Shown here: positions 1 to 64,000 of the stretch, piece after piece | Layout: each line of letters begins with the position of its first letter | How positions within the stretch are numbered: the first letter of the stretch is position 1 | Sequence record: MN850621.1 | Origin: Escherichia phage dhabil | Strand: one strand, 5' to 3' | Length of the DNA: 64,000 nucleotides | Notes under the pieces: model-generated | What the model was told of the DNA's origin: nothing | What the model saw: the letters and a program-made list of their open reading frames with translations, nothing else | Databases searched by the model: none | Made by a program: the position numbers and the translations under genes

Positions 1-116
1 CGTTCTTCTGAATTTCACTTCCTTTCGGCAAGTCTCTCAGTTGTAGTCCACCGCTTAGGATTAGCTAACCCCATACACCAGCAAAGCTCTGTATGGCATC
101 AGCCAATCCATATTAT

Positions 117-124
117 TATTTATA
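117..124 (-). promoter_or_regulatory. Late-promoter-like TATAAATA box
   Basis: Reverse complement of 117-124 reads TATAAATA, directly downstream of gene 31 stop and pointing to the left window edge. Confidence 0.3.
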
Positions 125-448
125 TCACTTATAAAGACACGGAATAGCTTTATAGTGACAGGTAACGAATTTCTGTTTAATTTCTTTAGGCTGTTTAATA
201 CCCAATGCAACTAAAGGGTGAGGCACGTTAGCAATCTTACCAACAGGAAGTGGAGTCAAATCGCCTACTTCACAAAAACCTTCAGGGACATCAGGTCCTA
301 CAGAATAAATTTCACAAAGTTCAGGGATTTCACCTTGATGAAGTTTGCCAATAACGATACCAGATGCAGTAGTTTCTTCATCGCCAGCTTGTTTTGGTTC
401 GGAAACGAGAATAACATATTCTCCAACCGCTTTAATAGGAAGTTCCAT
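125..448 (-). CDS. 31: Co-chaperonin gp31 (GroES-like capsid-folding cochaperone)
   Basis: 107-aa ORF; GroES-like sequence with C-terminal block [23 protein letters not shown] that I recognise from T4 gp31; lies next to cd as in T4. Confidence 0.85.
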
Positions 449-479
449 ATTTAATCCATGTTGTTTTGTTGATAGATTA

Positions 480-504
480 ATAATAACACGCTATTCTTAA
501 AGCA
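480..504 (-). promoter_or_regulatory. Candidate MotA-dependent middle promoter for gene 31
   Basis: Minus strand reads TGCTTTA (MotA-box-like), 12 nt, TATTAT; about 30 nt upstream of gene 31 ATG; no GTTTAC -35 element. Confidence 0.35.
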
Positions 505-506
505 TA

Positions 507-806
507 TTACAGGACAAGCAGAGTTTCAGTCTGAAGCCCGTTAATAGAAATCAGTTTATCGAAACGGAACGAGCGCCAGTCATTAACCTTGGTATCAAAT
601 ACACGAATATAATTAACCGGTTCTTTATTAGCTTCTGGGCCCGGTGCTTGAATTTCTTTATATGGGAGGAGGTCTAGGTCGCGAGTACAAGTCATACGAC
701 GAACGCTGCCATCCGCCTTTTCAAACAGAACTTCGTGAAAGCCTACAGACAAGATAGTCTTGACTTTTTCACGGAGCCGAATAGTTTCTTGTTCAGTTAA
801 AATCAT
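507..806 (-). CDS. Hypothetical protein (99 aa)
   Basis: ORF in operon orientation, tightly packed between gene 31 and cd; no motif recognised. Confidence 0.5.
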   Translation of the reverse strand: MILTEQETIRLREKVKTILSVGFHEVLFEKADGSVRRMTCTRDLDLLPYKEIQAPGPEANKEPVNYIRVFDTKVNDWRSFRFDKLISINGLQTETLLVL

Positions 807-808
807 AA

Positions 809-1042
809 TTATTCCAGGATAGTTTTAATAGTGGTTGCATTACGCTCTTTTAGAGCTCTTAATAGGCTATGGCAATTCTCAAGAATAGGCACTGTTTTGT
901 AATTCATGTCGGCATAAACCCACTCGGATTTATAGTACGATTTCCATCGAGAGAAAAAGTACTTTTTGTATTCTACCGAATAGGCTACTAAGCTTTCACC
1001 TTTTGAATTCAGACCTGAAAACTTAACTAGACGAAATTTCAT
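809..1042 (-). CDS. Hypothetical protein (77 aa)
   Basis: ORF abutting cd on same strand; no motif recognised. Confidence 0.45.
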   Translation of the reverse strand: MKFRLVKFSGLNSKGESLVAYSVEYKKYFFSRWKSYYKSEWVYADMNYKTVPILENCHSLLRALKERNATTIKTILE

Positions 1043-1587
1043 TATTCACCACAATAGTTTTGAATTGATTCCCAGTTCAGAGAACGGAGGCCAGTACGGT
1101 TATACTGGATAACTTCGATGCCTGATTCACGGAGGATATCATCCCAACCTTCAGGATTTCGGTCATAGAGTTCAGCATAAACCAGTGTTTTAATTCCGGA
1201 CTGCGCAATAGACTTAGCACAATCTGCACATGGGGATAGTGTCACATACATCGTAGCACCGTCAATAGAACTTCCTGTACGAGCTGCGAACAGGATAGCA
1301 TTCAATTCGGCATGGATTTCATTTTTGGATGACCATGCGGCATGGGCCATACGATGTTCTTTAAGAAGAATCGATTTATGGGACATTCGTGCTGGGTCAT
1401 ACACAACACGAGTCCAGTCCTGTTCCACTGCATGGTCACAACAGTTAACGCCACCAGACGGAGAACCATTATACCCTGTAGAAATAATACGGCCATTCTT
1501 TTCAATAACCGCGCCCACTTTCCATGAACAACATTTTGATTCCTGAGAAATCAAATAGGCAATCTGAAGATATGTACTTGCTTTCAT
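1042..1587 (-). CDS. cd: dCMP deaminase
   Basis: 181 aa; zinc-dependent deaminase motifs HAE and PCADC; position matches T4 cd. Confidence 0.9.
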   Translation of the reverse strand: MKASTYLQIAYLISQESKCCSWKVGAVIEKNGRIISTGYNGSPSGGVNCCDHAVEQDWTRVVYDPARMSHKSILLKEHRMAHAAWSSKNEIHAELNAILFAARTGSSIDGATMYVTLSPCADCAKSIAQSGIKTLVYAELYDRNPEGWDDILRESGIEVIQYNRTGLRSLNWESIQNYCGE

Positions 1588-1817
1588 TCTACGAACACTC
1601 GCTGCGCTTCGACCAGACCATCAGAACCAAGTTTTAACTGGGTAATCTGGCCGCCATTTTTAGGATTAACGATAACCAATACCGCACGTGGTGATTCCTG
1701 AATTACTCGCAGAGTTGCATCAGGAAAACGTACAGAAACCTTATTAATCAGAGCCTGAGCAAATTCTTTAACTTTAACTTGGAACTGCTCTACAGTAATG
1801 GGTTGTTCGCTCAGCAT
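1584..1817 (-). CDS. Hypothetical protein (77 aa)
   Basis: ORF with 4-nt overlap to cd; no motif recognised. Confidence 0.45.
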   Translation of the reverse strand: MLSEQPITVEQFQVKVKEFAQALINKVSVRFPDATLRVIQESPRAVLVIVNPKNGGQITQLKLGSDGLVEAQRVFVE

Positions 1818-2371
1818 TAGATGGTCTCCAACTTAAGTTGTTTGGTAGTGGTAGCTTGGGTAACGTCGCCTTTAACAATATAACACACTTGTTGGAACGA
1901 ACTGGTCAAAAGCTCTTCGGCTTGACGGTCGGCTTGTTCCTTTGTGTTATGGCGAGAATGAACTTCAATCTTACCATTTTTAACGATAAGCACTTTCCAA
2001 TCCGCAGTGGCTTTTACTGGTTTAGGTCCACCATTTTCAGGAATACTCACCGAGGCCAGTGGACGTACCACTTCAATAAAGTAATCGAATTCATGGCCAA
2101 AAAGGCCTGTTGAATTAAAAAGAACAGCATTTGCATCATCAGGATTACCTGTGATTTTGCTAGGGTCGACAAACATCATCTCGTCATATACACGAATTCG
2201 GCTTACACGTTCACGCCCATTATGGTAATCAATTTCAACTTCAAACGGGTTCATACCTACATACTTGGCAAAAGCTGTATTGAGGCCATAAGAGCCGTTA
2301 TTAGTGAATTTGTTTTTAGTGTATTCGCTAATGAACTTATAAAACTTACGCTCTTCAAAGAACTTACCCAT
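1817..2371 (-). CDS. Hypothetical protein (about 184 aa)
   Basis: ORF track gives 1817..2482; start moved to internal ATG at 2371 (GAGGA 8 nt upstream) because the extension overlaps the upstream ORF. Confidence 0.45.
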   Translation of the reverse strand: MGKFFEERKFYKFISEYTKNKFTNNGSYGLNTAFAKYVGMNPFEVEIDYHNGRERVSRIRVYDEMMFVDPSKITGNPDDANAVLFNSTGLFGHEFDYFIEVVRPLASVSIPENGGPKPVKATADWKVLIVKNGKIEVHSRHNTKEQADRQAEELLTSSFQQVCYIVKGDVTQATTTKQLKLETI

Positions 2372-2433
2372 TTCGATTTCCTCATTTGTTTCGGTAGGAC
2401 TACTATACCACAGTCCTACCGTGTTGTAAACAC

Positions 2434-2718
2434 TTAAATTGCTTCGACAACTACCGTTTGTTTCTGGAAGTCCATTTTGCATGAAATAGCCAAAATGTGG
2501 TTATCAATTTTAAATGGAACAATTGCAAATGCTGCACCGGGCGTGAGTTGGACAGTGATTGCATCGACTGCATCCGGGAACATGATTTCCAGAATAGCAG
2601 ACAAACGTCCGTGCACTTTTAGTTCAGTCGACGTGTCGACAGGTTCGTATAGGTAATCAGATACAATCTGACTAAAAACTACTTTAACAATTTCAGAATA
2701 AGTAGGGAACATAATCAC
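2434..2718 (-). CDS. Hypothetical protein (94 aa)
   Basis: ORF in operon orientation; no motif recognised. Confidence 0.45.
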   Translation of the reverse strand: MIMFPTYSEIVKVVFSQIVSDYLYEPVDTSTELKVHGRLSAILEIMFPDAVDAITVQLTPGAAFAIVPFKIDNHILAISCKMDFQKQTVVVEAI

Positions 2719-2719
2719 C

Positions 2720-2935
2720 TCAGTGTACTGTATGGACCTTCACGTTAACAATAAACCGGTCAACGACTTCAGTCAGTGGAACGAACTCGACATAATATTC
2801 ACCTTTGTAACGTTCGTTCAAGTCATTACGAAGAGTGGCAAGCGAGTTAATGAGAGCAGGAGACATATTCTGTCCTACCAGTTTCTGAAGCTCTTTATAA
2901 GCTTCTTCTTCAACTTCGTGGTGTTTGTTATACAT
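2720..2935 (-). CDS. Hypothetical protein (about 71 aa)
   Basis: ORF track 2720..3040; likely start at ATG 2935 (GGAAG upstream), overlapping stop of the upstream ORF. Confidence 0.4.
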   Translation of the reverse strand: MYNKHHEVEEEAYKELQKLVGQNMSPALINSLATLRNDLNERYKGEYYVEFVPLTEVVDRFIVNVKVHTVH

Positions 2936-3125
2936 AATGTTCTTCCAAGAAGGCAAGGAGTTCTGGCGCGGATTTAAAAATACCACCATCGACCTTGTCT
3001 TCATCTTTATAGTCCATAACATCCAGGCCAATACGTCCATCAGTTAAAGGCCACACGCCGAAGAAAAAGCATTTACGTTTTTCAATTTCTTCGATTGTAC
3101 GAAAAATCTTTTCGATATTATTCAT
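2928..3125 (-). CDS. Hypothetical protein (65 aa)
   Basis: ORF in operon orientation; no motif recognised. Confidence 0.4.
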   Translation of the reverse strand: MNNIEKIFRTIEEIEKRKCFFFGVWPLTDGRIGLDVMDYKDEDKVDGGIFKSAPELLAFLEEHYV

Positions 3126-3314
3126 AGGTTTTCCACGGTAACGGGATTTTAGTTTGCTTTACTGTTAATTCAATACCCGGGTTTTTGGCTTTTAATTTAA
3201 GGCATTCTTCCCAGGCTTTAGATTGACTAGTGAATACACAGAATTGCCCATTGTTAGTTCCAACTAGGCCACCGTCCACATGAACGACTGCCCAGGTTTC
3301 ATGATGCCATGCCA

Positions 3315-3315
<1 letters not shown>
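3118..3315 (-). CDS. Hypothetical protein (about 65 aa)
   Basis: ORF track 3118..3345; start at 3315 would give a TAATG overlap with the pseT stop; start uncertain. Confidence 0.4.
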
Positions 3316-4536
<1,221 letters not shown>

Positions 4537-4540
<4 letters not shown>

Positions 4541-5034
4541 ACACCGAGCTCCTTATAAAGTTCTTCACGGCAGGTTTTAAGGGTTTTACCGGATTCATAA
4601 GCAACACTTTCAGGAACATCGCCGAGAGTTACTGCGGATTGCATTTGACCATGACGTTTAGCCGCATATTCAAAACTTTTTACTAGCTCACGAATACGTT
4701 CTTTTTCTTCATGAAGTGATTGGTTTTCTTCATAGCATGCAGTAACATCTAAGATTGAATTCCACACATCAGAAGGAATAGGCTTGGATAATTTCAACAC
4801 TCTGCTCGGGAAATCATTCCATGGGGCGTAGTATTCAACTTCTGTAATAGCTTTGTCTTTACATTCTGAAATAAAGAATCGAGCTTTACCTTCCAAAGGT
4901 GTTTTACGGCAAGAACCAATTCGGGCCAGATTTTGGAAGAATTTGTCTTTACACTTCATGATATTATTAGCGTTCTCAACATACCATAATATTTTCATAG
5001 TCATTTCCTCAATTTTTATAATCCGTAGGAGCAT
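4537..5034 (-). CDS. Hypothetical protein (165 aa)
   Basis: ORF in operon orientation; no motif recognised. Confidence 0.45.
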
Positions 5035-5165
5035 TATACTCTGCTCCCAAGAGTTTGTAAACTACTTTCCAAAAATACCGTTCATACACATGCTGAACAC
5101 GATTCCAAAACAAAAGCATGCAAAACCAAATCGAACGATATCCCACCCGTCAGCACAAGCCTCGA

Positions 5166-5456
5166 TCATTTGCACTTCTCCTCTTTTAACCCGGAACGAT
5201 AATAACATAACATAGATTTCTGGTCTTGTACATATCTTTTTACGTCATTCAACCAAATACGATGTTCTTGTGAGTCTTCAAACGGCATACCGACCCAAGC
5301 CTTACCATCGATTACCTTAACCTGCCACTTAACGTTATGTTCGGCAATAGGTTGTGGCCATGAAGGGTGTAGTTGTTGCTTAGGCGCCACAGGAACATCC
5401 TGAGCACATCCAACTAGCAATCCAATAGATAACATTACAGCAGTCAATTTAATCAT
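5166..5456 (-). CDS. Putative outer-membrane spanin (lipoprotein)
   Basis: 96 aa; signal peptide with lipobox LLVGC; immediately downstream of and overlapping a TM plus coiled-coil ORF; matches the T4 pseT.2/pseT.3 spanin position. Confidence 0.55.
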   Translation of the reverse strand: MIKLTAVMLSIGLLVGCAQDVPVAPKQQLHPSWPQPIAEHNVKWQVKVIDGKAWVGMPFEDSQEHRIWLNDVKRYVQDQKSMLCYYRSGLKEEKCK

Positions 5457-5806
5457 TCTGTGATGCTCCTGAAGTCTTCTGTAAAGGAATCGAAGGACTT
5501 GTTGATTTGTTTTTCGACCAATCCTGGCTTACTTGCCACCACGTGCGCCTTCTTCGAATCTTTACGGAGCTTTTCATTTTCTACCTTAATTTTATCCAGT
5601 CTGGCATTCATTTCAGTAGTACGGAATTCAATATCTGAATATTGACCACGAAGGTCATCAACAGCTTCGGCGTTCTGTTTAGCTGTTTGCTGGGTTGTTT
5701 TCAGTTCTTCAGTTAATGTATCAATACGGCTTGATTGATACGAAATAAGACTGTAAGCACCTACTACAATGGCTCCAACTAAAAGGTAAATATTTAATTT
5801 AGACAT
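5453..5806 (-). CDS. Putative inner-membrane spanin
   Basis: 117 aa; N-terminal TM helix (IYLLVGAIVVGAYSLI) followed by a charged coiled-coil-like region; 4-nt overlap with the lipoprotein ORF. Confidence 0.55.
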   Translation of the reverse strand: MSKLNIYLLVGAIVVGAYSLISYQSSRIDTLTEELKTTQQTAKQNAEAVDDLRGQYSDIEFRTTEMNARLDKIKVENEKLRKDSKKAHVVASKPGLVEKQINKSFDSFTEDFRSITE

Positions 5807-6294
5807 TTGGTAATAATCTCGATGATGTCATCACGTGACAGGGAGTTGATAAGAACCGTTTTAGGGTTTTCGCACTGGATTTTATACGTTTCGAACATCA
5901 CGCACAATTCTTCAGCGGTATGGTAAGGGCTCGAAATGCCAAGGCGATTAAACTTATCGCTTAACGGGTCGCAAATCAAATAGAAAGTGATTCCTGAGAT
6001 TTTGACATTAGGTTGGCTGATATTAATGAATACCTCAGCATCATACTTAGAAAGGTTGTTTTGGAGAAACTCAACCATAGAGTTAACAGCTTCAGGCATG
6101 GCTTCACGCTTTTCTTCTGCATAACGGGTAGAGTATTCTTTTTGCTTAATTTTCTTTTTAGCATTTTTAGCTAAAGTAACACGAAGATCGGTTAGGTACC
6201 CTACTGCACGAGAACCTTTAAAAACTTGGATACCGTCAGTAGAGTCACCAAAAGCTTTAACAACCATTTCGTTAGTAATCATTTGCATATTCAT
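5794..6294 (-). CDS. Hypothetical protein (166 aa), in the position of T4 alc
   Basis: ORF directly downstream of an early-promoter cassette; identity with Alc not verifiable from memory. Confidence 0.5.
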   Translation of the reverse strand: MNMQMITNEMVVKAFGDSTDGIQVFKGSRAVGYLTDLRVTLAKNAKKKIKQKEYSTRYAEEKREAMPEAVNSMVEFLQNNLSKYDAEVFINISQPNVKISGITFYLICDPLSDKFNRLGISSPYHTAEELCVMFETYKIQCENPKTVLINSLSRDDIIEIITKCLN

Positions 6295-6324
6295 TTTGTT
6301 TTCTCCTCATTAGTTGGTAAGTCT

Positions 6325-6353
6325 ATACTAACACATCATGAGGAGATGTAAAC
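6325..6353 (-). promoter_or_regulatory. Early-promoter cassette
   Basis: Minus strand GTTTAC - 17 nt - TAGTAT, then leader CCAACTAATGAGGAGAA and ATG of ORF 5794..6294. Confidence 0.5.
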
Positions 6354-7501
6354 TACTCTATAACAATTTCTTTCAAATATTTTTCAGGGATTTGGGCCTT
6401 ATGATTTTTCAAGAACACAGAGTTAATTTGGTCTACGACCGTATCATAATTAATACCGCCTACGTACGCCTGCATAAGAATAGAGAACAACCCTGGGAAG
6501 TCTTTAAGGATTAACTGACCGGTAACAGCGTAGTCTTTACGGTCACGACCCTTGAGCTGAGAATATGCTGCTTCTAACAAAGCCAAGGACTGTTCTAAGT
6601 AGTCTAAATGAATGCGTTCAAATGCATTGATTTTCTCAATAGCAAATGAATCAGTACCGAACAAACCTCGGAGGTCATCAGTTCCACCAGCCACTACAAC
6701 TTCAAACAAACGTTCGTTATTGTTAATGGAATCTTTGGTATGATGCAGGGCGCTATACCAAGCGGTTTTGAGTTTAAAGAACGTGCCATCTTTAAGTACA
6801 AAGATAAAGCCTTCAATACCCTCTTGTTTACGGATATTGTCAACAAAATCACCTTCAGAGAGTTCATAGCTTTTAACCAAATGCTTACGCAGAGCGCCAT
6901 CTTTAAACAGTTCAGCGTAAGGGATATACTCACCCGTTTCGTTATTACGAACGTTCAGTAAGATAAGGTTTGTTTCTTGGTATGCCAGCACAATACGGTT
7001 AGTAGGCGAAACGTACTCGAGGTTGCACGTATAGCCTGCTTTAGTAATTTCTTCTAAACGAGCAGCGAAGGCCTCGTTTTCAGGGAGTCGAAGGAAACGT
7101 AAAGAATCATGTACCATCGACGAATGGATAGAGCCTTTAGATTTAACAGAAAGATATTGTCTATCCATGAAGGTAGAAATCAAGGAACCATCTTCCTTAG
7201 CCATTACGAGGTCAATATTTTCTTGTGATAAATCCAAACCAATAGTCAATGGATTTTCATCGAGATTAAAGAACTTTTGCATAGGACGAGCAGCGATACG
7301 TACAGGACCATTCTCGTCCATTTCAAACATAATTCCTCGGCACTCTAGTGCGCCGTCTTCCAACCAATCACTGTACGATGCATAGTTATAACTAAAGATG
7401 CGATAGTTGACTCCTAGCGCACTCTGGAAGTCTTTAAAGAAGAACTTAGATTTAGTCGAGTTTTTAACCAAAGTCATCAAGTTATCATATAATTCAATCA
7501 T
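6353..7501 (-). CDS. rnlA: RNA ligase 1
   Basis: 382 aa; nucleotidyltransferase motif KEDGSL; N-terminal block YRIFSYNYASYSDW as in T4 Rnl1 (gene 63). Confidence 0.85.
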   Translation of the reverse strand: MIELYDNLMTLVKNSTKSKFFFKDFQSALGVNYRIFSYNYASYSDWLEDGALECRGIMFEMDENGPVRIAARPMQKFFNLDENPLTIGLDLSQENIDLVMAKEDGSLISTFMDRQYLSVKSKGSIHSSMVHDSLRFLRLPENEAFAARLEEITKAGYTCNLEYVSPTNRIVLAYQETNLILLNVRNNETGEYIPYAELFKDGALRKHLVKSYELSEGDFVDNIRKQEGIEGFIFVLKDGTFFKLKTAWYSALHHTKDSINNNERLFEVVVAGGTDDLRGLFGTDSFAIEKINAFERIHLDYLEQSLALLEAAYSQLKGRDRKDYAVTGQLILKDFPGLFSILMQAYVGGINYDTVVDQINSVFLKNHKAQIPEKYLKEIVIE

Positions 7502-7911
7502 TGCTTTATCCTATGTTGGGTATTCCAAGGTGGATTAAATTTCTTTATGAACATTGGCTCTTCAAGAGACATGGTCTCAACTGACATAGTTCCAAGTTCG
7601 TTAGTCATCGACAGATTAAAGCACTGTCTAGCATAGAACTCTACCTTTTTACCAGCCATTAATGCTTCATGAATCAGAATGGACTTGGTCGAATCCGACG
7701 TTTGGTCCTTACGATTAATAGCGGTTCGGTAGTAGTTGATGCGCTTACGAAGATTTTTAGTCTTCCCGATGTAGACTAGTATATCATCAACCGCTATAGC
7801 ATATATGACATTTTGTTTATTCGGAACCGTGATAGGGGCTATAGTAGCATCTGTTTGGAGCTCTAGTGTAACGTACTTGATAAAGCTAAATTCATCTGCG
7901 ATTTCTTTCAT
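7498..7911 (-). CDS. denA: Endonuclease II (GIY-YIG nuclease)
   Basis: GIY-YIG motif VIYAIA...LVYIGKT...RKRINYY; start placed at MKEIADEF (ORF track extends 8 codons into an upstream hairpin); about 137 aa like T4 DenA. Confidence 0.8.
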   Translation of the reverse strand: MKEIADEFSFIKYVTLELQTDATIAPITVPNKQNVIYAIAVDDILVYIGKTKNLRKRINYYRTAINRKDQTSDSTKSILIHEALMAGKKVEFYARQCFNLSMTNELGTMSVETMSLEEPMFIKKFNPPWNTQHRIKQ

Positions 7912-7919
7912 AGCAATAA

Positions 7920-7933
7920 GGGGCCGAAGCCCC
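7920..7933 (-). other. Tetraloop RNA hairpin between nrdB and denA
   Basis: GGGGC-CGAA-GCCCC on plus strand (GGGGC-UUCG-GCCCC in the minus-strand RNA); no U tract. Confidence 0.4.
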
Positions 7934-7938
7934 ATTCC

Positions 7939-9108
7939 TTAAAAATATTTCTTGTATGATGCCATTACTTTTTCATCGACATCATTATCAATTTGTGCTA
8001 CAAGGTAAGAACTGATTTCCACTTCCTGAGGAGCAGCCTGTACAGCATCAGAGTTCAGGTATTCACGAATCCAAGGATAAGGATGGCGAGTAGGAGCATC
8101 AGTAATAGGACATGGTAAACCACATTGCTTCATACGAGAAACTGTCAGGTAATCGACAAAACCACCCATGTTCTGAGTATTTAATCCAGGGCAAGTACCA
8201 TCTTTGAACAGGTGAGCGGCCCATTCTTTTTCTTGACGGTTAACTTCCATGAAAATATCAACTGCTTCTTGTTCACACTCTTGAGCAATTTTAACCCATT
8301 CATCGCCATCAGTGCCAAGTTGAAGTTGACGAATAATGTACTGAGTACCTTTAAGGTGAAGCTGTTCATCACGTGCAATGAACTTCATAATCTTAGCATT
8401 GCCTTCCATGATTTCCATGTTCTTATGGAAGTTAAAGGTGCATGCGAAAGATACATAAAAACGAATAGCTTCCAATGCGTTGATTACATGCAGGCAGAGG
8501 TAAAGAGAGCGCATTAGTTCGTATTTAGCGGTTTTAACACCTTCACTGAACTCATGGTATTCTTCTAAAGCATTTTGGTATTTACGAGTTTTCTCAATAA
8601 CATCATCATAATAACGACCAATAGATTCAGCACGTTTCATGATAGCTTCATCTAATAGAATTTCATCAAATACCTTAGATGGGTCTGTATAGAGGTTACG
8701 CATGATATGGGTATACGAACGAGAGTGAATGGTTTCACTAAAGGTCCATGTAGCCACCCATGTATCAAGGCTAGGGTCTGAAATCAATGCTTGGAGTGCA
8801 GCAGAAGGAGCACGTCCCTGGATACTATCCAGAAGTGATTGATACTTCAGGTTATTTGTAAAAATATTTTGCTGGAATTGTGGAAGCTTATTAAACTGGG
8901 CAGCATCCATCATCAAGTTAACTTCCTCTGGACGCCAGAAGAAACTCAACTGCTTTTCACAAAGCTCTTCGAATACTTTATGACGTTGGATATCGTAACG
9001 AGCAATACCCAATCCTGAACCAAAGAACATCGGTTCGACTAAAACATCAACTGGGGTAGTATTAAAAACTGTAGACATGTTATTCTCATTTGTTAGTGGC
9101 TCATCCAT
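7939..9108 (-). CDS. nrdB: Ribonucleotide reductase small (beta) subunit
   Basis: 389 aa class Ia R2-like sequence; uninterrupted, no intron. Confidence 0.9.
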   Translation of the reverse strand: MDEPLTNENNMSTVFNTTPVDVLVEPMFFGSGLGIARYDIQRHKVFEELCEKQLSFFWRPEEVNLMMDAAQFNKLPQFQQNIFTNNLKYQSLLDSIQGRAPSAALQALISDPSLDTWVATWTFSETIHSRSYTHIMRNLYTDPSKVFDEILLDEAIMKRAESIGRYYDDVIEKTRKYQNALEEYHEFSEGVKTAKYELMRSLYLCLHVINALEAIRFYVSFACTFNFHKNMEIMEGNAKIMKFIARDEQLHLKGTQYIIRQLQLGTDGDEWVKIAQECEQEAVDIFMEVNRQEKEWAAHLFKDGTCPGLNTQNMGGFVDYLTVSRMKQCGLPCPITDAPTRHPYPWIREYLNSDAVQAAPQEVEISSYLVAQIDNDVDEKVMASYKKYF

Positions 9109-9131
9109 GAGTCAATTATAATCATATTTTA

Positions 9132-11387
9132 TTAAAGCTTACAAGCTGCGCAATCATCGGCTTTAGGAGTTTCGATTTCGTAATCGTCAGTACCAGAGCC
9201 ATCACGGGTATTATGATAATAAAGGTTCTTACCACCAAAGTACCAGAAATATAACAGGTCATCAAGCATTACTGACATAGGAACTTTTCCTTTCTCATAA
9301 TTCTGAGGGTCGTAATACGTATTCGCTGATGCTGATTGGCAAATCCATTTCAACATAATTGCTACTTGGGTAAGATAAGGTTTATTACCTTTCTTAGCGA
9401 GGCTCCAAGCGTAATCATAGAGGCCTTGGTTATGTTCTACATTAGGAACTACCTGACGGAAGTTACCTTCTTTAGATTCTTTAATACTTACCGGACCACG
9501 CGGAGGTTCGATACCGTTTGTAGAGTTGGAAACTTGGCTGCTTGACTCGCATGGCATAAGTGCTGATAATGTGCTATTACGGATGCCATGTTTAGCCAAG
9601 TCTTCCCGCAACGACGACCAGTCACAAACATAGTTTGGGGCTGCGATTTGGTCAATCTTTTTATTGTACCAGTCGATAGGAAGCTCGCCTCGAGACCATT
9701 TAGTGTCTGAATAATACTCGCAAGGTCCTTTTTCTTCGGCCAGCTTGATTGATGCTCGGATAAGTCCATATTGTAATCTCTCAAACAATTCGTGAGTTAA
9801 ATCGTTTGCATCTTCATAAGAAGCAAAGTTGCTTGCTAACCATGCGGCGTAGTTAGTAACACCTACACCCAGGTTACGACGTTTCTTAGCCTTCAAAGCT
9901 TCAGGAACAGGATAGCTTTGATAATCTAATAGGTTATCAAGTGCACGTACCTGTACTTCAGCGAGTTCGTTGATTTTGTCTTGGTCTTGCCAATCAAAGT
10001 TATCCAACACGAATGCAGACAGCGTACACAACCCGATTTCAGCGTCCGGACTATTCACATCGGTGGTCGGGATAGCAATTTCACAACACAAGTTACTCTG
10101 GCGAATAGGAGCCTTTTCACGAATAAATGGTGTGAAGTTGTTAGTGTTATCAACAAACTGAGGATAAATTCGTGCAGTGCCTGAACGTTCGGTCATGAAC
10201 AATTCAAAGAGGTCGCGTGCTTTAATACGTTTCTTGCGAATGCTAGGGTCTTTTTCAGCCGCTTCATACAATTCACGGAAACGTTCTTGGTCTTCAAAAT
10301 AAGAATAATAAAGCTCACCGCCCATTTCATGAGGACTGAACAACGTGATGTAATCATTTTTACCGAAACGTTCCATCATAAGGTCGTTCAACTGGATTCC
10401 GTAGTCCATATGTCGAATACGGTTCTCATCGACACCTTTGTTGTTTTTCAGAACGAGCAGATTTTCAACTTCCAAATGCCAAATAGGATAATAAGCAGTA
10501 GCAGCGCCGCCACGGATTCCACCTTGTGAACATGATTTAACAGCAGTCTGGAAATGTTTCCAGAATGGAATAACACCGGTATGCTTGACTTCACCCATGC
10601 CAATACGAGAACCTTCAGCACGAATCATACCAACGTTGATACCAATACCGGCACGTTTAGAAATGTATTCAATTATTGAGTTAGCAGTTTTGTTAATAGA
10701 TTTCAGCGAGTCGCCTGCTTCAATAACCACACAAGAACTAAATTGACGGGTTGGAGTACGTGCTCCGGCCATAATAGGAGTAGGCAACGAAACCTGACGA
10801 GTACTTACGGCGTCATAAAAACGAATAATATGTGCTAAACGGTTACCTGGCTCGTCTTGGTGTAAGGCCATACCAATACACATGATAGCGAACTGAGGAG
10901 TTTCATAGATTTTACCGGTTGTTTTATCTTTAACCAGATATTTCTCTTTAAGCTGCATTGCACCAGCATAGGTTAATTCGAAATCGCGTTCATGCTTGAT
11001 ATGAGATTCTAAGAAAGTAATTTCTTCTGCAGAATATCGAGACAGCAATTCAGGGTCATATTTACCTTCGTTAACACAATAGGAAATATGGTCTATAAAA
11101 CTACGCGGTTCGAACTGCCCATAAACTTCTTTACGCAGTGCAAACATCAATTGCTTTGCAGCAACATATTGGTAATCGGGTTCTTCAACCGAGATAAGGT
11201 TGGCTGCTACCTTAACAGTCAGATTCTGGATATCTTTGGTGGTCATACCATCACGAAGATGGGATTTGATTTCTTCGTATAATTCATAGGGGTCGATTTG
11301 GGTTCCTTCACAGCCCCAAGTCAGAACTTTAATAATTTTTTGTGCGTCAAAATCTTGGGATACACCGCTACTTTTTTGTACTTGCAT
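9132..11387 (-). CDS. nrdA: Ribonucleotide reductase large (alpha) subunit
   Basis: 751 aa; ATP-cone N-terminus and class Ia catalytic core including C-terminal CxxC. Confidence 0.9.
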   Translation of the reverse strand: MQVQKSSGVSQDFDAQKIIKVLTWGCEGTQIDPYELYEEIKSHLRDGMTTKDIQNLTVKVAANLISVEEPDYQYVAAKQLMFALRKEVYGQFEPRSFIDHISYCVNEGKYDPELLSRYSAEEITFLESHIKHERDFELTYAGAMQLKEKYLVKDKTTGKIYETPQFAIMCIGMALHQDEPGNRLAHIIRFYDAVSTRQVSLPTPIMAGARTPTRQFSSCVVIEAGDSLKSINKTANSIIEYISKRAGIGINVGMIRAEGSRIGMGEVKHTGVIPFWKHFQTAVKSCSQGGIRGGAATAYYPIWHLEVENLLVLKNNKGVDENRIRHMDYGIQLNDLMMERFGKNDYITLFSPHEMGGELYYSYFEDQERFRELYEAAEKDPSIRKKRIKARDLFELFMTERSGTARIYPQFVDNTNNFTPFIREKAPIRQSNLCCEIAIPTTDVNSPDAEIGLCTLSAFVLDNFDWQDQDKINELAEVQVRALDNLLDYQSYPVPEALKAKKRRNLGVGVTNYAAWLASNFASYEDANDLTHELFERLQYGLIRASIKLAEEKGPCEYYSDTKWSRGELPIDWYNKKIDQIAAPNYVCDWSSLREDLAKHGIRNSTLSALMPCESSSQVSNSTNGIEPPRGPVSIKESKEGNFRQVVPNVEHNQGLYDYAWSLAKKGNKPYLTQVAIMLKWICQSASANTYYDPQNYEKGKVPMSVMLDDLLYFWYFGGKNLYYHNTRDGSGTDDYEIETPKADDCAACKL

Positions 11388-11453
11388 AATTTCCTCAATA
11401 TGTTAGGTTCTATAATTATTCTATCATAGAACCTGTTAAGCATGGACTGATAT

Positions 11454-11747
11454 TTATAGGTCTTCTAATGAGAACGTATCTTTGAAAAGTTTGTTAACAA
11501 CCAGGGCTATCACATCCCCATGACAGTCCTTAGGTTTACAGGTACACGCTATTCGCATACCTCTAAGGGTTTCAAGGTGTTCTCTTTTAATTTCACCCGA
11601 TTTTATTTTAGCAATAAAGTATTCTTTAAAGTTCTTGATGTTTTCCTCGCGTGTACCATCTTTAAATGGATTACCCCACATGGTTCCACGCTGGATATTG
11701 ACATCAAAATCTTCTTTATACTTGTTAACAACTCTACAGACTCTCAT
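11454..11747 (-). CDS. Hypothetical protein with WGNPF ... CTCKPKDCHGD motif (DUF4326-like)
   Basis: ORF track 11454..11873 overlaps td; internal ATG at 11747 avoids the overlap; start uncertain. Confidence 0.45.
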   Translation of the reverse strand: MRVCRVVNKYKEDFDVNIQRGTMWGNPFKDGTREENIKNFKEYFIAKIKSGEIKREHLETLRGMRIACTCKPKDCHGDVIALVVNKLFKDTFSLEDL

Positions 11748-11808
11748 TATAGCACCAAATTCAGCCCAATCATAATAACCAAAAATAAGGTACCGGCAAT
11801 TTGAATTT

Positions 11809-12668
11809 TCATACAGCCATCTTAGCCTTAATGGTAGGGTGTGATTCGTAACCAATGAGTTTAAAATCTTCATGGACCATATGCTCTGTTACCCAATGAA
11901 GCTGTAATGTCGTGCTCCAATCAGAGAATCCTTCAGGCCAATTAATTTCCAGTTCACAAAGCTCTTTAGGCTCACGACGAAGAACTTCTTGGCATTGTTC
12001 AACGTGGTTAGAATAGATGTGCGTATTGCCGCCTGAGAACACTAAATCACCAGGAATAAGATTACACATCTTAGCTACAATATGCACAAGAGCGGCGTAA
12101 GAGGCGATATTAAATGGCAATCCTAAGAACACGTCAACAGAACGTTGGTACCACTGGAGGTCAAGATGTCCATTACGAACGTTGAACTGGTAAAAACAAT
12201 GACATGGAGGAAGAGCCATCTGGTCGATTTCAGCCGGGTTCCATGCAGATACTATTTGACGTCGGTCATTAGGCATCTTTTTAATGCGGTCGATAATTTC
12301 TACAACCTGGTCGACACCACCAAAATCTCGCCATTGTTTCCCGTATACCGGACCAAGTTCACCACTATGATAACCTAGGTCTTTGGCCTGATTTTCATAG
12401 TTCTCGTCCCAAATAGTTTTGCCGCCAATTAATGAACCGTGAGTACGGAAACGAAGGTCATTAACGTTAGTTGAACCCGAAAGGAACCAAAGGAGCTCAG
12501 CAATACAGGCTTTCCATGCTAATTTTTTAGTTGTTACTGCAGGAAAGCCTTTAGTTAAATCAAAACGTAATTTAGTACCGAACAGTGCAATTGTACCGGT
12601 GCCGGTACGGTCGTCGGTTTCGTAGCCATTTTCCAGGATATCTTTAATTAAAAATTGGTATTGTTTCA

Positions 12669-12681
<13 letters not shown>
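11809..12681 (-). CDS. td: Thymidylate synthase
   Basis: 290 aa; active-site region PPCHCFYQF; continuous ORF, no intron or homing-endonuclease insert. Confidence 0.9.
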
Positions 12682-13462
<781 letters not shown>

Positions 13463-13792
13463 TTAACTGCATTTTTTAATTGCGGTAAAATCTTTGCGAA
13501 TATCAAGAACCAATTTGTAAAGATGTTTAATGGTACTAGTATCAAAATAAGCGACGGCACAACGTGATTGGCGAATATCTTCTAATGAATATTTGCTTTC
13601 GCTAGACCCGTATCCAATGATACCGCTAATGCACTTGTCGTTAAGCGTATATTTCTGTGGACCATCAATATTATTTTTAGGATAGATGTAAAGGCTCCAA
13701 TCAAATTTTTGTTCAAGTGTATTAACCTTAACTTCAAGAATCAGTTCAGGATGTGCATCATCTTTAGCAAAGCAAGTGTATTCAGTAAGCAT
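13463..13792 (-). CDS. Hypothetical protein (about 109 aa)
   Basis: ORF track 13463..13933; start moved to ATG 13792 (GAGGA upstream) to avoid overlap. Confidence 0.4.
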   Translation of the reverse strand: MLTEYTCFAKDDAHPELILEVKVNTLEQKFDWSLYIYPKNNIDGPQKYTLNDKCISGIIGYGSSESKYSLEDIRQSRCAVAYFDTSTIKHLYKLVLDIRKDFTAIKKCS

Positions 13793-13802
13793 TATATTTT
13801 CC

Positions 13803-14042
13803 TCACGCTTTCTTAGCGACTTTCCAGTCGGCTTTAAATTGGTCAACATCAGAATGGTGAATCCAGAAACCAGATGAGCTACCATCTTCATAAAGAGGAC
13901 ACCCATCACACTCATCTTTCCAACCCATTTCACACAAAGCTTGTTCGGCTTTTTCCAGAGCTTCCGGATTGTTACCTTGGATTGTGAAGTACCATTTGCC
14001 TTTAACTTCAGAATCTTTGATTGATTCGCGTTGTAATTTCAT
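13803..14042 (-). CDS. Hypothetical protein (79 aa)
   Basis: First ORF after early-promoter cassette 14069..14098. Confidence 0.5.
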   Translation of the reverse strand: MKLQRESIKDSEVKGKWYFTIQGNNPEALEKAEQALCEMGWKDECDGCPLYEDGSSSGFWIHHSDVDQFKADWKVAKKA

Positions 14043-14068
14043 TTTATTCTCCTCAAGTTGATAAGGCT

Positions 14069-14098
14069 ATAGTATCACTACCATAGCCTTAGGTAAAC
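14069..14098 (-). promoter_or_regulatory. Early-promoter cassette
   Basis: Minus strand GTTTAC - 18 nt - TACTAT - leader ...TCAACTTGAGGAGAAT - ATG. Confidence 0.5.
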
Positions 14099-14100
14099 AC

Positions 14101-14328
14101 TTATTTTTGAATTAAGCCCATATAAAATTCAGCGTCTTCAGCATGCATACCATCGCAATATTCATCAGCCATAAAGCGGGTAAGGTCTTCAAGAGGACCT
14201 TGAACTTCAATTTGCATACTACAGAATTGCGTGTCTTTGATATAAGTCATAGTCAAAGAAGGATAACGATTACGGATAACTTCGTAGGTGTATTCAAAAT
14301 CAACGATATCGATATTAACCTTAGCCAT
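14101..14328 (-). CDS. Hypothetical protein (about 75 aa)
   Basis: ORF track start 14346 lies inside the promoter leader; ATG at 14328 follows GAGGAAAA. Confidence 0.5.
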
Positions 14329-14360
14329 TTTATTTTCCTCACTCATTAGTTGATAGGTCT

Positions 14361-14389
14361 ATAGTATCATGCCTATAGACCTTGTAAAC
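14361..14389 (-). promoter_or_regulatory. Early-promoter cassette
   Basis: Minus strand GTTTAC - 17 nt - TACTAT - AGACCTATCAACTAATGAG; includes 10-bp inverted repeat 14355-14364 / 14373-14382. Confidence 0.55.
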
Positions 14390-14391
14390 AT

Positions 14392-14652
14392 TTATTTTTG
14401 AATTTTATCAAGCCATTTACCAAGCTTAATCATTTCTTTGGTAGCTTTTTCCATACTTCTGAATTTAACCAGTAAGGGTTGAGCATCAAAACCCATAACC
14501 AAGCTGGTTACAAGACTATGTTCACCTACAAGCCATAACGAATACGTTTGGACATCGAGCCCATAATTTCGGTCTTTATGAACTCGTACACCCATCACTT
14601 CAAATTTCTCACTGGCTTTTTCTACTGCATCCAGGAAATCATCTTTAGTCAT
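14392..14652 (-). CDS. Hypothetical protein (about 86 aa)
   Basis: ORF track 14392..14715; internal ATG at 14652 abuts the upstream stop. Confidence 0.45.
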   Translation of the reverse strand: MTKDDFLDAVEKASEKFEVMGVRVHKDRNYGLDVQTYSLWLVGEHSLVTSLVMGFDAQPLLVKFRSMEKATKEMIKLGKWLDKIQK

Positions 14653-14653
14653 G

Positions 14654-15037
14654 TTAGGCCTTAAAAGTTTTTTGCAAAAGTTTAATAATTTGGTCAACGT
14701 TCTGTTCGGTAACAATGCAATGTATTTGAGTTACGCCTGCCTTAGTAACAGGTTCGTCAACTTCATCTTGTTCGGCATATTCACGGAAGCAATAGAACTC
14801 ATCTTCATGCAATTCAAAATATTCCTCTAGGGTCCCGTCCGAACTAAAAATCTCACCATTCGCACATTTAATTTTAGTTACAAATTTATCCCCATCTGTG
14901 GTCATCATGTCCTTTACTTCAAACCAACCACCGTTTTCTTGGATAATATCAACCATATCATTATTATTGATAGGGCTGATATTGATAAAAGATTTGATAC
15001 GCTCAGGACGAAGTTCGTATTTTTTACCGATTTCCAT
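14654..15037 (-). CDS. Hypothetical protein (127 aa)
   Basis: First ORF after early-promoter cassette 15067..15095. Confidence 0.5.
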   Translation of the reverse strand: MEIGKKYELRPERIKSFINISPINNNDMVDIIQENGGWFEVKDMMTTDGDKFVTKIKCANGEIFSSDGTLEEYFELHEDEFYCFREYAEQDEVDEPVTKAGVTQIHCIVTEQNVDQIIKLLQKTFKA

Positions 15038-15066
15038 TTTTATTTCCTCATGTAGTTGATAGGTCT

Positions 15067-15095
15067 ATAGTATCATGTTTAAAGGCATTGTAAAC
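15067..15095 (-). promoter_or_regulatory. Early-promoter cassette
   Basis: Minus strand GTTTAC - 17 nt - TACTAT - AGACCTATCAACTACATGAGGAAATAAAA - ATG. Confidence 0.55.
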
Positions 15096-15106
15096 CATTA
15101 AATGCC

Positions 15107-15131
15107 AAAAAGGGAAGACCGAAGTCTTCCC
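15107..15131 (-). terminator. Intrinsic terminator downstream of gene 32
   Basis: Stem GGGAAGAC / GTCTTCCC with CGAA loop, followed in the minus-strand RNA by UUUUU. Confidence 0.6.
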
Positions 15132-15147
15132 ATTATAAATCAATAAC

Positions 15148-16053
15148 TTATAGACCAGCTAACAGGTCGTCCAGACCATCGTCATCAGAAGGACTTACTG
15201 ATGGTTCAGGAGTAGTGGAACGGGTCGGTGTAGACGGTTTGGAATCATATGCATCAAGGTCTGCACTGAATGCGTCCAGGTCATCACCAATCTTATCAGC
15301 AGCTGCAGAAGCTTTAGCGGCAGCACCACCAAGAGCAGCAGTACCAACAACTTTCTTAAACTTGGCTTCATTAGTTTCAAAGGATTTGAACTCGAGCAGT
15401 TTAGAAAGGTCGTGCATTTCTTCCATCAATTTAGCTTGGTAAGCTTCATCATTGATGTTAGGAATTTCAGACTGACCCATGAATTTGGAATCGTCATAGT
15501 TTTTGAAGTCGCCAACTTTCTTAGATTTCAGTACGAAGTTAGCACCATCAAACGGACATGTTACGTCAACCGGCACTTCACCAATATCAGTATCAACTTC
15601 AACCATCTGGTTGATTTTATCCATAATTTTCTGACCGAAACGGAATTTAAACACTTTACCTTCGTTAGCAGGCACTGCACTATCCTTAATAACAAGGATG
15701 TTAGCCCAGAAGGAAGTTTTACGTTTCATCAGTTTGTATTCGGCGTTATTAGTATTATACGTATCGTTCTGGTTCATGTATTTACATACAGGACAAGAAT
15801 CGAAATCACCGTGAGTAGACGTACAGTTTTCAATGTACCATTGACCATTTTTCTTAAAGCCGTGGTTAACGAGCTTAACGAATGGAGATGGATTTTCTTC
15901 GTTTTTCGAAGGTAGGAAACGAATTACCGCAGTACCAACACCATTGTCATCTTTCAATTTCCATTCAGCTTTATCATCGGAAGAGAAAGAAGAACCACCT
16001 TTCATTGCAGACAGTTGAGCAGCCAGTTGGGAAGGGTCTTTACGTTTGAACAT
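15148..16053 (-). CDS. 32: Single-stranded DNA-binding protein gp32
   Basis: 301 aa; MFKRK... N-terminus, zinc-binding CxxxxC...C core and acidic C-terminal tail, closely resembling T4 gp32. Confidence 0.95.
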
Positions 16054-16143
16054 ATTATTTACCTTAGCAGATTTTAGCAGTTGTATTTTATTAACAGTTT
16101 TTAACAGATTGAGTTAGTATATTAACACATTTAATATGAAGCA

Positions 16144-16797
16144 TTAAAACTTACAAGATTTGATAGTTTCAATGAACAATTTACGAGCTTCTAAATTATC
16201 TATTATAAGAATTTTCTTATAAGCATTTAATTTAGTCGAATACTTAGTCCACACTAAATCGTTGGTCTGTTCATCATGTTTATTTATTATATCCATAAAT
16301 GAATCAAGCAAAATAAACGTTTCGAACGAAATAACATTCGATTGAAGGAGCTTAAAAATATAGCTCGAATTAACCTTTTTATTATAATCAAAAATTTCAG
16401 AAAGTGCTTGAACTTCCACTTTCTTACTGAAATAATAGATGTTTTTGATATCATCCTCAAAAACTTGTTTTATTCTTTTAAGTCTACCGATATATTCTCG
16501 GTAAAAGACTAAGGCGTCAGCATCACTGATGTCGCCAATCCATGCGTCTTGGTTAGCCACCAAGTTACTCATGAAGATAAGAGCAAGCTCTTTCAAAGTG
16601 TATTTATCACTCAATTTCTCGAAGAAATATTTGTCACGACGTTTTTGGTAAGCCGTATCAGAGATTCGCATGACCCAGTTATATTTTATAACGTCGTATT
16701 TGGCGTTGAAGTGATGTTTGAGCATTAAGTATAGTGAATATACGCTCTTACCATTCACCATACGGTTATTGTTTGGTGGCATGCGAATCTTAATCAT
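16144..16797 (-). CDS. 59: Helicase loader gp59
   Basis: 217 aa; near-colinear with T4 gp59 as I recall it (MIKIRMP...KYDVIKYNW...NLVANQDAWIGDISDADALVFYREYIGRLK). Confidence 0.9.
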   Translation of the reverse strand: MIKIRMPPNNNRMVNGKSVYSLYLMLKHHFNAKYDVIKYNWVMRISDTAYQKRRDKYFFEKLSDKYTLKELALIFMSNLVANQDAWIGDISDADALVFYREYIGRLKRIKQVFEDDIKNIYYFSKKVEVQALSEIFDYNKKVNSSYIFKLLQSNVISFETFILLDSFMDIINKHDEQTNDLVWTKYSTKLNAYKKILIIDNLEARKLFIETIKSCKF

Positions 16798-17096
16798 AAC
16801 AAGAAATCCAGGGTATTAGTTTTTTGCGTTCGTGCCATTGAAGGACGAAGCAAGTTATCATCAATGGCCTCGTTCATAATTTTATCAATAATTCCTGCAG
16901 GCAAATAACGAGCAAAATTACCTTCAGGGATGCTGTTCTCTTCCAACCATGCGGTAGCCGCTTCGAGGTAACTACAACCTTCAGCCTCAACAAAGGCCTC
17001 AATATCAAGGCCGTTCTGTTGTTTATTTACCAATACATGGACTGGTTCAGAAGCGGTATTAACCGCTCCATCAAAATCATTCAAAGATTGTGTCAT
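16794..17096 (-). CDS. 33: Late-transcription accessory protein gp33
   Basis: 100-aa acidic ORF between 59 and dsbA, as in T4; assignment mainly positional. Confidence 0.6.
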   Translation of the reverse strand: MTQSLNDFDGAVNTASEPVHVLVNKQQNGLDIEAFVEAEGCSYLEAATAWLEENSIPEGNFARYLPAGIIDKIMNEAIDDNLLRPSMARTQKTNTLDFLL

Positions 17097-17355
17097 ACAG
17101 TTCTACCACTTCAGTTTTTTCGTCTTCGAAACGTTCACGAGTGCCTTTATGATACAGGGAGAACAGCTGGTTAAACATTTTACCGTCTACACCAAGTTCA
17201 GTCTTAGCACGGTCTTTGATATCTTTAATTTCGTCGCCGTATGCTTCCATTTTTAATTTGGTATCGGAAGCAGTTTTAATCAATTGGGCTAGGGTATTAC
17301 CATGTTCTTCTTGGTTGAATTCAACTTTCACTTTTTCTTTAGCCATTATATTCAC
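17077..17355 (-). CDS. dsbA: Small double-stranded DNA-binding protein (DsbA-like)
   Basis: 92-aa ORF between gene 33 and rnh; positional and size match to T4 dsbA only. Confidence 0.5.
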   Translation of the reverse strand: MNIMAKEKVKVEFNQEEHGNTLAQLIKTASDTKLKMEAYGDEIKDIKDRAKTELGVDGKMFNQLFSLYHKGTRERFEDEKTEVVELYDTIFE

Positions 17356-17356
17356 C

Positions 17357-18304
17357 TTAATAAAAATCAGCTACTGTAGCAGTTAGTTTAGACAAACCTG
17401 ATTTAACGAAATAAGGATAAACTTTAGATTTCGAAGGTTTGTTATACGTATTATATCTTTCAGTAATTAAAGCAACAATATCATCTGGAATAAAGTCCAT
17501 ATCAATTAAGATTTGGTTTTCACAGAAACGTTCATATTGTTCCTCAGTAAGAAGCGTTTTAATTATATCATGGTCATAATAATTAAGAGCAATTGCTTCA
17601 AGTTCCTTGGCACGAGTGCTAGGAGTACGTTCGCCTTCAACCATTGTCAACCAATAATCACCACGAACTTTAATACTTGCAACGTTATCCTTGCGGTCAC
17701 CTTTAATAACCTTAGTCACACAATCAAGCAGAGCATCACCAGATTTTGTTTTGACGAATTTTTTCTGCATTGGAGACCATTGTTTTACACCAGGGAATTT
17801 ATGAAGTTGGGTAAAGTCACCATCAGAAGAACCAATCATAACCGGATGGCCTTTATCTGTAAGGATACGAGTCAATACAGCAATATGGTCATCAGCCTCG
17901 ATTGTATCGATATTCATAACAATATAAGGCATGTTTTGTTCCAGTTCATCCACAATAATATGCATTGCAGTGAATAAGCCTTCCCAATCAAATGGTGATT
18001 CATCACGTGCCTTGGCACGGTTTTTCTTATAATAAGAAGAATAACGACGACGCCAATAACCTGATTTAGAGTTATCAACACAAATGATTAGTTGGTTGTA
18101 ACCTTGTTTTTTAAAGTCTTTAATGTTTTTCTTGATTGAATTCAACACGAGATGTCGAAGCATTGCCGTGGTTACTTTAGGAAATCCAGCGTTTTCACCA
18201 AATTCTTGGAAAGCCGCAGCCATAATGATTTGGCTGAAATCCAGGAGTAAAAATCCATCTTTTTGTCGGTCTTCTTCAGGAAGTAAAAAATCTAAATCGT
18301 TCAT
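17357..18304 (-). CDS. rnh: RNase H (5'-3' exonuclease / flap endonuclease)
   Basis: 315 aa; blocks GYWRRRY...YYKKNRAKARDESPFDWEG and SSDGDFTQLHK resembling T4 RNase H. Confidence 0.9.
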   Translation of the reverse strand: MNDLDFLLPEEDRQKDGFLLLDFSQIIMAAAFQEFGENAGFPKVTTAMLRHLVLNSIKKNIKDFKKQGYNQLIICVDNSKSGYWRRRYSSYYKKNRAKARDESPFDWEGLFTAMHIIVDELEQNMPYIVMNIDTIEADDHIAVLTRILTDKGHPVMIGSSDGDFTQLHKFPGVKQWSPMQKKFVKTKSGDALLDCVTKVIKGDRKDNVASIKVRGDYWLTMVEGERTPSTRAKELEAIALNYYDHDIIKTLLTEEQYERFCENQILIDMDFIPDDIVALITERYNTYNKPSKSKVYPYFVKSGLSKLTATVADFY

Positions 18305-18372
18305 ATGAACCTCTGTCCAATTAGTGTAGAAGGTTATTATATCATGGCCCTGGAAGAAGTAAACACTTTGCT

Positions 18373-18380
18373 ATAAATAG
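18373..18380 (+). promoter_or_regulatory. Late promoter (TATAAATA) for gene 34
   Basis: Exact TATAAATA 32 nt upstream of the gene 34 ATG. Confidence 0.7.
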
Positions 18381-18411
18381 TTCTATACCCTGAAAACGAA
18401 AAGGAAATAAA

Positions 18412-21400
18412 ATGGCTGATATTTTAAAACCTGCATTCCGTGCTACATCCGGACTCGATGCTGCGGGCGAGAAAGTTATCAATGTTGCCAAAGCCGATTA
18501 CAATGTACTAGATGATGGCGTCAACGTTGAATTCTTTATAGATGAGAACACCATCCAGGCGTACGACGAGACGCGCGGATATAAGAAAGGGTTTGCCGTA
18601 ATCCATGACCAGCGTATTTGGGTTGCTCAACGTGATATCGCTGCACCGGCTGGAACTTTTGTACCTGGATATTGGACCGCTACCCGTACTGACCCTAAAT
18701 GGATTACAGTAGCATCTCCTACACGCCAGCTGGCTTCCGGTGAATATATCGCAGTGGATTCTGCTGCTAGCTTTACTACATTTACCCTGCCTCCTAACCC
18801 TACTGATGGTGATACCATCGTAATCAAGGACATTGGTGGCCGTGTAGGTTATAATGAAATCAAGGTTCAATCTAGTTCTGCTCCAGGCGGTGGTAATCAG
18901 AAAATTGTTCGATTTGGTAACCAGTTCTCTGAAACTCTGATAACCAAACCTTTTTCTTATAACATGCTTATCTTTGCTAACCGTCTTTGGCATTTCTGGG
19001 AAGCAGGTAACGAAGAACGCGGTATTCGTGTAGAGCCTAACACTGCACAGTTCCAATCACAAGCAGGTGATAACGTTTTACGTCGTTATACTTCAGGTGC
19101 AGTAATTAAATTTACTCTTCCTAAGTATGCAAACCAAGGTGATATGGTTAAAACCGTTGATATCGATGGTCTTGGAAGTAAGTTCCATTTAGTAGTTGAA
19201 ACGTTTGATGCGTCGTCTTCATTAGGTAAGCCTGGCCAACACAGCATGGAATTCCGTACCTCAGGTGATGGGTTCTTTGTTTATAACTCTGTTGAAAAAA
19301 TGTGGTATGTTTGGGACGGAGACCGTCAAACTCGTTTACGTGTAATTCGTGACGATGTTGAGCTCTTGGCTAATGAAAGTGTTATTGTTTTTGGTCCTAA
19401 TAACACAACTCCACAAACTATTAATATCACTTTACCTACTAACGTAGCGCAAGGCGATACTATTAAAATCGCATTGAACTACCTTCGTAAAGCCCAGACA
19501 GTAAATATTAAGGCTGCTGTAGGTGATAAAATTGCTTCTTCGGTTCAATTGCTCCAGTTCCCTAAACGTTCGGAATATCCACCGGATACTGAATGGGTTC
19601 TGAATGACGTATTGACCTTTAATGGTAACTTAAGTTATACTCCGGTTATCGAATTAAGTTATCTTGAAGATACAGATATTAACGTTAACTACTGGGTGGT
19701 TGCTCAGAACGTTCCTACTGTAGAACGTGTGGATTCTAAGGATGATTTAACTCGTGCTCGTCTCGGTGTTATTGCCCTTGCATCTCAGACCCAGGCAAAC
19801 GTCGACCATGAAAATAATCCTGAAAAAGAACTTGCAATTACTCCACAGACTTTAGCTAATCGTGTTGCCACCGAATCACGTCGTGGTATTGCTCGTATTG
19901 CTACAACTGCTCAGGTAAACCAGAATACAACTTTCGCTTTCCAGGACGATTTGATTATTTCTCCTAAGAAATTAAACGAACGTACTGCTACCGAAACTCG
20001 TCGTGGTGTAGCTGAAATTGCTACGCAACAGGAAACTGATGCAGGTGTTGATGATACAACCATTATCACTCCTAAGAAGCTACAGACGCGCCAGGGAACC
20101 GAAAGCCTATCTGGTATAGTAAAATATGTATCTACCACAGGAACCACTCCTGCGGACTCCAGAGCAACTGTAGGTACCAACGTTTATAATAAGAACACTA
20201 CTACTTTAGTTATTTCTCCTAAAGCTTTGGACCAGTATAAAGCCGACCAAAATAACCAAGGTGCTGTATATCTTGCTACGCAAGCCGAAGTTAATGCTGG
20301 TGCTACTAACCCTGGTTTTAGTAACTCGGTTGTCACACCTGAAACATTAGGTGCTCGTCGTTCTACTGATACCAATCATGGTTTAATTGAAATTGCTACG
20401 CAACAGGAAACTGATGCTGGAACTGATTATACTCGTGCGGTAACGCCTAAGACGTTAAATGATAGGAAGGCTACAGAGACTTTAACTGGTATTGCTCGTA
20501 TTGGTACTCAAGTAGAATTTGATGCAGGTGTATTAGATAATGTTATTTCAACTCCGTTGAAAATTAAAACAAGATTTGATAATACTGCTAGAACTTCTGT
20601 CTCAGTAGCCAGTGGTTTGGTTGAATCAGGAACCTTATGGAACCATTATACACTAGATATCCGTGAAGCAAGTAATACCCAACGTGGTACGGCCCGTTTG
20701 GCTACCCAAACTGAAGTTAATACCGGAACCGATGATAAAACAATCATTACTCCGCTTAAGCTTCAAGCTAAAAAGGCTACCGAAAATGCCGAAGGTATTA
20801 TCCAGCTTGCTACTCAGGCCGAAGTTATTGATGGTACGGTAAGTAATAAAGCGTTTAGTCCTAAGCATTACAAATATATCGTCCAACAGGAAAAATCCTG
20901 GGAAGCTACTTCTGCTCGTAGAGGATATGTTAAATTAACTACAGGTACAGCCACTTGGGAAGGTGACGATACTAATGGTTCTGTTGCTAACCTGGCCAAA
21001 TTTGAAGACAACGGCTTTGCTATTTCCCCTCTTCAATTGAATACGGCGTTAACTCACTATCTTCCGATTAAAGGTAAGGCTTTTGACTCTGATAAATTGG
21101 ACAACCTGGATAGCTCTCAGTTCGTCAGGAGAGATATCGACCAAATAGTTGAAGGAACATTAACCCTTCGTAAAAACATCAGAGTGGATGGCCAGTTGGC
21201 TACAGGCGGTACCGGTGAATTTGGTGGTTCTTTAGCTGCTAATAGTACATTTACTATCCGTAACACGGGAACGGCTACTCGTATAGTATTTGAAAAGGGC
21301 CCTCAAACAGGAACTAACCCGGTTCAGTCAATGAGCATCCGTGTATGGGGTAACCAGTATGGCGGTGGTTCGGATACGAGTCGTTCTACCGTGTTTGAAG

Positions 21401-22311
21401 TCGGTGATGAAACGTCTAACCATTTTTATTCCCAACGCAATAAAGATGGTAATATAGCGTTTAGCATTAATGGTACTGTAATGCCGATAAATGTGAATGC
21501 TTCCGGGTTAATGAATGTGAATGGCGTTGCAACATTCGGTCGTTCGGTTACAGCTCAGGGCGAATTTATATCTTATAGTTCGAACGCATTTAGAGCAATT
21601 AGTGGTAATTATGGATTCTTTATTCGTAATGATAACTCTAATGTCTATTTTATGCTGACCGACTCAGGCGATCAAACAGGTGGCTTTAATGGATTAAGAC
21701 CATTAGCTATTAGTAATACATCTGGCCAGGTTACAATTGGCGAAGGTCTTATTATTGCCAAAGGCGCAACTATTAACTCAGGTGGTTTAACGGTTAACTC
21801 GAGAATTCGTTCTCAAGGTACTAAACCTGCCGACCTTTATTCCAGAAAACCTAATGCAGACAATACCGGCTTTTGGTCTGTTGACGTTAATGACGAAGCC
21901 ACATATAACCAATTCCCTGGTTATTTTAAAATGGTTGAAAAAATTAACGAAGTAACAGGGTTGCCGTATTTGGTTCGTGGTGAAGAAGTTAAATCGCCTG
22001 GTACGTTAACTCAGTTCGGTAACACTCTGAATTCACTTTACCAGGATTGGATTACCTATCCAAATACTGCAGACGGAAGCACTACTCGTTGGACTCGTAC
22101 TTGGCAGCAAAATAAAAATGCTTGGTCTGGATTTGTTCAGGTATTTGATGGCGGTAATCCACCTCAACCGTCTGATATCGGTGCATTACCTTCTGATAAT
22201 GCTTCAATGAGTAACTTGACCATTCGTGATTGGTTGCGTATTGGTAACGTTCGTATAATTCCGGACCCGGTAACTCGTTCTGTTAAATTCGAATGGATTG
22301 ATACACCATAA
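18412..22311 (+). CDS. 34: Long tail fiber proximal subunit gp34
   Basis: 1299 aa; first gene of the plus-strand fiber operon after rnh; contains the characteristic repeated RGxAxIATQxExxxGxDD...ITP motif. Confidence 0.9.
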   Translation: MADILKPAFRATSGLDAAGEKVINVAKADYNVLDDGVNVEFFIDENTIQAYDETRGYKKGFAVIHDQRIWVAQRDIAAPAGTFVPGYWTATRTDPKWITVASPTRQLASGEYIAVDSAASFTTFTLPPNPTDGDTIVIKDIGGRVGYNEIKVQSSSAPGGGNQKIVRFGNQFSETLITKPFSYNMLIFANRLWHFWEAGNEERGIRVEPNTAQFQSQAGDNVLRRYTSGAVIKFTLPKYANQGDMVKTVDIDGLGSKFHLVVETFDASSSLGKPGQHSMEFRTSGDGFFVYNSVEKMWYVWDGDRQTRLRVIRDDVELLANESVIVFGPNNTTPQTINITLPTNVAQGDTIKIALNYLRKAQTVNIKAAVGDKIASSVQLLQFPKRSEYPPDTEWVLNDVLTFNGNLSYTPVIELSYLEDTDINVNYWVVAQNVPTVERVDSKDDLTRARLGVIALASQTQANVDHENNPEKELAITPQTLANRVATESRRGIARIATTAQVNQNTTFAFQDDLIISPKKLNERTATETRRGVAEIATQQETDAGVDDTTIITPKKLQTRQGTESLSGIVKYVSTTGTTPADSRATVGTNVYNKNTTTLVISPKALDQYKADQNNQGAVYLATQAEVNAGATNPGFSNSVVTPETLGARRSTDTNHGLIEIATQQETDAGTDYTRAVTPKTLNDRKATETLTGIARIGTQVEFDAGVLDNVISTPLKIKTRFDNTARTSVSVASGLVESGTLWNHYTLDIREASNTQRGTARLATQTEVNTGTDDKTIITPLKLQAKKATENAEGIIQLATQAEVIDGTVSNKAFSPKHYKYIVQQEKSWEATSARRGYVKLTTGTATWEGDDTNGSVANLAKFEDNGFAISPLQLNTALTHYLPIKGKAFDSDKLDNLDSSQFVRRDIDQIVEGTLTLRKNIRVDGQLATGGTGEFGGSLAANSTFTIRNTGTATRIVFEKGPQTGTNPVQSMSIRVWGNQYGGGSDTSRSTVFEVGDETSNHFYSQRNKDGNIAFSINGTVMPINVNASGLMNVNGVATFGRSVTAQGEFISYSSNAFRAISGNYGFFIRNDNSNVYFMLTDSGDQTGGFNGLRPLAISNTSGQVTIGEGLIIAKGATINSGGLTVNSRIRSQGTKPADLYSRKPNADNTGFWSVDVNDEATYNQFPGYFKMVEKINEVTGLPYLVRGEEVKSPGTLTQFGNTLNSLYQDWITYPNTADGSTTRWTRTWQQNKNAWSGFVQVFDGGNPPQPSDIGALPSDNASMSNLTIRDWLRIGNVRIIPDPVTRSVKFEWIDTP
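19880..21050 (+). repeat. Array of about nine diverged 35-40-aa coding repeats inside gene 34
   Basis: Repeated peptide units such as RRGIARIATTAQVNQNT...ISPKKL and RRGVAEIATQQETDAGVDDTTIITPKKL; in-frame, degenerate. Confidence 0.6.
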
Positions 22312-22319
22312 GAGGTAAT

Positions 22320-23444
22320 ATGGAAAGATTTATGGCTGAATTTGGACAAGATTACGTTCAAATTCCTGTACTATCTGAAAATAATGCCGTTAGTTATAAA
22401 CTTAGTATAGCAGGGAGCTGTACTAAGTCTACTAAAAAGGCTTATATTAAATTTCAAGATGAGGACTTCGGTCCTCAGAATTTCCAATCCGGGCTAAATT
22501 TGGTTGAAATAGACCCGACAAATAACACAATAGTGGCTACAAAATCATACGCCTTTACCAAAGACCATGATGTTATTTCCCAAGCGTTTATAACTTATAT
22601 TTCTTCTATACCTGCCGGTAGAATTGTTTGCTTTATTTCTTCCGGCAAATTAAACGCCTCGCAAGTGTTAATTGATTGGTTTAGAGCTGCAGGGTCTGCG
22701 GCCTTTCCAGATAAATGGCTCATTGATAAAGTGGATACTTCTTATTCAGCTTTTTACGTTTCAGGAAGAAATGCCATTGTAATGGAGCACGTTCTTTATA
22801 ACGACGGTGTTTTAGTTGAAGATGTTTCAACTCCGTTAGAAGTAGTTTATGATAATTTTAATGACGTAGGTGGGACAGGATTCCCGGTTAGAATTGTCGA
22901 AGATGAAAATACTTATTATAGTGGAGCTACCCAAGAAATTAAAAGGTTTCCTACTGAAGCCACTATAACTCCTTGTGCAGATTATAATATGGTTCCAGGA
23001 GATTTCTTTTATCTTAAATTCCAAATGACCTATGACCAGGCTTTAAAAGATTTAGGGACGACCCAGATGTCCATACGATTTTTTAATGGGCAAGAAATGC
23101 TTCAATCCACTGATATCAATATTCCTGTAGGAGCTGGCTCCCCACCGGCAGGCGCATGGATGTCCTTTGAGCGTGTAGTAGAAGTTCCATTAAATGCTAG
23201 TGGATTTACCTTATATGCCAGAAAAACTGTCCTAGACGGTCAAGGTGGTGTTAGAAATGTTGTGTTTGGTGAAATAGCTAGACCTGAAGATACTCCTAAA
23301 TCCGCCGAAATTGGTGTTAACGGTATTCGTATGAACTTTGGTACAGAAACCCGTTCAATGGATAATGTTATTGCACAGTTGAATGATAAATCATCCGGTA
23401 ATGCAGGTAAAGTATTTGTTCAAGAATTTAAAGAAAAATATTAA
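22320..23444 (+). CDS. 35: Long tail fiber hinge connector gp35
   Basis: 374 aa; second gene of the fiber operon, size as T4 gp35. Confidence 0.8.
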   Translation: MERFMAEFGQDYVQIPVLSENNAVSYKLSIAGSCTKSTKKAYIKFQDEDFGPQNFQSGLNLVEIDPTNNTIVATKSYAFTKDHDVISQAFITYISSIPAGRIVCFISSGKLNASQVLIDWFRAAGSAAFPDKWLIDKVDTSYSAFYVSGRNAIVMEHVLYNDGVLVEDVSTPLEVVYDNFNDVGGTGFPVRIVEDENTYYSGATQEIKRFPTEATITPCADYNMVPGDFFYLKFQMTYDQALKDLGTTQMSIRFFNGQEMLQSTDINIPVGAGSPPAGAWMSFERVVEVPLNASGFTLYARKTVLDGQGGVRNVVFGEIARPEDTPKSAEIGVNGIRMNFGTETRSMDNVIAQLNDKSSGNAGKVFVQEFKEKY

Positions 23445-23466
23445 GGGACCTCACGGTCCCTTTTTG
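23445..23466 (+). terminator. Intrinsic terminator after gene 35
   Basis: GGGACC-TCAC-GGTCCC followed by TTTTTG. Confidence 0.6.
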
Positions 23467-23467
23467 C

Positions 23468-23475
23468 TATAAATA
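23468..23475 (+). promoter_or_regulatory. Late promoter (TATAAATA) for genes 36-37-38
   Basis: Exact TATAAATA 25 nt upstream of the gene 36 ATG. Confidence 0.7.
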
Positions 23476-23500
23476 CGTTATCTAATAAAGAGGAATAACT

Positions 23501-24160
23501 ATGGCTGATTTAAAATTAGGCTCAACCGCTGGAGGTTCCGTTATATGGCACCAAGGTAACTTTCCGCTGACGCCGGTATCAAATGATATTTTATATAAAA
23601 CCTACAAAATCTATACCGAATTTAATAAGCCCCAAGCCGCAGATAACGACTTTGTTTCTAAAGCCAACGGTGGGAATTATTTGGGTACTGTAAACTTTGA
23701 TAAAGACCTACAATTTAAAGATTCGGATGGTTATTGGGTTAAATTAGGTAGAAAAACCAATACTACTCCAATGTCGACTACGTATTCTTTCTCATTTAGA
23801 ATGAGTAAAGGTATGGGACTTGAAACAGCAGATGGGACGCCATTTGTAATCTTTGACCCTAGCACTACAGTAGGAGCTAACCGTCTTACCGTAATGGGCG
23901 ATATTCTTGGCCGTCAGATTAAAGATGAATCCGGTCGAGTATTTTCACCTGGTAACACCCCTACTAAAGCCCAGGTTGGATTAAGTGATGTAGATAACGC
24001 AAAACAGGTCCAAATAAATAATAGTAACATACAATCTATGGCTGGTGTTCTTTCAGCCCCGAATTTCATATCTAGGAATCCAGGTACATTGAACGAACAT
24101 GTTCCTCGTATTGACCAGGTTGTTCTTAGAGGTACGTCTGAAGATTTTGGATATTATTAA
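23501..24160 (+). CDS. 36: Long tail fiber distal connector gp36
   Basis: 219 aa; N-terminus MADLKLGSTAGGSVIWHQGNFPL closely matches T4 gp36. Confidence 0.85.
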   Translation: MADLKLGSTAGGSVIWHQGNFPLTPVSNDILYKTYKIYTEFNKPQAADNDFVSKANGGNYLGTVNFDKDLQFKDSDGYWVKLGRKTNTTPMSTTYSFSFRMSKGMGLETADGTPFVIFDPSTTVGANRLTVMGDILGRQIKDESGRVFSPGNTPTKAQVGLSDVDNAKQVQINNSNIQSMAGVLSAPNFISRNPGTLNEHVPRIDQVVLRGTSEDFGYY

Positions 24161-24168
24161 GAGGCATT

Positions 24169-27100
24169 ATGGCTACTTTAAAATCGATACAATTTAAAAG
24201 AAGTAAAATAGCAGGAGCCAAGCCTACTGCAGCCCAGTTAGATGAAGGTGAACTGGCTATTAACTTGCGTGACCGCACTATTTTTACTAAGTCAGACCAA
24301 GGACAGATTATTGATTTGGGCTTTGCTAAAGGTGGACAAGTTGATGGTGATGTTAATATTAACGGGACTTTGAATTTAAATGGTGAACTTGTCCAAACAG
24401 GTACGGCAGGTATGAGAACTGAAGGTAGTATTACTGCCCCTGTTTTCCGAGCTAGTAAGGGCTCATTTTATTCTAGAGCGTCTAATGATACTTCTAACGC
24501 ACATTATTGGTTTGAAAACGCAAATGGCACTGAACGTGGTGTTTTATATGCTAAACCACAGCTTGAAAATGAAGGCGTAATTACCATGCGTGTTCGCCAA
24601 GGTACTGCTGCCGGCGCGCAAAATTCAGAGTTTCACTTTATTTCTAATGATGGTGGTATTTTTCAGGCTCGTAAATTAGCGGCTTTAACTTCAATATCAA
24701 CACCTACAATTTCCGTTAACTTAGTAAACCATGATTCAAAAACGTTTGGACAGTATGACAGCCAATCTTTAGTTAATTACGTATACCCGGGCACCGGCGA
24801 AACAAATGGTGTAAACTATCTTCGTAAAGTTCGTGCCAAATCTGGCGGCACTATGTGGCATGAGCTTTGTACTGCTCAATTAGGCCAAGCTGATGAAATG
24901 TCTTGGTGGACAGGTAATACTCCTCAGTCTAAACAATACGGTGTTCGTAACGACGGCCGTTTGATTGGTAGAAATAGCCTTGCATTAGGTACTATGACTA
25001 CCGATTTCCCATCTAGCGATTATGGTAATACCGGAGCTATGGGTGACAAATACCTAGTTTTAGGTGATACCGCGACCGGTTTAAAATATATTAAACAAGG
25101 TAATTTTGATTTGGTGGGTGGAGGTTATTCTGTTGCTTCTATTACTACTGATGGTTTCCGCGGTACAAGCAAAACCATATTTGGACGTAGTAATGACCAG
25201 GGGCTTACTTGGCTTCTGCCGGGCCAGAATTCTTCTATGGTTTCTATTAGAACCGAAATAGATGGTAATAACTCCGGGGATGGCCAAACCCATTTGGGTT
25301 ATAATTCTAATGGTAAACTTTATCATTATTTCCGTGGCACAGGTCGTGTAGCCATTTCTATGGCAGAAGGTATGATTATTGAACCTGGTATTTTAAATAT
25401 TAAGACCGGGGTTAACGAATTAAATCTTAGAGCAGACGGCACAGTTTCTACTACACAGCGTTTAATGGTTAATAACGGCCTAGTTCTTAACGCAAACAAT
25501 AATACTTCTGCATTGGCATTAACTGCTCCTACCGGTGTTGATGGTACAAAAACCATTAACTGGGACGCTGGTACCCGAAATGGCCAGAACAAAAATACCG
25601 TTACCATGAAAGCATGGGGTAACTCATTTAACGCCGGTGGCGGTAATAGAGAAACTGTATTCGAAGTATCAGATTCACAAGGATATTATTTCTATGGCCA
25701 ACGTACTAATCCGGCTTCCGGTGAAACTGTAGGCCCTATTAACTTCAAGTTCAACGGCTCTGTTGAAACAGGTCATTTTTCTAGTCTCGGAAATATAAGT
25801 GCATCCGGTACCGGTTCTTTTGGTGGCAATGTTACCATGACTAATGGCCTGTTTGTCCAAGGCGGCGCTTCAATTAGTGGCCAAGTTAAAATGGGTGGTA
25901 CTGCTGACGCATTAAGAATTTGGAACGCTGAATATGGTTTGATTTTCCGTCGTTCAGAAACGGGTTCTTCTGCTTCATTCCATCTTATTCCTACCCTTCA
26001 AAACGCCGGTGAAAATGGTGGAATAAGCGACCTCCGTCCGTTGTCTATTAATTTAGCCAATGGTACCGTTATAATGGGGAATAAATCTACAGGTGGTCCA
26101 CTTTTTACAGTCGACAACGTAAGTAAATTTGTCCAAACTGACTGTAGGTTGCGTGTTAATATGGATTCCGATGGTATTGTTTTGAATGCTTCATCTCAAG
26201 CAGCATCCAACTTTATCCAAGGACGTAAAGCAGACGTTACAAAATGGTATCTTGGTATTGGTGACGGCGGTAACGTTGTTCGTTTACATAACTATACTTA
26301 TTCACATGGTATTGCATTAAACTCTGATACTGTTGATATAACCAAGCCTCTTAAAATAGGTTCTGATATTCGTATTGGTACAGATGGTAACATTACAGGC
26401 AGTTCTACCTTAGACAACTTTAAAAACCTGAATTCAACATTAGACCATAAAGTTAATATGGGCGGATGGTCGGGTGGTGCTACTACAGGTTGGTATAAAT
26501 TTGCTACTGTAGAAATTCCGCAGTCAACAGGCACGGTATCTTTTAAAATATTTGGTGGTTCCGGATTTAATTTTAAAAGTTATGGTCAGGCTTCAATAGC
26601 TGAAATAATCCTTAGAACTGGTAATAATAACCCTAAAGGCCTTAATGCTACGTTGTGGAATAGGACTTCTGAAGCTATTTCCCAGATTGCTTCGGTTAAT
26701 ACAAGCGAAGATATCTATGATATTTACGTTTATTTGGGTGGATATTCTAATTCTTTAGTAGTAGAATATACATGCAGTAGCAATAGTAAAGTAACCGTAG
26801 TAGGTATGGATAGCGGCATCCAGCCTTTGGTAGAAACATTACCTGAAGGTCATATTGTAGGTAAATCTGTAAGAATGCTGAACAATATTGACGGAATGTT
26901 TGCTGCTGGTGAATCAGATATTGTTACTCGTGGTGAATATGTTACCAATAACCAAAAAGGTATGCGTATTAAATCTAAAGGTAATGATTTAGATTCTAAT
27001 GCTGCTTTACTTAGAAACGACGGTGGAAGTTTTTATATTTTAGCTACAGATAAAAATACGACAGAAAAACCCGATGCGGCTAATGGTGATTGGAATGGCT

Positions 27101-28035
27101 TAAGACCTTTCTCTATTAATATGGCTGATGGTCGCGTTGGTATGAACCACGGTCTGAATATTACTGGTGGCGGATTAAACGTTACAGGTGGTAATACAAA
27201 CCTTGGTAATATTACCTCTCGTGTAGTTTCTTCTGCACGTTCACCTGCAGGCTGGGCTGATAACTCAGATGCAATGAAACCTAAAATCACCTTTATGGCA
27301 GACCATGGTGATTTATCCAATTCAGGTAGTTATTATCCTATTGTCGGAGCGTGGAGTAACTATGGTTCAGCAGGTTATCGTCAGACCTTTGAGTTTGGTT
27401 GGGTTGGTTCTGGTACCACAGCTGGATGGCGTGATGGTATTATTCGTATACGTGGCGACAATGCTAATGGCCAACAAGCAAGATGGCGCTTTGTAATGGA
27501 CGGTACTTTAGAGTGTCCAGGTAAAGTACTGCTACCACAAACAAGTGCCTTCGGTATTAACACAATAAACGGGTTTGGTGGTAACTCACTTGTAATTGGG
27601 GATAGCGATACTGGTTTTAGACAAGTTGGTGACGGTCTTTTAGAAGTTTGGACTAATGCTTCTCGCCGTATGCGATTCCAAGGTGGTGACACTTATTCAG
27701 ATATGAATATAAATGCTCCAAACGTTTATATTCGTTCTGATATTCGTTTGAAATCAAACTTCAAACCAATTGAAAACGCTCTTGAAAAGGTTGAACAGCT
27801 TGATGGTTTAATCTATGATAAAGCTGATTATATTGGTGGAGAGGTTGTTCACACTGAAGCAGGTGTTATTGCACAGAAATTGAATGAAGTATTACCTGAA
27901 GCTATTCGTGAAGTTGAAGATATCAAAGGTAATAAAGTTCTGACAGTTTCTACTCAGGCACAAGTTGCTCTATTAATTGAAGCAGTTAAAACTCTGTCGG
28001 CTAAAGTAAAAGAACTTGAAGCTAAGTTAAACTAA
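24169..28035 (+). CDS. 37: Long tail fiber distal subunit gp37, with C-terminal intramolecular-chaperone-like segment
   Basis: 1288 aa; follows gene 36; last 99 aa begin with SDIRLK and are helix-rich. Confidence 0.85.
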   Translation: MATLKSIQFKRSKIAGAKPTAAQLDEGELAINLRDRTIFTKSDQGQIIDLGFAKGGQVDGDVNINGTLNLNGELVQTGTAGMRTEGSITAPVFRASKGSFYSRASNDTSNAHYWFENANGTERGVLYAKPQLENEGVITMRVRQGTAAGAQNSEFHFISNDGGIFQARKLAALTSISTPTISVNLVNHDSKTFGQYDSQSLVNYVYPGTGETNGVNYLRKVRAKSGGTMWHELCTAQLGQADEMSWWTGNTPQSKQYGVRNDGRLIGRNSLALGTMTTDFPSSDYGNTGAMGDKYLVLGDTATGLKYIKQGNFDLVGGGYSVASITTDGFRGTSKTIFGRSNDQGLTWLLPGQNSSMVSIRTEIDGNNSGDGQTHLGYNSNGKLYHYFRGTGRVAISMAEGMIIEPGILNIKTGVNELNLRADGTVSTTQRLMVNNGLVLNANNNTSALALTAPTGVDGTKTINWDAGTRNGQNKNTVTMKAWGNSFNAGGGNRETVFEVSDSQGYYFYGQRTNPASGETVGPINFKFNGSVETGHFSSLGNISASGTGSFGGNVTMTNGLFVQGGASISGQVKMGGTADALRIWNAEYGLIFRRSETGSSASFHLIPTLQNAGENGGISDLRPLSINLANGTVIMGNKSTGGPLFTVDNVSKFVQTDCRLRVNMDSDGIVLNASSQAASNFIQGRKADVTKWYLGIGDGGNVVRLHNYTYSHGIALNSDTVDITKPLKIGSDIRIGTDGNITGSSTLDNFKNLNSTLDHKVNMGGWSGGATTGWYKFATVEIPQSTGTVSFKIFGGSGFNFKSYGQASIAEIILRTGNNNPKGLNATLWNRTSEAISQIASVNTSEDIYDIYVYLGGYSNSLVVEYTCSSNSKVTVVGMDSGIQPLVETLPEGHIVGKSVRMLNNIDGMFAAGESDIVTRGEYVTNNQKGMRIKSKGNDLDSNAALLRNDGGSFYILATDKNTTEKPDAANGDWNGLRPFSINMADGRVGMNHGLNITGGGLNVTGGNTNLGNITSRVVSSARSPAGWADNSDAMKPKITFMADHGDLSNSGSYYPIVGAWSNYGSAGYRQTFEFGWVGSGTTAGWRDGIIRIRGDNANGQQARWRFVMDGTLECPGKVLLPQTSAFGINTINGFGGNSLVIGDSDTGFRQVGDGLLEVWTNASRRMRFQGGDTYSDMNINAPNVYIRSDIRLKSNFKPIENALEKVEQLDGLIYDKADYIGGEVVHTEAGVIAQKLNEVLPEAIREVEDIKGNKVLTVSTQAQVALLIEAVKTLSAKVKELEAKLN

Positions 28036-28037
28036 TA

Positions 28038-28055
28038 AGAGGGCTTCGGCCCTCT
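28038..28055 (+). other. UUCG tetraloop hairpin between genes 37 and 38
   Basis: AGAGGGC-TTCG-GCCCTCT; no U tract. Confidence 0.4.
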
Positions 28056-28066
28056 AAGGATTTATA

Positions 28067-28855
28067 ATGGCGATTGTAGGATTACCTGGTTGGATTGGAC
28101 AATCTGCGGTTGACGAAACAGGTCAACGTTGGATGGATGCTGCAATGCGAGATGTTCGTGTTGCAGTTCCAGGCTGGATGGGTTCGATGGCTAACCAATC
28201 AAAAGAAATTTACTTATCTATAGGGGCTAACCATAACTATGATAGAAATAGTCTAATCAACTGGATGAGAGCTCAAGGTGGCGCGCCCGTAGTTATTACT
28301 ATAACAGGCGATTTAGTATCCAATAGTACAGGTAATGCTTGTTTAGAATTTCCTAGCGACCTTCCTAATGCATATATTCAACTTACTATTAATAGTGGTG
28401 TAACTGTTTATGGACGTGGTGGTAATGGTTCAACTAACGGTTCAGCAGGCGGAAATGGTGGTGTTGCGATACGTAACTCAGCAGGAACCAAATTACGCAT
28501 TCGGAACAACGGTACTATTGCTGGCGGTGGTGGCGGTGGTGGCGCAGTATCATTGCAAAATAACTACCCGACTAACGGTTCCTGTGGTGGCGGTGGTGGT
28601 AGACCATTCGGCGTCGGCGGGAAAATAGGGACGGATAGCATATTGTCCGGTTCAAACGCATCCCTAACTGCTGCAGGCACAGGTGGTACCACGGTCCAAT
28701 ACGGCGCGGGTAATGGCGGTAACGTTGGTGCTGGCGGCGGACGAGGATGGGGTTCTAACGTTTATACTTCTGCAGGTGGTTCTGCTGGTGCAGCCGTTAC
28801 AGGTAATGCTCCTTCTTGGCAAAACGTTGGTACTATTCACGGCAGCCGAGTTTAA
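28067..28855 (+). CDS. 38: Tail fiber adhesin gp38 (T2-type, glycine-rich motifs)
   Basis: 262 aa; N-terminus MAIVGLPGWIGQSAVDETGQRWM like T2-type gp38; C-terminal half carries poly-glycine islands. Confidence 0.8.
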   Translation: MAIVGLPGWIGQSAVDETGQRWMDAAMRDVRVAVPGWMGSMANQSKEIYLSIGANHNYDRNSLINWMRAQGGAPVVITITGDLVSNSTGNACLEFPSDLPNAYIQLTINSGVTVYGRGGNGSTNGSAGGNGGVAIRNSAGTKLRIRNNGTIAGGGGGGGAVSLQNNYPTNGSCGGGGGRPFGVGGKIGTDSILSGSNASLTAAGTGGTTVQYGAGNGGNVGAGGGRGWGSNVYTSAGGSAGAAVTGNAPSWQNVGTIHGSRV

Positions 28856-28866
28856 TACTTCTGTAT

Positions 28867-28874
28867 TATAAATA
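28867..28874 (+). promoter_or_regulatory. Late promoter (TATAAATA) for holin gene t
   Basis: Exact TATAAATA 18 nt upstream of the t ATG; GGAG Shine-Dalgarno between. Confidence 0.7.
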
Positions 28875-28892
28875 TCTTTAAAGGAGAAAAGT

Positions 28893-29546
28893 ATGGAACC
28901 AAAAGTAGGATTTTCGATAACAGACCTACTTTTTGGACTTCTTGATAGAATTTTTAAAGATACTTCTTCCGGGAAAGTAGTTTTTTCCCGGGTCCTAGTC
29001 GTAATATTATTGTTCTTTATGGCATTGGTTTGGTATAAAGGCGAGCATATTCTAAACTTTTACAAAGAGACAACTTATGCCTCTTATACTGAAATGATTA
29101 GACAAGACCAGGACAATAGATTTAAAATTGCGGCTATCGAGCAGCTCCGAATAGTGCATTCTTCTTCAGGCGCAGACTTCACAGCAATATATTCTTTTAG
29201 GCCAACCAACATGAATTATTTTGTGGATATGGTAGCTTATGAGGGTAAATTACCGGAAACGGTAGACGCAAAAAATACGGGAGGATTCCCGATTGACAAA
29301 ACGTCAGTAGAGTATATGGCGGGAGTTAACGGGAACTATTTTGAATCATCTACTGAATCTGTGTTTCTCCCTACAAAGGAGAAAACCCATTTCACTTATA
29401 TGTTTTCATGCCCGTTTTTTAATTTGGATAACATCTATGCCGGCTCGATATCATTATATTGGTACGATATCAAACCGGATTTAGGATTTCCTAGACTTTC
29501 GTCTATGTGTGGTCAGGCTGGGAGAACATTAGGTCGAACTCGTTAA
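28893..29546 (+). CDS. t: Holin (T4 gpt-type, lysis-inhibition capable)
   Basis: 217 aa; one N-terminal TM segment and large periplasmic domain; strong similarity to T4 T (ILFG.LDR.FKD...GKV...SRV.VVILLF, NYFVD..AYEGKLP, YMFSCPFFNLDNIYAG). Confidence 0.9.
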   Translation: MEPKVGFSITDLLFGLLDRIFKDTSSGKVVFSRVLVVILLFFMALVWYKGEHILNFYKETTYASYTEMIRQDQDNRFKIAAIEQLRIVHSSSGADFTAIYSFRPTNMNYFVDMVAYEGKLPETVDAKNTGGFPIDKTSVEYMAGVNGNYFESSTESVFLPTKEKTHFTYMFSCPFFNLDNIYAGSISLYWYDIKPDLGFPRLSSMCGQAGRTLGRTR

Positions 29547-29818
29547 AAATTGGAGGTATACATCATTAGATAACGGTGTATATCTTCATACCCTTCATTA
29601 AATTGCTCAATAAGAGTATCACGTTCATCTTCAGTTAAAGACTTAAAGAGTTTATTAAAAGATAGGCCATTAAGTTCCTTTCCATGTTCATTACGAATAC
29701 CCAACTCATTCAAAAAGGCAATAAACTCATCACGACGTTGCATGATGTCTTCACAATCCGTTTTAATCAAAATAGAAACAATAGTAGCAATTTCGGAAAC
29801 GATTTCAATTTTAGTCAT
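29543..29818 (-). CDS. asiA: Anti-sigma70 factor AsiA
   Basis: 91 aa; blocks ANFIAFLNE.G and DTLIEQFNEGYEDIHRYLMMYT match T4 AsiA as I recall it; converges tail-to-tail on t with a 4-nt overlap. Confidence 0.85.
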   Translation of the reverse strand: MTKIEIVSEIATIVSILIKTDCEDIMQRRDEFIAFLNELGIRNEHGKELNGLSFNKLFKSLTEDERDTLIEQFNEGYEDIHRYLMMYTSNF

Positions 29819-29876
29819 TTTAATTTACTCAAGTATTCAATAGGACATTCATTTATTCAGTAAGAATATTGTAACA

Positions 29877-30041
29877 CTATTCTTCTGGGTTGTACACATG
29901 ATTTTTCATCTGTACAACATATTCCTGATACATTTCTTCGATAGGTTCCAGGAACTTAAAATCGGCTCCTAGGAATTCCTCAAAGCAAGCCTGCTCGCGT
30001 GTACGCTGGCCAGTAATGGTATTCTCTAAGTTATGACTCAT
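29877..30041 (-). CDS. Small acidic protein (54 aa), not in ORF track
   Basis: Translated by hand: MSHNLENTITGQRTREQACFEEFLGADFKFLEPIEEMYQEYVVQMKNHVYNPEE. Confidence 0.3.
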   Translation of the reverse strand: MSHNLENTITGQRTREQACFEEFLGADFKFLEPIEEMYQEYVVQMKNHVYNPEE

Positions 30042-30130
30042 AGCCTTTACCCTTATGTTTCTGTTTACGTTTGGACTCTTTAAAGTTTTTCTTCTTGTCC
30101 TTATGGACTGAAGCCTTATTGAAATCGTGC

Positions 30131-30412
30131 TTAGCTACAAGGTTGTTCACGTAATTTCCTTAATTGATATTCAAGAGAACTGATAATTTCTTTATTAGTT
30201 GCAATATACATATCACGTAGGAACGGCTTCAACCCTTCCATATTCCCATGGATTGTCTTAGAACTAATATTCTTTATATATTCATGGTCTAATGCATCCC
30301 AAGCCGGTTGGTTGACATAAGTTCCCCAGTTGTCTTCCAGCATAACATTCAGACGTTTAATATGGTTGATATGGGCTTCGATTGCATCAATCTGGAGTTG
30401 TTTAAGATTCAT
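30131..30412 (-). CDS. Hypothetical protein (93 aa)
   Basis: ORF in operon orientation between asiA and motA; no motif recognised. Confidence 0.45.
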   Translation of the reverse strand: MNLKQLQIDAIEAHINHIKRLNVMLEDNWGTYVNQPAWDALDHEYIKNISSKTIHGNMEGLKPFLRDMYIATNKEIISSLEYQLRKLREQPCS

Positions 30413-30900
30413 TAGTAAAGGTCCTCAGAGTAAAGTTCTTTTTCACTACCACCACGTTCAATACGAACTTGATTAGCATATGTTGCAATAATCATTGCTT
30501 CTTCGCGAGTCCAATAATTTGAGTATTGGTCGATAAATCCTTGGTCATCACCACAAACATGCTCTGACACAAGTTTATCACTTACTTGGTCAAGCACTTC
30601 TGCCATATCTTTTGAATAATGTCTGGCTCCTGGAATAACCAGAGTCCCACCGTCTTTTAACTTAAAGCGATTGGCTGCGCATACAATTCGACGTTGGTAT
30701 TTTTCATTGTTATTCCAATGAGCAATCTGCCAACAGATTTCAGGAACCTCTTCTAAAACATCCTCTTCCGAATATTCAGTGTAATCACCGTAGGCTCGTA
30801 ATTTAGCTGCTAAGCTTTCAGGCGTCTCGCGAGAAAGAGCTTTATCTAACAAGGCCATACGGTCTTTAAAGGATAATTCTTTACCTTTTAACAGATTCAT
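30412..30900 (-). CDS. Hypothetical protein (162 aa)
   Basis: ORF with start/stop overlap to neighbours; no motif recognised. Confidence 0.5.
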
Positions 30901-31256
30901 TTCACAATCACCTTATAGCCTTTAACTTTGGAAAATGATTGGATTTTGGAACCTGTTTCTATCAACATATCCTCATTCGAAGAAGATAAACTGATGTTCA
31001 CAATTTGACCTTTACCGTATGGGTTGATAGAAACTTCTTCCTTAGCAATCATAGCTAAAAATCTATTTAACTGCATACCAAATTCAAGAGTCACGTCATG
31101 AATACGGAGATTAAGCTGGTATACTTTCTTAACACCGTTAACTAAGGAAGCCATTTCATTCCAGGCATTACGTTGTTCTTCGCGAGGCTCTTCAATCAAT
31201 TTAAGGGAATGGCCTTCGCCGTCCCAGTTAAGTTCCATTGGAATCATTTGAACCAT
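30897..31256 (-). CDS. Hypothetical protein (119 aa)
   Basis: ORF in operon orientation. Confidence 0.45.
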
Positions 31257-31573
31257 CCTTTAACACGTTGCCATAAAGTTTTCTGTTGAGCTTTATTTAC
31301 ACCAATTGAACGAATAACCGGTTGTGATTCCTGGTATTCTTTGTAGTCGGCTTTATAGACTTCATAAGCGGCCGGAACAAAGGTGCTGATGGCAGCCATA
31401 AAGTTCTTACGAATTCCCATAGAAGCTTCAGAACCACCACGGATGATTAGGTATTTACCTGCTTTAATCTTAACAATAGTTCCAAGATAAGCGCCATGGT
31501 ACCAAATATCCCAACCTTCTTGAGTAGGTTCTGCACAACGACGAAGTTCATTAACAATATTCAGCTTGTTCAT
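31244..31573 (-). CDS. Hypothetical protein (109 aa)
   Basis: ORF in operon orientation. Confidence 0.45.
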   Translation of the reverse strand: MNKLNIVNELRRCAEPTQEGWDIWYHGAYLGTIVKIKAGKYLIIRGGSEASMGIRKNFMAAISTFVPAAYEVYKADYKEYQESQPVIRSIGVNKAQQKTLWQRVKGWFK

Positions 31574-31591
31574 AATAATTTCCTCAGCCAG

Positions 31592-32224
31592 TTAAATTGC
31601 GTTGGTTACGGTTTTGATAACTTCAGATGATACGTTTTGGAAGTCGATATAAGTATTCTTACCACCAGTCTTAATCTTAACATCAAGACTCAAGGAAGTA
31701 AACACTTGTTTTTCTTTATCGGTCATATTATAACCGAAAATACGCATCATTCCGTCACGACGGACTTCGATTTGACGAATACCGTTGGTACGTTTAGCGA
31801 ATCGAACTTCAAGATTGCTACGGTTTTCAGCGATTTCACGAATCTCGATACGGTCTTCTAACAAAGATTTAACTTCATCAGCCAGTACCACCATTTCAGG
31901 AGTAACACCACGTGAACTGCGAGTTTTACGTTTTTCCAACATCTCTGGAGCATTTTCAGAAGCGAACAGGTCAGCAGCTTTTTGAACTAGGTCCATTGCT
32001 TCACCTGTAGCCACCAGTCCATCACCAGATTTTTCGATGAATCCTTTCTTAATCAATACACCAATGTTAGAGTTAACTACCGCAGCACTAAATTGTTCAC
32101 TCAGGGCTTCGCGGACTTCGCCTGAAGTGATGAAGTTATTCTTGATGATATGTACTAAGATAGAAGCCGTTTTTTCATTCAGGACGTCTTCAGAAGCTTT
32201 GATGATATAAGTAATTTTAGACAT
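31592..32224 (-). CDS. motA: Middle-transcription activator MotA
   Basis: 210 aa; N-terminus MSKITYIIKAS.DVLNEKTA...NSNIGVLIKKG..EKSGDGL and C-terminal RTNGIR...MRIFGY closely resemble T4 MotA. Confidence 0.8.
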   Translation of the reverse strand: MSKITYIIKASEDVLNEKTASILVHIIKNNFITSGEVREALSEQFSAAVVNSNIGVLIKKGFIEKSGDGLVATGEAMDLVQKAADLFASENAPEMLEKRKTRSSRGVTPEMVVLADEVKSLLEDRIEIREIAENRSNLEVRFAKRTNGIRQIEVRRDGMMRIFGYNMTDKEKQVFTSLSLDVKIKTGGKNTYIDFQNVSSEVIKTVTNAI

Positions 32225-32258
32225 TTTAATCTCCGATAACCATTTATTTGATAGGTCT

Positions 32259-32287
32259 ATAGTATCATGTTTAAAGCAGAAGTAAAC
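32259..32287 (-). promoter_or_regulatory. Early-promoter cassette for motA
   Basis: Minus strand GTTTAC - 17 nt - TACTAT - AGACCTATCAAATAAATGG; near-identical copy of cassette 32584..32612. Confidence 0.55.
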
Positions 32288-32295
32288 TTTATTTT

Positions 32296-32315
32296 GAGCT
32301 CTTTTCCAAGAGCTC
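32296..32315 (-). other. RNA hairpin downstream of ORF 32329..32544
   Basis: 8-bp inverted repeat GAGCTCTT / AAGAGCTC with 4-nt loop. Confidence 0.35.
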
Positions 32316-32328
32316 TGGTAAAAATTAC

Positions 32329-32544
32329 TTAGATTGATAGGTCTTTAATCTCGGCGATTAAAGCGGCTTTTCCTTCACGAAGTTTTTCCAGTTCACGACC
32401 ATTAGAGCCGCGAACTACTAAGGAATTTATCTCCACTTCCAGCCAATTTAGTTTTTCAACTAGTTCTTTACGTTTAGCATTCATACCAGGTTTAACTTTA
32501 CCGAAACGGATGGTAGCGTTTTGGGTATTTTTCATCTTATTCAT
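32329..32544 (-). CDS. Hypothetical basic protein (71 aa)
   Basis: ORF flanked by two near-identical early-promoter cassettes. Confidence 0.5.
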   Translation of the reverse strand: MNKMKNTQNATIRFGKVKPGMNAKRKELVEKLNWLEVEINSLVVRGSNGRELEKLREGKAALIAEIKDLSI

Positions 32545-32583
32545 TTTTGTATCTCCATTTCACTCTGTTGTTTTGATAGGTCT

Positions 32584-32612
32584 ATAGTATCATGTTTAAA
32601 GCAGATGTAAAT
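32584..32612 (-). promoter_or_regulatory. Early-promoter cassette (ATTTAC -35 variant)
   Basis: Minus strand ATTTAC - 17 nt - TACTAT - AGACCTATCAAAACAACAG. Confidence 0.45.
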
Positions 32613-32630
32613 ACTTTTTTGCACTAAACC

Positions 32631-32652
32631 AAAAAAGGAACCCGAAGGTTCC
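32631..32652 (-). terminator. Intrinsic terminator after the gene 52 / small-peptide pair
   Basis: GGAACC-CGAA-GGTTCC flanked by A run (5' on plus strand) and T run, so terminator-like in both directions. Confidence 0.55.
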
Positions 32653-32757
32653 TTACTTTTTAAAGTGTGCTGCTATTAAACCTATAGCTAAGCCCGTCGC
32701 CAGGCCTAGGATAACAGCAAAGATACAGAGTAACAAGAACTCGACTCCAAGGCTCAT
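32653..32757 (-). CDS. Small hydrophobic peptide (34 aa), not in ORF track
   Basis: MSLGVEFLLLCIFAVILGLATGLAIGLIAAHFKK; ATG overlaps the gene 52 stop (ATGA), terminator directly downstream. Confidence 0.4.
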   Translation of the reverse strand: MSLGVEFLLLCIFAVILGLATGLAIGLIAAHFKK

Positions 32758-34133
32758 AGAGCCTCCAAATCTTTAACATACTCAGTTACAACATCAGTGG
32801 TTTTCCAGTATTGATGCTCTTCTTTCTTAGCCTTGGCTTCCAAAGCCAGTTTCTTAGCTTCATCGGACGTGATATGGAAAATGTTCATTGCTACGAGTTT
32901 ATCAGCATATTCACCGTAGACTTTATTACCGGCCAATTCTTCGGTTAAAACCTTACGGGTCTTACCTTGGATAACCACTACACCGTCAATAACATCTTTA
33001 ATGAATGTAGCTTTAGCCAATGCCAGTTTGAAAGCTTCTTCGGTTTCGATGATTTTACCATCAATACGTTTTTGTACAAAGGTCTTACGGACCTCAACGA
33101 AATCACGAATCAGTTCAACTGCATCTTCGTAAACCTTAAGTTTACCTTTCTCATTAATGACGGTCAGGTTTTGCGAACGACGTTCGATTAACCCGAAGTC
33201 CTTCATGATTTTTTCGTGCTTCTTATTTTCTTCAGTAGGCAATTCATATTCTTTACGAATCTTAACCTTGAAGCCGAAACCATTCTCGTCACAGTCGTCA
33301 TCATACGTGATATACCCTTTGTCTTCTAAAGGGTCCAACACCTTAGCCACGTATGTTTCACGGTCATATTTGTACGGGATTTCTGTAATATGCATTTGGG
33401 TTCGAGAGGTGAACTTATACGTTCCACGAATCTCATAACTTCCAGGTTCAATCTCAACAACTTCACCACGGAATTCCGGATAAGCTACCTTAGGCTTGGT
33501 TACGCGTTTTTCTTGAAGAACCTGCAATACAGCTTTCTTAACAGAATCAAAACTATGAGGAAGAATATTAGTTGCATAACCAGTTGCAATACCGGAAATA
33601 CCATTAAGAAGAACAGTAGGAATAATAGGCAGATAAAAAGCTGGTGGCTTATGTTCGACATCCGCATGAACCGGAGCATATTCTGTATCCTTATAAACCT
33701 TTGCGAAATTAGTTCCAATTCGTGCAAAAATATAACGAGAGGCTGCAGCCTTTTGAACTAATCGAGAACCAAAGTTACCTTGGCCATCCAACAGTGGGAA
33801 GTTGTTGTTCCATGTGTTAGCCATCAAAGCCCCTGCTTCCTGAGCAGAACCTTCACCATGGTGATATCCAAGGTCGGCTACACCACCTGCAATAGAAGCT
33901 AGTTTGTGGAATTTTTCTTTATTACCACGAGCCATATCAAGACAACGAGCAACTACAAAACGTTGTACAGGTTTAAAGCCATCAATCATATTTGGAATGG
34001 CGCGGTTTTCGACAGTATACATTGCGTAAGCCAGCGCTTCGTTGTCGATAATGCTTTTTAAGTCACGACGAGTAAAAGCGTCATCGTAAACATCTAAGGA
34101 TTGTTTAAAAAGGGTATCAATTACATCAGCCAT
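32754..34133 (-). CDS. 52: DNA topoisomerase II medium subunit gp52 (GyrA-like cleavage subunit)
   Basis: 459 aa; GyrA/ParC-like N-terminal region; position after motA as in T4. Confidence 0.85.
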   Translation of the reverse strand: MADVIDTLFKQSLDVYDDAFTRRDLKSIIDNEALAYAMYTVENRAIPNMIDGFKPVQRFVVARCLDMARGNKEKFHKLASIAGGVADLGYHHGEGSAQEAGALMANTWNNNFPLLDGQGNFGSRLVQKAAASRYIFARIGTNFAKVYKDTEYAPVHADVEHKPPAFYLPIIPTVLLNGISGIATGYATNILPHSFDSVKKAVLQVLQEKRVTKPKVAYPEFRGEVVEIEPGSYEIRGTYKFTSRTQMHITEIPYKYDRETYVAKVLDPLEDKGYITYDDDCDENGFGFKVKIRKEYELPTEENKKHEKIMKDFGLIERRSQNLTVINEKGKLKVYEDAVELIRDFVEVRKTFVQKRIDGKIIETEEAFKLALAKATFIKDVIDGVVVIQGKTRKVLTEELAGNKVYGEYADKLVAMNIFHITSDEAKKLALEAKAKKEEHQYWKTTDVVTEYVKDLEAL

Positions 34134-34137
34134 AATT

Positions 34138-34278
34138 TTACCATACTAGTGAATGAATAACCATAATAACATCGGAAATAAAAAGCACAACTTGGATAAG
34201 ACCGAATATTACTCCATAATACAGCGCTACTAATAAAGCAGCAAGGGCTACAGAGTAGCCCAAGATTTTCTTAATCAT
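34138..34278 (-). CDS. Small membrane peptide (46 aa), not in ORF track
   Basis: MIKKILGYSVALAALLVALYYGVIFGLIQVVLFISDVIMVIHSLVW; stop 4 nt before the gene 52 ATG; in the position of the T4 ac/stp small genes. Confidence 0.35.
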   Translation of the reverse strand: MIKKILGYSVALAALLVALYYGVIFGLIQVVLFISDVIMVIHSLVW

Positions 34279-34432
34279 TTTTAATCATCTTAAGTAAACC
34301 GACAAAAGTAGAAAGAACCCAGCCAATAAACAGAAAACTTAAGAATACCGGACCAGGGGTCCATACACCTAAAAAGAAGCAAACTGAACAGACCATAGCC
34401 ATAATAAGTTCAATAAAAACTAGGATAATCAT
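34271..34432 (-). CDS. Small membrane protein (53 aa), not in ORF track
   Basis: MIILVFIELIMAMVCSVCFFLGVWTPGPVFLSFLFIGWVLSTFVGLLKMIKND; 8-nt overlap with the next small ORF. Confidence 0.35.
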   Translation of the reverse strand: MIILVFIELIMAMVCSVCFFLGVWTPGPVFLSFLFIGWVLSTFVGLLKMIKND

Positions 34433-34519
34433 ATTTTCCTCATTAGCGTCCGAAGACGCCTTTAGTTTTAAGATTGTTACGATAGAACTGCATCACATGT
34501 TCGTTATGGAAATTACTCA

Positions 34520-34969
34520 TTAGTAAGCCTGCAGAACGAATTTGAAGTTATCGGCCAACATACGGTTCATTTCTTCCAGTGTCTGGAGGTCTGAACTATG
34601 GTTGCGAGTGAAAGCCATAGCGATTTGACCTTTACCGAAGCCTGTAGTCAGTGGTTTCATTTTAGAAGCCGGCACATAAAGAACTTCATACACAACACCA
34701 TTCACTGCCATAGTGCGAGCTGATTGTGAACGTTTCTTACGAATGTTAGCTACGATACCATCAAGACCTTGAGCTGAACGTTGGTTGCCGACATAAAAGC
34801 GTGCAGCTACGACACGAGAATCTGCTTCACCTTTAACAAAGAAGTAGAAGCCTGGCTGGGCTGAGATTTCTTTAGAAGGCTTACCATTTTGGTATTCGCC
34901 ATTCTTAACATAAGCAACAGTAGTAGCACCAGCAGACAGAACGTTACCGCGAGTCATATAAGTATTCAT
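34520..34969 (-). CDS. ndd: Nucleoid disruption protein Ndd
   Basis: 149 aa; C-terminal block [22 protein letters not shown]...[19 protein letters not shown] resembles T4 Ndd as I recall it; position consistent. Confidence 0.65.
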
Positions 34970-35018
34970 ATCAATTTCCTCAGTAGATTAATGTTTTGTT
35001 ATCCAGTCAACGAGAACC

Positions 35019-35047
35019 ATTATAACATGATTCTCGAGGTTGTAAAC
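35019..35047 (-). promoter_or_regulatory. Early promoter (canonical GTTTAC-N17-TATAAT) for ndd
   Basis: Minus strand GTTTAC - 17 nt - TATAAT, about 50 nt upstream of the ndd ATG. Confidence 0.6.
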
Positions 35048-35391
35048 TATTTTTGTAGCTGTTCTAAAATAAATCCGCTAGTATAAAAGGGAGCATTATA
35101 AACCTTGTTCAGTGGGTTCAAAGCCTGTCCGTAAGTATCACGTAGTTCTTTGATAACGTTTTCATAACTCACGTAGTAAGCACTATGATAACCAGGGTCC
35201 ATACTCATACGAAATTTAATGAACCGATAAAAGCCTGTTTCCGGGTCTTGAACGAAAACGAAATCAGCACTCGTCATAATCTTTGAATGTACGCCGGGAA
35301 TCATACTTTGATTGAATGCCACCGATGCATCCTGAAGGCTGAGTTGTTTAAAGAACATTACCTTAGCATTACCAAAAAAGATTTTAGACAT
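35047..35391 (-). CDS. Hypothetical protein (114 aa)
   Basis: ORF abutting the ndd promoter. Confidence 0.45.
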   Translation of the reverse strand: MSKIFFGNAKVMFFKQLSLQDASVAFNQSMIPGVHSKIMTSADFVFVQDPETGFYRFIKFRMSMDPGYHSAYYVSYENVIKELRDTYGQALNPLNKVYNAPFYTSGFILEQLQK

Positions 35392-35405
35392 GATAATTTC
35401 CTCAA

Positions 35406-35651
35406 TTATTCAGGGTCAACTGCGCCATCCCACAGGTCAACTTCTTCTGATGATTCCATCAGTTCATCAACTGTGAAGCACTCAGTATTATTTTCAATAG
35501 CAAAACGCTTTTGATAAAAAGGATAATCCAAACAGTTTTCAGTACGAATAGGCCGCTCGCTATTATCCATTAAAGGAGAAATACGAATCAATTGTTGACC
35601 ATTACCTAAGACAAATTTTTCACCAACTGCGATATCTTTAAAAAGTTTCAT
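35406..35651 (-). CDS. Hypothetical protein (about 81 aa)
   Basis: ORF track 35406..35693 begins at a TTG; ATG at 35651 has GAGGA 7 nt upstream. Confidence 0.45.
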   Translation of the reverse strand: MKLFKDIAVGEKFVLGNGQQLIRISPLMDNSERPIRTENCLDYPFYQKRFAIENNTECFTVDELMESSEEVDLWDGAVDPE

Positions 35652-35661
35652 AATATTTTCC

Positions 35662-35778
35662 TCAGAAGTTAAAGAATACACGTACATGGTCAATCATAAA
35701 AACTATTGGGAAAATGCTCAATACAACCAATAACACAAACATGTTCCAAATTGCTTTAAGTAAGTTTTTCATAATCAT
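35662..35778 (-). CDS. Small membrane peptide (38 aa), not in ORF track
   Basis: MIMKNLLKAIWNMFVLLVVLSIFPIVFMIDHVRVFFNF; first ORF after cassette 35799..35827. Confidence 0.35.
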   Translation of the reverse strand: MIMKNLLKAIWNMFVLLVVLSIFPIVFMIDHVRVFFNF

Positions 35779-35798
35779 CTCCATTAGTTGATAGGTCT

Positions 35799-35827
35799 AT
35801 AATATCATGTCTAATGGAGATGTAAAC
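35799..35827 (-). promoter_or_regulatory. Early-promoter cassette
   Basis: Minus strand GTTTAC - 17 nt - TATTAT - AGACCTATCAACTAATGGAG; 10-bp inverted repeat 35778-35787 / 35811-35820. Confidence 0.55.
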
Positions 35828-35882
35828 ATTGATTGTTATCATTATTACTGGAAATAATATCACTCATATTAAGCGCCAGAAC

Positions 35883-36074
35883 CTACTCAAACCCTGCGCT
35901 CCCAATTTCAAGGTTAGAGCGGTTGTCAAAGATTTTGCACCGACCTTTAACCTGGCTGGATGCGTAGAACTCCGCAGTTTCTTGAACATCAAAAGCATAC
36001 AACCTTGTTTCTAAATCGCGATAACGTGGTTCGCCGTTAAGTTCAAACCAAATCATAATAGTTACTGGGATCAT
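35883..36074 (-). CDS. Hypothetical protein (63 aa)
   Basis: ORF downstream of promoter-like element 36107..36135. Confidence 0.4.
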   Translation of the reverse strand: MIPVTIMIWFELNGEPRYRDLETRLYAFDVQETAEFYASSQVKGRCKIFDNRSNLEIGSAGFE

Positions 36075-36106
36075 TTTCGGGTTCCTTGTTTGTTGGTGTA
36101 TGAGTA

Positions 36107-36135
36107 CTATAACATGCTAAATCTGAGATGTAAAC
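36107..36135 (-). promoter_or_regulatory. Early-promoter-like element
   Basis: Minus strand GTTTAC - 17 nt - TTATAG; weaker -10. Confidence 0.35.
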
Positions 36136-36225
36136 TGATTTATGCTAATTTCCACAACAATAAACTAAAGCATATACAAATAATTGGAATACAAGTCATC
36201 CAAATAAGGCACCACGTTTTGCTAC

Positions 36226-36492
36226 TCAAAACACCACCTCTTTTATCTCAATCAATCCCCTGTGCAATGCGGTGCGAAGGTCATAAAGGATATCTATACC
36301 GTCAACATTATCCAGTTTACCGTCGATAAGTTTTTGTAAATCTTTTTTTGACGCTATCAAAGGGCGGAGAAATTTACATTCAGAAAGAGATAACTCTGTA
36401 GTAACATCATCACCTTCACCTGATGCATCATACATAGCGGCGACAACCATACCCGTAACTTTGTGTTTAGCGTAATATAATTTGATATCCAT
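36226..36492 (-). CDS. Hypothetical protein (about 88 aa)
   Basis: ORF track start 36552 lies in the promoter leader; ATG at 36492 follows the GAGGAG of the cassette. Confidence 0.5.
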   Translation of the reverse strand: MDIKLYYAKHKVTGMVVAAMYDASGEGDDVTTELSLSECKFLRPLIASKKDLQKLIDGKLDNVDGIDILYDLRTALHRGLIEIKEVVF

Positions 36493-36520
36493 TTTGTTCT
36501 CCTCATTAGTTGATAGGAAG

Positions 36521-36550
36521 ATAGTAACACCATCCATGGCGTATGTAAAC
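36521..36550 (-). promoter_or_regulatory. Early-promoter cassette
   Basis: Minus strand GTTTAC - 18 nt - TACTAT - CTTCCTATCAACTAATGAGGAGAA - ATG. Confidence 0.5.
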
Positions 36551-36563
36551 ACTTATTTTAAAA

Positions 36564-37040
36564 TTATAAGGCGAGATACCAGCCGTTGTAATTACTCTTA
36601 CGGACTAGCTTTTTGATGGATTCTCTGTCACCAGAGAACTTAGGAGTGAACAGGACGTCGCCTGCCTCATTTACTGAAGTGTCGAATATAATTATACAGT
36701 CTGCAACTTTATGATTCAAGAGCGGTCCCAGGTTTATCCCTGTTCCATAAGGGAAGTCACCCGAGTATCCTGTAGTGCAGGAAATCCACTTAGAATCAGA
36801 TTGGTGGGTCTTGACCTCTACACGTAGTCCGCAGTACATAGGATGGGCTAAAACATCCCAGGCGTAGGTATAAGGGTCGTCATGGTCTTCCAGACCACTG
36901 TTGACATATCCTTTCAACCAATCAGCAACCATGTACTCTGCATACGTTGCAATAACACACCGAGTCAATACTTCTTTCTTATCTTGGGAGGGGTCTTGGC
37001 TTAAGGAATATAATACGGTATCCTTAATCTTGACCTTCAT
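36564..37040 (-). CDS. Hypothetical protein (about 159 aa)
   Basis: ORF track 36564..37148 overlaps the upstream ORF; ATG at 37040 gives a clean junction; start uncertain. Confidence 0.4.
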   Translation of the reverse strand: MKVKIKDTVLYSLSQDPSQDKKEVLTRCVIATYAEYMVADWLKGYVNSGLEDHDDPYTYAWDVLAHPMYCGLRVEVKTHQSDSKWISCTTGYSGDFPYGTGINLGPLLNHKVADCIIIFDTSVNEAGDVLFTPKFSGDRESIKKLVRKSNYNGWYLAL

Positions 37041-37053
37041 TTCACCCGTTAAA

Positions 37054-37362
37054 TCAGATGTCTTCAGGGTAAATGTCGGCATCGCTGCCAATCGGAGTAA
37101 CCCCGGGTTCGTCTTCACCATAAATGCCTCGAATATGAAGTTCACCATAATAAATTCGGTCGTTTGGTTCTAAAATATCGGAATCAATTAAAGGAAATTC
37201 ACCTTCGACCACCTCATCACATTCTAGAAAAGCGTAATGGACATCGCCAGGATGTTTAACGAGCTTAGCACAATAAACAGTACCTGCTCGATGGAACCCA
37301 CGCAAATTAGAAATCTTGATATCACGTTCACCGACATTTAGGTAATTAATCATTTTACTCAC
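37054..37362 (-). CDS. Hypothetical protein (102 aa)
   Basis: ORF in operon orientation. Confidence 0.45.
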   Translation of the reverse strand: MSKMINYLNVGERDIKISNLRGFHRAGTVYCAKLVKHPGDVHYAFLECDEVVEGEFPLIDSDILEPNDRIYYGELHIRGIYGEDEPGVTPIGSDADIYPEDI

Positions 37363-37552
37363 CGAAATAAGAAATACGAACCTCTAAACAATGCGCATAT
37401 GCACCCATCGCATCCAGTTGGGCAATCAGTAACCCTTGTTGACGGATATCAAGAGTTTCAAAAACACCACCTTTAATAAACTCTTCGAGAGCATTAATTT
37501 TCAGGACCAGTTGGTCGTATTCTTCAATTACACGTGCTTGGAAACCTAACAT
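37355..37552 (-). CDS. Hypothetical protein (65 aa)
   Basis: ORF with GAGGA Shine-Dalgarno, downstream of hairpin 37565..37580. Confidence 0.45.
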   Translation of the reverse strand: MLGFQARVIEEYDQLVLKINALEEFIKGGVFETLDIRQQGLLIAQLDAMGAYAHCLEVRISYFGE

Positions 37553-37564
37553 AATTCCTCATTA

Positions 37565-37580
37565 GGAGGCCGAAGCCTCC
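37565..37580 (-). other. Tetraloop RNA hairpin after rIIB
   Basis: GGAGGC-CGAA-GCCTCC; no U tract. Confidence 0.4.
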
Positions 37581-37590
37581 ATTTATTAAT

Positions 37591-38559
37591 TTAGTATTTG
37601 TATTCGTTTGCGAACTGTTCAGTGACGTCTTCCAGAACTTCATAATAACATACACGCATTTTAGCATCACCGTAATCGACTGGGATACTAACAACATCAC
37701 GTGGGTTAACTTTACATGAAACTACTTTACAGTTAGAGTTACCAAAATGACCGATATAGCTACGAGAGCAAACATGCAGACCCGTTGAACAAGTTACTTC
37801 GTCGTCATCATTTACACGCGAACGAGGCATTTTAACTGGCTTACCTGGCGAGTTATCAAACGTACCAGTACGGCAGTCGGTGTAATCGGAGTTAACAACT
37901 TTCCATGCGATAAAGTGGCCGTCTTCAGTGATTTTGATATCGTTCGCGACCAGGAAGTCGAACAGACGCTGTACGGCTTTTTCGCTTGGGTTTTCTAACA
38001 GATTCTCAAGGAACGGCAGGTAGAATTCAAAATCTTCGCCATTTTCCATTGAGGTGATAATACGGTCAATCAACCCTGAACGTAATTCAATACCTTGATA
38101 AACCAGACGTCCACCTTCAATACGAACGTTACCTTTAACGAAAGCCTTGACAGCTTCTTTAATGGAAATCAGTTTAATCGCATCATCAAAACGGGATTCT
38201 TTAAGAGCCTGTACGATGGCATCAAAATGTTTGTTCTTATTAGTAGTGTTCCATACTGTACGACCTTCAGTGATGGATACGAATTTAGAACTGGCGTTCC
38301 AGATAATTTCTGGACGAGAACCGCCGATAGTAATATCCACCGGAACAAATCGAGGTTCGTTAGGAACCGTTACTTTGATATTTCCGGTAATAACCACTTG
38401 AGAACGTTTAGCTTCTTCAGCATTTTTCAGGACTTTACGGATGCTATCAACCGAGACACTGTACCGGTCGGCCAACTCATTCTGGGTATAATTACCAGAA
38501 GTATATAACTTAACGATGTCGACTTGTTCGGATTTAGTCAAACACTTAATATTGTACAT
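37591..38559 (-). CDS. rIIB: rIIB protein
   Basis: 322 aa; N-terminus MYNIKCLTK.EQ..IVKLY.SGNYTQ.ELAD and C-terminal blocks CSTGLHVCS, NPRDVVSIPVDY, DAKMR, YEV.EDVTEQF match T4 rIIB. Confidence 0.85.
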   Translation of the reverse strand: MYNIKCLTKSEQVDIVKLYTSGNYTQNELADRYSVSVDSIRKVLKNAEEAKRSQVVITGNIKVTVPNEPRFVPVDITIGGSRPEIIWNASSKFVSITEGRTVWNTTNKNKHFDAIVQALKESRFDDAIKLISIKEAVKAFVKGNVRIEGGRLVYQGIELRSGLIDRIITSMENGEDFEFYLPFLENLLENPSEKAVQRLFDFLVANDIKITEDGHFIAWKVVNSDYTDCRTGTFDNSPGKPVKMPRSRVNDDDEVTCSTGLHVCSRSYIGHFGNSNCKVVSCKVNPRDVVSIPVDYGDAKMRVCYYEVLEDVTEQFANEYKY

Positions 38560-38573
38560 AATATTTCCTTAGA

Positions 38574-40784
38574 TTAAGCCGCTTCCACGGCTTTCATGAA
38601 TTTAACGATTTGAGCTACAGAAGCCTCGGTAATGGATGTTCCACGACGATACATGTAATCCGAAACTAAATGGTAATCGGATTCAAACTGTACAGTCATT
38701 TTATCATTGTTACTTGAAGCATTATTGGTTAGCGTATTGAACGTCGTGTTACAGATTTTCTTGATAACAGAAAGTTTGTCATCAGTGATATACCCATGGA
38801 AATTCATATAACGGAATATATCATAGAAATTGCTCAGACGAGTATATGCTTCAGACACCGGCTTATCACTGAAATATTTAGTCATAAAACCAAGCTCAGG
38901 GAACTTAGCAATAATTTCAAGATAATACCTTGCACGGGTATTACTACCAATATAATCATCAATATCTACAGCATCTAGTGCTTCGGCATAAGCTTCTAAC
39001 GTGGTTTCCATCAAGCATTCACATTGGCCTAACTTTTTAATCTTTTTGGCAATCTGAGGGCGAATGATATGGAATTCGGTAGCACCAATCAAATTAGCCA
39101 TACGGCACATGGTAGTGGTGTTGATGTCAAAGATACCATAAGCTTCATCCATTCCCATGATATCAGAACGACTACCAAACAATACGTACCCTGTAATTTC
39201 TTCTGCTTCTGCAGCAGTTAAGTATAAGGTCTCTTGTTGCCAACGCCCGTCTTTAATGAACCAACGATAAGCACTTGGTGTTTTAGGACGAGGTTCGGAT
39301 GAACGAACAGTAACCGGAATCCACGGCTTAACAATTTTATTCAGTTCAGAGACTTTATAAAAATGAATTGTGTCGCCTTTAAAAAGTTCTTTAACCTTTT
39401 CAAGTTGTTGCATTTGCAACATTGAATTCGGGTCAACAAAAATAAGGTCTGTTCTGTATTTAGGAATATTGTGCTCTTTAACAATTTTCTTGGCCGAAGC
39501 GCTGTTGTCCATTGCTAAGGCCCAAAGTCCTCGAACTAATGGCACACGACCCTTTTCATCATCATAAACAATATGGATTTCTTTATTATTAATACCTAAT
39601 AGGCCACTAAGTCCTGCTACCGAAGAAGTATTACCACTCGGCTTAATTCGTTTCAAACGTGGGTCCATACAAACTTCGTAAACAACACCCAAATTAATAA
39701 GGTCGTTTTGAAGTGTATAACGTTGGTACAATTTCTCGTATGTTAATTTTTCAGTTGTGAACTCTTTAGTAACGCCTCTTTTAGAAAGATAGTCGCGAGC
39801 ACTATAACCTAGGTTAGAAAGGTCACGATAAACATGACGTGGATTATCAGATTCAACCCATTCCTGTGTATCGTTTTTAAAGACCAATGCATCCAAGGCT
39901 TCGATACGAGTTGCGATATTTTCCATTGTGCGTTTATCAAGAGACAGCACTTCACGAGATGGAGCGATATCTAACGAACCCATAGGGAACTTAATATAAA
40001 CTACATCATGGCGAGTACGCATCCATGTGCCTTTAATATAAGCCGAATCCAATGGATAAACAATACCACCATAAACGGCATAAAGCCCTGAACGTTCAAA
40101 ATCACCGTAGCCGGTATCGGTTACAGCATAGTAGTCATCAAATTCAGGGAAATAATCAACTTCGGCCCCATCAACATCACCAAGCCCAATGAACGGGCGC
40201 ATGATATATCGAACTTCAGTTTCAAACTTACGGAAATCTTCTTCGTCGACAGGAACCGTGATTTCGATACCTGTTTTGTCGCCTGGTTGCATTGGTTCAA
40301 CGAATGTAGGTTTAATCTGCGGCCCGTCACCATCCATATAAGCTACATAACCGCGAACTTCACCATTATGCCAGGATGTAATATTAAACGTTTCGGTATA
40401 ACTGAACGGGGATTTAGAACCAAGGCCAAATCCACCAATGAAATCGTTAGAAGCAGTTTTAGATGATGCGAAATAAGAGTTATACAAACCGGTTTCGTTT
40501 TCATCACCACGAATCTGGAAATCGCTCATACCTGGACCGAAATCACGACACACAAAGCGTGGGTCGAGCTTACCAGGAACCTGTACTTTCCAACGTTCTT
40601 TATTACCATTCAGAATATGAGCATCGATCATGTTGGTAATTAGTTCACGAACTACAGCACGCACCTTATTACTATAAAGGTCTGATGAAAGAATTTTAAA
40701 GACCTTAGGTGAGGCCTGGATAGTAAATCCTGTGGACTTAGCACCATTACCAATGATTTGTTCTTTTTCGGTTTCAATAATCAT
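38574..40784 (-). CDS. rIIA: rIIA protein
   Basis: 736 aa, adjacent to rIIB; size and order as T4 rIIA. Confidence 0.85.
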   Translation of the reverse strand: MIIETEKEQIIGNGAKSTGFTIQASPKVFKILSSDLYSNKVRAVVRELITNMIDAHILNGNKERWKVQVPGKLDPRFVCRDFGPGMSDFQIRGDENETGLYNSYFASSKTASNDFIGGFGLGSKSPFSYTETFNITSWHNGEVRGYVAYMDGDGPQIKPTFVEPMQPGDKTGIEITVPVDEEDFRKFETEVRYIMRPFIGLGDVDGAEVDYFPEFDDYYAVTDTGYGDFERSGLYAVYGGIVYPLDSAYIKGTWMRTRHDVVYIKFPMGSLDIAPSREVLSLDKRTMENIATRIEALDALVFKNDTQEWVESDNPRHVYRDLSNLGYSARDYLSKRGVTKEFTTEKLTYEKLYQRYTLQNDLINLGVVYEVCMDPRLKRIKPSGNTSSVAGLSGLLGINNKEIHIVYDDEKGRVPLVRGLWALAMDNSASAKKIVKEHNIPKYRTDLIFVDPNSMLQMQQLEKVKELFKGDTIHFYKVSELNKIVKPWIPVTVRSSEPRPKTPSAYRWFIKDGRWQQETLYLTAAEAEEITGYVLFGSRSDIMGMDEAYGIFDINTTTMCRMANLIGATEFHIIRPQIAKKIKKLGQCECLMETTLEAYAEALDAVDIDDYIGSNTRARYYLEIIAKFPELGFMTKYFSDKPVSEAYTRLSNFYDIFRYMNFHGYITDDKLSVIKKICNTTFNTLTNNASSNNDKMTVQFESDYHLVSDYMYRRGTSITEASVAQIVKFMKAVEAA

Positions 40785-40791
40785 ATTTTTC

Positions 40792-40995
40792 TCAATTCAG
40801 GTTACGTTTAAAAATATCTGCTACTTCAAGGAGCTCTTCCTTAGTAGCGATGTCGTTGAGTATTTTATACCGTATTTCCTTAAAGCGTTCTTTAAAATCT
40901 TCAGCTGCATTGATATCAAAAAATCTCTGGATTAGCCGGAATTCTTTATGGACAGCTTTATCGAACAAATCAATGTTGACTTTAAAGTTTGTCAT
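40792..40995 (-). CDS. Hypothetical protein (67 aa)
   Basis: ORF immediately upstream of rIIA. Confidence 0.45.
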   Translation of the reverse strand: MTNFKVNIDLFDKAVHKEFRLIQRFFDINAAEDFKERFKEIRYKILNDIATKEELLEVADIFKRNLN

Positions 40996-41305
40996 TTTTA
41001 ACTACCTCATGTTGAACATATTCTCTGGTAGAACCTAGTTCAGCCAGAATTCTTCTCATAGAACCCATTGTACTTTTGTGCTCTCTGTGGCGATACAATA
41101 TCTCTAGAACCTTTTCCTGGACAACGGGAGAGAGCGCCTGGTTATCTTTAATCTTTAAGGCAATAGATTTTACAGCCTTAAGGTATTCTAGTCCCTTACC
41201 GCTTGTAATCACTACTCCTTCATCTTTACAGTTACGAATAGCGGTTTCCATAAAGGATAAAGCCAAGTTGTCAGTGTTCACTATACTATTATCTTGCATA
41301 ATCAT
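40982..41305 (-). CDS. Hypothetical protein (107 aa)
   Basis: ORF in operon orientation. Confidence 0.45.
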   Translation of the reverse strand: MIMQDNSIVNTDNLALSFMETAIRNCKDEGVVITSGKGLEYLKAVKSIALKIKDNQALSPVVQEKVLEILYRHREHKSTMGSMRRILAELGSTREYVQHEVVKNDKL

Positions 41306-41356
41306 ATTCTCACCTCTTAGAGAATCATATCACACTTTTAATCTGTTGTAAACCCC

Positions 41357-41377
41357 GAAAAGGGCCCGTAGGCCCTT
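41357..41377 (-). terminator. Intrinsic terminator
   Basis: AAGGGCC-CGTA-GGCCCTT, followed in the minus-strand RNA by UUUU. Confidence 0.5.
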
Positions 41378-41379
41378 AA

Positions 41380-41532
41380 TTATTCAATTTTGTAGACTTG
41401 ACCTCGAACTTGATAAAATTCGCCTTCCCAGGTTTCTACCATAATGGTCACATACTCTGCGAACAAAGGTCTCTTCTCGGCCCAGAGGTATCCAAATTCA
41501 CCGGTGGCTAGCGTTATCCAGTACTTTCTCAT
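41380..41532 (-). CDS. Small protein (50 aa), not in ORF track
   Basis: MRKYWITLATGEFGYLWAEKRPLFAEYVTIMVETWEGEFYQVRGQVYKIE; AGGAG Shine-Dalgarno 4 nt upstream; terminator directly downstream. Confidence 0.4.
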   Translation of the reverse strand: MRKYWITLATGEFGYLWAEKRPLFAEYVTIMVETWEGEFYQVRGQVYKIE

Positions 41533-41575
41533 AAAGTCTCCTAATTGTATGGCACTCATGTACCATACATATTTA

Positions 41576-43393
41576 TTACGACATCCAGGCCTTACGGAGT
41601 TGAGGGTCGTTCCCGAGGAGCATTTCGAACTGTTCTTTCCAATCTTCAGGCAATTGAACTACATCAAATTTAGGGTCTTGAATCATTCGACGGTATTCAG
41701 CTTTCTCAAGAGAACCTAAACCTTTAATATATCGAATAGAATGTTTCGGTAGAGAGTCCTTGGCTTTGGTATAACTAGGAACATCATAAAACCATTCTTG
41801 TTCTTTACCGACCTGGGCAATAATCACCGGAGTTTTACAGAATCTCACTCGACCTTGTTCGAACAATTCAGGCCATTGACTAAAGAAGGCTAGCAATGAT
41901 GGATAAATCGAACCAGTACCATCCACATCAGCATCGGTCATAATGGCGATATTACGATAGTTGGTTTTATCTGCAGGTTCGCCAATAACCAATCCAGTGA
42001 TTGCACAGATATCAAATAGTTCCTTATTCTTCATGATATCTGTTGCTGTCATTCCCCAGGTATTCATAACCTTACCACGTAATGGATAACCACCTTGAAG
42101 GTCTTTATTACGGACTTCAATGAAAGGACCCATAGCGGAATCACCTTCAGTCAAGAACAGGGTTGTATCGGCATCTTTACCGTATAAGTTAGCTTTAATA
42201 TGCTTATGGACCTTGGCTTTAGAAGCTTTCTTAGCAGCTTTAGTTTCAGCAGCCTTTTCAGCTGCTAATTTACGTGCTAAAGCAGCTTCGACGATAGGCA
42301 TAATAAGCCCTTCGTTTTTAAGAATATACTGTGAGATTTTCTTTGCATCAATTTGAATATGATTACGAATTTCACCGAATGGTGACGTCAAACGCTCTTT
42401 AGTCTGGGAATCAAAACGCATATTACTCATATCACGAATGAACATTACCATCGTAAGGCATTCTTTAACACGAGCCTTTGTTACTTCAATTCCACGATAT
42501 TTCTTTTTAATACCAGGCAGAAGGTGCTCACAAATATCATCGAATACACATTCAACGTGGTGACCACCATTCTTAGTGTGGATATTGTTTACATAAGTCA
42601 GTTGACGGAAACCATCTGGAGATGTAGTAAATGCCATTGAGACATTATCGGTTTCTTGAATTACTACATCTTTACCAAATTGATTAGCATACTTTTTAAA
42701 GTTACCATCTACTTTTTTACCATTAAAAGTAAATTGGATACTAGGATAAATTACAGCTAGGGTTTTAAGACGATCTAAAGTAATATCCAGATAAATTTGG
42801 GTCAAACTATTTTCTTCGAAATGGTTAAAGTCTGGAGTGAATATAACCGAAGTGCCTTTATCTTTGGATTTCTTAGTAGTCCAACCTTTGTTTTCCATTC
42901 CGTTAGAACAGTTAACAGTAATCTCATTCTCACCATCAGAGGTGATGCCTGTGAACAAAACGGAGAAGATATTAGTTAAACTACTACCGACACCATTCAT
43001 GCCACCTGTCTTACGCTCTGCGTCATCTCCAAAGTTACCACCAGCCTTTGGAATAGTCCATGCAGCTACAGGACCTGGAATTTGTTCACCGTTTTGGTCA
43101 GTAACCATTGCTTGTGGAATACCACGGCCATTATCAGAAACTGAAACCTGATTATTCTTAATTCGGACATCAATTTTGTTTGCGAATTTAAAATTAGTAC
43201 GAATAGCTTCATCGACAGAGTTATCAATGATTTCATCAATTAATTTAACTAGCCCTGGAACATAGTTCACCTGTGTAAAATTACCGAACAGGAATCGACC
43301 ATGGGCTTCATTAGCACTAGAGCCAATATACATCCCACTACGTTTTTTGATATGTTCAATGTCGGACAGTACTTTAATTTCATTCTTAATCAT
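41576..43393 (-). CDS. 39: DNA topoisomerase II large subunit (GyrB-like ATPase plus Toprim), single unsplit gene
   Basis: 605 aa continuous ORF with GHKL ATPase N-terminus and Toprim region. Confidence 0.85.
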   Translation of the reverse strand: MIKNEIKVLSDIEHIKKRSGMYIGSSANEAHGRFLFGNFTQVNYVPGLVKLIDEIIDNSVDEAIRTNFKFANKIDVRIKNNQVSVSDNGRGIPQAMVTDQNGEQIPGPVAAWTIPKAGGNFGDDAERKTGGMNGVGSSLTNIFSVLFTGITSDGENEITVNCSNGMENKGWTTKKSKDKGTSVIFTPDFNHFEENSLTQIYLDITLDRLKTLAVIYPSIQFTFNGKKVDGNFKKYANQFGKDVVIQETDNVSMAFTTSPDGFRQLTYVNNIHTKNGGHHVECVFDDICEHLLPGIKKKYRGIEVTKARVKECLTMVMFIRDMSNMRFDSQTKERLTSPFGEIRNHIQIDAKKISQYILKNEGLIMPIVEAALARKLAAEKAAETKAAKKASKAKVHKHIKANLYGKDADTTLFLTEGDSAMGPFIEVRNKDLQGGYPLRGKVMNTWGMTATDIMKNKELFDICAITGLVIGEPADKTNYRNIAIMTDADVDGTGSIYPSLLAFFSQWPELFEQGRVRFCKTPVIIAQVGKEQEWFYDVPSYTKAKDSLPKHSIRYIKGLGSLEKAEYRRMIQDPKFDVVQLPEDWKEQFEMLLGNDPQLRKAWMS

Positions 43394-43441
43394 GTTATTT
43401 CCTCATGTAGTAGGAGAATATTATCCCATTTCACTTAAAGC

Positions 43442-43461
43442 ATAAAAGGGCCGAAGCCCTT
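43442..43461 (-). terminator. Intrinsic terminator after lipoprotein gene
   Basis: AAGGGC-CGAA-GCCCTT, followed in the minus-strand RNA by UUUU. Confidence 0.5.
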
Positions 43462-43720
43462 AATCAAATCGGATGGTCGACTTTTTAAAGAATAACCCAG
43501 AACAAACTGTTCCTTCAACCCTTTTACCTGTCGGACCTACAGCAATAAAGCCTGTACGTTGGAAATCATCTTCAGAACAGCCAAATAGGTTGTATCCTGT
43601 GATTTGGATTTGTTTGTAGCCATTTGCATCCAATACACGGGCGGCATTATCGGCATCAGTACAACCAACCAACGAAACTGCTAGTACCAGAGCTGCAATA
43701 GAACGATTAACGTATTTCAT
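43460..43720 (-). CDS. Predicted lipoprotein (86 aa)
   Basis: Signal peptide with lipobox LVGC then a small Cys-containing domain. Confidence 0.5.
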   Translation of the reverse strand: MKYVNRSIAALVLAVSLVGCTDADNAARVLDANGYKQIQITGYNLFGCSEDDFQRTGFIAVGPTGKRVEGTVCSGLFFKKSTIRFD

Positions 43721-43726
43721 AATTTC

Positions 43727-43903
43727 TCACTTAGTCAGCAGGTCGTAAAAACCGCCATTAACATGTTTAGGGGCCGAGACTAACCGAACAGCCAGCCGAT
43801 GGCAATCAGGACAAACATCGTTATCTCTTTCAGAGATTTTCTTGATTTTTTCGTATTCTTTTGCACAGTCTTCAGATTGGCATTTGTAATCATAAAGTGG
43901 CAT
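43727..43903 (-). CDS. FmdB-like zinc-ribbon protein (58 aa), not in ORF track
   Basis: MPLYDYKCQSEDCAKEYEKIKKISERDNDVCPDCHRLAVRL...; CxxC pairs. Confidence 0.4.
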   Translation of the reverse strand: MPLYDYKCQSEDCAKEYEKIKKISERDNDVCPDCHRLAVRLVSAPKHVNGGFYDLLTK

Positions 43904-43904
43904 G

Positions 43905-44342
43905 TTATTCCTTAAAGTGTGCTTTCAGCATCTGGTAAACGGTCCAGGCTTCAGAGTTATTAGAGATAGTGATTTTAGTCAAAGGGAAATCACTCGGTTC
44001 ATATGGGGCTGCATCTTCAGACTGGTCTTCGTCTTCAGAGAAACCATCTTCGGCCCATTCGTCTTCACTGTCAACTACAACCATTTCCGTAAAGAATTTA
44101 CGCTCGCTTGGATATAAAACCATATCAATGTTATCGCCATAAGCCAAGTCTGCATTAAATACATATCCAGCCGATACTCTAACAGGGCAAAAACCTTCAG
44201 AATTGACAATAATATCTGCTATAGAAGAATTATCAGGATTTCTAATATTATGGGAATTCAGCTTACGGAATTCAGCTTCTGCCGCGTCATCTTTAAAATA
44301 GTACCATTTACCTTTTTCAAATTCGAGTTCTTGATTAAGCAT
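43905..44342 (-). CDS. Hypothetical acidic protein (about 145 aa)
   Basis: ORF track 43905..44435; ATG at 44342 gives an 8-nt overlap with the upstream ORF stop. Confidence 0.45.
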   Translation of the reverse strand: MLNQELEFEKGKWYYFKDDAAEAEFRKLNSHNIRNPDNSSIADIIVNSEGFCPVRVSAGYVFNADLAYGDNIDMVLYPSERKFFTEMVVVDSEDEWAEDGFSEDEDQSEDAAPYEPSDFPLTKITISNNSEAWTVYQMLKAHFKE

Positions 44343-44553
44343 TGTAAGTTTCCTTCCAGAAGTCGGTGCCTTCAGCAGTGATTTCACGGAACACTGCATA
44401 GATAGGGTTTTTATCGCCTTGATTTTCGTATACATAAACCGACGATAAATGAGAAAACGTATCAGAATGTTCCTTTTGAACCACGATTAAATCAGGGTTG
44501 AACAGAACGTCTTCAAATTCTTCACGAGTCGAGTTCACAGTAACTTTAGCCAT
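44335..44553 (-). CDS. Hypothetical protein (72 aa)
   Basis: First ORF after promoter-like cassette 44584..44613. Confidence 0.45.
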   Translation of the reverse strand: MAKVTVNSTREEFEDVLFNPDLIVVQKEHSDTFSHLSSVYVYENQGDKNPIYAVFREITAEGTDFWKETYNA

Positions 44554-44583
44554 TTTATTTTCCTCTCATTTGTTGATAAGGTA

Positions 44584-44613
44584 ATAGTATCACTACCCTA
44601 CCGTATTGTATAC
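44584..44613 (-). promoter_or_regulatory. Early-promoter-like cassette (GTATAC -35 variant)
   Basis: Minus strand GTATAC - 18 nt - TACTAT - TACCTTATCAACAAATGAGAGGAA - ATG. Confidence 0.35.
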
Positions 44614-44626
44614 TGTTTTTTTAAAC

Positions 44627-45190
44627 TTATGCACGATGAATATTAGCATACTCGACAATAAAGCTTTCAGGAACCACCTTAAAAGTTCCAAGGAACACGA
44701 TGTTATAAAGCTTAACGCCTTCTTCAACCCACTGGTCTGTGATGTAACCGGACATGCTGGTGGTTTCATAAGTACCGAAAAGTTCGTCATCGTATTCAAA
44801 CGGCTTAGGGGAAACGAAAAAGACACCTTGACCTAATTCCCATTTAAAATCAACACCCACATGAGACTGGTCGATAGTTTCAACGTCTTGAGCTACTACG
44901 CCACGGATATCATTGCTTTCACATACATACCCATCATGGGATTCAACTTCTTCAACCACTGGGGTATGAACAAGTTCAGGAACTATTGGACGCGCTTTCC
45001 AGCCCTTAGAAATCAAAGTGACATAGCGTTCTTTAACATAACCTACAGTTGAAGAAACGAAACCACTGGAACGAAATGCCTGGACTTTAACAAGACCACG
45101 AGAGAAATTGAATCCAATAATAATACATTTTTTACCAGCAACTTTAGATTTAGAATCTTCGGAAACCGATACGATATCACCAATTTTCAT
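44627..45190 (-). CDS. Hypothetical protein (187 aa), paralog of 45268..45816
   Basis: Shares C-terminal block GYITDQWVEEGVKLYNIVFLGTFKVVPES with the next ORF. Confidence 0.5.
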   Translation of the reverse strand: MKIGDIVSVSEDSKSKVAGKKCIIIGFNFSRGLVKVQAFRSSGFVSSTVGYVKERYVTLISKGWKARPIVPELVHTPVVEEVESHDGYVCESNDIRGVVAQDVETIDQSHVGVDFKWELGQGVFFVSPKPFEYDDELFGTYETTSMSGYITDQWVEEGVKLYNIVFLGTFKVVPESFIVEYANIHRA

Positions 45191-45236
45191 AATATTACCT
45201 TTTGTTTAGGAATTAGGTTTATTCTCCATAAGAGCC

Positions 45237-45265
45237 ATTATAACATGGCTCTCGATAAAGTAAAC
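45237..45265 (-). promoter_or_regulatory. Early promoter (canonical GTTTAC-N17-TATAAT)
   Basis: Minus strand GTTTAC - 17 nt - TATAAT, about 45 nt upstream of ORF 44627..45190. Confidence 0.55.
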
Positions 45266-45267
45266 TA

Positions 45268-45816
45268 TTAATTCAATACATTAACCACTGCACTACGAGG
45301 TACTACGCTAAAATCACCAGCATGTACAACGTTCAGCAGCTCAACACCATCTTCAATCCACTGGTCTGTTACCCAACCACAGATAGGATTATCAAAAGGA
45401 CGACGGATAGCCACAGCAGCACACAACAGGTCGGTAGGGCCTTGTTCTTCAACTTCTTGGAACAGGATGAACTCATCTTCATAAACCAGGTTTTTCTCTA
45501 TTTTGTTATTATCTAACCGGCGACCGTGGATGACGTAAGATTTGTCAAACCACTCACTTTTGGCGAATTCTTCAACAATAAATTCGCCTTCGCCAAAAAC
45601 ATAAGTCAGAGTTTTATAACCGGAAATCAGGGCCTTAGTTTTAAATTCAGGTTCAACCAGTTTGTAGGTTTTGCCGATTTCGATAGTCTGAGTAGTCATA
45701 GTGGGTTCCTTAATTTCCAATGGTTTAATAGGGGCTACATAAGTGCTTAAAACATCAAAATCAATCAATTTGGCCGCCGGGTTCGGTGTGTATTTGGGAT
45801 TATAATTAAATTTCAT
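45268..45816 (-). CDS. Hypothetical protein (182 aa), paralog of 44627..45190
   Basis: C-terminal block GWVTDQWIEDGVELLNVVHAGDFSVVPRS. Confidence 0.5.
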   Translation of the reverse strand: MKFNYNPKYTPNPAAKLIDFDVLSTYVAPIKPLEIKEPTMTTQTIEIGKTYKLVEPEFKTKALISGYKTLTYVFGEGEFIVEEFAKSEWFDKSYVIHGRRLDNNKIEKNLVYEDEFILFQEVEEQGPTDLLCAAVAIRRPFDNPICGWVTDQWIEDGVELLNVVHAGDFSVVPRSAVVNVLN

Positions 45817-45818
45817 AA

Positions 45819-46322
45819 TTATCTCATTTCAATAAAATCTACGAGTTCAGCATGGGATTTGCGGAACATTACTTGGCGGTCACCAATGACTACCTCATCT
45901 TCAGGTATTTCGTAAACAGCAAGATAGAATCCTTTAGAAGATAATTCTTCGCGCTCTTCACGAGTGAACCAGCGCATCATATCATACTCGCTGGCAAAAG
46001 CAAAATGGTAGAGGTTAACAAACCAACCCGGAATATAATCGTCACAGTCTTCATAATCAGGTCGTTTCCACTTAGTTCTAATGGCTTTATTAGAATTTTC
46101 TACCAACAACTTATCTTGACTTGGTAGTGGGATATTTTTATTAATGCTATGATGATGTCTAAAAATAGGTCTGTCCAAACCTACTTCCAATAACCAGCCT
46201 TCACTCCATGAGTCTGTTGTACTTCTATACGGGGTCATTTGAGTACAGAGGTCTCGTCGTATTGTGATAGCGTTTCCATCATCTAAGATACTGAACGATG
46301 ACTCAACTCGATAAATTTTCAT
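45819..46322 (-). CDS. Hypothetical protein (167 aa)
   Basis: First ORF after cassette 46350..46378. Confidence 0.5.
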   Translation of the reverse strand: MKIYRVESSFSILDDGNAITIRRDLCTQMTPYRSTTDSWSEGWLLEVGLDRPIFRHHHSINKNIPLPSQDKLLVENSNKAIRTKWKRPDYEDCDDYIPGWFVNLYHFAFASEYDMMRWFTREEREELSSKGFYLAVYEIPEDEVVIGDRQVMFRKSHAELVDFIEMR

Positions 46323-46349
46323 TTTGTTCTCCTCATGTTGATAGGGTAG

Positions 46350-46378
46350 ATAATATCATGTCATGAGGAGAAGTAAAC
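46350..46378 (-). promoter_or_regulatory. Early-promoter cassette
   Basis: Minus strand GTTTAC - 17 nt - TATTAT - CTACCCTATCAACATGAGGAGAA - ATG; 11-bp inverted repeat 46327-46337 / 46362-46372. Confidence 0.55.
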
Positions 46379-46382
46379 ACTT

Positions 46383-47057
46383 TTATCGATTTTTTACACT
46401 TAATGGGTCTGGATTCTCAGGAACATCTTCTAGGTTTAAAGCATATCGTTGGGCATATTTCAGCATCAAGATATCCTTAGCACAGTCATGGATAGAGTCA
46501 TGAGCAACAAAACCATTCAATGTTCCGTTAGGCAGAGGGCACATGCTCAATCCTCGCGTCAGTGAATACGCTTCAATAGCTGTACGGATATCACGTTGGT
46601 TCCAGAATTTAACCGGTTCCAACTTGGTGGTATCGATTTCGTTCTCAGGAACACCTTCAGAACGATAAGCATCGCGAATAAGGTCCACTAAGATTGGAAA
46701 GTCAAAGGACATTCCGCGACACCACATCTGGGATTTCCATTGGTCCACTTCGTTTTTACGACAGTATTCCAGGAAATTACCAAGGCCGATAGAAGTAGTC
46801 ACATCAATTTCGGACGGAGCCAGGTTTTTACGTGCTTCAGGTCCTTGTTCTTTCCACCACTGCAATGTGCTTTTAGAGAACAGACGTTTATCACGTTGAG
46901 AAGCCAAATCGAATTTAATACGAAGGCCGCGTTGAGTAAGCTCTTCAAAAGATTCTACTACCTCTGGATTAGGGTCATAAGCAATTACGGCGAGGTCAAT
47001 AACTGCTGCATTTTGGGTAGTGGCAAAGGTTTCAAAGTCAATAATTATATCTTTCAT
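46383..47057 (-). CDS. dexA: Exonuclease A (DEDD 3'-5' exonuclease)
   Basis: 224 aa; N-terminal IIDFETF motif; position next to dda as in T4. Confidence 0.8.
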   Translation of the reverse strand: MKDIIIDFETFATTQNAAVIDLAVIAYDPNPEVVESFEELTQRGLRIKFDLASQRDKRLFSKSTLQWWKEQGPEARKNLAPSEIDVTTSIGLGNFLEYCRKNEVDQWKSQMWCRGMSFDFPILVDLIRDAYRSEGVPENEIDTTKLEPVKFWNQRDIRTAIEAYSLTRGLSMCPLPNGTLNGFVAHDSIHDCAKDILMLKYAQRYALNLEDVPENPDPLSVKNR

Positions 47058-47344
47058 TTAACGTACCTCATAAGGTCTCGGATTTGGCCAACAGTATAGT
47101 CTTCAATATAAACCGAAGAGATATTGTCATCCATCAGTTTTTGCACTGCAATAAAATCGCTTTCAATCTCTTTAAGTGAATGCAAGACCTTATGAGCCTT
47201 GCCACGGATATTTGTATCGTCTGGGTCGACCTTAATAATATATTCCGTCTCGAATTTCAACTTATAAAATTGGTCTTTAGTTACTTTAATCATATTTTCC
47301 TCAAACATAATAGGCATCAGTACGAGCACGGGTAATACTAACAT
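47054..47344 (-). CDS. Hypothetical protein (96 aa)
   Basis: ORF between dexA and dda. Confidence 0.45.
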   Translation of the reverse strand: MLVLPVLVLMPIMFEENMIKVTKDQFYKLKFETEYIIKVDPDDTNIRGKAHKVLHSLKEIESDFIAVQKLMDDNISSVYIEDYTVGQIRDLMRYVK

Positions 47345-48632
47345 AAGCCAGCTGTGAAGCTAAATTCGCATCAGCCATGTGCATACACGGAGTATAGATG
47401 AAACTGTTTTGGACAGTAAGGCCCTGTGATTTATGAACAGTGCTCACCGGAAGAGCTCTAACCTTAGTGAACATTCGCTTGGCTTTCCAGAAATCAGCCC
47501 ACTTAGGTTTCTTACCGGTTCCACGCATAGCCTTGTACTCAGTAGCCACCTTAGCCAAGAAATAATGGAACTTCTCAACTGAAGCCTCATCAATAACTTT
47601 CAAGTGTTCTACATAGTACTCGTCATCCTCATCAATAGATTCAACCTGGAGGTCCCAGTAATTAATCATCTGGCGAGTGCCTACATCCTTGGCAGACAAG
47701 AACAATGAGGTATGGTTCACATCTAAAATACGAACCATTTGCCCGTTATTAAAAATGGTTTCAGAGAATTTCTTACCGTCGTATTCAAGCTCCTTCATAA
47801 AAGGCTCTTGCATCACGAGGATTTCACCCTTGATATAAGGCGCATCGGTTTCATAAAGCTTTTTACGAATAATGCTATTCAGCTTTTCAACCGATTTATT
47901 CGTATAAGCAAACATCCGGTTCTCAAACAAGGCATCGGCATCTTTTACGATGGAAAAATAATTCATCATAAAATCTTTTAAGGCTGTTTGAGATTTGAAA
48001 CCATGGACACCATGGCCTTCGAATATACAATCTCGGAACCATCCACCATTACGGATTTCAGTAGCAACCTCAATGATAGGAGCATTACTACGCATTACTT
48101 CAGTAAGGTGTAGCTGTTTAATTTTAGGGTGGGTAAAGAATGGAGACAACTGAGGACTACCATCACTTCCAGGTTCTACTGGCTGTAACTGAGCTCGGTC
48201 GCCAATCCCTAGTACAGTGCACCATGGTGGAACCGATGCTTCGATAATCTTAAACAACTTACCGTCAATCATTGAGCCTTCGTCGACCACAAGAACATTA
48301 CATTTGCTCAAGTCAGGAGCTTCACGCTGTTCAAAAATATCCTGGTCTTCGTATGTAGTCGGGTTAATCTTTAAGATTCGGTGGATTGTCGATGCTTCTT
48401 GGCCTGCGAGTTTCGACAATACCTTCTTGGCCGCGTGTGTGGGTGCGGTCAAAATAACTCCGAGTTCGCCATTCTTGACTAAGTGGTCAAGAATAAATTT
48501 AGTAAGGGTCGTTTTACCTGTACCGGCAGGACCATTCAATGTAATCCATTCGCCCTTACGTCGTTTAATAGCTTCAATGATTTCTTTAAAGGCCGTCCTC
48601 TGGCCGATGTTCAAGTCTTCAAATGTAATCAT
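47301..48632 (-). CDS. dda: Dda DNA helicase (SF1B)
   Basis: 443 aa; Walker A GPAGTGKTT; long colinear similarity to T4 Dda (AKKVLSKLAGQEASTIHRILKINP, CTVLGIGD, SPFFTHP). Confidence 0.9.
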   Translation of the reverse strand: MITFEDLNIGQRTAFKEIIEAIKRRKGEWITLNGPAGTGKTTLTKFILDHLVKNGELGVILTAPTHAAKKVLSKLAGQEASTIHRILKINPTTYEDQDIFEQREAPDLSKCNVLVVDEGSMIDGKLFKIIEASVPPWCTVLGIGDRAQLQPVEPGSDGSPQLSPFFTHPKIKQLHLTEVMRSNAPIIEVATEIRNGGWFRDCIFEGHGVHGFKSQTALKDFMMNYFSIVKDADALFENRMFAYTNKSVEKLNSIIRKKLYETDAPYIKGEILVMQEPFMKELEYDGKKFSETIFNNGQMVRILDVNHTSLFLSAKDVGTRQMINYWDLQVESIDEDDEYYVEHLKVIDEASVEKFHYFLAKVATEYKAMRGTGKKPKWADFWKAKRMFTKVRALPVSTVHKSQGLTVQNSFIYTPCMHMADANLASQLAYVSITRARTDAYYV

Positions 48633-48928
48633 GCCAATTTTACTCGCTTAACATATAAAGTGTCTAAAACTAATTTCAATTCTCGTGCATGTTCTTCAGT
48701 CGGAAAAACAGTTTTTGTTTCCCACTTATCAAACCACCATTTTCTAGGTGTGCATACTGTTTCAATACGTCCCATGCGTAAATATCGGTTTGTAGTATAT
48801 GAATAGTTGGCAAGTTCATATTCTGCGCCCGCTTTTGTGGTGTATAAGGTCACCTTTCCGTCATATTCTAGCGGATGTTCGTACCCATCTTTGTCTTTGT
48901 GAACTAATACGTATGCATAGTACATCAC
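48629..48928 (-). CDS. Hypothetical protein (99 aa)
   Basis: ORF with 4-nt overlap to dda. Confidence 0.45.
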   Translation of the reverse strand: MMYYAYVLVHKDKDGYEHPLEYDGKVTLYTTKAGAEYELANYSYTTNRYLRMGRIETVCTPRKWWFDKWETKTVFPTEEHARELKLVLDTLYVKRVKLA

Positions 48929-48929
48929 G

Positions 48930-49679
48930 TTAACCTCTAATCAGTGAAAAAATTGAAGCATTCAATGGAAGACCTTTTTTCAACTTCAATTTGTCAATAA
49001 AAGAAAGGTGTTCTAAACGCTCCAGACCTTGAATAATTTTATCATACATATCGTAACGCGTTTCTGCTTCAGACAATTTAAACTTGACACGCCAATCAGG
49101 CCCACCAATTAAAGATTTAAGACCTTTTTCCATAGTACCGATTGAAGCGTTAGAACCGTGGATACGGGCCTTAACTGCGATAACAGAAGGAGTCTTATCA
49201 GTAGCTCCTGATTTAATAAGGTCTTTAAGACGTTTTTCACGTTTTTTAAGACCTCTTTGGGTATCTTTTATATTTTTAACGATTTTACGGATTTTATAAT
49301 AGTTATCAGGAGTAACTTTAAAACTATTAGGCATTTTAGAACTACCTGAAATACGAACTGCTAAACGAGTCTGAGCACGTTTCAGTTCATCAAGGGACAA
49401 ATCGGCACGTAAGCTGTTATACTTAACTTTAACTGGGATTACATTACCCTCAATATAGCCGATATCGTTGTTAAAACGTTCAAATGAAATCTTGTCATTA
49501 ACTGAATTTTCATCAAAGTACTCGCCCGAATAAGCGCACACTTTTTGTTCGAGAAGTCTACGAACATACTTACTAGACAGATTGAAGTCCTTACCGCGTT
49601 TACAAGCAGAAGCTTTGGTGTGTTTGCGGCGGTTGTAAACCTTTAACTCAAATTCATCGTTAGTTTTAATAGTAGGCAT
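48930..49679 (-). CDS. Hypothetical basic protein (249 aa), in the position of T4 srd
   Basis: ORF after cassette 49720..49748; Srd identity is positional only. Confidence 0.5.
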   Translation of the reverse strand: MPTIKTNDEFELKVYNRRKHTKASACKRGKDFNLSSKYVRRLLEQKVCAYSGEYFDENSVNDKISFERFNNDIGYIEGNVIPVKVKYNSLRADLSLDELKRAQTRLAVRISGSSKMPNSFKVTPDNYYKIRKIVKNIKDTQRGLKKREKRLKDLIKSGATDKTPSVIAVKARIHGSNASIGTMEKGLKSLIGGPDWRVKFKLSEAETRYDMYDKIIQGLERLEHLSFIDKLKLKKGLPLNASIFSLIRG

Positions 49680-49719
49680 GATATTTTTCTCATCTTACGG
49701 ACGATTAGTTGATAGGTCT

Positions 49720-49748
49720 ATAGTATCATGTTGCTTAATAAAGTAAAC
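49720..49748 (-). promoter_or_regulatory. Early-promoter cassette
   Basis: Minus strand GTTTAC - 17 nt - TACTAT - AGACCTATCAACTAATCG. Confidence 0.5.
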
Positions 49749-49817
49749 ACTTTTTTGCTTTAAATTTTCGACGGTATAATGAATCAAGGACTTTGCCTTT
49801 CAATTAAACCGGGTGGT

Positions 49818-50432
49818 TCAGTAAGAAAGAACGGAAAGATTCCATAATGTATAATCTTGCCATCCACAAACTCTCTCAATAGAGTCTACGCGTAGCGTAG
49901 TTCCCGCAGGGAACATCATCTCATCTTCATCGTTTACTAATTGCAAGTTTGAAGTACGAGTTATTTCTGGATATGGCCCGTTGAACTCTTCGGGAGGAGC
50001 GCCACAAATCATTTTAAAGATTGCTTCCTGGTAATCAAATGCAAAAGGTGCATCATTAATACAGAAAATATTTTTGGTTCCGTAAAAATTATATGAAGCA
50101 AAGTTACGGGCCACCTTAAAATCTTTAGAGAAGCTCATTACTCTGTCAAATTCAATTGTGGCACCAACACATCCTACCGATTCGAGGTATTTCAAAGTTT
50201 TCTTAGAAATTCCACGGTACAGTTTGTCAGGCACTACAGAAGTTAGATTCTTACGAATGATTTTGTTCAAAGTTTCTTGGATAGAATCAGGTTTATTTTC
50301 CATGCACTGCCAGAGGACACTCTGTTCTAAATCAGAGTACTGCCCGTCTATTTCACCCTGAATGTTTTCACGGAAATCATCACATTTAACATTGTCATAG
50401 AACTCTGATAATTTATGATTTGGATATAACAT
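49818..50432 (-). CDS. modA: ADP-ribosyltransferase, ModA-like
   Basis: 204 aa; R (LYRG), SFS and EDE blocks in the order of the R-S-EXE ART signature; paralog of next ORF; symbol assigned by order. Confidence 0.6.
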   Translation of the reverse strand: MLYPNHKLSEFYDNVKCDDFRENIQGEIDGQYSDLEQSVLWQCMENKPDSIQETLNKIIRKNLTSVVPDKLYRGISKKTLKYLESVGCVGATIEFDRVMSFSKDFKVARNFASYNFYGTKNIFCINDAPFAFDYQEAIFKMICGAPPEEFNGPYPEITRTSNLQLVNDEDEMMFPAGTTLRVDSIERVCGWQDYTLWNLSVLSY

Positions 50433-50457
50433 ATTATTCTCCTCAGTTGATAGAAAG

Positions 50458-50487
50458 ATAGTACCACAAGCATCCTTGCCTGTAAAC
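50458..50487 (-). promoter_or_regulatory. Early-promoter cassette
   Basis: Minus strand GTTTAC - 18 nt - TACTAT - CTTTCTATCAACTGAGGAGAATAAT - ATG. Confidence 0.5.
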
Positions 50488-51056
50488 TAAAAATCTAACA
50501 TTTTTAAATGAATTATTTTGTACTCGATTTCGTATGGGTCTCTTTTGATAGTTTCGATTTCCACAATCTCGAACCGTGATAGACTAGAGACCATGAACTC
50601 ACATTCAGTTTCGACCATATCATAGAGGTCTATCCGGGTTTCATCTATTTCAAGTTCGTCCACATTCCCTGCAAGAACAAGGTCGATAGCATGATTGTAG
50701 TAGTCGAAAATGAACGGTGCATTCCTGAGACTTAAGATGGTTTTAGTTCCATATTCCCACGCCCCTGCGAACTGACGAGCCTGAGAGTATTGTGTACTAA
50801 AAGAAGTAACACGGCCGGGAGACCACTGGCATCCGACAGAAAGAACTTCAAGTTGCTCAAGTTCTCTTGGAGTAATCCCACGATAAAGCTCTACCGGAAC
50901 GACCGAAGTAACATGCTTACGAACTAGTTTGTCTAGGTCATAATGGAAGTTAGGGTCTTTTTTGGCATCCAGACATTTCTCTAACAACGCTTGTTCAGAT
51001 TTTGAAAATTTAGAATTGATTCGGTCTTGATAAAGACATTTTTGTTCGATGTTCAT
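50487..51056 (-). CDS. modB: ADP-ribosyltransferase, ModB-like
   Basis: 189 aa; LYRG, SFS and ECE blocks (R-S-EXE); paralog of 49818..50432. Confidence 0.6.
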   Translation of the reverse strand: MNIEQKCLYQDRINSKFSKSEQALLEKCLDAKKDPNFHYDLDKLVRKHVTSVVPVELYRGITPRELEQLEVLSVGCQWSPGRVTSFSTQYSQARQFAGAWEYGTKTILSLRNAPFIFDYYNHAIDLVLAGNVDELEIDETRIDLYDMVETECEFMVSSLSRFEIVEIETIKRDPYEIEYKIIHLKMLDF

Positions 51057-51080
51057 ATGACCTCCAGTGATTTAGAGGTC

Positions 51081-51109
51081 ATTATAACATGAAGGGAGGA
51101 GGTGTAAAC
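51081..51109 (-). promoter_or_regulatory. Early promoter (canonical GTTTAC-N17-TATAAT)
   Basis: Minus strand GTTTAC - 17 nt - TATAAT; leader contains 7-bp inverted repeat 51058-51064 / 51075-51081 covering the Shine-Dalgarno. Confidence 0.55.
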
Positions 51110-51363
51110 TACTTAAACACACCAAGTGGGACGCCAAACACTGCAATGTCAGCAGCTTGGCCTGTTAAGGATTGGGTATATGAAGTATAAGAGCTTTTTG
51201 GTTGATAAGAGCTTTTTATTTCCGGCGCCTTGGTCATAATCTTAGGAGCTTTTGCCTGAATATTTTTTTGCTCGATTTCCTTACGAGCTTGTTTACGGTC
51301 TATATCTAATGCCGATGTAGGTATATTTGTTAGCCAATTCATTATTTTACCCAAGGTGCCCAT
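51109..51363 (-). CDS. Hypothetical protein (84 aa)
   Basis: ORF in operon orientation. Confidence 0.45.
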   Translation of the reverse strand: MGTLGKIMNWLTNIPTSALDIDRKQARKEIEQKNIQAKAPKIMTKAPEIKSSYQPKSSYTSYTQSLTGQAADIAVFGVPLGVFK

Positions 51364-51530
51364 GGTGGAGGGTCTTGATAGTAAGAAGCTAGGTCGGCCA
51401 GGGCATCTTTAGGCAACTTAAAGCCGTGCTTCTGTATAATCATATCAAGTTCATTGACAAGGTCAATAGGCGGCTCCTGAGTTGTTTCAGGCTCAGGGTC
51501 CGGAATGACGAACATATCAAATAAGTCCAT
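51342..51530 (-). CDS. Hypothetical protein (62 aa)
   Basis: ORF in operon orientation. Confidence 0.4.
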   Translation of the reverse strand: MDLFDMFVIPDPEPETTQEPPIDLVNELDMIIQKHGFKLPKDALADLASYYQDPPPWAPWVK

Positions 51531-52021
51531 TAGTAACCACCGATAGGACCATAACCATACATACGAGCTCGTAACTTAGCATCACGAATAGCTTCTTCAG
51601 TCATAGTAAAACGTAAGCCAATATCAAAGTGTTTCCAAATCTGTCGTTCGACTTCAGTAAGGTCTTCGGTGGTGGAAATCAAATATGTACGACCTTTAAG
51701 ACGTTCGTTGGACATTCTATCAGTATCTTTATAGAAAATATCCATTGTTCCTTCGGCATATGGGTCCGCCGGATAACGATAACCCTTGATATGTAATGCT
51801 TCAGCCAGGCTAAAAGGACACCCCTCAGCAACATCAACATTTTTATTATGATATGCCTTCATTAGAATATTTTCTGGCAGCTTAATATCTTTTAATCGTG
51901 TTTCTAATTGGGTGATAGAATTCATGCCGTTGTCAACAAGGATAAGGGCAGCCGTGGCATCATAAGGCAGCGTTTGACCGGATGAATCACGCACATGGAA
52001 TTCTAGTTCATAAACTTTCAT
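51530..52021 (-). CDS. Hypothetical protein (163 aa), in the position of T4 mrh
   Basis: ORF in operon orientation; identity not verifiable. Confidence 0.45.
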
Positions 52022-52171
52022 TATGTTTTCCTCTTTTTAGTTTACCTACTAAAGGGCCATCCGGAATTTTATTTTCCTGGATGTATTTCTCGTTTTCTTC
52101 CATCATTTTACTACCAATTTTAAGAAGCAAATCCATTGCCTCTTTAGTACGTGCTTCAGCTTCTTCAATAG

Positions 52172-52372
52172 TCATGATTTATCCCCATAGATATCACGCA
52201 TAATCCTAAGGGCCTCGCGTTCTAATTTCTTTTCGCGTTCTTCACGGATACCTTTAAGAATCCATTCCTCAGATTCATGTTTCATTTCTGCGTTAGCTTG
52301 GTCTAACCAACCGTCATCAAGATAATCACCAGGACGGTCTAGCCAATCTTTAAGCCATGATAAAGGTTTCAT
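52172..52372 (-). CDS. Hypothetical protein (66 aa)
   Basis: ORF in operon orientation. Confidence 0.4.
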
Positions 52373-52689
52373 TAATCACACGAGCTTGACGAAGAGTCAC
52401 AGCTTCCTGAGTCAGAATAAGACGAATCGCCGGTCCAAGAACTAACGGCAGCCGCAACCATAATAGGAGTGGTATCAATATGGTTTGTACGACGAGTTTC
52501 TAGGTGTTCTTTTAACTTTTTAGAATTCAGTGGTAACGCACCAACACCAACATTACCTGCTTTTTCAGGCTGACGGATAACTTCTTCCATCATACCATCA
52601 CCCATGTAAACGTATTCCTTTGGGCCCGAGATAGGAACCATCCCTTCACCAGGTTTGGTCTTGAAAAAATTCTTAAGCCAACGAATCAT
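52372..52689 (-). CDS. Hypothetical protein (105 aa) with Ser/Asp/Cys-rich C-terminal tail
   Basis: ORF; C-terminal DSSYSDSGSCDSSSSSCD low-complexity tail. Confidence 0.45.
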   Translation of the reverse strand: MIRWLKNFFKTKPGEGMVPISGPKEYVYMGDGMMEEVIRQPEKAGNVGVGALPLNSKKLKEHLETRRTNHIDTTPIMVAAAVSSWTGDSSYSDSGSCDSSSSSCD

Positions 52690-52895
52690 AGGAAACCTCG
52701 TTTAAATTCAACTTTATCAATATCATCAGTCTCGTGACGGATTTCGGCATTAAATTCGACAGAACCGTCTTCATGCATCATAAATGAATGGACAATAACT
52801 TCGGTATACCAAGGAGTATAGAAGTACTTTTTCAATACGTGATTAGCGATAATTTCATCCAAAGTTTTATTTGGTTTAATCCAACGATTTAACAT
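52686..52895 (-). CDS. Hypothetical protein (69 aa)
   Basis: ORF in operon orientation. Confidence 0.4.
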   Translation of the reverse strand: MLNRWIKPNKTLDEIIANHVLKKYFYTPWYTEVIVHSFMMHEDGSVEFNAEIRHETDDIDKVEFKRGFL

Positions 52896-52962
52896 AGTGT
52901 TCTCCTCTATAAGATAGGTCTATCTTAACTCGGTCCAATAAGAAAGTAAACCATTAAAAACG

Positions 52963-52984
52963 AAAAAAGGAACCCGAAGGTTCC
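52963..52984 (-). terminator. Intrinsic terminator after soc
   Basis: GGAACC-CGAA-GGTTCC, followed in the minus-strand RNA by UUUUUU. Confidence 0.6.
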
Positions 52985-52990
52985 TTATAA

Positions 52991-53224
52991 TTAAACAATA
53001 TCAGTTGGCGTAAACATCGCCGCGTTCTTAGTTCGCCAATCAGCAGCATCAGTAACTACGGTTGAGTAGGCCGCAACTGCAGAAGGGAAAGTCTGATAAT
53101 GAGAATTAGCGATACGATGCTCATTAGAATAGATTTCAAACGGAACCGAAACCTCAGTACCTTTAACTTCTTTACCTTCACCAGCTGGATGCGTAAAGGT
53201 TTTTATATTAACGAAACCACCCAT
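52991..53224 (-). CDS. soc: Small outer capsid protein Soc
   Basis: 77 aa; blocks VNIKTF, GKE.S..F..YS..H.I...HYQTFPS..AAYSTV match T4 Soc. Confidence 0.8.
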   Translation of the reverse strand: MGGFVNIKTFTHPAGEGKEVKGTEVSVPFEIYSNEHRIANSHYQTFPSAVAAYSTVVTDAADWRTKNAAMFTPTDIV

Positions 53225-53261
53225 AATTAACTCCTTTGTTGTTTAATTACAGGCGTATTTA

Positions 53262-53393
53262 TTACTTTGAATTCGCCAAAGCTTCAATGATTTCTCTGTC
53301 TATTTCTTTAGTTATTTCGTTACGTAATAAAATAGCGGCCGAAGCCCTTTTCTTATTCAACTTTTTGAGTTGACGTTTATTTAAACGAGGCAT
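53262..53393 (-). CDS. Small basic protein (43 aa), not in ORF track
   Basis: MPRLNKRQLKKLNKKRASAAILLRNEITKEIDREIIEALANSK; ATG overlaps the gene 56 stop (TAATG); low confidence. Confidence 0.3.
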   Translation of the reverse strand: MPRLNKRQLKKLNKKRASAAILLRNEITKEIDREIIEALANSK

Positions 53394-53914
53394 TAATAAC
53401 CTCGGTCTTGACGAGCAAAGTTCTCGGCATTTTTCAGATAATACAGTTTAAAGATTTCTTCAGCGGTCAGTCCAAGACCCTGGAACATATTAAGAACAAA
53501 GTGCAGAATATCAATCATCTCGAATTTGATTTCGAGCTGGTCTTCAGGAGACAACTCGTCAATACGACGATTACGGAATTCAGCATGTTGGGCTTTCCAA
53601 GGCTTCCACACACTAGAGGCAGCTTTTTCGCCATTACTCATACCGCCAAGAGAAGTCAGCAGTTCACGGAATTCATCATCAATATAATCTTTCTGGTTGC
53701 GAAGCCAATCAACAACTTGACCTGCTGTAGCTAGTTCATCAGGATTGGTGTTGAATTCCGATTTTTCAGTGGCCAGACGAACCTGTAATGATTTCTGCAT
53801 ATCAAGCATAACTTGCAGAGGGTCTTTATCTTCGTGAATCAGAGCATTAAAATAAGCTTCTTCAGCTTTATCAGCACCAGCAATAAGTTGAGAACATTCA
53901 TTAAAATGAGCCAT
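53393..53914 (-). CDS. 56: dCTP pyrophosphatase gp56 (dCTPase/dUTPase, MazG-like)
   Basis: 173 aa helical ORF between soc and primase, as T4 gene 56; assignment by position and size, moderate. Confidence 0.7.
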   Translation of the reverse strand: MAHFNECSQLIAGADKAEEAYFNALIHEDKDPLQVMLDMQKSLQVRLATEKSEFNTNPDELATAGQVVDWLRNQKDYIDDEFRELLTSLGGMSNGEKAASSVWKPWKAQHAEFRNRRIDELSPEDQLEIKFEMIDILHFVLNMFQGLGLTAEEIFKLYYLKNAENFARQDRGY

Positions 53915-54005
53915 TATATTTTTCCTTTTTCAATTCATTAATAAGTTAGATAATTATAAACTGTTAGACTAAAGCGAATAAATATTAATTTAACAGGAGG
54001 ATAAC

Positions 54006-54206
54006 ATGGGCAGTATTTTTTACCAAATCTGGAAATTGGCAGAAAAGAAAGACAAGAAAATGATGTTAGGTTTTCTTGCGCTAGACGTATTCCTTTGGAA
54101 TCTTCTAGTAGTCCCTGTAGCCGCTAGCCAAGGGGTAATTTTACCAGCGGTTACAATGGAACACGTGTTAAGCATAATTGGATTCTTTAGCGGAGTTCCT
54201 GTCTAA
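54006..54206 (+). CDS. Small membrane protein (66 aa), antisense to its neighbours
   Basis: Consensus AGGAGG 6 nt upstream of ATG; two hydrophobic segments; only plus-strand ORF with a strong ribosome-binding site in this minus-strand region. Confidence 0.45.
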   Translation: MGSIFYQIWKLAEKKDKKMMLGFLALDVFLWNLLVVPVAASQGVILPAVTMEHVLSIIGFFSGVPV

Positions 54207-55231
54207 ATTTTAGAATATTTTGAAAGCCTCATTTTTGCCATTAACCCTTGGGCTATATTAGCTTTCATATATGCCAATACATCATTTATATCAGCTTTAT
54301 CTTTCATAACCATATCATTTATATCTTTAGAAGGCCACGGAGCCTTGTCCCAGAATAGAACCCTTTCGCCAGCATCAACTAGGCGTTGCATACGCTTAAT
54401 TGTGTCAGGATGACGGGGTTCATTGTCCATTACCCACGCTCTTGTTTCTTTACATGGAACTACTGATAAGTCTAATGACCCACCAGTAATTGCTATGGCA
54501 TTAGGGACAAATAAAGAATCAATAGGACCTTCCATTACCCACACCAATTGACGTTCGTCAACTGTATCCATTCCATATATTTTTGTAGCTTGGTCATGAG
54601 CTTTTATTGTAATATATTTTTGTGGAGCATCTTTACGTAAGGCTCGGCCCTGAAAACTTTCTATTTGTTTATCCTTATTGAAAATAGGAATAACCAAACG
54701 AGGCTCAGGCATTTCTTTAGAATAGGTTCCTGGATTAACTGAGTTAACCAATGCAGGCCATTCTTTAGTAAACCATAACCGATTCCATTTATTTTCAGGA
54801 ATGCACCGCAACGTCACATATTTGATAATAGGATGGTCCTTCGGCATTCTATCTAATCGTTCGCAGAAATTAAGCTTTTCAATGACAGGCATCTTAGCTT
54901 TAATTTTTTCAGATATCTCCACCTTAGGTGCAGCTTGTCTCCCGAACGATTGCTCTTTATGTTTCTCAAGAATATATTCCCGATATAAATCAGGTTCGTA
55001 TTCGTATAGGTACTTCTTAATTCCTGCCGAATAATCACAGTTAAAACAGTGTAGCATTACAGAGCCGTCATTGGCCGGATAGGCCCAGAATCGAGCTTTG
55101 TTTTCATCTTTTTGGGAGTCACCACATACACGGCAACGACAGTTTAATTTAAAATCACTACCAGTTACTTGTCTGAATTTAGGTTGGTAATTCAAGGCAC
55201 GTACAGCAAATTCTCTATCGACATATGACAT
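54203..55231 (-). CDS. 61: DNA primase gp61
   Basis: 342 aa; N-terminal zinc ribbon CRCRVCGD...CFNCDY plus Toprim-like core; same length as T4 gp61. Confidence 0.85.
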   Translation of the reverse strand: MSYVDREFAVRALNYQPKFRQVTGSDFKLNCRCRVCGDSQKDENKARFWAYPANDGSVMLHCFNCDYSAGIKKYLYEYEPDLYREYILEKHKEQSFGRQAAPKVEISEKIKAKMPVIEKLNFCERLDRMPKDHPIIKYVTLRCIPENKWNRLWFTKEWPALVNSVNPGTYSKEMPEPRLVIPIFNKDKQIESFQGRALRKDAPQKYITIKAHDQATKIYGMDTVDERQLVWVMEGPIDSLFVPNAIAITGGSLDLSVVPCKETRAWVMDNEPRHPDTIKRMQRLVDAGERVLFWDKAPWPSKDINDMVMKDKADINDVLAYMKANIAQGLMAKMRLSKYSKI

Positions 55232-55243
55232 TATTTTTCCTTG

Positions 55244-55263
55244 GGCTCTAAATTAATAGAGCC
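55244..55263 (-). other. RNA hairpin upstream of gene 61
   Basis: 7-bp inverted repeat GGCTCTA / TAGAGCC with 6-nt loop, just 5' of the gene 61 Shine-Dalgarno. Confidence 0.3.
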
Positions 55264-55269
55264 ATTATA

Positions 55270-55431
55270 TCATTCGTTTTCGGATTTTTCTTTACGCTTT
55301 TTAGATGGGATTTGTTCAGGCCCTTTGTTGACGACTGCGCCTGAGGTAGTTCCGGAGGCAATATTAGATGGATTTCCATCAGCATCGCCTGCGACCATAT
55401 CTTCGTTCATAACTTCTTTAAAAGATTTCAT
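55270..55431 (-). CDS. Small protein (53 aa), not in ORF track
   Basis: MKSFKEVMNEDMVAGDADGNPSNIASGTTSGAVVNKGPEQIPSKKRKEKSENE; AGGAG Shine-Dalgarno 4 nt upstream. Confidence 0.4.
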   Translation of the reverse strand: MKSFKEVMNEDMVAGDADGNPSNIASGTTSGAVVNKGPEQIPSKKRKEKSENE

Positions 55432-55447
55432 AGGCTCCTGGCCTTAT

Positions 55448-55639
55448 TTATATTACGAAAATAGCTTTATCACCATTTGCATCAGTGACTTCATACGTAT
55501 CTTCGTGGTAAAGTGGAATAATCCAAGTTAAGCCATCACCTGCAATAATATGGATAGCTTCTTGGTCTTTTGATACGATTTCATATTCTTCGAACAGTTC
55601 GAATACAGAAATCTTAGAGCCTGTACACATTGCAGTCAT
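55448..55639 (-). CDS. Hypothetical protein (63 aa)
   Basis: ORF in operon orientation. Confidence 0.45.
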   Translation of the reverse strand: MTAMCTGSKISVFELFEEYEIVSKDQEAIHIIAGDGLTWIIPLYHEDTYEVTDANGDKAIFVI

Positions 55640-55640
55640 A

Positions 55641-56081
55641 TTAACCTCGGTTCATAAAGGCATTAAAAATCTGGTCGTCGATTGAATAAACCGGAGCTTC
55701 CAGAATTTTCAACAGACTGTTTTTGATATACTTGCTAGGGATATCCATATTAACGGCATCATTCAATTCGTTGTCCCGGAGGATATCTTTAAATTCAAAC
55801 CCTTCAAACTCAACCTTGTCAGGAATACCATCAGAGAAAAAATAAACCAATTGGTGCATTGTATTACATGAAAATAATTTAGACTTCACTGCAATAAGTT
55901 CTTCCCAGTGGTTTAATTCTCTATTAAGAAGTTTATGGGCAAATATAATCCTATCATCACTATCAACAAGAAAATAACCTAGGTACTGGTGGTCGTCGCT
56001 CCAAAACATCCTGTATGCTTGTGCATTTGGATTTTTACAACGAAGCTTTTTGATAACTAAATTTCTGTTAATCTTATTCAC
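55641..56081 (-). CDS. Hypothetical protein (146 aa)
   Basis: ORF in operon orientation. Confidence 0.45.
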   Translation of the reverse strand: MNKINRNLVIKKLRCKNPNAQAYRMFWSDDHQYLGYFLVDSDDRIIFAHKLLNRELNHWEELIAVKSKLFSCNTMHQLVYFFSDGIPDKVEFEGFEFKDILRDNELNDAVNMDIPSKYIKNSLLKILEAPVYSIDDQIFNAFMNRG

Positions 56082-56367
56082 CTGTCACCTCTTTAACAAT
56101 ATTTTTGTTATCGAAATTAGCATCACAGTACAGAACATAGTTATACTGCATAACACCACTAGAAGCCAATTGGTCAGATACTTCTTTAACCATATCAGGA
56201 CGGTCGCGTTTAGTGATGTTCATGATATCAGCGTAAATCTGATGTTCAACTGACTCTTGGTCTGCAGTCATAGACCATTCACAAAGGTCTTTATCCAATC
56301 CGGCAGTTACCGGAGCCGTGCCACATGATGCTACTGTAAGGATTGCTGCGATTAATAACTTTTTCAT
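56074..56367 (-). CDS. sp: Spackle periplasmic protein (superinfection exclusion)
   Basis: 97 aa; signal peptide then DKDLCEWSMTADQ and GVMQYNYVLYCD.NF.NKNI blocks matching T4 Sp (gene 61.3) as I recall it. Confidence 0.75.
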   Translation of the reverse strand: MKKLLIAAILTVASCGTAPVTAGLDKDLCEWSMTADQESVEHQIYADIMNITKRDRPDMVKEVSDQLASSGVMQYNYVLYCDANFDNKNIVKEVTGE

Positions 56368-56396
56368 TTTTAACTCCTCATTAGTTGATAAGGCCT

Positions 56397-56426
56397 ATAG
56401 TATCACTACCATAGACCGTTGTAAAC
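56397..56426 (-). promoter_or_regulatory. Early-promoter cassette for sp
   Basis: Minus strand GTTTAC - 18 nt - TACTAT - AGGCCTTATCAACTAATGAGGAG. Confidence 0.5.
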
Positions 56427-56427
56427 T

Positions 56428-56667
56428 TTATTTTAACGAATCTTCTAAATAAATTTTACGGAATTTACGTTTGGTCTGACGAATCTGACGCTTAGTAGGC
56501 TTCACAGGAAATTCGAAGAACTCTACATATTCCTGTTCATAATCATTATGACCTACTGAAAGAACTAGTTCCCAGCTGCTTACGGTGCGTTGGATAAACA
56601 TATTATGTTTACCAAAAGATTTATTCCAAAAAGAGCTAGGGGTTGGCTTCATTAATACAATATTCAT
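56428..56667 (-). CDS. Hypothetical basic protein (79 aa)
   Basis: ORF in operon orientation. Confidence 0.45.
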   Translation of the reverse strand: MNIVLMKPTPSSFWNKSFGKHNMFIQRTVSSWELVLSVGHNDYEQEYVEFFEFPVKPTKRQIRQTKRKFRKIYLEDSLK

Positions 56668-56808
56668 TTATTCCTCGTCTTCGTGTTTATGAGCAATTTC
56701 TTCGTATTCGCTATTGCAGTCTAAACAAGTTGCGTTGTCCCAAGCATCAAATACCGCCTGGTCTTCACATACCGAACAACCACATACTACACATTCAACC
56801 TCTTCCAT
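56668..56808 (-). CDS. Small Cys-rich acidic protein (46 aa), not in ORF track
   Basis: MEEVECVVCGCSVCEDQAVFDAWDNATCLDCNSEYEEIAHKHEDEE; CxxC pairs; abuts dmd. Confidence 0.35.
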   Translation of the reverse strand: MEEVECVVCGCSVCEDQAVFDAWDNATCLDCNSEYEEIAHKHEDEE

Positions 56809-57012
56809 TTAGATTTCCTCAATGCGGGCATCATATTCAAAAACTTTATTGTCATTAACAAAGGCTTTCACCAGTGCATTATTCACTTCTGCATACTGCA
56901 CTGTAACCCATTCAATCATTTTTTGGTCACTAACATCCAGCGCAGTTTCTTTGGTAAACATATTACCGTTTTCAAACCAACCAATAAACACTACGTTCTC
57001 TAATTTATACAT
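56809..57012 (-). CDS. dmd: Dmd antitoxin (discriminator of mRNA degradation)
   Basis: 67 aa; blocks VVFIGWFENGNMFTKE and TVQYAEVNNALVKAFV match T4 Dmd (61.5) as I recall it. Confidence 0.8.
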   Translation of the reverse strand: MYKLENVVFIGWFENGNMFTKETALDVSDQKMIEWVTVQYAEVNNALVKAFVNDNKVFEYDARIEEI

Positions 57013-57330
57013 TTAGATTTCCTCACAGAAGGCCCATTCAGCGTGATAAACCGTAGCGCCTTTGGTATCATTTAAACAAACCACATCTACCGGAGCAATT
57101 ACACGATAAAGACGAGGTTCTCCTCCCACCGAACGAGCAGCTCGTCCAGCATAAATCTTAGCCAAACCAATGTCCTCAGTAAAGAACACACGATTTAGGT
57201 TTTTCTTACGACCAGTTTCAGACAGAACTCCTGTTTCCTCAGGAGGACAAAGCATATTACCAATATTAGCAACACTACAACTTCCATGATAATACACTTT
57301 ATATTCTGCTTTACAGTCGATGGTTTTCAT
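57013..57330 (-). CDS. Hypothetical protein (about 105 aa)
   Basis: ORF track start 57342 is a TTG; ATG at 57330 follows GGAG; first ORF after cassette 57355..57383. Confidence 0.5.
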   Translation of the reverse strand: MKTIDCKAEYKVYYHGSCSVANIGNMLCPPEETGVLSETGRKKNLNRVFFTEDIGLAKIYAGRAARSVGGEPRLYRVIAPVDVVCLNDTKGATVYHAEWAFCEEI

Positions 57331-57354
57331 TTTGTTCTCCAAGTTGATAGGTCT

Positions 57355-57383
57355 ATAGTATCATGCCTACAGGAGAAGTAAAC
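57355..57383 (-). promoter_or_regulatory. Early-promoter cassette
   Basis: Minus strand GTTTAC - 17 nt - TACTAT - AGACCTATCAACTTGGAGAACAAA - ATG. Confidence 0.55.
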
Positions 57384-57392
57384 CCTTAAAAC

Positions 57393-57412
57393 AAAAAAGG
57401 AGCCGAAGCTCC
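57393..57412 (-). terminator. Intrinsic terminator after gene 41
   Basis: GGAGC-CGAA-GCTCC, followed in the minus-strand RNA by UUUUUU. Confidence 0.6.
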
Positions 57413-58852
57413 TTAAAATTTGATAGATGCTGCTAAATCGTCTAAATCGCTTCTATTAACACGCGACTGGCGATTGACCTCTGCTTGGCGGTTCATTTCA
57501 CCTGTAGCCTCACGAACGGTGTTCACTGGACCTGGGTTAGAATCGTCTTCAACTTCATACCAACGCTGGTTTCCTTTCTTAACACCAATCTTAAATTTGT
57601 TGTAGTAGCTCTTATCGCCATAACGAGATTTAAGCTGCTTAACCATCTGCATACCCATCTGAGCAAACTCTTCTGTCTCGACCACACCTAACATGAAGTC
57701 TGCCGTATGTGCAATACCAAAGGATTCAGCAATATCGGCCATATCGATTTCGGCCGCAACATTCGCACCACGAGTAGTCTGGGCTGCAGTCCACAGCAAT
57801 AATTTCTTCTCTACTGCAAGGCCACGTAGTTCTTCGGCAACCATCTTAATCAATCCGTAACTGTTTTCAGAGAAAACTTTCGTACGAGATGAAGCACAGA
57901 TAGCCAAGTAGTCGACGATAACGACCTGTGGGACAAAGTTTTGTTTGAGCTTGTATTCGTTTAATAATGCACGGAATGTATCGGCATTAGCACCACCAGT
58001 AGGGTACTGTTTAATCTTTAAACGACCTAAAGTAGCAGTTGAACGCCACTTATCCATCTTAGCTTTATATTCAGGCCATGAGACGTGACCATCATCAATA
58101 TCATCCAGTGATACATCCAGAAGGTTGGCATCGATACGCTTAGCACATACTTCCTCTGCCATCTCCATGGAGATATAAAGAACATCATAACCGGATTGAA
58201 GGTAATCAGCAGCCAATGAACATAGTCCAAGAGACTTACCTACGTTTGTTCCTGCCAACAATACGTTTTCAGTACCAAACTCAGCGCCACCCTTGGTAAT
58301 CTTATTCAGAATATTAAGACGGAATGGAACCTTACGGGCTTTATCAGAATAACTTTTAAAACGTTCTTCATAGTCATCCATCCAGTCATGGCCTAATTCA
58401 GAATCGAAACAAATCGATAATGCATCGCGCATGATATCCGGAATGGCACCAATACCTGGGAGTTTTCTATTTTGTTGCTCAACCGGAAGGTCGGCATTAG
58501 TTTGAATTTCAATAATTTTTGAAGTGGCATTATACATCGCTGCCTTCTGAACATATTTCTCTGTCTCTTTAACCAACCATTCTTGGTCTTCAGGGCCTGC
58601 ATTCAGAGAATTTAAAAGCTCTTTAGCTCCTTGGTGTTCAACTTCTGAAAGGGTGCTGTTATCTAATGCAATACTCAAAGCATTTTTAGAAGGCACCGCA
58701 TTATATTCATTGACATGTTTTTTTATTTCTTTGAAAAGGGTCTTTGCCGGACCCTGGTCAAAATAAGAATCATTCATATAAGGCCAGACCTTAGTGAAAT
58801 AATCACTATTGCCTAGCAGTTGAGCCAAAATAGTTTCTACCACTTCCACCAC
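57413..58852 (-). CDS. 41: Replicative DNA helicase gp41 (DnaB-like)
   Basis: 479 aa; Walker A GTNVGKS; long colinear similarity to T4 gp41 (YISMEMAEEVCAKRIDANLLDVSLDDIDDGH, LWTAAQ). Confidence 0.9.
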   Translation of the reverse strand: MVEVVETILAQLLGNSDYFTKVWPYMNDSYFDQGPAKTLFKEIKKHVNEYNAVPSKNALSIALDNSTLSEVEHQGAKELLNSLNAGPEDQEWLVKETEKYVQKAAMYNATSKIIEIQTNADLPVEQQNRKLPGIGAIPDIMRDALSICFDSELGHDWMDDYEERFKSYSDKARKVPFRLNILNKITKGGAEFGTENVLLAGTNVGKSLGLCSLAADYLQSGYDVLYISMEMAEEVCAKRIDANLLDVSLDDIDDGHVSWPEYKAKMDKWRSTATLGRLKIKQYPTGGANADTFRALLNEYKLKQNFVPQVVIVDYLAICASSRTKVFSENSYGLIKMVAEELRGLAVEKKLLLWTAAQTTRGANVAAEIDMADIAESFGIAHTADFMLGVVETEEFAQMGMQMVKQLKSRYGDKSYYNKFKIGVKKGNQRWYEVEDDSNPGPVNTVREATGEMNRQAEVNRQSRVNRSDLDDLAASIKF

Positions 58853-59166
58853 CTCTTAGATTTAATTTTATCCAGTTCTTCTTGTATTTGCATTGTAACA
58901 CATTTTTCTACATGAAGCGCTAGCTCTTCTTTTCGGTCTTCGGAAGGAGTTCCGAAATCAACCGACACTTTTCCATCTTTCTCAATAACAATATTCATCA
59001 CATAAATGATGTGAGCAGTGCCATCGGGTAATGTAAGCATAATTTCCTGCTTAACAGAACCCATTGACTTACGGATTATATCTAACGATTTCTCATAATA
59101 ACGAGGGTCACTAGGACCCTCTTCAGTATCTTTAACAAAATTATCTAAATCAGATAAATCAGTCAT
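58837..59166 (-). CDS. 40: Hypothetical protein in the gene 40 position (head assembly)
   Basis: 109-aa ORF between uvsX and 41; positional assignment. Confidence 0.5.
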   Translation of the reverse strand: MTDLSDLDNFVKDTEEGPSDPRYYEKSLDIIRKSMGSVKQEIMLTLPDGTAHIIYVMNIVIEKDGKVSVDFGTPSEDRKEELALHVEKCVTMQIQEELDKIKSKRWWKW

Positions 59167-60331
59167 CTAAATCCATCTCTTCTAAATCGTTTTCGATATC
59201 AGCAGCACTTTGAGCGTCACCACTCAATTTAACTGCAACGTTCTTAGAGACACGAGAGTTAATAAGGTCGTTCACGGCATCATCGACTTCTTTAATAGAA
59301 TTAATTGCACCAAGCTTATACTTATTCTCGATTGCTTCACGGAACGGGGCATGTTTAAACAGCGGTCCCCAGAACTCGACACAATCGGTAGCTTTAGCAC
59401 GCCATGATTTTTCTTCTTGAACCATTTCACCTGTAGTTTCGTCAAGGAATGCACGATTATACCAACCAGCTTTAGGTTTCACGACAAAGCCAATATCAGT
59501 AGCCATTTCAAGCAGACCACTAAACGGGTCGATACCACCTTCAAAGTTCACAGTAATTGGGAACGTTGATTTCTCTTTAACAGTACGAGATTTTTCGGCC
59601 TTCAGGGTGAAGTCATAACCAGTGAGCTCAGTACCATCTTTAACCTGACGTTTAGAGATAAAGAATACGGTAGAAGCAGAGTACAGAATACCAGTACCAC
59701 CACCCATAATCTCTTTAGGATACATTCCACCAATTTCCATAGCCGTATGGTTAATTGCTACGCAAGGAATGTCCTTGATAGTCAAATAAGGTGTTACGAT
59801 ACGGAACAGAGATTTCAGAGACTTAGCACGAGTCATATCACCTACAACTTTCTCGTTCAAAGCATCTTCGGTTTCTTTCTTAGAAGCGGTGTTACCGATG
59901 GAGTCGATAAAGATAATAACCTTTTCACCACGAGTAATTTCTTCCAATTGGTTGGTCATGTCAACCTTCAGTTGTTCGACTGACTGGATTGGCGTATGAA
60001 CCACACGTTCCAGGTCAACACCCATTGAACGGAAATAAGATTCTGAAGCACCGAACTCAGAGTCATAGAACAAGCAAATTGCGTCTGGATATTTCTTCAT
60101 ATATGCCGCAACCATAGTTAATCCAAACAACGTTTTAAAGTGTTTAGACGGTGCAGCAAAGATTGTCAAACCTGATTGTAAGCCTGCATTCAACGCACCA
60201 CCCAATGCAATATTAAGCATAGGAATACGAGTAGGAACTTCGTCACGACCATTAAACAATTTAGATTTGGTCAGATCGGCAGTCATTTTAGAAGTAGAAG
60301 CTTTAATCAAACGGGATTTTAAATCGGACAT
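59159..60331 (-). CDS. uvsX: UvsX recombinase (RecA-like)
   Basis: 390 aa; RecA-fold ATPase with Walker A AAPSKHFKT; colinear with T4 UvsX. Confidence 0.9.
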   Translation of the reverse strand: MSDLKSRLIKASTSKMTADLTKSKLFNGRDEVPTRIPMLNIALGGALNAGLQSGLTIFAAPSKHFKTLFGLTMVAAYMKKYPDAICLFYDSEFGASESYFRSMGVDLERVVHTPIQSVEQLKVDMTNQLEEITRGEKVIIFIDSIGNTASKKETEDALNEKVVGDMTRAKSLKSLFRIVTPYLTIKDIPCVAINHTAMEIGGMYPKEIMGGGTGILYSASTVFFISKRQVKDGTELTGYDFTLKAEKSRTVKEKSTFPITVNFEGGIDPFSGLLEMATDIGFVVKPKAGWYNRAFLDETTGEMVQEEKSWRAKATDCVEFWGPLFKHAPFREAIENKYKLGAINSIKEVDDAVNDLINSRVSKNVAVKLSGDAQSAADIENDLEEMDLDD

Positions 60332-60384
60332 TATATTTTTCCATAGGCACCATTATATTTTTCTCACGTTTTTAAGATAGGGTA

Positions 60385-60409
60385 ATTATATCACTTCACA
60401 GCTATAGCA
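60385..60409 (-). promoter_or_regulatory. Candidate MotA-dependent middle promoter for uvsX
   Basis: Minus strand TGCTATA (MotA-box-like) - 12 nt - TATAAT, about 55 nt upstream of the uvsX ATG. Confidence 0.35.
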
Positions 60410-60541
60410 TTACTTAATTCCTCGGTTGATAGCCTTATCGACTATCTTCCGAACTTCTCGTTTCTCGAGCCAGCATAATACTAGAAGGGCTCCGAAAGAG
60501 AATAATAACAAACCTATAAAAAGCAATAGAGGACCTAGCAT
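60410..60541 (-). CDS. Small membrane peptide (43 aa), not in ORF track
   Basis: MLGPLLLFIGLLLFSFGALLVLCWLEKREVRKIVDKAINRGIK; ATG overlaps the stop of the 297-aa ORF. Confidence 0.35.
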   Translation of the reverse strand: MLGPLLLFIGLLLFSFGALLVLCWLEKREVRKIVDKAINRGIK

Positions 60542-61428
60542 ACTACGTCCTCATAACGTGGCATTTCGTACTCAGAATGAATATGGGCACCGAAATAAAT
60601 GAATTCAGCCAGACCAGGATGGAATACTAAACCTGGGTTCTCATGATAAATGATATGTGGTCTTGATTTCAGAATCTGATAATATTCAACCTTACTCGGT
60701 TTGAATTTAACAATCTCTACATCAGGACGATAGTCTTCACGCTTAAATGAATCATTCGGGTCGGTGATATAAAGACGAGCACCTTCAGCGGCAGCTTGGT
60801 CTACAACTCTTTCGAATTGATAGCACTTATCCGAAATACGGAATGGATGGAAAATACCATCAATTTTAATAGGCGCTAGACCATCAGAGTAACGCTCAAT
60901 TACTGCAGGATTAATTACCTTTTGGTCTACAAAAATCTTATCAGAGGATGCACCTCGTGACACCAGGACGTCTTTCTGGCATTGATTCAGGACTGTAGTA
61001 TAAAGTGAACGTTCAACTGAAGCCACATCAATATCAATGAACTCATCGATATAATAACGAGGAACTTCAGGGTCCATTGTGATATTAAAGTTGAATTGTA
61101 CAGTATGAGCACCATCATAACCGGTGATATCGGTTACCAGTCCTGAGCAATCATAGTATTCGATTAGTGAATCGACTACAAACTCATTTTCGGACCAGAA
61201 ATGTTTACGGGTTTCATAAGCATTTTCTTTATACCAAAGTGGTACGAAATTCAGTTCTGGGAATAATTCAATGCATTCTTTGATATCGCTCGAATTTCTA
61301 GGATAAGCCAGATAATCACCTGGACGAGCACGATTTAAATGGAGTTGAAAATTACCGTCCTTAAGGACGGCATATTCACCTGTTTCGTAACTACGCATAC
61401 TGAAAATAGGAACGATAAACAAACTCAT
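60535..61428 (-). CDS. Hypothetical protein (297 aa) in the beta-glucosyltransferase slot
   Basis: ORF between uvsX and gene 42 where T4 carries bgt; no similarity to T4 beta-gt recognisable by eye. Confidence 0.55.
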   Translation of the reverse strand: MSLFIVPIFSMRSYETGEYAVLKDGNFQLHLNRARPGDYLAYPRNSSDIKECIELFPELNFVPLWYKENAYETRKHFWSENEFVVDSLIEYYDCSGLVTDITGYDGAHTVQFNFNITMDPEVPRYYIDEFIDIDVASVERSLYTTVLNQCQKDVLVSRGASSDKIFVDQKVINPAVIERYSDGLAPIKIDGIFHPFRISDKCYQFERVVDQAAAEGARLYITDPNDSFKREDYRPDVEIVKFKPSKVEYYQILKSRPHIIYHENPGLVFHPGLAEFIYFGAHIHSEYEMPRYEDVVC

Positions 61429-62123
61429 TTCAGGAAACCTCGGACGTAGTCAAAATCACGTTCAAACACGTGTGCACTTACCATGGTGTGGGAATACGTA
61501 CCTAAACCGACACCACACTGTTCGGCAATAAATGCCATCAGTTTACCCTGCAGATAGAAATCCAGCTGCATAACAACAGCGCAGTTTTGTGAACGCATAT
61601 GGGTATGTGCGTACAAACGACCATCACGAATATAATACGTTACTGAATCGGTGCACGGGTATTCTAAGGATTCGTCAGAATCAAGGAGGGCTTGGTCTTG
61701 TTCTTGGAGAATCTGGAACACAACTCTTCGCGAGTTAGCCTTTTCTTTAAGCTCTTTAAGTAGGGCTGGGAGCTGGGCCACAATTCGAGGTCCATAGAAA
61801 GTGTTGAAGTTTGCAGGCAATACGTCACTTTTCGGCTTATCAATGAACTTAGCAACATTAGGGTATTCCTTAAATGCTTCGGCAGCGTCAGTACCACCAG
61901 AAATCATAAATTTCCAAAAGGATTCGGCATATTCATAACTGATACGATTGATACGTGGGTCGGTGAATTTATAGGTGCTGGCATCCAGTACTTCTACTGA
62001 AGCAGAACCAATTTCATAACAGCGTCCGATACGAGAATCAACTGCAAACTGTGGAGCTTCCAGGATTTCTTCGTTCATTTGTTTAAATGCGTTTTCAAAA
62101 CTAACAGCGGTAATGTGTTTCAT
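61425..62123 (-). CDS. 42: Deoxynucleotide hydroxymethylase (gene 42 family, thymidylate-synthase fold)
   Basis: 232 aa; block EYPCTDSVTYYIRDGRLYAHTHMRSQNCAVVMQLDF aligns with the T4 gp42 active-site region FMCTNTVQYLIRD...NMRSNDVVFGF; otherwise diverged. Confidence 0.7.
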   Translation of the reverse strand: MKHITAVSFENAFKQMNEEILEAPQFAVDSRIGRCYEIGSASVEVLDASTYKFTDPRINRISYEYAESFWKFMISGGTDAAEAFKEYPNVAKFIDKPKSDVLPANFNTFYGPRIVAQLPALLKELKEKANSRRVVFQILQEQDQALLDSDESLEYPCTDSVTYYIRDGRLYAHTHMRSQNCAVVMQLDFYLQGKLMAFIAEQCGVGLGTYSHTMVSAHVFERDFDYVRGFLK

Positions 62124-62656
62124 TTATTCACCTTATTTTCAATATATTCGTTCAGACGTTTTAATTCTACCATATCAACATTAAGCAAATTATTATGACC
62201 GTCATGATTTAAGATTTTAAACACGTTTTCAAAACATGTTTCGTATTGCTGGATAGTTAGGTTGAACTCATCTTTGGTTAATTTAATAAGGTCATCTTCG
62301 AAGTCTTCGTCTAATGGGTTGCGAGTTAAAATAACCTCGATAACGTTAAATTCAGATTTAAACCCTTTCCAATCTTCCAGTTCTACATAAGGGTCCATTT
62401 CACCACGAAGGAATCCTGAGTAAACAATATTACTTGGATAACCACGGTCAAGGATATAAACGAAATTAGGGTCTAAAAACTTATACAGAGTTTCAACTAA
62501 AGCCTTATCGTTATCAGTTCCTAATGAAATACACTTGCCATTAATCTTTTTAGGAAAATCAATAAGGCGGTATTTCTTATTGGATAACAGATTTTTAATT
62601 AAAGTGGACTTCCCGGAATTATCCGGGCCGTCTATAACAATGATTTTTGGATTCAT
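62120..62656 (-). CDS. P-loop nucleoside/nucleotide kinase-like protein
   Basis: 178 aa; Walker A GPDNSGKST and a DRG(Y) element reminiscent of thymidylate-kinase-family enzymes. Confidence 0.6.
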   Translation of the reverse strand: MNPKIIVIDGPDNSGKSTLIKNLLSNKKYRLIDFPKKINGKCISLGTDNDKALVETLYKFLDPNFVYILDRGYPSNIVYSGFLRGEMDPYVELEDWKGFKSEFNVIEVILTRNPLDEDFEDDLIKLTKDEFNLTIQQYETCFENVFKILNHDGHNNLLNVDMVELKRLNEYIENKVNK

Positions 62657-63051
62657 GGATGATAGGCCTTATAACTATCAAGAGTTCCTTCACGAACCAA
62701 TTCTTTAAAGTGGTCAGGACGGATTGCTCGGTCATCGATGATAAAAGTATAACTCGGCTTGTGTGTAAGCAAATTGTGATATTTCAATCCAATTTTTTCA
62801 AGATTCTTAACCAATGCAGGAACTACTTCAACCAAGATTCGACCTGGGCCACATGAAGTCATGCCACGGGCAGTGAACAATGTAATCTCGTACCCTTCAT
62901 CATAAAGCTTATTAATCATGGACACCATTTCGGTGTCCGGTTTAAAGTTCTCATAATCACGGTCATGGTTCCAAATCGTGATTGTGTTATCGATATCAAA
63001 ACATAAATGTGGCTTATTTTCTACTCGATGCGACATTAAATTTTCTTCCAT
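62653..63051 (-). CDS. HAD-superfamily phosphatase-like protein
   Basis: 132 aa; HAD motif I FDIDNTIT, TAR element and IDDR (motif IV-like). Confidence 0.55.
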   Translation of the reverse strand: MEENLMSHRVENKPHLCFDIDNTITIWNHDRDYENFKPDTEMVSMINKLYDEGYEITLFTARGMTSCGPGRILVEVVPALVKNLEKIGLKYHNLLTHKPSYTFIIDDRAIRPDHFKELVREGTLDSYKAYHP

Positions 63052-63950
63052 TGTTTGTGGAGTTCAGTAGAACCTGTAGGTTTATATTTTACACCAGTTT
63101 CCTGGTCAAGCAAAACCCACTTATCAGGACAACGAGTAATAATTTGAGCCGTAATAGGGTCACGAACTTCATCGACAAATTCACCCGTAATAAGCTTACG
63201 CTTACGAGGATGCCGCTTCAGCAGCACACTCAGTTGATACAAACCATTATAATAAGCACCCAGAGCTTTCAGAGGGTTATTCTTAAAGTAACCTGCCAGA
63301 GCCATCCAAATAACGGCAATCCAGAGCTTGTGCTTAAATGTGCACATAGGGATATCGTCTAAAGGCATAACCTTTTCGATATCAACGAATACACGAGTTC
63401 CGTTACGAGTTAATCCACCCCATAGAGGGTCTGAGTTAAATTTATCATAGCCATCGATAGAATAAAGCACCTTAGCTTCATCATAAATCGCAGGGCCTTT
63501 AGAACTATTACCGAAATAACCGCGTGGGTCGATGATTTTAATATCACCTTCGTCCGACAGCATAATATTACTGTAGTGCGGGTCGCCATGAATAAGTTGG
63601 TATGGTTCTTTATGTTCAGACAGAATTTCTAGTGCATGGCGGAGAAGTTTTTCAGGGTCGCCTACTTTGAAATCGTTAACGTGGGTAATGCCTTGTGGAG
63701 CAAAGCCTTCAATCAATCCAGCAATAGAAGCATTACGAATAAGGACCTTGTCCAATACTTCTTTCTTAACATCAGAATACCATTGTTCATCGGACGGATT
63801 ATCGATAGTTCCACCAAATGAACGTAATGCACTAATGACCTTATAAACCATGAGGACTTTAGTTTCTTTGGACATAAAGCGGTAGGCATCTGCCATGGTA
63901 CGACCAAAGATACGTTCCATTTTAATGAATTCGCCTGGAGAAAAGTCCAC
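63036..63950 (-). CDS. APH/choline-kinase-fold phosphotransferase
   Basis: 304 aa; catalytic loop HGDPHYSN (Brenner motif) and IDPRG metal-binding element. Confidence 0.6.
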   Translation of the reverse strand: MDFSPGEFIKMERIFGRTMADAYRFMSKETKVLMVYKVISALRSFGGTIDNPSDEQWYSDVKKEVLDKVLIRNASIAGLIEGFAPQGITHVNDFKVGDPEKLLRHALEILSEHKEPYQLIHGDPHYSNIMLSDEGDIKIIDPRGYFGNSSKGPAIYDEAKVLYSIDGYDKFNSDPLWGGLTRNGTRVFVDIEKVMPLDDIPMCTFKHKLWIAVIWMALAGYFKNNPLKALGAYYNGLYQLSVLLKRHPRKRKLITGEFVDEVRDPITAQIITRCPDKWVLLDQETGVKYKPTGSTELHKQWKKI

Positions 63951-64000
63951 AATACTAGGAACAAATTCAGAATCAATAGAATTATACCAATTGATTTCTT

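Follow-up and report, generated by a model that had tools for sequence, protein, structure and literature searches.

A common C-terminal domain in the adjacent early proteins MotB and MotB.1 of a JS98-like T-even phage

The window analyzed here, a 64,000-nucleotide stretch of the genome of Escherichia phage dhabil (MN850621.1), carries on its minus strand a series of early-type genes between 41.5 and 48.7 kb, in the order gp39-39.1-39.2-goF-cef-motB-motB.1-motB.2-dexA-dexA.1-dda (Table 1), which matches that of phage JS98 and, apart from dexA.2, that of T4 as well. Positions 43400-47400 share 95-96% DNA identity with UP19 and JS98, two Escherichia phages of the genus Dhakavirus, and the phage is a JS98-like T-even phage of this genus, with motB and motB.1 both non-essential early genes. 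A first-pass annotation, made from the letters alone, had pointed to two neighboring ORFs sitting where T4 has motB and its neighbors, and the larger of these is found at the exact T4 motB position; both ORFs exist on the minus strand and encode 187 and 182 aa, respectively. An Rfam scan of positions 43300-48800 returned no relevant match.

Table 1. Genes, protein domains and regulatory features of the motB region, in coordinates of the window.
Feature	Position	Strand	Basis
gp39, topoisomerase large subunit	41576-43393	-	family scans and annotated relatives
39.1	43460-43720	-	family scans and annotated relatives
39.2	43727-43903	-	family scans and annotated relatives
goF orthologue, 145 aa	43905-44342	-	phrog_622 1.1e-24; JS98 annotation
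cef	44335-44553	-	family scans and annotated relatives
motB orthologue, 187 aa plus stop	44627-45190	-	Pfam PF17613 1.3e-35; phrog_1671; between cef and motB.1
MotB C-terminal domain, residues 108-187, five-strand barrel	44630..44869	-	AF2, pLDDT 83-95 over most
Shared 40-residue core, MotB residues 144-183	44642..44761	-	BLASTP; tblastn coordinates
MotB acidic linker, residues 63-107, disordered, net -7, pI 4.4	44870..45004	-	pLDDT <50
MotB N-terminal KOW/SH3-like barrel, residues 1-62, basic (net +7, pI 10)	45005..45190	-	AF2
Stem-loop GAGAGCCAU/AUGGCUCUU enclosing motB -10, just past motB.1 stop	45230..45253	-	covariation
T4-type early promoter of motB, GTTTAC-N17-TATAAT, TG before -10	45237..45265	-	pattern; T4 position
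motB.1 orthologue, 182 aa plus stop	45268-45816	-	phrog_2333 7.9e-85; JS98 motB.1 97.8% identical
MotB.1 C-terminal domain, residues 126-182, acidic, pI 4.3	45271..45441	-	AF2, pLDDT about 90-94 over most
Shared 40-residue core, MotB.1 residues 143-182	45271..45390	-	BLASTP, tblastn, hhalign
MotB.1 LSm-like/SH3-like barrel with inserted helix, residues 44-125	45442..45687	-	AF2; GoF family hhalign
MotB.1 N-terminal extension, residues 1-43, predicted disordered, motif LIDFDVLSTYVAPIKP	45688..45816	-	pLDDT <50
motB.2 orthologue	45819-46322	-	phrog_1106 3e-51; JS98 and T4 annotation
Early-promoter-like site GTTTAC-N17-TATTAT upstream of motB.2	46350..46378	-	function inferred
dexA	46383-47057	-	family scans and annotated relatives
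dexA.1	47054-47344	-	family scans and annotated relatives
dda	47301-48632	-	family scans and annotated relatives

By sequence, the two ORFs are MotB and MotB.1, i.e., the orthologues themselves rather than a mere match of locus. The 187-aa product matches the Pfam motB model (PF17613) at 123.1 bits (cutoff 25) over profile positions 65-159, and PHROG 1671 over its full length (residues 1-187, 5.1e-57), while the 182-aa product is likewise covered from end to end by PHROG 2333 (residues 1-182, Table 1). MotB of the window is 93% identical to MotB of JS10 vs. 64% overall to that of JS98, and the differences from JS98 are confined to the N-terminal domain (NTD) and linker, a mosaic which indicates allele exchange.

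When the two proteins are compared with each other, BLASTP aligns residues 144-183 of MotB with residues 143-182 of MotB.1 (TSMSGYITDQWVEEGVKLYNIVFLGTFKVVPESFIVEYAN vs. NPICGWVTDQWIEDGVELLNVVHAGDFSVVPRSAVVNVLN; 19 of 40 positions identical, or 48%, E = 3e-11), and no other part of the two sequences aligns. Comparison of the two family alignments by hhalign gave E = 2.9e-15 (probability 98.5%, 39 columns), and the Pfam motB model also recovers MotB.1, at 34.8 bits (cutoff 25 bits) and over residues 141-177 only. The C-terminal block described in the first pass is thus real, with the residue pattern as it was written (core pattern G(Y/W)(I/V)TDQW(I/V)E(E/D)GV.L.N(I/V)V..G.F.VVP.S), and the alignment proposed there as a check, with lack of significance as the refuting outcome, came out significant both between sequences and between profiles. 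Eight residues are invariant across 32 diverse family members (D151, Q152, W153, G157, L160, N162, V164 and V171), and in the alignment of the MotB.1 family almost all positions from P127 through L131 and from G147 through A166 are invariant. The core of the MotB.1-type C-terminal domain (CTD), DPTDLL...GWVTDQWIEDGVELLNVVH, is present in the window MotB.1 behind an NTD that is not of the KOW type, with GPTDLL where the family has DPTDLL. A six-frame tblastn search of the whole window found these two copies of the module only, and no third.

Models of both proteins built by AF2 with family alignments consist of confident domains joined by disordered segments, with no defined placement of the domains relative to one another, which accounts for the low pTM values (0.43 and 0.50). 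The small beta-barrel pattern suggested earlier for each N-terminal part is borne out, as residues 1-62 of MotB and 44-125 of MotB.1 are both modeled as beta-rich with pLDDT of roughly 82-92. The MotB NTD opens with the pattern G.IV.VS..S.SK..G, in which G4, I6, V9, S10, S13, S15 and G19 are invariant, and has predicted strands at 6-9, 21-28, 33-39, 45-53 and, after a helical turn, 57-59; MotB.1 lacks this start, its NTD being of another type. Within the MotB linker lies an optional insert, VESHDGYVCESNDIRGVVAQD, found in only part of the MotB family. The MotB CTD (residues 108-187, net -7, pI 4.5) has predicted strands at 122-135, 139-156, 159-166, 169-174 and, after a helical turn, 178-181, and that of MotB.1 has the same strand order with a shorter first hairpin (134-139, 142-155, 158-165, 168-173, 177-181). 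The shared 40-residue core is acidic in both proteins (charge -3 and -4, pI 4.1-4.3), and MotB.1 as a whole has a net charge of -9 (pI 4.8) and no basic domain. No solved relative turned up when the PDB copy was searched with each protein and with a family profile (for MotB, 0 hits at E ≤ 10; all other hits were noise at E > 0.1), so that this copy offers no T4 MotB structure for the comparison proposed in the first pass.

The N-terminal extension of MotB.1 is mostly disordered in the model (pLDDT <50 over residues 1-41 except residue 6) and is conserved across the family of 180-aa proteins. Its motif LIDFDVLSTYVAPIKP is movable, since in relatives it sits between NTD and CTD. We also considered a short isoform starting at M40, which has an AAGGA 7 nt ahead of the ATG and aligns with the T4 start. 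Synonymous variation is low in motB.1 codons 19-58, but on eight related sequences this signal was too weak, and the isoform was rejected.

With regard to transcription, the first-pass annotation had given each gene its own early promoter, which holds for motB but not for motB.1. The motB promoter begins two bases past the motB.1 stop codon, and its placement and sequence type are the same in T4; motB would thus be transcribed from a promoter of its own. No canonical site lies directly upstream of motB.1, where just 2 nt separate its start from the motB.2 stop and leave no intergenic space, and because the nearest canonical site lies upstream of motB.2, motB.1 is probably co-transcribed with motB.2, this upstream site being the likely promoter of both genes. 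The one candidate for a separate motB.1 promoter, ATGAGA-N17-TATAAT (45827-45799), was discarded, as its -10 lies inside the ORF and such sites occur at chance frequency in this region (17 found, 14.4 expected). The -10 of motB is enclosed by a stem-loop with an 8-bp stem, for which an alignment of the 24-nt hairpin alone showed 100% of cells paired in nine distinct sequences, with five pairs changed on both sides, vs. 31-48% pairing in slid controls. The predicted folding energy of the 55-nt stretch holding this hairpin is about -18 to -20 kcal/mol, and the hairpin may represent a 3' stem-loop of the motB.2-motB.1 transcript.

Across the wider family, a HMMER search with MotB.1 over 1.84 billion representatives returned only 18 clusters (50% identity), and those traceable to named sources all come from T4-like phages. 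Cluster P0203, a 2139-aa repeat adhesin, was judged spurious. The N-terminal region in front of the MotB.1-type CTD, which starts DPTDLLC, takes several forms: a single LSm-like barrel (window and T4), two such barrels in tandem (P0193, 251 aa), the barrel preceded by an additional domain of 80 residues (P0011 and P0194, about 248 aa), or a MotB-like KOW barrel (P0199-P0202, P0204-P0206 and P0208). In P0207, a 43-aa product, the MotB.2 N-terminus is fused with the final 29 residues of MotB.1, which recalls the 29-aa RB69 peptide mentioned by Patterson-West et al. (2021, PMC7827196). The MotB.1 NTD further aligns with the GoF family (hhalign E = 1.1e-4 over 68 columns, with a probability of only 57%; phrog_622 match at E = 1.1e-3), and the GoF NTD is a probable paralogue of the MotB.1 NTD, with moderate sequence support only. 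The alignment is consistent with the LSm-like barrel of SH3 topology that Kim et al. (2025, PMC12152347) described as common to the MotB.1 NTD, GoF and Frd.2, but does not decide the matter.

The motB/motB.1 pair and the relationship between its domains are already in the literature: Patterson-West et al. (2021, PMC7827196) described the shared CTD, the different NTDs and the idea of a duplication, sorted 102 homologues into four categories, and proposed either MotB domain as the DNA binder. According to Patterson-West et al. (2018, PMC6070864), T4 MotB binds DNA tightly and non-specifically, whether modified or unmodified, and is recovered together with H-NS and StpA on purification. Its over-production is toxic, and its presence doubles the burst size while the T4 transcriptome hardly changes; MotB also alters the H-NS footprint on DNA (PMC7827196). 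The DNA binding that the first pass had offered as a possibility is thus documented by experiment for T4 MotB, and for T4 MotB only (PMC6070864). Whole window MotB has a net charge of -7 (pI 5.1) vs. +6 (pI 9.2) for T4 MotB, so the tight DNA binding of the T4 protein may not extend to that of the window. A T4 phage deleted for motB.1 grows normally (Kim et al., 2025, PMC12152347).

Taken as a whole, we consider it very probable that motB and motB.1 encode proteins of two small barrels each, which have in common an old, strongly conserved and acidic barrel at the C-terminus (about 55-80 residues) and differ in their N-terminal domains, basic and KOW/SH3-like in MotB, acidic and LSm-like in MotB.1. 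The window MotB would then most likely contact DNA via its basic N-terminal barrel, and the shared acidic CTD would more likely act as a protein-interaction, oligomerization or targeting module than as a DNA-binding surface, the basis for this assignment being its charge, its conservation and its fold resemblance. MotB.1 would therefore probably supply an N-domain of another kind, one that binds RNA or protein, to the partner or context that MotB also addresses.

In the published assignment, by contrast, the CTD is an OB-fold: HHpred placed the MotB CTD in SCOPe b.40.4.5, closest to archaeal eIF5A (1BKB, 2EIF; PMC7827196). An OB-fold (cold-shock-like) domain through which both MotB and MotB.1 bind DNA would agree with the DNA binding of T4 MotB (PMC6070864), and with the T4 MotB CTD being charge-neutral, vs. 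acidic in the window. However, the conserved core is acidic in MotB and MotB.1, the latter lacks any basic domain, and the AF2 models of both CTDs have a helical turn between strands four and five. They show neither the helix between strands three and four nor the structural neighbors of an OB-fold. A helical turn between strands four and five, with none between three and four, is the order of SH3-like barrels and not of OB-folds. We thus hold DNA binding through an OB-fold CTD to be unlikely; in the models, the topology of the shared CTD looks SH3/Tudor-like, and this SH3-like, acidic appearance calls the published OB-fold DNA-binding assignment into question.

A second alternative, which the historical gene name and the "transcriptional regulator" labels of many homologues in databases would favor, is that MotB, and by extension MotB.1, modifies phage transcription. 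In RNA-seq of T4 motB-am vs. wild type, however, early and middle genes were unaffected and effects on a few late genes were mild (PMC6070864). Over-expression of MotB raises 75 host genes, in a paper whose title ties this to altered H-NS-dependent repression (PMC7827196), and the effect of MotB.1 in a reporter assay was small (PMC12152347). A role as modifier of phage transcription therefore seems very unlikely to us.

How the two genes came to share the module bears on a third alternative, namely that an entire gene was recently duplicated in tandem or that the copies still undergo gene conversion. The genes are indeed direct neighbors in the same orientation, and one has been suggested to be a duplicate of the other (PMC7827196). 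But their alignment is limited to the last 40 residues, or about 55 with structural correspondence, and the DNA of the block shows 56% identity, falling to 37.5% at third codon positions, so that the similarity must be old and held by selection on the protein. The pair is moreover found in T4, JS98 and 40 further phage genomes (PMC7827196), and the N-domains belong to different families, that of MotB.1 being nearer to GoF. The short alignment, DNA divergence, wide distribution and differing N-domains argue for ancient domain shuffling and leave recent duplication extremely improbable; the "duplicated gene family" of the first-pass annotation is accordingly a case of paralogy at the level of a domain, the CTD, with N-domains drawn from different small-barrel families. 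That the similarity arose by chance, or that one ORF is no real gene, can be practically dismissed, as it was already refuted by the E-values of 3e-11 and 2.9e-15, and as each ORF has hundreds of conserved full-length homologues and matches a curated family model.

With regard to the shared module, the T4 reference sequence deserves attention. T4 motB.1 reads ATTGGAAGATGG in NC_000866.4 / AF158101.6 and ATTGAAGATGG in T4 "wild" (KJ477684), and the extra G of the reference brings the annotated product to a stop at 119 aa (ending in GWVTDQWIGRWR), a point that lies within the conserved core. Over 516 nt, twelve further records (ten T4, RB55 and RB59) match the version lacking this G at 100% identity, the 517-nt span occurs in the two reference records only, and MT984581 annotates an intact T4 MotB.1 of 143 aa. 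The reference annotation of T4 MotB.1 is thus probably truncated by a one-base artifact which removes the greater part of the shared module. For their plasmids, Kim et al. (2025, PMC12152347) relied on gene synthesis; they cited NC_000866.4 for the T4 sequences in amber constructs, and gave a MotB.1 monomer of 13.8 kDa, from which it appears that the 119-aa form was tested. For work on T4 early genes, this means that the single functional study of MotB.1 in print was apparently done with a form missing most of the shared module.

This bears on a more specific and tentative proposal, which we regard as doubtful: the acidic, SH3/Tudor-like CTD, rather than binding DNA, could be a docking or hetero-oligomerization module that brings a DNA-binding KOW-like domain (MotB) and an LSm-like domain for RNA or protein (MotB.1) to the same partner (e.g., an H-NS/StpA nucleoprotein complex) or to each other, while the conserved disordered DxDVxSxY peptide would serve as another binding motif, movable in position. 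In that case the published negative findings on T4 MotB.1, apparently obtained with the 119-aa form, would need repeating. The domain shuffling in the MotB family and the conserved hairpin over the motB promoter may likewise be of use to those who study T4 early genes.

Compared to known systems, the window MotB resembles T4 MotB (NP_049626) in its position in the gene order, in its arrangement of KOW-like NTD, linker and conserved CTD, and in its type of early promoter, and the CTD cores of the two are nearly identical. It differs in length (187 vs. 162 aa), in its JS10-type allele of the N-terminal barrel, and in the acidic insert of its linker (VESHDGYVCESNDIRGVVAQD). T4 MotB.1 likewise lies between motB and motB.2 and combines an LSm-like NTD with a MotB-type CTD. 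By tblastn, only residues 104-182 of the window MotB.1 align with the T4 sequence, at 67.5% identity, the NTDs being strongly diverged; MotB.1 of the JS98 type further carries a predicted-disordered extension of 39-43 residues with DxDVxSxY, both of which are absent from T4 MotB.1. GoF, encoded three genes downstream of motB.1 in the window, has an NTD that aligns with that of MotB.1, but its C-terminal part is different, very acidic (net -13) and without the MotB-type CTD. Among the matches listed are SH3-like "Royal family"/KOW barrels (Tudor, BAH core, PWWP, chromo, Spt5/NusG KOW and EF-P domain I) at 4-24% identity, a likeness of fold only, which does not indicate common descent. In their reported effect on H-NS, the closest parallels are T7 gp5.5 and T4 Arn, early proteins that perturb H-NS-DNA complexes by DNA mimicry or direct binding of H-NS, unlike MotB, and alongside these another published phage protein is said to interfere with H-NS. 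MotB, for its part, has been reported to act on H-NS complexes while itself bound to DNA (PMC7827196).

At the nucleotide level, the motB.1 gene of the T4 reference genome (NC_000866.4) carries a single extra G (ATTGGAAGATGG vs. ATTGAAGATGG by record comparison; see table for the records compared), which cuts the annotated T4 MotB.1 to 119 aa, its end falling within the conserved GWVTDQWIEDGV core. This G is absent from 12 other T4, RB55 and RB59 records, in which the encoded protein is 143 aa long with a complete MotB-type C-terminal domain (CTD). Since the 2025 functional study of MotB.1 reported a 13.8 kDa protein from a gene-synthesised construct (Kim et al., 2025; PMC12152347), it was probably the truncated form that was tested there.

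Coordinates of the features discussed, in the window unless another record is named
Feature	Position	Strand	Remarks
gp39	41576-43393	(-)	single ORF, 605 aa
MotB N-terminal domain (NTD) and linker	44870-45190	(-)	
Acidic linker insert VESHDGYVCESNDIRGVVAQD	44885-44947	(-)	MotB residues 82-102
Conserved stem-loop GAGAGCCAU GUUAUA AUGGCUCUU	45230-45253	(-)	inside motB promoter 45237-45265
In-frame ATG (M40)	45697-45711	(-)	MotB.1 codons 36-40
Motif (I/V)DxD(V/I)xSxYxxPxxP	45718-45768	(-)	MotB.1 residues 17-33
Extra-G site	NC_000866.4 (L002) about 2292-2330		T4 about 7291-7330
motB.1 for comparison	KJ477684 (L003) 612-1043; MT984581 (L004) 313-744		

The predicted disordered segment of MotB.1 includes a short conserved motif, (I/V)DxD(V/I)xSxYxxPxxP, which is located N-terminal of the LSm-like barrel in JS98-type MotB.1, between the NTD and CTD in other family members (P0198, P0200-P0202, P0206 and P0208), and is missing from T4 MotB.1. 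It looks like a movable peptide motif, and possibly represents a binding site. An in-frame ATG (M40) lines up with the start of T4 MotB.1 and is preceded, 7 nt ahead, by AAGGA, and codons 19-58 of motB.1 display low synonymous variation (n = 8 homologues). A shorter, T4-like isoform initiated at M40 is conceivable, if only weakly so. Separately, architectural variants of MotB.1 (proteins P0193, P0011/P0194 and P0207; loci L013-L015) comprise a 251-aa form with two LSm-like barrels in tandem, a form of about 248 aa with an additional 80-residue N-terminal domain, and a 43-aa remnant in which the MotB.2 N-terminus is fused to the final 29 residues of MotB.1.

Directly past the motB.1 stop codon, a conserved stem-loop encloses the -10 hexamer of the motB promoter. 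Its pairing is retained in T4 and other relatives despite differing sequences: all 8 pairs are 100% paired, with compensatory changes at 5 of them, vs. 31-48% for slid controls. This element could stabilise or terminate the upstream transcript at its 3' end, or else be a promoter feature.

Overall, MotB from the window is 93% identical to that of JS10 vs. only 64% to that of JS98, and the adjacent MotB.1 is 97.8% identical to its JS98 counterpart. Two distinct KOW-like NTD alleles of MotB are in circulation among Dhakaviruses, which indicates mosaic exchange. Some MotB proteins carry the acidic linker insert and others (the 163-aa forms) lack it cleanly. The insert resembles the SHVQA(N/E)DG(Y/F)VVD(T/R)DV segment of relatives that pair a KOW-like NTD with a MotB.1-type CTD.

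Finally, T4 gene 39 (3778-5328 in NC_000866) is shorter than gp39 of the window, and its annotation notes an insertion that splits the large topoisomerase subunit in two in T4 and related phages. JS98 gene 39 is equal in length to the window ORF, and an undivided gp39 is therefore ordinary.

Follow-up and report, generated by a model that had tools for sequence, protein, structure and literature searches.

Several early promoters of Escherichia phage dhabil (MN850621.1) hold, within the promoter itself, a complement of the Shine-Dalgarno (SD) sequence of the downstream gene. These SD-pairing stems are probably translational insulators embedded in the promoter, which would hide the SD in read-through RNA and leave it open in the promoter's own RNA (Table 1). 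In the present study, we followed up a preliminary description of a 64,000-nt stretch of this genome (the window), which had proposed such read-through-specific occlusion for a number of cassettes. As a computed prediction, occlusion fits five cassettes, on the evidence of folding, covariation, conservation and the absence of an upstream terminator.

The window belongs to a T4 relative, a JS98/JS10-like Dhakavirus (Straboviridae). The 4 kb around the motB.2 hairpin shows 94-96% identity to Escherichia phages JS10, JS98 and relatives, and the genes at this locus lie on the minus strand, with the JS10 homologous order dda, dexA.1, dexA, motB.2, motB.1 and motB. On the minus strand we catalogued 22 GTTTAC-N17/18-TAnnAT units, each followed by an SD and an open reading frame. 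The layout of these cassettes is GTTTAC (-35), 17-18 nt, TAnnAT (-10), a leader, the SD and ATG; TGn often directly precedes the -10, the leader is often AGACCTATCAAC, and the promoters agree with the T4 early-promoter consensus. The longest complement between spacer and downstream sequence falls at two discrete spots, the SD or the -10/+1 region. A stem that has an arm in the spacer or the -10 region occurs in 14 of the 22 cassettes: five have a promoter-SD stem and nine a stem from the spacer to the -10/+1 region, which leaves the SD open, and the remaining eight have no convincing stem. To call SD occlusion a systematic architecture, as was done previously, was therefore an overstatement. 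An Rfam scan of the whole window gave no family at the gathering score.

The leader AGACCTATCAAC is a conserved 12-nt block right after the -10, across the predicted start site, in about ten cassettes of the window. The promoter with this leader was found in IMG/VR in Dhakavirus-like genomes only (33 stretches), and several T4 early promoters have a related ACAACTATCAAC or TACCCTATCAAC. The block could serve as an initial transcribed sequence, enhance translation or be a patch of homology for recombination. The cassettes 32612 and 32287 (window 32222-32612) have a near-identical spacer and leader, WTCTGCTTTAAACATGA-TACTAT-AGACCTATCAA, which suggests a recent cassette duplication; the former is preceded by a terminator and the latter by a GC hairpin without a T-run.

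Table 1. Early-promoter cassettes of the window and their counterparts in related phages. Cassettes are numbered by the position of the -35. The last two columns give the mean predicted unpaired probability of the SD core in promoter-initiated (own) and in read-through RNA.
Feature	Position (strand)	Elements	SD, own RNA	SD, read-through RNA
dexA	46383-47057 (-)	stop TAA at 46383-46385, 4 nt from the -35 of the motB.2 promoter
motB.2	45819-46322 (-)	ATG at 46320-46322; hairpin within the 60-nt gap between dexA and motB.2
motB.2 early promoter, -35	46373-46378 (-)	GTTTAC; annotation by homology to JS10
motB.2 5' arm (anti-SD)	46362-46372 (-)	TTCTCCTCATG; first 11 nt of the 17-nt -35/-10 spacer
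motB.2 -10	46350-46355 (-)	TATTAT, preceded by TGA (extended -10); in the hairpin loop
motB.2 transcription start	~46343 (-)	predicted from sigma-70 geometry
motB.2 3' arm	46327-46337 (-)	CATGAGGAGAA; includes SD GAGGAG	0.45	0.00
Promoter-SD class, -35 positions	6353, 18364, 35827, 46378, 51109 (-)	alc, rnh, ndd.4, motB.2, modB, respectively
alc hairpin	6302-6346 (-)	spacer TCTCCTCAT (6338-6346) with SD ATGAGGAGA (6302-6310); 9 bp	0.82	0.00
rnh hairpin	18309-18360 (-)	ACTTCT-TCCA (18351-18360) with TGGA-C-AGAGGT (18309-18319)	0.78	0.01
ndd.4 hairpin	35776-35822 (-)	CATCTCCATTAG (35811-35822) with SD-side CTAATGGAGATG (35776-35787); 12 bp	0.62	0.00
modB hairpin	51058-51081 (-)	TGACCTC (51075-51081) with GAGGTCA (51058-51064); SD GGAGG	0.55	0.00
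Cassette 57383, gene after gene 41 (weak case)	57335-57377 (-)	TTCTCC/GGAGAA; 6 bp	0.74	0.49 (same as shuffled spacers)
-10/+1 class, -35 positions	2431, 5062, 14098, 14389, 35047, 45265, 56426 (-)
-10/+1 class, weaker cases	36550, 50487 (-)
-10/+1 stem of cassette 14389	14355-14382 (-)	spacer AGGTCTATAG with CTATAGACCT across the -10/+1 region; SD left open
AGACCTATCAAC leader, examples	14349-14360, 35788-35798
T4 motB.2		17-bp stem, one bulge, spacer through GAGGA	0.51	0.03
T4 modB		5' arm at the -10/+1 junction	0.78	0.00
T4 ndd.4		14 bp, three G·U	0.84	0.00
T4 alc		13 bp, two G·U	0.59	0.00
T4 30.8		9 bp (8 Watson-Crick and one G·U)	0.79	0.03
motB.2 arms, Dhakavirus		UUCUCCUCAUG/CAUGAGGAGAA
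motB.2 arms, Tequatrovirus (T4, T6, EC128, UFV05)		17-bp stem
motB.2 arms, Mosigvirus RB69		UUCUCCUCUGGUU/AACCAGAGGAGAA
motB.2 arms, Kanagawavirus CIP9		GAUGACCUC/GGAGGUCAUC; 5' arm at the -10/+1 junction

Start sites were placed by the established geometry of sigma-70 promoters, and by this geometry the 5' arm of the motB.2 hairpin is carried only by RNA begun upstream of the motB.2 promoter. The read-through RNA is predicted to fold at -22 kcal/mol (z=-4.08 against dinucleotide shuffles, none of 200 being as stable), and the RNA from the predicted +1 folds at 0 kcal/mol. The motB.2 cassette (46320-46385) is 100% identical to that of JS10 over 72 nt, the surrounding 356 nt being 86.5% identical; among six Dhakavirus genomes both arms are invariant and the loop is variable. 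Because of this similarity, the JS10 orthologs are uninformative on covariation.

The inverted repeats themselves are real, as all six coordinate pairs that had been listed are perfect reverse complements. The pairings had been given exactly, and two of the stems extend beyond the lengths first given, to 9 bp at alc and 12 bp at ndd.4. Four of the pairs have the 5' arm in the spacer and the 3' arm over the SD, as was described; the exception is modB, in which the 5' arm comprises the final -10 base and the next 6 nt, outside the spacer and upstream of the predicted start (~51074). The modB spacer also contains ACCTCC, the complement of GGAGGT. The ndd.4 arm CATCTCCATTAG consists of the final -35 base and spacer sequence. 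The rnh stem, which was absent from the earlier list, has 10 bp, one of them G·U, and a 1-nt bulge, and it covers the SD GAGG. The cassette 57383, on the other hand, had been wrongly included as an occluding example: its 6-bp repeat (57335-57340/57372-57377) is not significant alone, and occlusion of its SD is not predicted. A canonical terminator (~57397-57414) lies just before this cassette, and the cassette looks recombinant because its spacer is of the TGTAG/CTACA family and its leader is not.

Two null models were used for chance complementarity, namely shuffled spacers and cross-pairings of spacers and leaders among the cassettes. With shuffled spacers, the probability of a complement of at least 9 bp was 0.0012 per cassette, and such complements were observed in 6 of 22. 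The cassettes' own spacer-leader pairs exceeded the cross-pairings (permutation p<5e-5 overall and 5.5e-4 for the SD region alone). Chance is excluded as the origin of the repeats, and the stems are copy-specific.

A stable helix that includes the SD is predicted in five cassettes, with 3' arms over GAGGAG, GGAG or GGAGG. The promoter elements place the 5' arm within the -35/-10 spacer or with its end at the predicted +1. The predicted own transcripts of these cassettes are unstructured. Folding of the two kinds of RNA agreed with the earlier expectation, the SD being unpaired at about 0 in read-through RNA versus 0.39-0.82 in promoter-proximal RNA in all five. When the spacer was shuffled, accessibility returned to 0.2-0.6 in the four cassettes with a spacer arm. 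In a noisy window-wide control of 78 minus-strand genes, ten SDs were predicted to be closed, and four of these belong to SD-pairing cassettes; the others are mostly doubtful start calls or helices inside translated upstream open reading frames. By this crude control, about 10% of the genes without a cassette have a predicted closed SD.

To follow the two arms in a wider sample, we scanned IMG/VR for the conserved leader and for GTTTAC-WTCTCC-N11-TAnTAT. Both scans together gave more than 120 distinct cassettes, which lie on contigs of Dhakavirus and of other T4-like phages. Among 36 non-redundant WTCTCC...GGAG...ATG cassettes, pairing beyond the CTCC/GGAG core was bimodal, with 0-1 bp in 18 and 3-8 bp in 18; an extension of 4-8 bp past the core occurred in 17 of the 36 versus 4.5% of cross-pairs. 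In a gap-free alignment of 35 of these 36 cassettes, anchored at the -35 and GGAG, the covariation score was 0.199 versus 0.081 in shuffled pairings (0/500 as high; slid controls at most 0.123), and 58 cells were changed on both sides versus 30 in shuffles (0/500), although these figures and p-values are optimistic because the sequences are related and not phylogenetically independent. The compensatory arms (spacer/SD side) are CATTAG/CTAATG, TCATG/CATGA, TGTAG/CTACA, AGTAGTTG/CAACTACT, TCTAGTTG/CAACTAGA, TCTGGTT/AACCAGA and, with one G·U, GGTGGTT/AACCACT. In the T4 group, the sole stem changes among motB.2 variants are G·U to A-U (L108, UFV05) and G-C to G·U (L106, EC128), and thus pairing is kept on the sense strand only. 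Consistently, internal G·U outnumbered A·C by 39 to 15 in 75 non-independent cassettes with at least 8 Watson-Crick pairs (p=0.0015). A cruciform or a protein-binding palindrome was rejected as an explanation, since the arms differ among copies and the wobble pairs are specific to the sense strand.

Pairing of the leader block in other copies, which had also been reported, was confirmed at 14355-14382, where the spacer arm pairs with the -10/+1 region. Stems of this class are commoner than the SD-pairing ones and have 8-13 bp including G·U and loops of 6-10 nt; they covary between copies (GGTCTAT/ATAGGCC versus GGCTAT/ATAGCC), and their 5' arm is likewise missing from the promoter's own RNA. 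The SD is predicted to be open, in five or six cassettes even more so than with shuffled spacers. This class corresponds to the published stems of PeSL (promoter-early stem-loop) elements, discussed below.

Conservation was followed at orthologous genes. MotB.2 orthologs were collected by tblastn against a phage collection, and the search for related loci with MotB.2 gave the same 11 loci with a single sequence or an alignment. The motB.2 SD is predicted to be sequestered in four genera by four different arm pairs, at MotB.2 identities down to 32%. An SD-covering stem is present at modB in three genera, including RB69 (predicted unpaired probability 0.06), and at ndd.4 and alc in two. Folding of orthologous cassettes did not reveal an SD-covering stem in RB69 alc, RB69 30.8 or T4 rnh; thus, the stem is not obligatory for alc and rnh. 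Conservation is gene-dependent and strongest at motB.2 and modB. In T4, the same promoter and hairpin, AAGTCCCTCGTGTTGTGT...ACATAACATGAGGA, stand before alc and alt.-2 (-35 at 136336 and 123093), and this regulatory unit appears to have been copied whole between the loci.

One possible explanation of the repeats that assigns them no function is that they are DNA-level by-products of cassette recombination or of templated quasi-palindrome correction in replication. Templated perfection of imperfect palindromes does occur in T4. Moreover, the cassettes are recombination hotspots and chimeras exist (PMC2839356), and homology of the window with JS10 breaks at cassettes 51109, 35827 and 15095. Cassettes with mismatched arms (window 57328-57415, L018:165-222 and L034), for example a TGTAG-family spacer on a leader without CTACA or an ndd.4-type spacer on a CTACTGGAGG leader, look like recombinants by exchange between the -10 and the SD, which is the crossover zone reported for PeSL mini-circles; their existence indicates that stems are sometimes lost without obvious consequence. 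However, the same genes keep an SD-covering stem in four genera with unrelated arms, substitutions are wobble-compatible on the sense strand only, the 3' arms lie at two discrete places (the SD or -10/+1) and not anywhere, the stems anticorrelate with terminators (see below), and with loops of 24-25 nt a cruciform would extrude poorly. We therefore regard a functionless origin as very unlikely.

The stem-bearing cassettes also differ from the others in what lies upstream. By an automatic rule, an intrinsic terminator within 60 nt upstream was found in none of the 14 stem-bearing versus four of the eight stem-less cassettes (Fisher p=0.0096), and at a fifth stem-less cassette, 41353, an upstream terminator was recognized by eye. 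The canonical terminators (GC stem, UUCG-type loop and T-run) stand directly upstream of the -35 at 15095, 32612, 41353, 52951 and 57383 on the minus strand. In the stem-bearing cassettes, the stop codon of the upstream gene usually abuts or overlaps the -35, as TAGTTTAC or TAA-NN-GTTTAC; in the stem-less ones it lies 29-93 nt away, which leaves room for a terminator. Thus, the gene junction appears to have two alternative packings, with a stem or with a terminator. The gene after gene 41 presents both: the phages with a GGAGCTTCGGCTCC-T6 or GAGCCTTCGGGCTC-T5 terminator all have the 6-bp remnant only, and in L018, the sole contig that lacks a terminator, a 14-bp stem covers the SD. In a wider comparison the association was real (1/29 versus 7/17), but it is not independent support because all seven weak-stem cases are one orthologous locus.

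This exclusivity would also be expected if the stems did the same job as terminators. In that reading, they are the terminator or attenuator part of PeSL cassettes, as proposed for RB49/phi1, and curb upstream transcription and not translation; the cassettes fit the PeSL description, and in one tested case a promoter-overlapping stem was reported to lower expression of downstream lacZ (PMC2839356). However, the 3' arm is followed not by a U-tract but by the A-rich GGAGAACAAAAUG, and the loops are 24-25 nt long in the Dhakavirus type. Furthermore, the 3' arm of the SD-pairing stems is fixed on the SD in all cases and all genera, an anchor that a terminator does not need, and stopping at this point would also end expression of promoterless downstream genes. 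A terminator scan did not call the sites of the SD-pairing stems, and as intrinsic (Rho-independent) terminators these stems were rejected on account of the missing U-tract, the long loops and the A-rich tail. We consider it quite unlikely that curbing of transcription is what the stems are for.

The proximity of the upstream stop codon raises another possibility, translational coupling, in which a ribosome that ends the upstream gene melts the outer stem over the SD core and initiation follows; read-through RNA would in this case yield the downstream protein only while the upstream gene is being translated. The stop that usually abuts the -35 in the stem-bearing cassettes precedes the spacer by 8-13 nt, which is close to what a terminating ribosome could reach. 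Only alc (8 nt) has a suitable geometry, however, as the motB.2 arm is 13 nt from the stop and the 5' arms of modB, ndd.4 and rnh are 30-142 nt from it. Coupling was rejected as a general explanation on this ground, and its probability appears to be slight even when compared with that of a functionless origin.

Occlusion of the ribosome-binding site in read-through RNA seems, on computational evidence, to be the best-supported mechanism. The anti-SD is placed inside a sigma-70-type early promoter, in the -35/-10 spacer or, for modB, at the -10/+1 junction. Transcription from this promoter would begin about 7 nt after the -10, so that the 5' arm is missing and the leader is predicted to be unstructured and translatable. 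RNA from an upstream promoter would have both arms and could form a hairpin of 9-12 bp (17 bp in T4) that covers the SD, and the cistron with the buried SD would be left untranslated. For alc, modB, motB.2, ndd.4 and rnh, the immediate-early transcript of the gene's own promoter would probably be the only source of protein, and later or longer transcripts would cross the cassette silently on their way to downstream genes. The hairpin would then be the translational equivalent of the intrinsic terminator at other cassettes. Read-through may be expected, since no intrinsic terminator is predicted in the 60 nt before the SD-pairing cassettes; from the srd promoter to motB.2, sequence prediction gave one weak terminator-like match only. 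Pattern matching (TGCTT, 13-15 nt, TAnnnT) revealed MotA-box-like middle promoter candidates at 52129, 20670, 17474, 16310 and 16225 on the minus strand, and the one at 52129, upstream of the modB/modA/srd...motB.2 series, could feed read-through transcripts.

The GGAG in read-through RNA, a putative RegB target, would probably be shielded as well, and the own immediate-early RNA would be RegB-sensitive. The hairpin may even serve mainly to shield long transcripts from cleavage by RegB (or RNase E) at intergenic GGAG, so that polycistronic mRNA stays whole, with the translational block as a side effect. RegB targets GGAG with an A-rich 7-mer after it (PMC1702504), and the 3' arms GGAGAACAAAA and GGAGAAAACAA fit this RegB/S1 target by sequence. 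Durand et al. (2006) found that RegB cleaves the SDs of T4 motB.2 (GGAU) and modB in vivo and that modB RNA forms a stable structure (PMC1702504), and structure inhibits RegB (PMC1702504, PMC3014915). A regB gene is annotated in the 94%-identical JS10, at a place outside the window. However, T4 modB RNA is still cut in vivo despite its structure, which suggests that nascent RNA may be open before it folds and that occlusion may leak. In addition, SD pairing would block ribosomes anyway, and the two effects are inseparable by sequence. Known RegB/S1 sites are, as here, SDs of early mRNA with GGAG and an A-rich tract, but they were defined on single-stranded RNA, whereas for the site in the window a double strand is predicted in one of the two kinds of transcript. 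Shielding is unlikely to be the main role of the hairpin and is better seen as a complement to occlusion than as an alternative.

In a more general form, our proposal is that the Tevenvirinae, including T4, have a conserved and previously unlisted class of elements in which a sigma-70 early promoter has an anti-SD in its spacer or across its -10/+1 junction. As translational insulators, and in concert with RegB, such elements would let long transcripts pass but allow synthesis of takeover proteins (Alc, ModB, MotB.2, Ndd.4 and others) only during the immediate-early burst, and they would be evolutionarily interchangeable with intrinsic terminators. We advance this wider statement tentatively, and give it slightly less than an even chance. 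If it is true, the split between immediate-early and delayed-early expression in T4-type phages is set partly at translation, by promoter sequence, and the promoter spacer, usually deemed free sequence, holds a second code. It would also explain how some tightly packed early genes need no terminator, give one class of PeSL stems a functional reading tied to the targeting of the same SDs by RegB, and offer a compact design rule for the insulation of genes in synthetic operons from upstream transcription. T4 motB.2, modB, alc and ndd.4 carry the same predicted design, and the proposal is directly testable in T4 at these genes.

The cassettes are PeSL elements, a link that was not made in the preliminary description. 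PeSLs were described for RB49/phi1, T4/PST and KVP40/nt-1 (Arbiol et al. 2010; Comeau et al. 2014), JS98 being mentioned in passing as having PeSL-like sequences, and their stems were read as terminators or attenuators and as recombination targets (PMC2839356). Shared features are intergenic repeats, an AT-rich upstream region, a strong early promoter, a stem-loop over or near the promoter, the SD and ATG, G·T pairs in the stems, and an association with indels and recombination; the window has the repeated promoter-SD-ATG unit, the promoter-associated stem and the link to indels and recombination. The published stems occupy five positions: upstream of the -35, over the -35, in the spacer, over the -10 and just before +1. 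Cassette 15095, in which a 6-bp inverted repeat GGCATT...AATGCC flanks the -35 hexamer (window 15090-15106), belongs to the subclass with a stem over the -35. A promoter-SD pairing that leaves the -10 in a long loop does not occur in the PeSL papers and represents here a sixth position; the words "ribosome" and "translation" are absent from these papers (Arbiol et al. 2010; Comeau et al. 2014).

The inhibitory structures in initiation regions listed in the 2010 T4 review are solely those of e, soc, 49 and I-TevI, with mobE and segB; alc, modB, motB.2 and ndd.4 are not among the hairpin-controlled genes there (PMC3014915). In T4 e, soc, 49 and I-TevI and in Aeh1 mobE, as is predicted for the cassettes studied here, the SD and/or AUG lies in a helix of transcripts from upstream promoters, and a proximal promoter starts inside the helix and yields RNA without the 5' strand, which is translated; the proximal promoter described for e and I-TevI is late (PMC3014915). 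These known cases rely on a late (gp55) internal promoter, and translation is delayed until late. In the window, by contrast, it is an early sigma-70 promoter that holds the 5' strand, either in the spacer or at the -10/+1 junction, and an opposite effect is predicted, with translation limited to the earliest transcripts. A similar arrangement is said to exist in bacteria, where Davis, Simons and Kleckner in 1985 reportedly described fold-back inhibition in IS10/Tn10 of the translation of transposase from external-promoter transcripts. There, as is proposed here, transcripts from outside are longer at the 5' end by a segment that can pair with the ribosome-binding site, and the element's own promoter starts inside that segment, which makes an insulator against outside transcription; IS10 is, however, a bacterial insertion sequence with a single gene, whereas we find a series of phage promoters. 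According to the best-supported reading, what is new here is the promoter-in-hairpin logic of the T4 type with an early, and not a late, internal promoter.

Follow-up and report, generated by a model that had tools for sequence, protein, structure and literature searches.

The locus between genes 56 and 61

The DNA considered here, called the window, is a stretch of 64,000 nucleotides of Escherichia phage dhabil (MN850621.1). The phage belongs to Dhakavirus, JS98-like phages within the T4-like subfamily Tevenvirinae, and over 2 kb around the locus of interest the DNA shares 99.2% identity with that of phages CLB_P2 and dhaeg, and about 94% with that of JS98. Between the genes for dCTPase (gp56) and DNA primase (gp61), both read from the minus strand, lies an open reading frame (ORF) of 66 codons read from the plus strand. 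The features of the locus are as follows:

53393..53914, minus strand: gene of the gp56 dCTPase, the divergent neighbour, separated from the ORF by a 91-bp spacer
53977..53984, plus strand: predicted late promoter box of the T4 type, AATAAATA, a form of TATAAATA with A(-13), recognized from its sequence
53995..54000, plus strand: Shine-Dalgarno sequence AGGAGG, followed by a 5-nt spacer (ATAAC) and the ATG
54006..54206, plus strand: coding sequence, from ATG through the stop codon, of a 66-residue small membrane protein of the Dam.1 family (PHROG 2024)
54203..54206, both strands: 4-base overlap of the convergent genes, comprising the ORF stop TAA and the primase stop TAG
54203..55231, minus strand: gene of the gp61 DNA primase (342 aa), the convergent neighbour

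The preliminary description of this DNA had proposed an antisense gene for a small membrane protein between the homologs of genes 56 and 61, and the substitutions by codon position, the maintained frame and the match to PHROG 2024, all presented below, support that proposal. It had also singled out the ORF as the only one on the plus strand within a minus-strand block of 25 kb. This was an understatement: in the annotation of CLB_P2, 73 consecutive coding sequences, covering about 34.5 kb, occupy one strand and the homolog of the ORF stands alone on the other (1 of 74).

At its 3' end the ORF runs into the primase stop, as had been noticed: its TAA occupies 54204-54206, the primase stop is the complement of 54203-54205, and 54203-54206 are common to the two coding sequences. 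Other phages lack the overlap, with a gap of 17 nt in JD18 and of 2 nt in CGG4-1, and in Bp7 a homing-endonuclease gene has come to stand between the ORF homolog and the primase gene. Because of this intervening gene, we see in the overlap a mark of compaction rather than of coupling. The tentative remark that T4 carries dam near this place proved right, as dam sits between gene 56 and gene 61 in NC_000866, and so did the remark that a methyltransferase ORF is absent from the corresponding interval of the window: the distance from gene 56 to gene 61 is only 288 bp there, which leaves no room for dam.

Coding status

By calculation, 66 successive codons free of stops have a probability of about 0.015 per frame at the base composition of the window. 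The view that the ORF is a product of chance, or an annotation artefact in an AT-rich intergenic spacer, might draw on this figure for an open frame, and on the fact that the reference records of JS98, IME08 and T4 leave the ORF unannotated. To be sure, the length of the ORF is not significant by itself; it is conservation that gives comparative evidence beyond chance. With respect to Bp7, substitutions at codon positions 1, 2 and 3 number 9, 4 and 35, and with respect to Potts1 they number 11, 6 and 40; dN is 0.10-0.13 in these comparisons, with synonymous sites saturated. Frame 0 of the plus strand is the sole reading frame that stays free of stops in all 15 phages compared, and the product matches phrog_2024 with E = 6.5e-28, its residues 1-64 aligning with positions 1-64 of the 65 of the profile. 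Such a pattern is that of strong purifying selection, acting in the plus frame only.

An antisense ORF of 51 amino acids (54020..54175), which has its third positions in common with the plus-strand ORF, was considered as a cause of the substitution pattern, and rejected because its frame is interrupted by stops in every phage compared.

Purifying selection, the kept frame and residues that are invariant throughout the family are joined by conserved promoter and ribosome-binding signals and by homologs in nearly 1000 phage records. On these comparative data the chance reading is refuted and keeps next to no weight, and the ORF is, with near certainty, a real protein-coding gene.

Signals for late expression

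The AATAAATA box ends 21 nt ahead of the ATG, a position from which transcription is predicted to start at about 53990. Among 50 listed late promoters of T4, 32 have a perfect TATAAATA, and A(-13), found in 9 of the 50, is the commonest variant (Geiduschek and Kassavetis, PMC2988020); conservation of T(-13) among T4-like phages is poor (Nolan et al., PMC1524935). The late gene soc of the window displays the same AATAAATA variant. On both strands of the window there are only 12 sites of the form nATAAATA, against an expectation of about 30 estimated from base composition, and 7 of the 12 precede an ORF endowed with a Shine-Dalgarno sequence and a start codon, including a long ORF of tail-fibre size, the T holin gene and soc. 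At homologous loci, an nATAAATA box is found 13-22 nt upstream of the start codon in 15 cases out of 15.

The AGGAGG motif had been described as a ribosome-binding site placed 6 nt before the ATG; the motif is there, the spacer being 5 nt. The hexamer occurs seven times in the 64-kb window, both strands considered, and only the copy of the ORF has an ATG 4-9 nt downstream. No other ribosome-binding site in the window is as strong. This feature is kept in the homologs, with GGAGGAT or GGAGG upstream of the start (a GGAGG-type site at all 15 loci). Taken together, these signals are those of a predicted late gene, and expression late in infection is quite probable. RNA polymerase in its late form, with gp55/gp33 and the gp45 clamp, would initiate near the predicted start, and the short leader carrying AGGAGG would then allow efficient translation.

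Downstream of the ORF, a pattern scan of the plus strand found no terminator-like structure, the folding z-score being +1.4, so the late transcript probably runs on antisense into the primase gene. This layout invites a different reading, in which the main function would be at the RNA level and the peptide would be secondary: a late transcript crossing the primase gene and genes upstream of it in antisense, or a collision with early and middle transcription bound for gene 56, would contribute to the shut-off of early genes late in infection. A late-promoter box on the strand opposite to early and middle genes that extend over at least 34 kb is in keeping with this idea, as is the lack of a terminator-like structure, and T4 late transcripts are of either polarity, some sites being transcribed on both strands at different times (PMC2988020). 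By contrast, saturated third positions together with invariant motif residues indicate selection on the amino-acid sequence, and the strong Shine-Dalgarno sequence is conserved too. The gene is kept in Bp7 despite the homing-endonuclease gene lying between it and the primase gene, and a reading frame kept in nine genera is not to be expected from a role of the RNA alone. Since selection acts on the amino-acid sequence, we consider a primary role of the RNA very improbable.

A type I toxin-antitoxin system of the Hok type had also been weighed because of the antisense layout. It was set aside: the protein has no sequence similarity to such toxins, and a strong ribosome-binding site combined with a late promoter is not the design of a repressed toxin mRNA.

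Extent of the family and the copy in T4

Homologs were found by tblastn in 292 phage records for the subfamily of the window and in 699 for that of T4 (Tequatrovirus, Mosigvirus and relatives). A profile search of 5.8 billion proteins returned 116 small proteins of 41-73 aa, those on long contigs coming from contigs as large as a T4-like genome. Among 1.84 billion cluster representatives, searched exhaustively with an HMM, only 21 clusters matched. In the sequence collections searched, the Dam.1 family is therefore small and restricted to phages. Its members occupy the same slot, on the same strand, in Dhakavirus, Gaprivervirus, Marfavirus, Kanagawavirus, Jiaodavirus, Moonvirus and Gelderlandvirus, and both position and strand are held in at least nine T4-like genera; in the seven genera just named the homolog adjoins the primase gene, or overlaps it, at its 3' end and on the side of gene 56. 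The syntenic loci are those of the window, JS98, CLB_P2, Bp7, Potts1, VR26, IME523, CGG4-1, CIP9, PEi20, JD18, Moon, STML-198, ECML-359 and T4. In the window, the family HMM reveals no second member, matching only the ORF at 54006..54206.

In T4, the homolog is found at 17738..17938 of NC_000866, on the plus strand, within an unannotated gap of 310 bp between dam and gene 61. It codes for 66 aa, has GATAAATA and GGAGG as its signals, with the promoter box at 17709-17716 and a predicted transcript start at about 17722, shares bases of its stop codon with the primase stop, and matches phrog_2024 with E = 4.6e-31, a profile also matched by the proteins of JD18, STML-198 and CIP9. The record of phage T4T (HM137666) labels it "dam.1", a label that has no counterpart in NC_000866. 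The proteins of the window and of T4 are about 22% identical, and Gaprivervirus VR26 has both kinds in tandem, gp031 being of the T4 type and gp032 of the Dhakavirus type; they are two paralogous subtypes. In some phages of Gaprivervirus, one of the tandem paralogs has decayed.

The family is already known to databases as a hypothetical protein (PHROG 2024, "dam.1" in T4T, and CLB_P2). In public records the ORF is otherwise missed, or mislabelled "DNA packaging ATPase" or "dCTP pyrophosphatase", and a few database records name a family member "holin". A search of the literature on dam.1, on small or unannotated T4 proteins and on late antisense transcription brought up no publication on the dam.1 gene.

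A predicted membrane hairpin

Four parts can be distinguished along the protein:

54006..54059, plus strand: N-terminal residues 1-18, both basic and amphipathic, with a predicted location in the cytoplasm (charge map, hydropathy, AlphaFold2 helix 4-14)
54060..54128, plus strand: residues 19-41, first predicted transmembrane (TM) helix, with W31-N32 and P37, aligned with TM2 of the PF11351 holins discussed below (hydropathy, AlphaFold2 helix 17-41, hhalign register)
54129..54155, plus strand: residues 42-50, conserved turn S-Q-G-V-I-L-P-A-V, with G43, L46 and P47 (alignments)
54156..54203, plus strand: residues 51-66, second hydrophobic helix, aligned with TM3 of these holins, with the conserved acidic E52 and no charged tail after it

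The basic residues of the N-terminus are K10, K14, K15, K17 and K18. From about residue 19 to residue 66 the sequence is hydrophobic, interrupted solely by the turn, rich in proline and glycine, and by a single D and a single E; the Kyte-Doolittle maximum over 19 residues is 2.05, at residue 20. AlphaFold2, used with an alignment of 54 sequences, gives helices at 4-14, 17-41 and 51-62 with modest confidence (pLDDT 65), leaving the turn at 42-50 non-helical. The two hydrophobic segments noticed at the outset are thus a fair description, with the proviso that the second is shorter and weaker, both in hydropathy and in the AlphaFold2 model, where its helix has 12 residues, which is short for a membrane span.

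Among the 54 sequences W31, N32 and P37 are invariant, while A39, G43, P47 and G63 are conserved in at least 90%, and the motif residues remain invariant down to 20-30% identity. The signature of this family of 60-75 aa, W-N-x4-P-x-A-x3-G-x2-[LI]-P accompanied by a basic N-terminus, is present in the window protein, and the alignments place the conserved core in the turn and in the last part of the helix that leads up to it.

The product is very probably a membrane protein. The positive-inside rule makes it likely that the N-terminus faces the cytoplasm and the turn the periplasm, and the second helix would either recross the membrane or lie in it. We would therefore picture the 66-aa product as entering the inner membrane as a helical hairpin, its basic N-terminus left in the cytoplasm, with a TM helix at about 19-41, the G-x-x-L-P turn in the periplasm and a second helix at about 51-66.

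Direct comparison of the window protein with Pfam (E <= 10) and NCBIfam gave no meaningful match, and a Pfam scan of the 54 family members gave only scattered sub-threshold matches to unrelated small membrane families. Foldseek, run with the AlphaFold2 model against viral structures, retrieved family members only, all others having E > 0.1.

A probable remote link to three-TM holins

A first thread leads out of the family through a distant member (P0123), which has a weak tblastn match to the annotated holin of phage C72C1. This holin belongs to PF11351 (GTA_holin_3TM, 60.8 bits), and in hmmscan it matches phrog_2024 as well (E = 6e-4), the alignment keeping the conserved motif in register. 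Three distant family members match PF11351 themselves at E = 0.03-0.1, below threshold, all at the C-terminal part of the profile. Neither the window protein nor the 54 T4-like members match PF11351 at E <= 10 (gathering threshold 24.8 bits); by Pfam's own threshold the ORF protein is not a member of PF11351.

Profiles were then compared with hhalign, PF11351 being enriched with diverse holins drawn from annotated phage records. The probabilities obtained, which concern a kind of comparison (profile matches of short hydrophobic proteins) that is more error-prone than that of soluble domains, were:

Family against a narrow PF11351 alignment: probability 84.6%, P 6.7e-6
The same with eight diverse phage holins added to PF11351: probability 92.2%, P 5.7e-7
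The same with distant Dam.1-like sequences also added: probability 95.3%, P 2.4e-8
Control with reversed profiles: probability 0.5-0.7%
Control with 40 column-shuffled profiles: probability at most 2%

The probability thus climbs as the profiles gain diversity.

Intermediate forms exist as well. A scan of viral contigs with the distant members yielded 58 loci, mostly on contigs up to about 40 kb, which code for intermediates of 82-103 aa; a scan with another group of sequences (P0121) yielded a single locus. Two intermediates of 96-97 aa, L107 and L115, score 25.8 and 30.9 bits with PF11351, above its gathering threshold of 24.8, and an HMM made from the T4-like proteins alone gives the same intermediates 29-41 bits, with library-wide E = 1e-4 to 1e-5. 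These intermediates are located 0.9-1.4 kb from Phage_lysozyme genes, and one neighbouring lysozyme is 55% identical to T4 lysozyme. In a similar way, the PF11351 holins of CRP-701, ParKuw1, MEP301 and ZRG1 adjoin endolysins. It is in this family that TeaA of vibriophage ICP1 is found, a proven holin, triggered by dinitrophenol, whose action makes the proton motive force collapse (PMC7182436). Altogether, descent of the 66-aa protein from the core of the PF11351 holin family, comprising TM2, the loop and TM3, seems probable to us from these profile comparisons.

What the protein may do

The window contains a canonical T holin gene (28893..29546; PF11031, 223 bits), and the 66-aa protein has no match to that profile, Phage_holin_T. 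In T4 it is T that has been proven to trigger lysis, and t mutants neither lyse nor stop respiring. The presence of a canonical T and the failure of t mutants to lyse make it most likely that the protein described here is not the lysis trigger, and, given the continued respiration of these mutants, it cannot act as a holin on its own at its natural level of expression. Decades of genetics of T4 rapid-lysis (r) mutants are not known to have picked up the locus.

The reading that we prefer, with a probability of roughly 0.4, is that of a late and abundant inner-membrane protein with two helices and of holin descent, which would act as an accessory of lysis or of membrane permeability. A non-essential protein, self-associating in the membrane late in infection, would tune membrane permeability or the timing of lysis as a minor factor, either holin-like or antiholin-like. 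A function related to lysis is the least certain step of this account and can be put forward only tentatively.

A holin-derived hairpin may also have been co-opted for a job that is not lytic, the protein being still late and embedded in the membrane. It would then have no further part in hole formation. It might shield the envelope of a cell already infected, by late exclusion of superinfecting phages or by making the cell resistant to lysis from without; it might anchor another phage protein at the membrane or recruit it there, or counter a host defence associated with the membrane. The loss of both cytoplasmic domains of PF11351 and the lack of linkage with an endolysin fit this picture, and so does the complete T holin that the phage has at its disposal. 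Furthermore, the neighbouring 61.x region of T4-like genomes carries genes of host interaction, such as sp and dmd; the most conserved part of the protein, the predicted periplasmic turn G-x-x-L-P-x-V, would suit a binding surface no less than a pore; and the decay of paralogs in Gaprivervirus suggests a function that is dispensable and redundant. There is, on the other hand, no positive evidence for any specific role of this kind. The exclusion proteins of T4, Imm and Sp, are products of early genes, whereas the ORF has a predicted late promoter. Relatives of 70-82 aa are found in putative lysis modules of small phages, which implies that even short forms can keep a role in lysis. Co-option, the main rival, is in our view a less probable account than an accessory of lysis or permeability.

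In a bolder form of the lysis hypothesis, T4 would have in common with practically all T4-like phages of enterobacteria a second, overlooked membrane protein related to lysis, a minimal two-helix descendant of the three-TM holins (TeaA/GTA type) made from a late promoter of its own. Such a protein would co-assemble into the lesion made by the T holin or gate it, or would depolarize the membrane, with an effect on the timing or the inhibition of lysis. On present comparisons we think this unlikely.

Significance

Studies of phage lysis and of lysis inhibition have T4 as their reference, and a conserved gene for a membrane protein, predicted to be late, is missing from its RefSeq annotation. Holin ancestry, if accepted, gives this "hypothetical protein" a specific candidate role, as an accessory holin or antiholin, or as a holin core put to another use. 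Were there indeed a second lysis protein, the classical T4 scheme (T, E, RI, RIII and the spanins) would be incomplete, and the family would be the remnant of an ancestral cassette, made of an e-type lysozyme and a three-TM-type holin, which small phages still have. Should the function turn out to be trivial or redundant, this would be an ordinary conserved accessory gene. A consistent annotation also becomes possible, namely Dam.1-family, holin-like membrane protein. What appears to be new here is the extent of the family, its omission from the T4 reference, its reading as a late gene, and controlled evidence for what looks like a truncated variant of the three-TM holins.

Comparison with known systems

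The closest parallel is dam.1 of T4, which shares with the ORF membership of phrog_2024, length (61-74 aa in the family), strand and position at the 3' end of the primase gene, as well as the W-N-x4-P-x-A-x3-G-x2-L-P motif, the nATAAATA box and the GGAGG ribosome-binding site. It differs in its upstream neighbour, which is dam in T4 and gene 56 itself in the window.

T4 Imm, a small superinfection immunity protein with two TM segments, is encoded by an early gene on the early strand. Like the ORF product, it is a small, hydrophobic and non-structural inner-membrane protein of T4-like phages, but no sequence similarity between the two was detected, the family HMM matching a single ORF in the window. 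The T holin and its antiholins RI and RIII share with the protein, if our prediction is right, the status of late inner-membrane components in the same group of phages; T is nevertheless unrelated in sequence, and consists of one TM helix with a large periplasmic domain.

Class II holins and pinholins, such as S68 of phage 21, have two TM domains and place both their N- and C-termini inside. The ORF protein resembles them in its small size, its two predicted helices, its tight turn and the probably cytoplasmic location of both ends. It is set apart by the lack of a charged C-terminal tail, of a dual-start motif and of the context of a lysis cassette, and comparison with class II holins and pinholins detects no sequence similarity.

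There remain the holins of PF11351, or PHROG 3427, represented here by TeaA of ICP1, the holin of the gene-transfer agent and those of C72C1, CRP-701, ParKuw1, MEP301 and ZRG1. The ORF protein is about half their size, has no direct Pfam match, and is flanked by the dCTPase and primase genes instead of an endolysin gene. Their N-terminal 60 residues or so (an amphipathic helix and a helical linker, with D14/D19 and Q45...A53) are absent from it, only 18 residues preceding its first TM helix. Their GWRP..GW motif is absent too, with KKMM standing in place of WRP, and so is their basic tail MR(S/T)Y(D/E)K, as the protein ends with ...GFFSGVPV, uncharged after E52. The T4-like version would thus have lost, from its ancestor, an N-terminal domain of about 60 residues and the basic C-terminal tail. 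What is common to both is the TM2-loop-TM3 core, which aligns over 45-52 columns, with the proline of the helix, the glycine and proline of the loop, the acidic residue after the loop and the C-terminal glycine; basic residues are found ahead of the first aligned helix on both sides, and the intermediates of 82-103 aa form a bridge between the two families.

The Dam.1-family ORF in T4 and in public records

In the RefSeq record of T4, dam and gene 61 are separated by a 310-bp gap left without annotation, inside which lies a Dam.1-family ORF:

NC_000866.4 17738..17938 (3239..3439 of the T4 locus compared, L014), plus strand, T4 Dam.1-family ORF of 66 aa

It is preceded by GATAAATA and GGAGG, and its stop overlaps that of the primase gene. 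The name 'dam.1' is given to it only in the T4T record (HM137666). Elsewhere, labels are discordant. In the GenBank entries of SAKp28, UPEC01, EI, P8, CGG4-1 and dhaeg, the ORF carries a wrong label, either 'DNA packaging ATPase' or 'dCTP pyrophosphatase'. OE5505 and EAWsc9 list it as 'holin' or 'holin family protein', and JS98, IME08, VR7, PEi20 and IME523 leave it unannotated.

Paralogs and insertions

Both paralog types, T4-type and Dhakavirus-type, are present in tandem in Gaprivervirus:

L005 1295..1492 and 1501..1701, tandem paralogs of VR26
L013 1462..1659 and 1726..1884, tandem pair of ECML-359

The second, Dhakavirus-type copy of ECML-359 is broken, a 52-aa ORF beginning within the gene and then losing frame. 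SP18 and RZ yield partial matches only, suggesting redundancy, with one of the two paralogs decaying. In some Dhakaviruses a homing-endonuclease gene sits exactly between the Dam.1-family ORF and the primase gene, as in Bp7:

L003 1708..2463, homing-endonuclease gene of Bp7

An insertion at this point, between the two genes, is also seen in ABTNLS3, E33 and UGJNEcP3.

The spacer upstream of gene 56

Gene 56 (ATG at 53914) is preceded by elements resembling those of middle promoters:

window 53953-53976, minus strand, middle-promoter-like arrangement

A MotA-box-like CGCTTTA (53976 to 53970; its equivalent in Bp7 is an exact TGCTTTA) is followed, after an 11-nt spacer, by a perfect TATAAT (53958 to 53953), both on the minus strand. 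As these elements stand back to back with the predicted plus-strand late box of the Dam.1-family ORF, the 91-bp spacer resembles a region of divergent middle and late promoters. According to the RefSeq note, the gene 56 transcript of T4 also serves as the oriA primer.

A putative lysis module in small phages

A conserved module is found on small phage or prophage contigs from IMG/VR (L104-L158 and L162, mostly ~13-40 kb). It comprises a T4 e-type lysozyme (at most 55% identical to T4 lysozyme), a spanin-like protein with TM and coiled-coil segments, and proteins of ~190 aa and ~110 aa. An endonuclease VII-like gene also belongs to it, as does a 3TM-holin/Dam.1 intermediate of 82-103 aa. Several T4-like genes are common to these phages.

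Other small ORFs and possible late promoters

Further small ORFs were observed in the window:

window 53262..53393, minus strand, lysine/arginine-rich ORF of 43 aa between soc and gene 56
window 55270..55431, minus strand, gp61.1 homolog of 53 aa

The former ends in a stop that overlaps the stop region of gene 56. It is among the annotated ORFs of CLB_P2, and counterparts occur in CGG4-1, JD18 and STML-198. Within the early-strand block, the 61.1 homolog has a perfect TATAAATA (55452, minus strand) 13 nt upstream of its Shine-Dalgarno/ATG. A second box, AATAAATA (41577, minus strand), precedes a 50-aa ORF. Both boxes may be late promoters for small early-strand genes, a situation likened to that of soc.

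Follow-up and report, generated by a model that had tools for sequence, protein, structure and literature searches.

A putative minimal ADP-ribosyltransferase gene and an exchangeable dmd gene in an early unit of probably separate effector modules in a JS98-like Dhakavirus

The stretch of DNA analysed here (64,000 nt, hereafter the window) belongs to a JS98-like Dhakavirus, one of the T4-like Straboviridae. Over the 1.2 kb around the locus described below, it is 98.9% identical to the Escherichia phages dhaeg and CLB_P2 and 97% identical to JS98 and JS10. All genes in this region lie on the minus strand, with uvsX, gene 40 and gene 41 upstream of a 105-aa ORF, and with spackle, a 146-aa ORF, a 63-aa ORF, 61.1 and the primase gene 61 following 61.4 in that order. 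The features of the locus are:

58852-57413, minus strand: gene 41, with its stop codon (57415-57413) inside the hairpin that follows
57391..57414, minus strand: terminator-like hairpin AAGGAGC-TTCG-GCTCCTT (hairpin 57414-57397) with a T-run, overlapping the gene 41 stop
57355..57383, minus strand: T4-type early promoter, GTTTAC/TTTACT, 16 nt, TG-n-TACTAT, read from the sequence
57330-57013, minus strand: 105-aa ORF with a predicted ADP-ribosyltransferase (ART) fold, its ATG preceded by a GGAG Shine-Dalgarno at 57340-57337
57010..57025, minus strand: copy 1 of a junction repeat, TGAGGAAATCTAAATG, comprising the C-terminal codons EEI of the 105-aa ORF, its stop TAA and the ATG of dmd
57012-56809, minus strand: dmd, 67 aa, Pfam Dmd and phrog_2102
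56806..56821, minus strand: copy 2 of the junction repeat, an identical 16-mer, at the boundary of dmd and the 46-aa ORF
56808-56668, minus strand: Cys-rich, acidic 46-aa ORF, phrog_13952
56667-56428, minus strand: gp61.4 homologue (DUF7279), the last of a four-gene unit, its start abutting the stop of the 46-aa ORF (GAGGAATAAATG)
56397..56425, minus strand: next early promoter, TTTACA-17-TG-n-TACTAT, found by scan before spackle and marking the downstream end of the unit

The 105-aa ORF, dmd and the 46-aa ORF had been marked out in an earlier note on this DNA, and all three were confirmed at these coordinates on the minus strand. Together with 61.4 they stand back-to-back, each stop abutting the next ATG with a GAGGAA upstream. 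An alternative TTG start at 57342 would extend the first protein to 109 aa, and the homologues favour the 105-aa form.

The earlier note had also given the 105-aa ORF an early promoter of its own, which is borne out by a hairpin followed by TTTACT-N16-TACTAT with a TG (the -35-like GTTTAC/TTTACT at 57383-57377 and TG-n-TACTAT at 57360-57355). The element fits the T4-type early promoter consensus, TTTACW-N17-TAYWAT (PMC4122927), except that its spacer of 16 nt is one base short of 17, and a sigma-70 scan omitted it because it scored 8/12. Among Dhakaviruses, the promoter region is 93-100% conserved. Early promoters of this type belong to composite terminator/promoter 'PeSL' cassettes found at variable gene blocks (Comeau et al., PMC4122927), and the same arrangement is seen here, where a stem-loop and then an early promoter border a block that is absent from T4. 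The cassette resembles the described PeSLs (Arbiol, 2010; Comeau, 2014) in its hairpin, its TTTACW...TAYWAT element and its position at the edge of a block that varies between related phages, and differs from them in the length of its spacer; in addition, the inner module borders of the block are 16-nt Shine-Dalgarno/stop/start junctions and not PeSLs.

In T4 (strain T4_ev240), the gene order is 41-dmd-61.4-sp-61.2-61.1-61, without the 105-aa and 46-aa genes. Gene 41 is there followed directly by dmd, as the earlier note had stated. The 105-aa gene is not a homologue of a T4 61.x gene, the case in which that note would have dropped its reading. In RB69 the order is 41-ORF041c-ORF040c-dmd-61.4, with ORF040c corresponding to the 105-aa gene, and RB69-type phages carry this gene, dmd and 61.4 without the 46-aa ORF. 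Counter-defence and exclusion genes known from the region are dmd, sp, imm and adfA/61.2; a PADLOC search returned nothing relevant at the locus. Most likely, the region between gene 41 and spackle is one of frequent gene exchange that holds separate early effector modules.

Judged from profile comparisons and a structural model, the 105-aa protein is a putative minimal ADP-ribosyltransferase-fold protein of the Arr-like or 'p0068' branch of the H-Y-[EDQ] clade, and we refer to it as ART. It matches phrog_2110 (a family of unknown function) at 1.5e-60, and its homologues comprise 122 cluster representatives at 50-99% identity. We found it in 609 phage records (Escherichia 215, Klebsiella 116, Acinetobacter 68, Aeromonas 62, Enterobacter 29, and others), with hosts from at least ten genera. 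A scan of bacterial genomes yielded five loci, three of which appear to be contigs of T4-like phages (66-70% identity to ART, two of them on contigs of 167-178 kb), and the two homologues from CPR bacteria had no informative or antitoxin-like partner genes. Set against the replicative helicase and primase (gp41 and gp61) of the same genomes, ART is as conserved or, often, more so: in Acinetobacter-type phages it shows 70-75% identity as compared to 52-58% for gp41 and gp61 (individual figures, 75 vs 55, 73 vs 58/54 and 70 vs 52/53), and in RB69-type phages 90% as compared to 69/64%.

The AlphaFold2 model of ART (pLDDT 86) has the ADP-ribosyltransferase fold, with KptA as its best fold match. 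At the level of sequence, the closest family is Arr, to which the similarity is weak: Arr-ms, the sole Pfam hint, is matched at E=0.026 (15.1 bits for a cut-off of 25), the alignment being confined to the N-terminal two thirds of the model, and NCBIfam Arr (NF033144) at 12.9 bits for a cut-off of 130. Several more distant members of the family, collected by profile search, reach 25.5-31.5 bits on Arr-ms and lie above its cut-off. In an hhalign comparison with Arr-3 (a query sequence found 100% identical to annotated arr-3 genes), YYHGS aligns over FYHGT and VFFT over IYFS, which places H15 on the catalytic His and F49 on the catalytic Tyr.

Some GenBank homologues are named 'rifampin ADP-ribosyl transferase' (a few others 'putative ADP-ribosyl transferase'), which, together with Arr being the best family match, could be taken to mean that the 105-aa gene is a true Arr that inactivates rifamycins to the benefit of the infected cell. 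We disfavour this reading and consider it barely credible, as the NCBIfam equivalog score lies so far below its cut-off, only part of the Pfam model aligns, the catalytic Tyr is replaced, and antibiotic resistance would be of little gain to an early gene of a lytic phage. Compared to Arr (PF12120, Arr-ms/Arr-3), a resistance cassette, the phage protein is also 35-45 aa shorter (105 vs about 140-150 aa), and its C-terminal third cannot be aligned.

Across 108 diverse relatives, H15, G16, [ST]17, E38, R41, F49, T51, A57, Y60, A61, G69, G70 and G91 are essentially invariant; leaving aside A57 and A61, these positions are 97-100% conserved. Y14-H15-G16-S17 forms the aromatic-H-G-[ST] motif with the His of strand 1, in which H, G and [ST] are each found in 108/108 relatives. 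Position 49 is F in 106 and Y in only 2 of the 108, so the strand-2 Tyr of the H-Y-[EDQ] pattern is missing while the aromatic ring is kept. Y60 lies 11 residues past F49. Diphtheria toxin and PARP contain a nicotinamide-stacking Y-X10-Y pair, and F49-X10-Y60 has the same spacing. In the C-terminal half, no Glu, Asp or Gln is invariant among the 108 relatives; D82, N87/D88 and T93/V94 were picked by eye as candidates for the third catalytic residue, and because of this lack of an invariant acidic position transferase chemistry is not assured. Tpt1/KptA enzymes have an H-H-V triad without an acidic third residue, yet they are active.

A profile search through 1.84 billion representatives returned 246 relatives of ART, many of which are C-terminal or internal domains of phage proteins of 250-3900 aa, where they stand beside ART-PolyVal, NUDIX, Toprim, lambda-type portal, 2H/Acb1-like, GNAT and DUF7178 domains. 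This domain context is the architecture of the phage 'polyvalent' effector proteins, which are of the injected-effector type. Among the individual relatives, one carries a fused 2H domain and others a NUDIX domain; one from a jumbo phage adjoins genes for a Thg1-like protein and an ADP-ribosylglycohydrolase, and another a YspA/SLOG gene. Taken with the KptA fold, such fusions and neighbours are anecdotal hints towards RNA or ADP-ribose metabolism. Searches of the PDB sequences with ART, with its profile and with a distant member gave nothing or a spurious match (gamma-glutamyl hydrolase).

These features bear on whether the protein is a transferase at all. It might instead have kept the ART fold and its pocket without transferase activity and act as a NADase, or as a binder or sponge of NAD-derived immune signals, as suggested by the Phe at the place of the canonical Tyr, the lack of an invariant Glu, Asp or Gln in the C-terminal half, a length of 105 aa without an obvious substrate-binding extension, and the SLOG (YspA) and ADP-ribosylglycohydrolase genes among the neighbours of wider relatives. 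We regard this as unlikely, since Tpt1/KptA, the top structural match, works without an acidic third residue, an enzyme that uses NAD+ needs just such residues as the invariant H-G-[ST], F-x-T and Y60, and the domain is found in the company of other catalytic effector domains.

If the protein is indeed a transferase, the absence of a catalytic Glu/Asp and a fold that comes closest to the NAD+ lobe of KptA are the grounds for a more specific reading, which we put forward only tentatively and with considerable doubt: by analogy, this mini-ART may work like Tpt1/KptA and, early in infection, ADP-ribosylate the phosphate ends of RNA or DNA or some small phosphorylated molecule, for instance an immune signal. 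In contrast to the RNA 2'-phosphotransferases KptA/Tpt1, the phage protein lacks their RNA-binding N-terminal lobe. A sequence link between the ART profile and the NAD+ lobe of Tpt1 was not significant by hhalign (E=0.17), so the link to KptA is structural only. The KptA-like reading would fit with the RNase inhibitor Dmd next door and with Thg1 (tRNA repair), ADP-ribosylglycohydrolase, NUDIX and 2H being near or fused to relatives and, if true, would give T4-like phages a widely conserved counter-defence enzyme that caps nucleic acids or inactivates signals. Another phage ART, AcrF11, ADP-ribosylates the Csy complex and is an anti-CRISPR. It comes from a different phage group and is only 19% identical to the ART of the window, with no family tie shown and no link to CRISPR seen.

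The second gene of the unit was recognised as dmd in the earlier note and proves to be a true homologue, scoring 73.1 bits against Pfam PF17587 (cut-off 27; E=2.3e-20; residues 4-63 on profile positions 3-59 of 60) and matching phrog_2102 at 4.6e-33. By homology, its product is a predicted inhibitor of the RnlA/LsoA RNase toxins. We found Dmd in 797 phage records, almost all of them of Escherichia, Shigella, Yersinia and Salmonella phages, hosts that are consistent with this function. Compared to T4 Dmd (gene 61.5), of which it is a clear homologue in the same neighbourhood, the protein in the window is 67 aa long and ends in ...ARIEEI, the codons of this tail forming the repeated junction, its gene is preceded by ART and not by gene 41, and there are two divergent alleles within the genus. 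In QL01, IME341 and vB_EcoM_005, ART is 99-100% identical to that of the window, whereas Dmd is only 51-54% identical. Sliding comparisons between close relatives place the divergence precisely, with 90-100% identity on both flanks and 40-63% only from the ART/dmd junction to a point some 30 nt short of the dmd end. A 27-nt repeat of 74% identity hinted at paralogy of dmd and 61.4; as BLASTP gave no alignment, this was rejected.

The 46-aa ORF matches phrog_13952 at 3.4e-29 and has no Pfam, NCBIfam or PADLOC match. The earlier note called it unannotated, which holds for JS98, JS10, IME08, AnYang and VR5; dhaeg and many other genomes list it as a hypothetical protein. By tblastn, with the first 15 residues masked as low complexity, it is present in at least 57 phage records, a more productive search than that of a large protein database, which returned only three homologues, probably because such short genes are seldom called. 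Pairwise dN/dS values of 0.08-0.33 mark it as a real gene, with synonymous sites often saturated. Its cysteines follow the pattern C6xxC9xC11xxC14 ... C28xxC31, in which C6, C9, C28 and C31 are invariant in 12/12 homologues and C11 and C14 vary, and its tail is strongly acidic, about 15 of the 46 residues being acidic. The pattern suggests that it is probably a zinc ribbon or knuckle; the AlphaFold2 model (pLDDT 46) is too low in confidence for use. That it may be a metal-stabilised acidic mini-inhibitor is only a best guess.

The 16-mer TGAGGAAATCTAAATG occurs in two exact copies in the 64 kb, for 0.01 expected; it was found by direct pattern search, the general repeat scan not having listed it. 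The copies are 204 nt apart, which is the length of dmd, and copy 1 also supplies the Shine-Dalgarno sequence of dmd. As the 16-mer lies on both sides of the gene, dmd sits in a duplicated junction. Beyond the window, the 3' junction of ART, GAGGAAAT(C/A)TAA directly followed by ATG, is found in almost all lineages irrespective of the gene that comes next. In three of the ART loci from IMG/VR (L017, L020 and L021), the same junction (GAGGAAATCTAA followed directly by ATG) joins ART straight to the 46-aa ORF, and elsewhere it leads into other, unrelated genes. In IME281 it is 61.4 that was swapped instead, with borders at the adjacent junctions. Recombination between the two copies would excise dmd precisely, and the junction would be equally usable for insertion. 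We infer that the Shine-Dalgarno/stop/start linkers and the PeSL-like cassette upstream are the seams of module exchange. The 16-nt repeat would show how a counter-defence gene can be slotted into an operon and swapped within it while translational coupling is left undisturbed.

The duplicated junction could also be read as a trace of an older arrangement in Dhakaviruses, in which ART and the 46-aa protein formed the original pair, the latter as a microprotein regulator, inhibitor or targeting subunit, and dmd was inserted later. The 46-aa ORF is found in 10 of 68 ART loci, in six of them after dmd and in four (L012, L017, L020 and L021) straight after ART, the last three through the junction just described; in L017 and L021 it stands in tandem with another Cys-rich ORF, of 47 aa, to which it is related. 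Yet the other 58 of the 68 lack it, as do the RB69-type phages with their ART-dmd-61.4 order, and the unrelated genes that follow the same ART 3' junction make of it a general linker. We therefore think an ART/46-aa pair very unlikely.

A functional pairing of ART and Dmd is already in print as a prediction. The 'p0068-like' family of the H-Y-[EDQ] clade was described as being among the commonest viral ARTs and as standing directly before dmd in enterobacterial T4-like phages, where the two were predicted to form a toxin-antitoxin pair; in some Klebsiella phages, Dmd lies beside a different, Mod-like ART (Iyer, Burroughs, Anantharaman and Aravind, 2022, Viruses 14:1977, PMC9503650). ART and dmd as found here are the same pair in the same kind of phage, and ART matches the description given in that paper. 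The homology searches called for in the earlier note, in which the ORFs proved real, led to an ART-fold protein whose association with Dmd had been published as a prediction.

We weighed this prediction, a type II system with ART as the toxin (possibly acting on RNA) and Dmd as the antitoxin, besides or instead of its inhibition of RnlA/LsoA (Iyer et al., 2022), against the distribution of the two genes. It draws support from exactly this gene pair and the Klebsiella case having been reported (PMC9503650), from the occurrence of the ART domain as a module of very large effector-type proteins, and from the genes being adjacent, co-transcribed and translationally coupled: TAA directly precedes ATG, a single promoter lies upstream with no noteworthy terminator inside the unit, and in RB69 the two genes overlap by ATGA, as compared to TAA-ATG in the window. 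However, among 68 ART loci sampled from IMG/VR, a Dmd HMM match within 4 kb of ART was found in only 10 and was absent from 58, counts that depend on the sensitivity of tblastn and of the HMM and on the sample of 68 loci. More than 300 of the ART records are from phages of Klebsiella, Acinetobacter, Aeromonas and Enterobacter, in which Dmd was not detected, several hundred T4-type phages carry Dmd without ART, and the ART relatives of CPR bacteria lack an antitoxin-like partner. In other lineages, the gene after ART encodes a lipoprotein, a small membrane protein, the 46-aa protein or something unrelated, and an ART that is 100% identical can be found beside Dmd alleles of 54% identity. From this distribution and the allele swaps, ART and dmd neither co-occur nor co-vary as the partners of a toxin-antitoxin system do. 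In contrast to the published picture, ART occurs mostly without Dmd, Dmd occurs without ART, and dmd behaves as an exchangeable cassette. This argues against an obligate ART-Dmd pair, and we hold a toxin-antitoxin function of the two to be quite improbable; their pairing looks like a consequence of the place where dmd was inserted. The tight coupling of the two genes and the reported pairing of Dmd with another ART in Klebsiella phages would still fit a functional link.

We consider it probable, on balance, that ART, dmd, the 46-aa ORF and 61.4 form a four-gene early unit that holds separate effector modules and not one machine. The terminator/early-promoter cassette would drive all four genes, which are predicted to be translationally coupled. 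ART, as a minimal NAD+-binding ADP-ribosyltransferase, would be made in the first minutes of infection and most likely ADP-ribosylate a highly conserved component of the cell, be it the end of a nucleic acid or a protein belonging to the gene-expression machinery, a modification that would aid takeover or blunt the host response. Dmd would directly inhibit the host RnlA/LsoA RNase toxins, as its homologue does in T4, with dmd being a cassette in the junction of ART and the 46-aa ORF that is exchanged among close relatives. The metal-stabilised, acidic 46-aa protein would probably bind and block a host protein, and gp61.4 may be a further, separate effector. It should be borne in mind that the ART of the window scores below the Pfam and NCBIfam cut-offs and has Phe for the canonical Tyr. 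The earlier note had read the genes packed around an antitoxin as candidates for further anti-defence functions; in our reading, the packing around dmd reflects the exchange of separate modules at common gene junctions and not a functional unit centred on dmd.

Both the ART family and its link to Dmd are already in print as a prediction, and the genes of the window are near-identical to deposited ones. New are the data that speak against ART and Dmd as an obligate pair, the exact repeat on either side of dmd together with allele swaps confined to single genes, and the signs that the 46-aa ORF is a conserved gene of probable Zn type. The locus will hold no surprise for specialists, and its value is that of a well-defined experimental target. 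Among the users of ADP-ribosylation, T4-like phages, with Alt, ModA and ModB, have been studied best, and ART would be a fourth, much smaller ART of this group, carried by about 600 sequenced phages; our literature search found no experimental study of it. Identification of its substrate would reveal a new reaction of host takeover or counter-defence, and would also settle whether Dmd doubles as an antidote to ART.

In VR20-like phages, an ORF of 110-113 aa lies immediately 3' of dmd (comparison loci L011, 4532-4873, and L015, 4492-4824); it is matched weakly by a Dmd HMM (E=1.8e-5 in L011 and 0.027 in L015). A Dmd paralogue of greater length is one possible identity for this ORF, and one GenBank record names the pair dmd_1 and dmd_2. 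At two other loci the homologue of the 46-aa Cys-rich ORF is followed on its 3' side by a second, tandem Cys-rich ORF of 47 aa (MKHFTCDDCG...GEEE; approximately 4447-4590 in L017 and 4423-4566 in L021), which likewise has an acidic tail in addition to two CxxC pairs.

Near-identical Dhakaviruses differ from one another by allele swaps of single genes, dmd or 61.4. Against QL01 and IME341 (L003/L005), the nucleotide identity of dmd (window 57010-56845) is just 40-63%, with flanks at 90-100%, while in IME281 (L008) it is 61.4 (window 56660-56450) that is divergent instead of dmd; in both cases the borders of the swap coincide with gene junctions.

Three further features were found in the window:

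56397-56425, minus strand: second T4-type early promoter, TTTACA-17-TG-n-TACTAT, immediately 5' of spackle (sp)
55641-56081, minus strand: 146-aa ORF (phrog_8539) in the place of 61.2/adfA (anti-DarT factor A) in T4 and RB69
2369-2384, plus strand: one-mismatch copy, CATTTCGATTTCCTCA, of the 16-nt junction motif that flanks dmd, distant from the ART-dmd locus

The position of the promoter directly 5' of sp indicates that this gene begins its own transcription unit. The 146-aa ORF matches the Pfam AdfA model over its last 15 residues only, at the C-terminus of the model (E=0.0069), and may represent a replaced or remodelled adfA. The distant motif copy may be a further site of this kind at which two coupled genes meet.

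Among distant relatives of the domain encoded by the 105-aa ADP-ribosyltransferase-fold ORF (ART), one, on a 320-kb phage contig (L062, 3437-5926), has as neighbours a Thg1-like enzyme of tRNA repair and an ADP-ribosylglycohydrolase, and another adjoins a YspA/SLOG domain protein (L059, 3309-4543). Two Patescibacteria (CPR) genomes encode versions of 143-148 aa (L077, 3902-4348; L078, 3923-4354; 45-47% identical) with additional N- and C-terminal segments; one of them adjoins an IS-type transposase, and no antitoxin-like neighbour was seen at either locus. The ART homologue in Shigella phage Shf125875 (L073, 1201-1650), annotated at 149 aa, lacks the usual stop and extends 130 nt into dmd in a different frame; the cause could be mutation or an error in sequencing, or the protein could be a genuine C-terminal variant.

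In four loci (L010, L033, L036 and L044), ART (window 57013-57330) is more conserved than gp41 (57413-58852) and gp61 (54203-55231) of the same genomes, with identities in one example of 73% for ART, 58% for the helicase gp41 and 54% for the primase gp61. Conservation of this accessory ART above that of the replicative helicase and primase is unusual for a gene wholly absent from T4.
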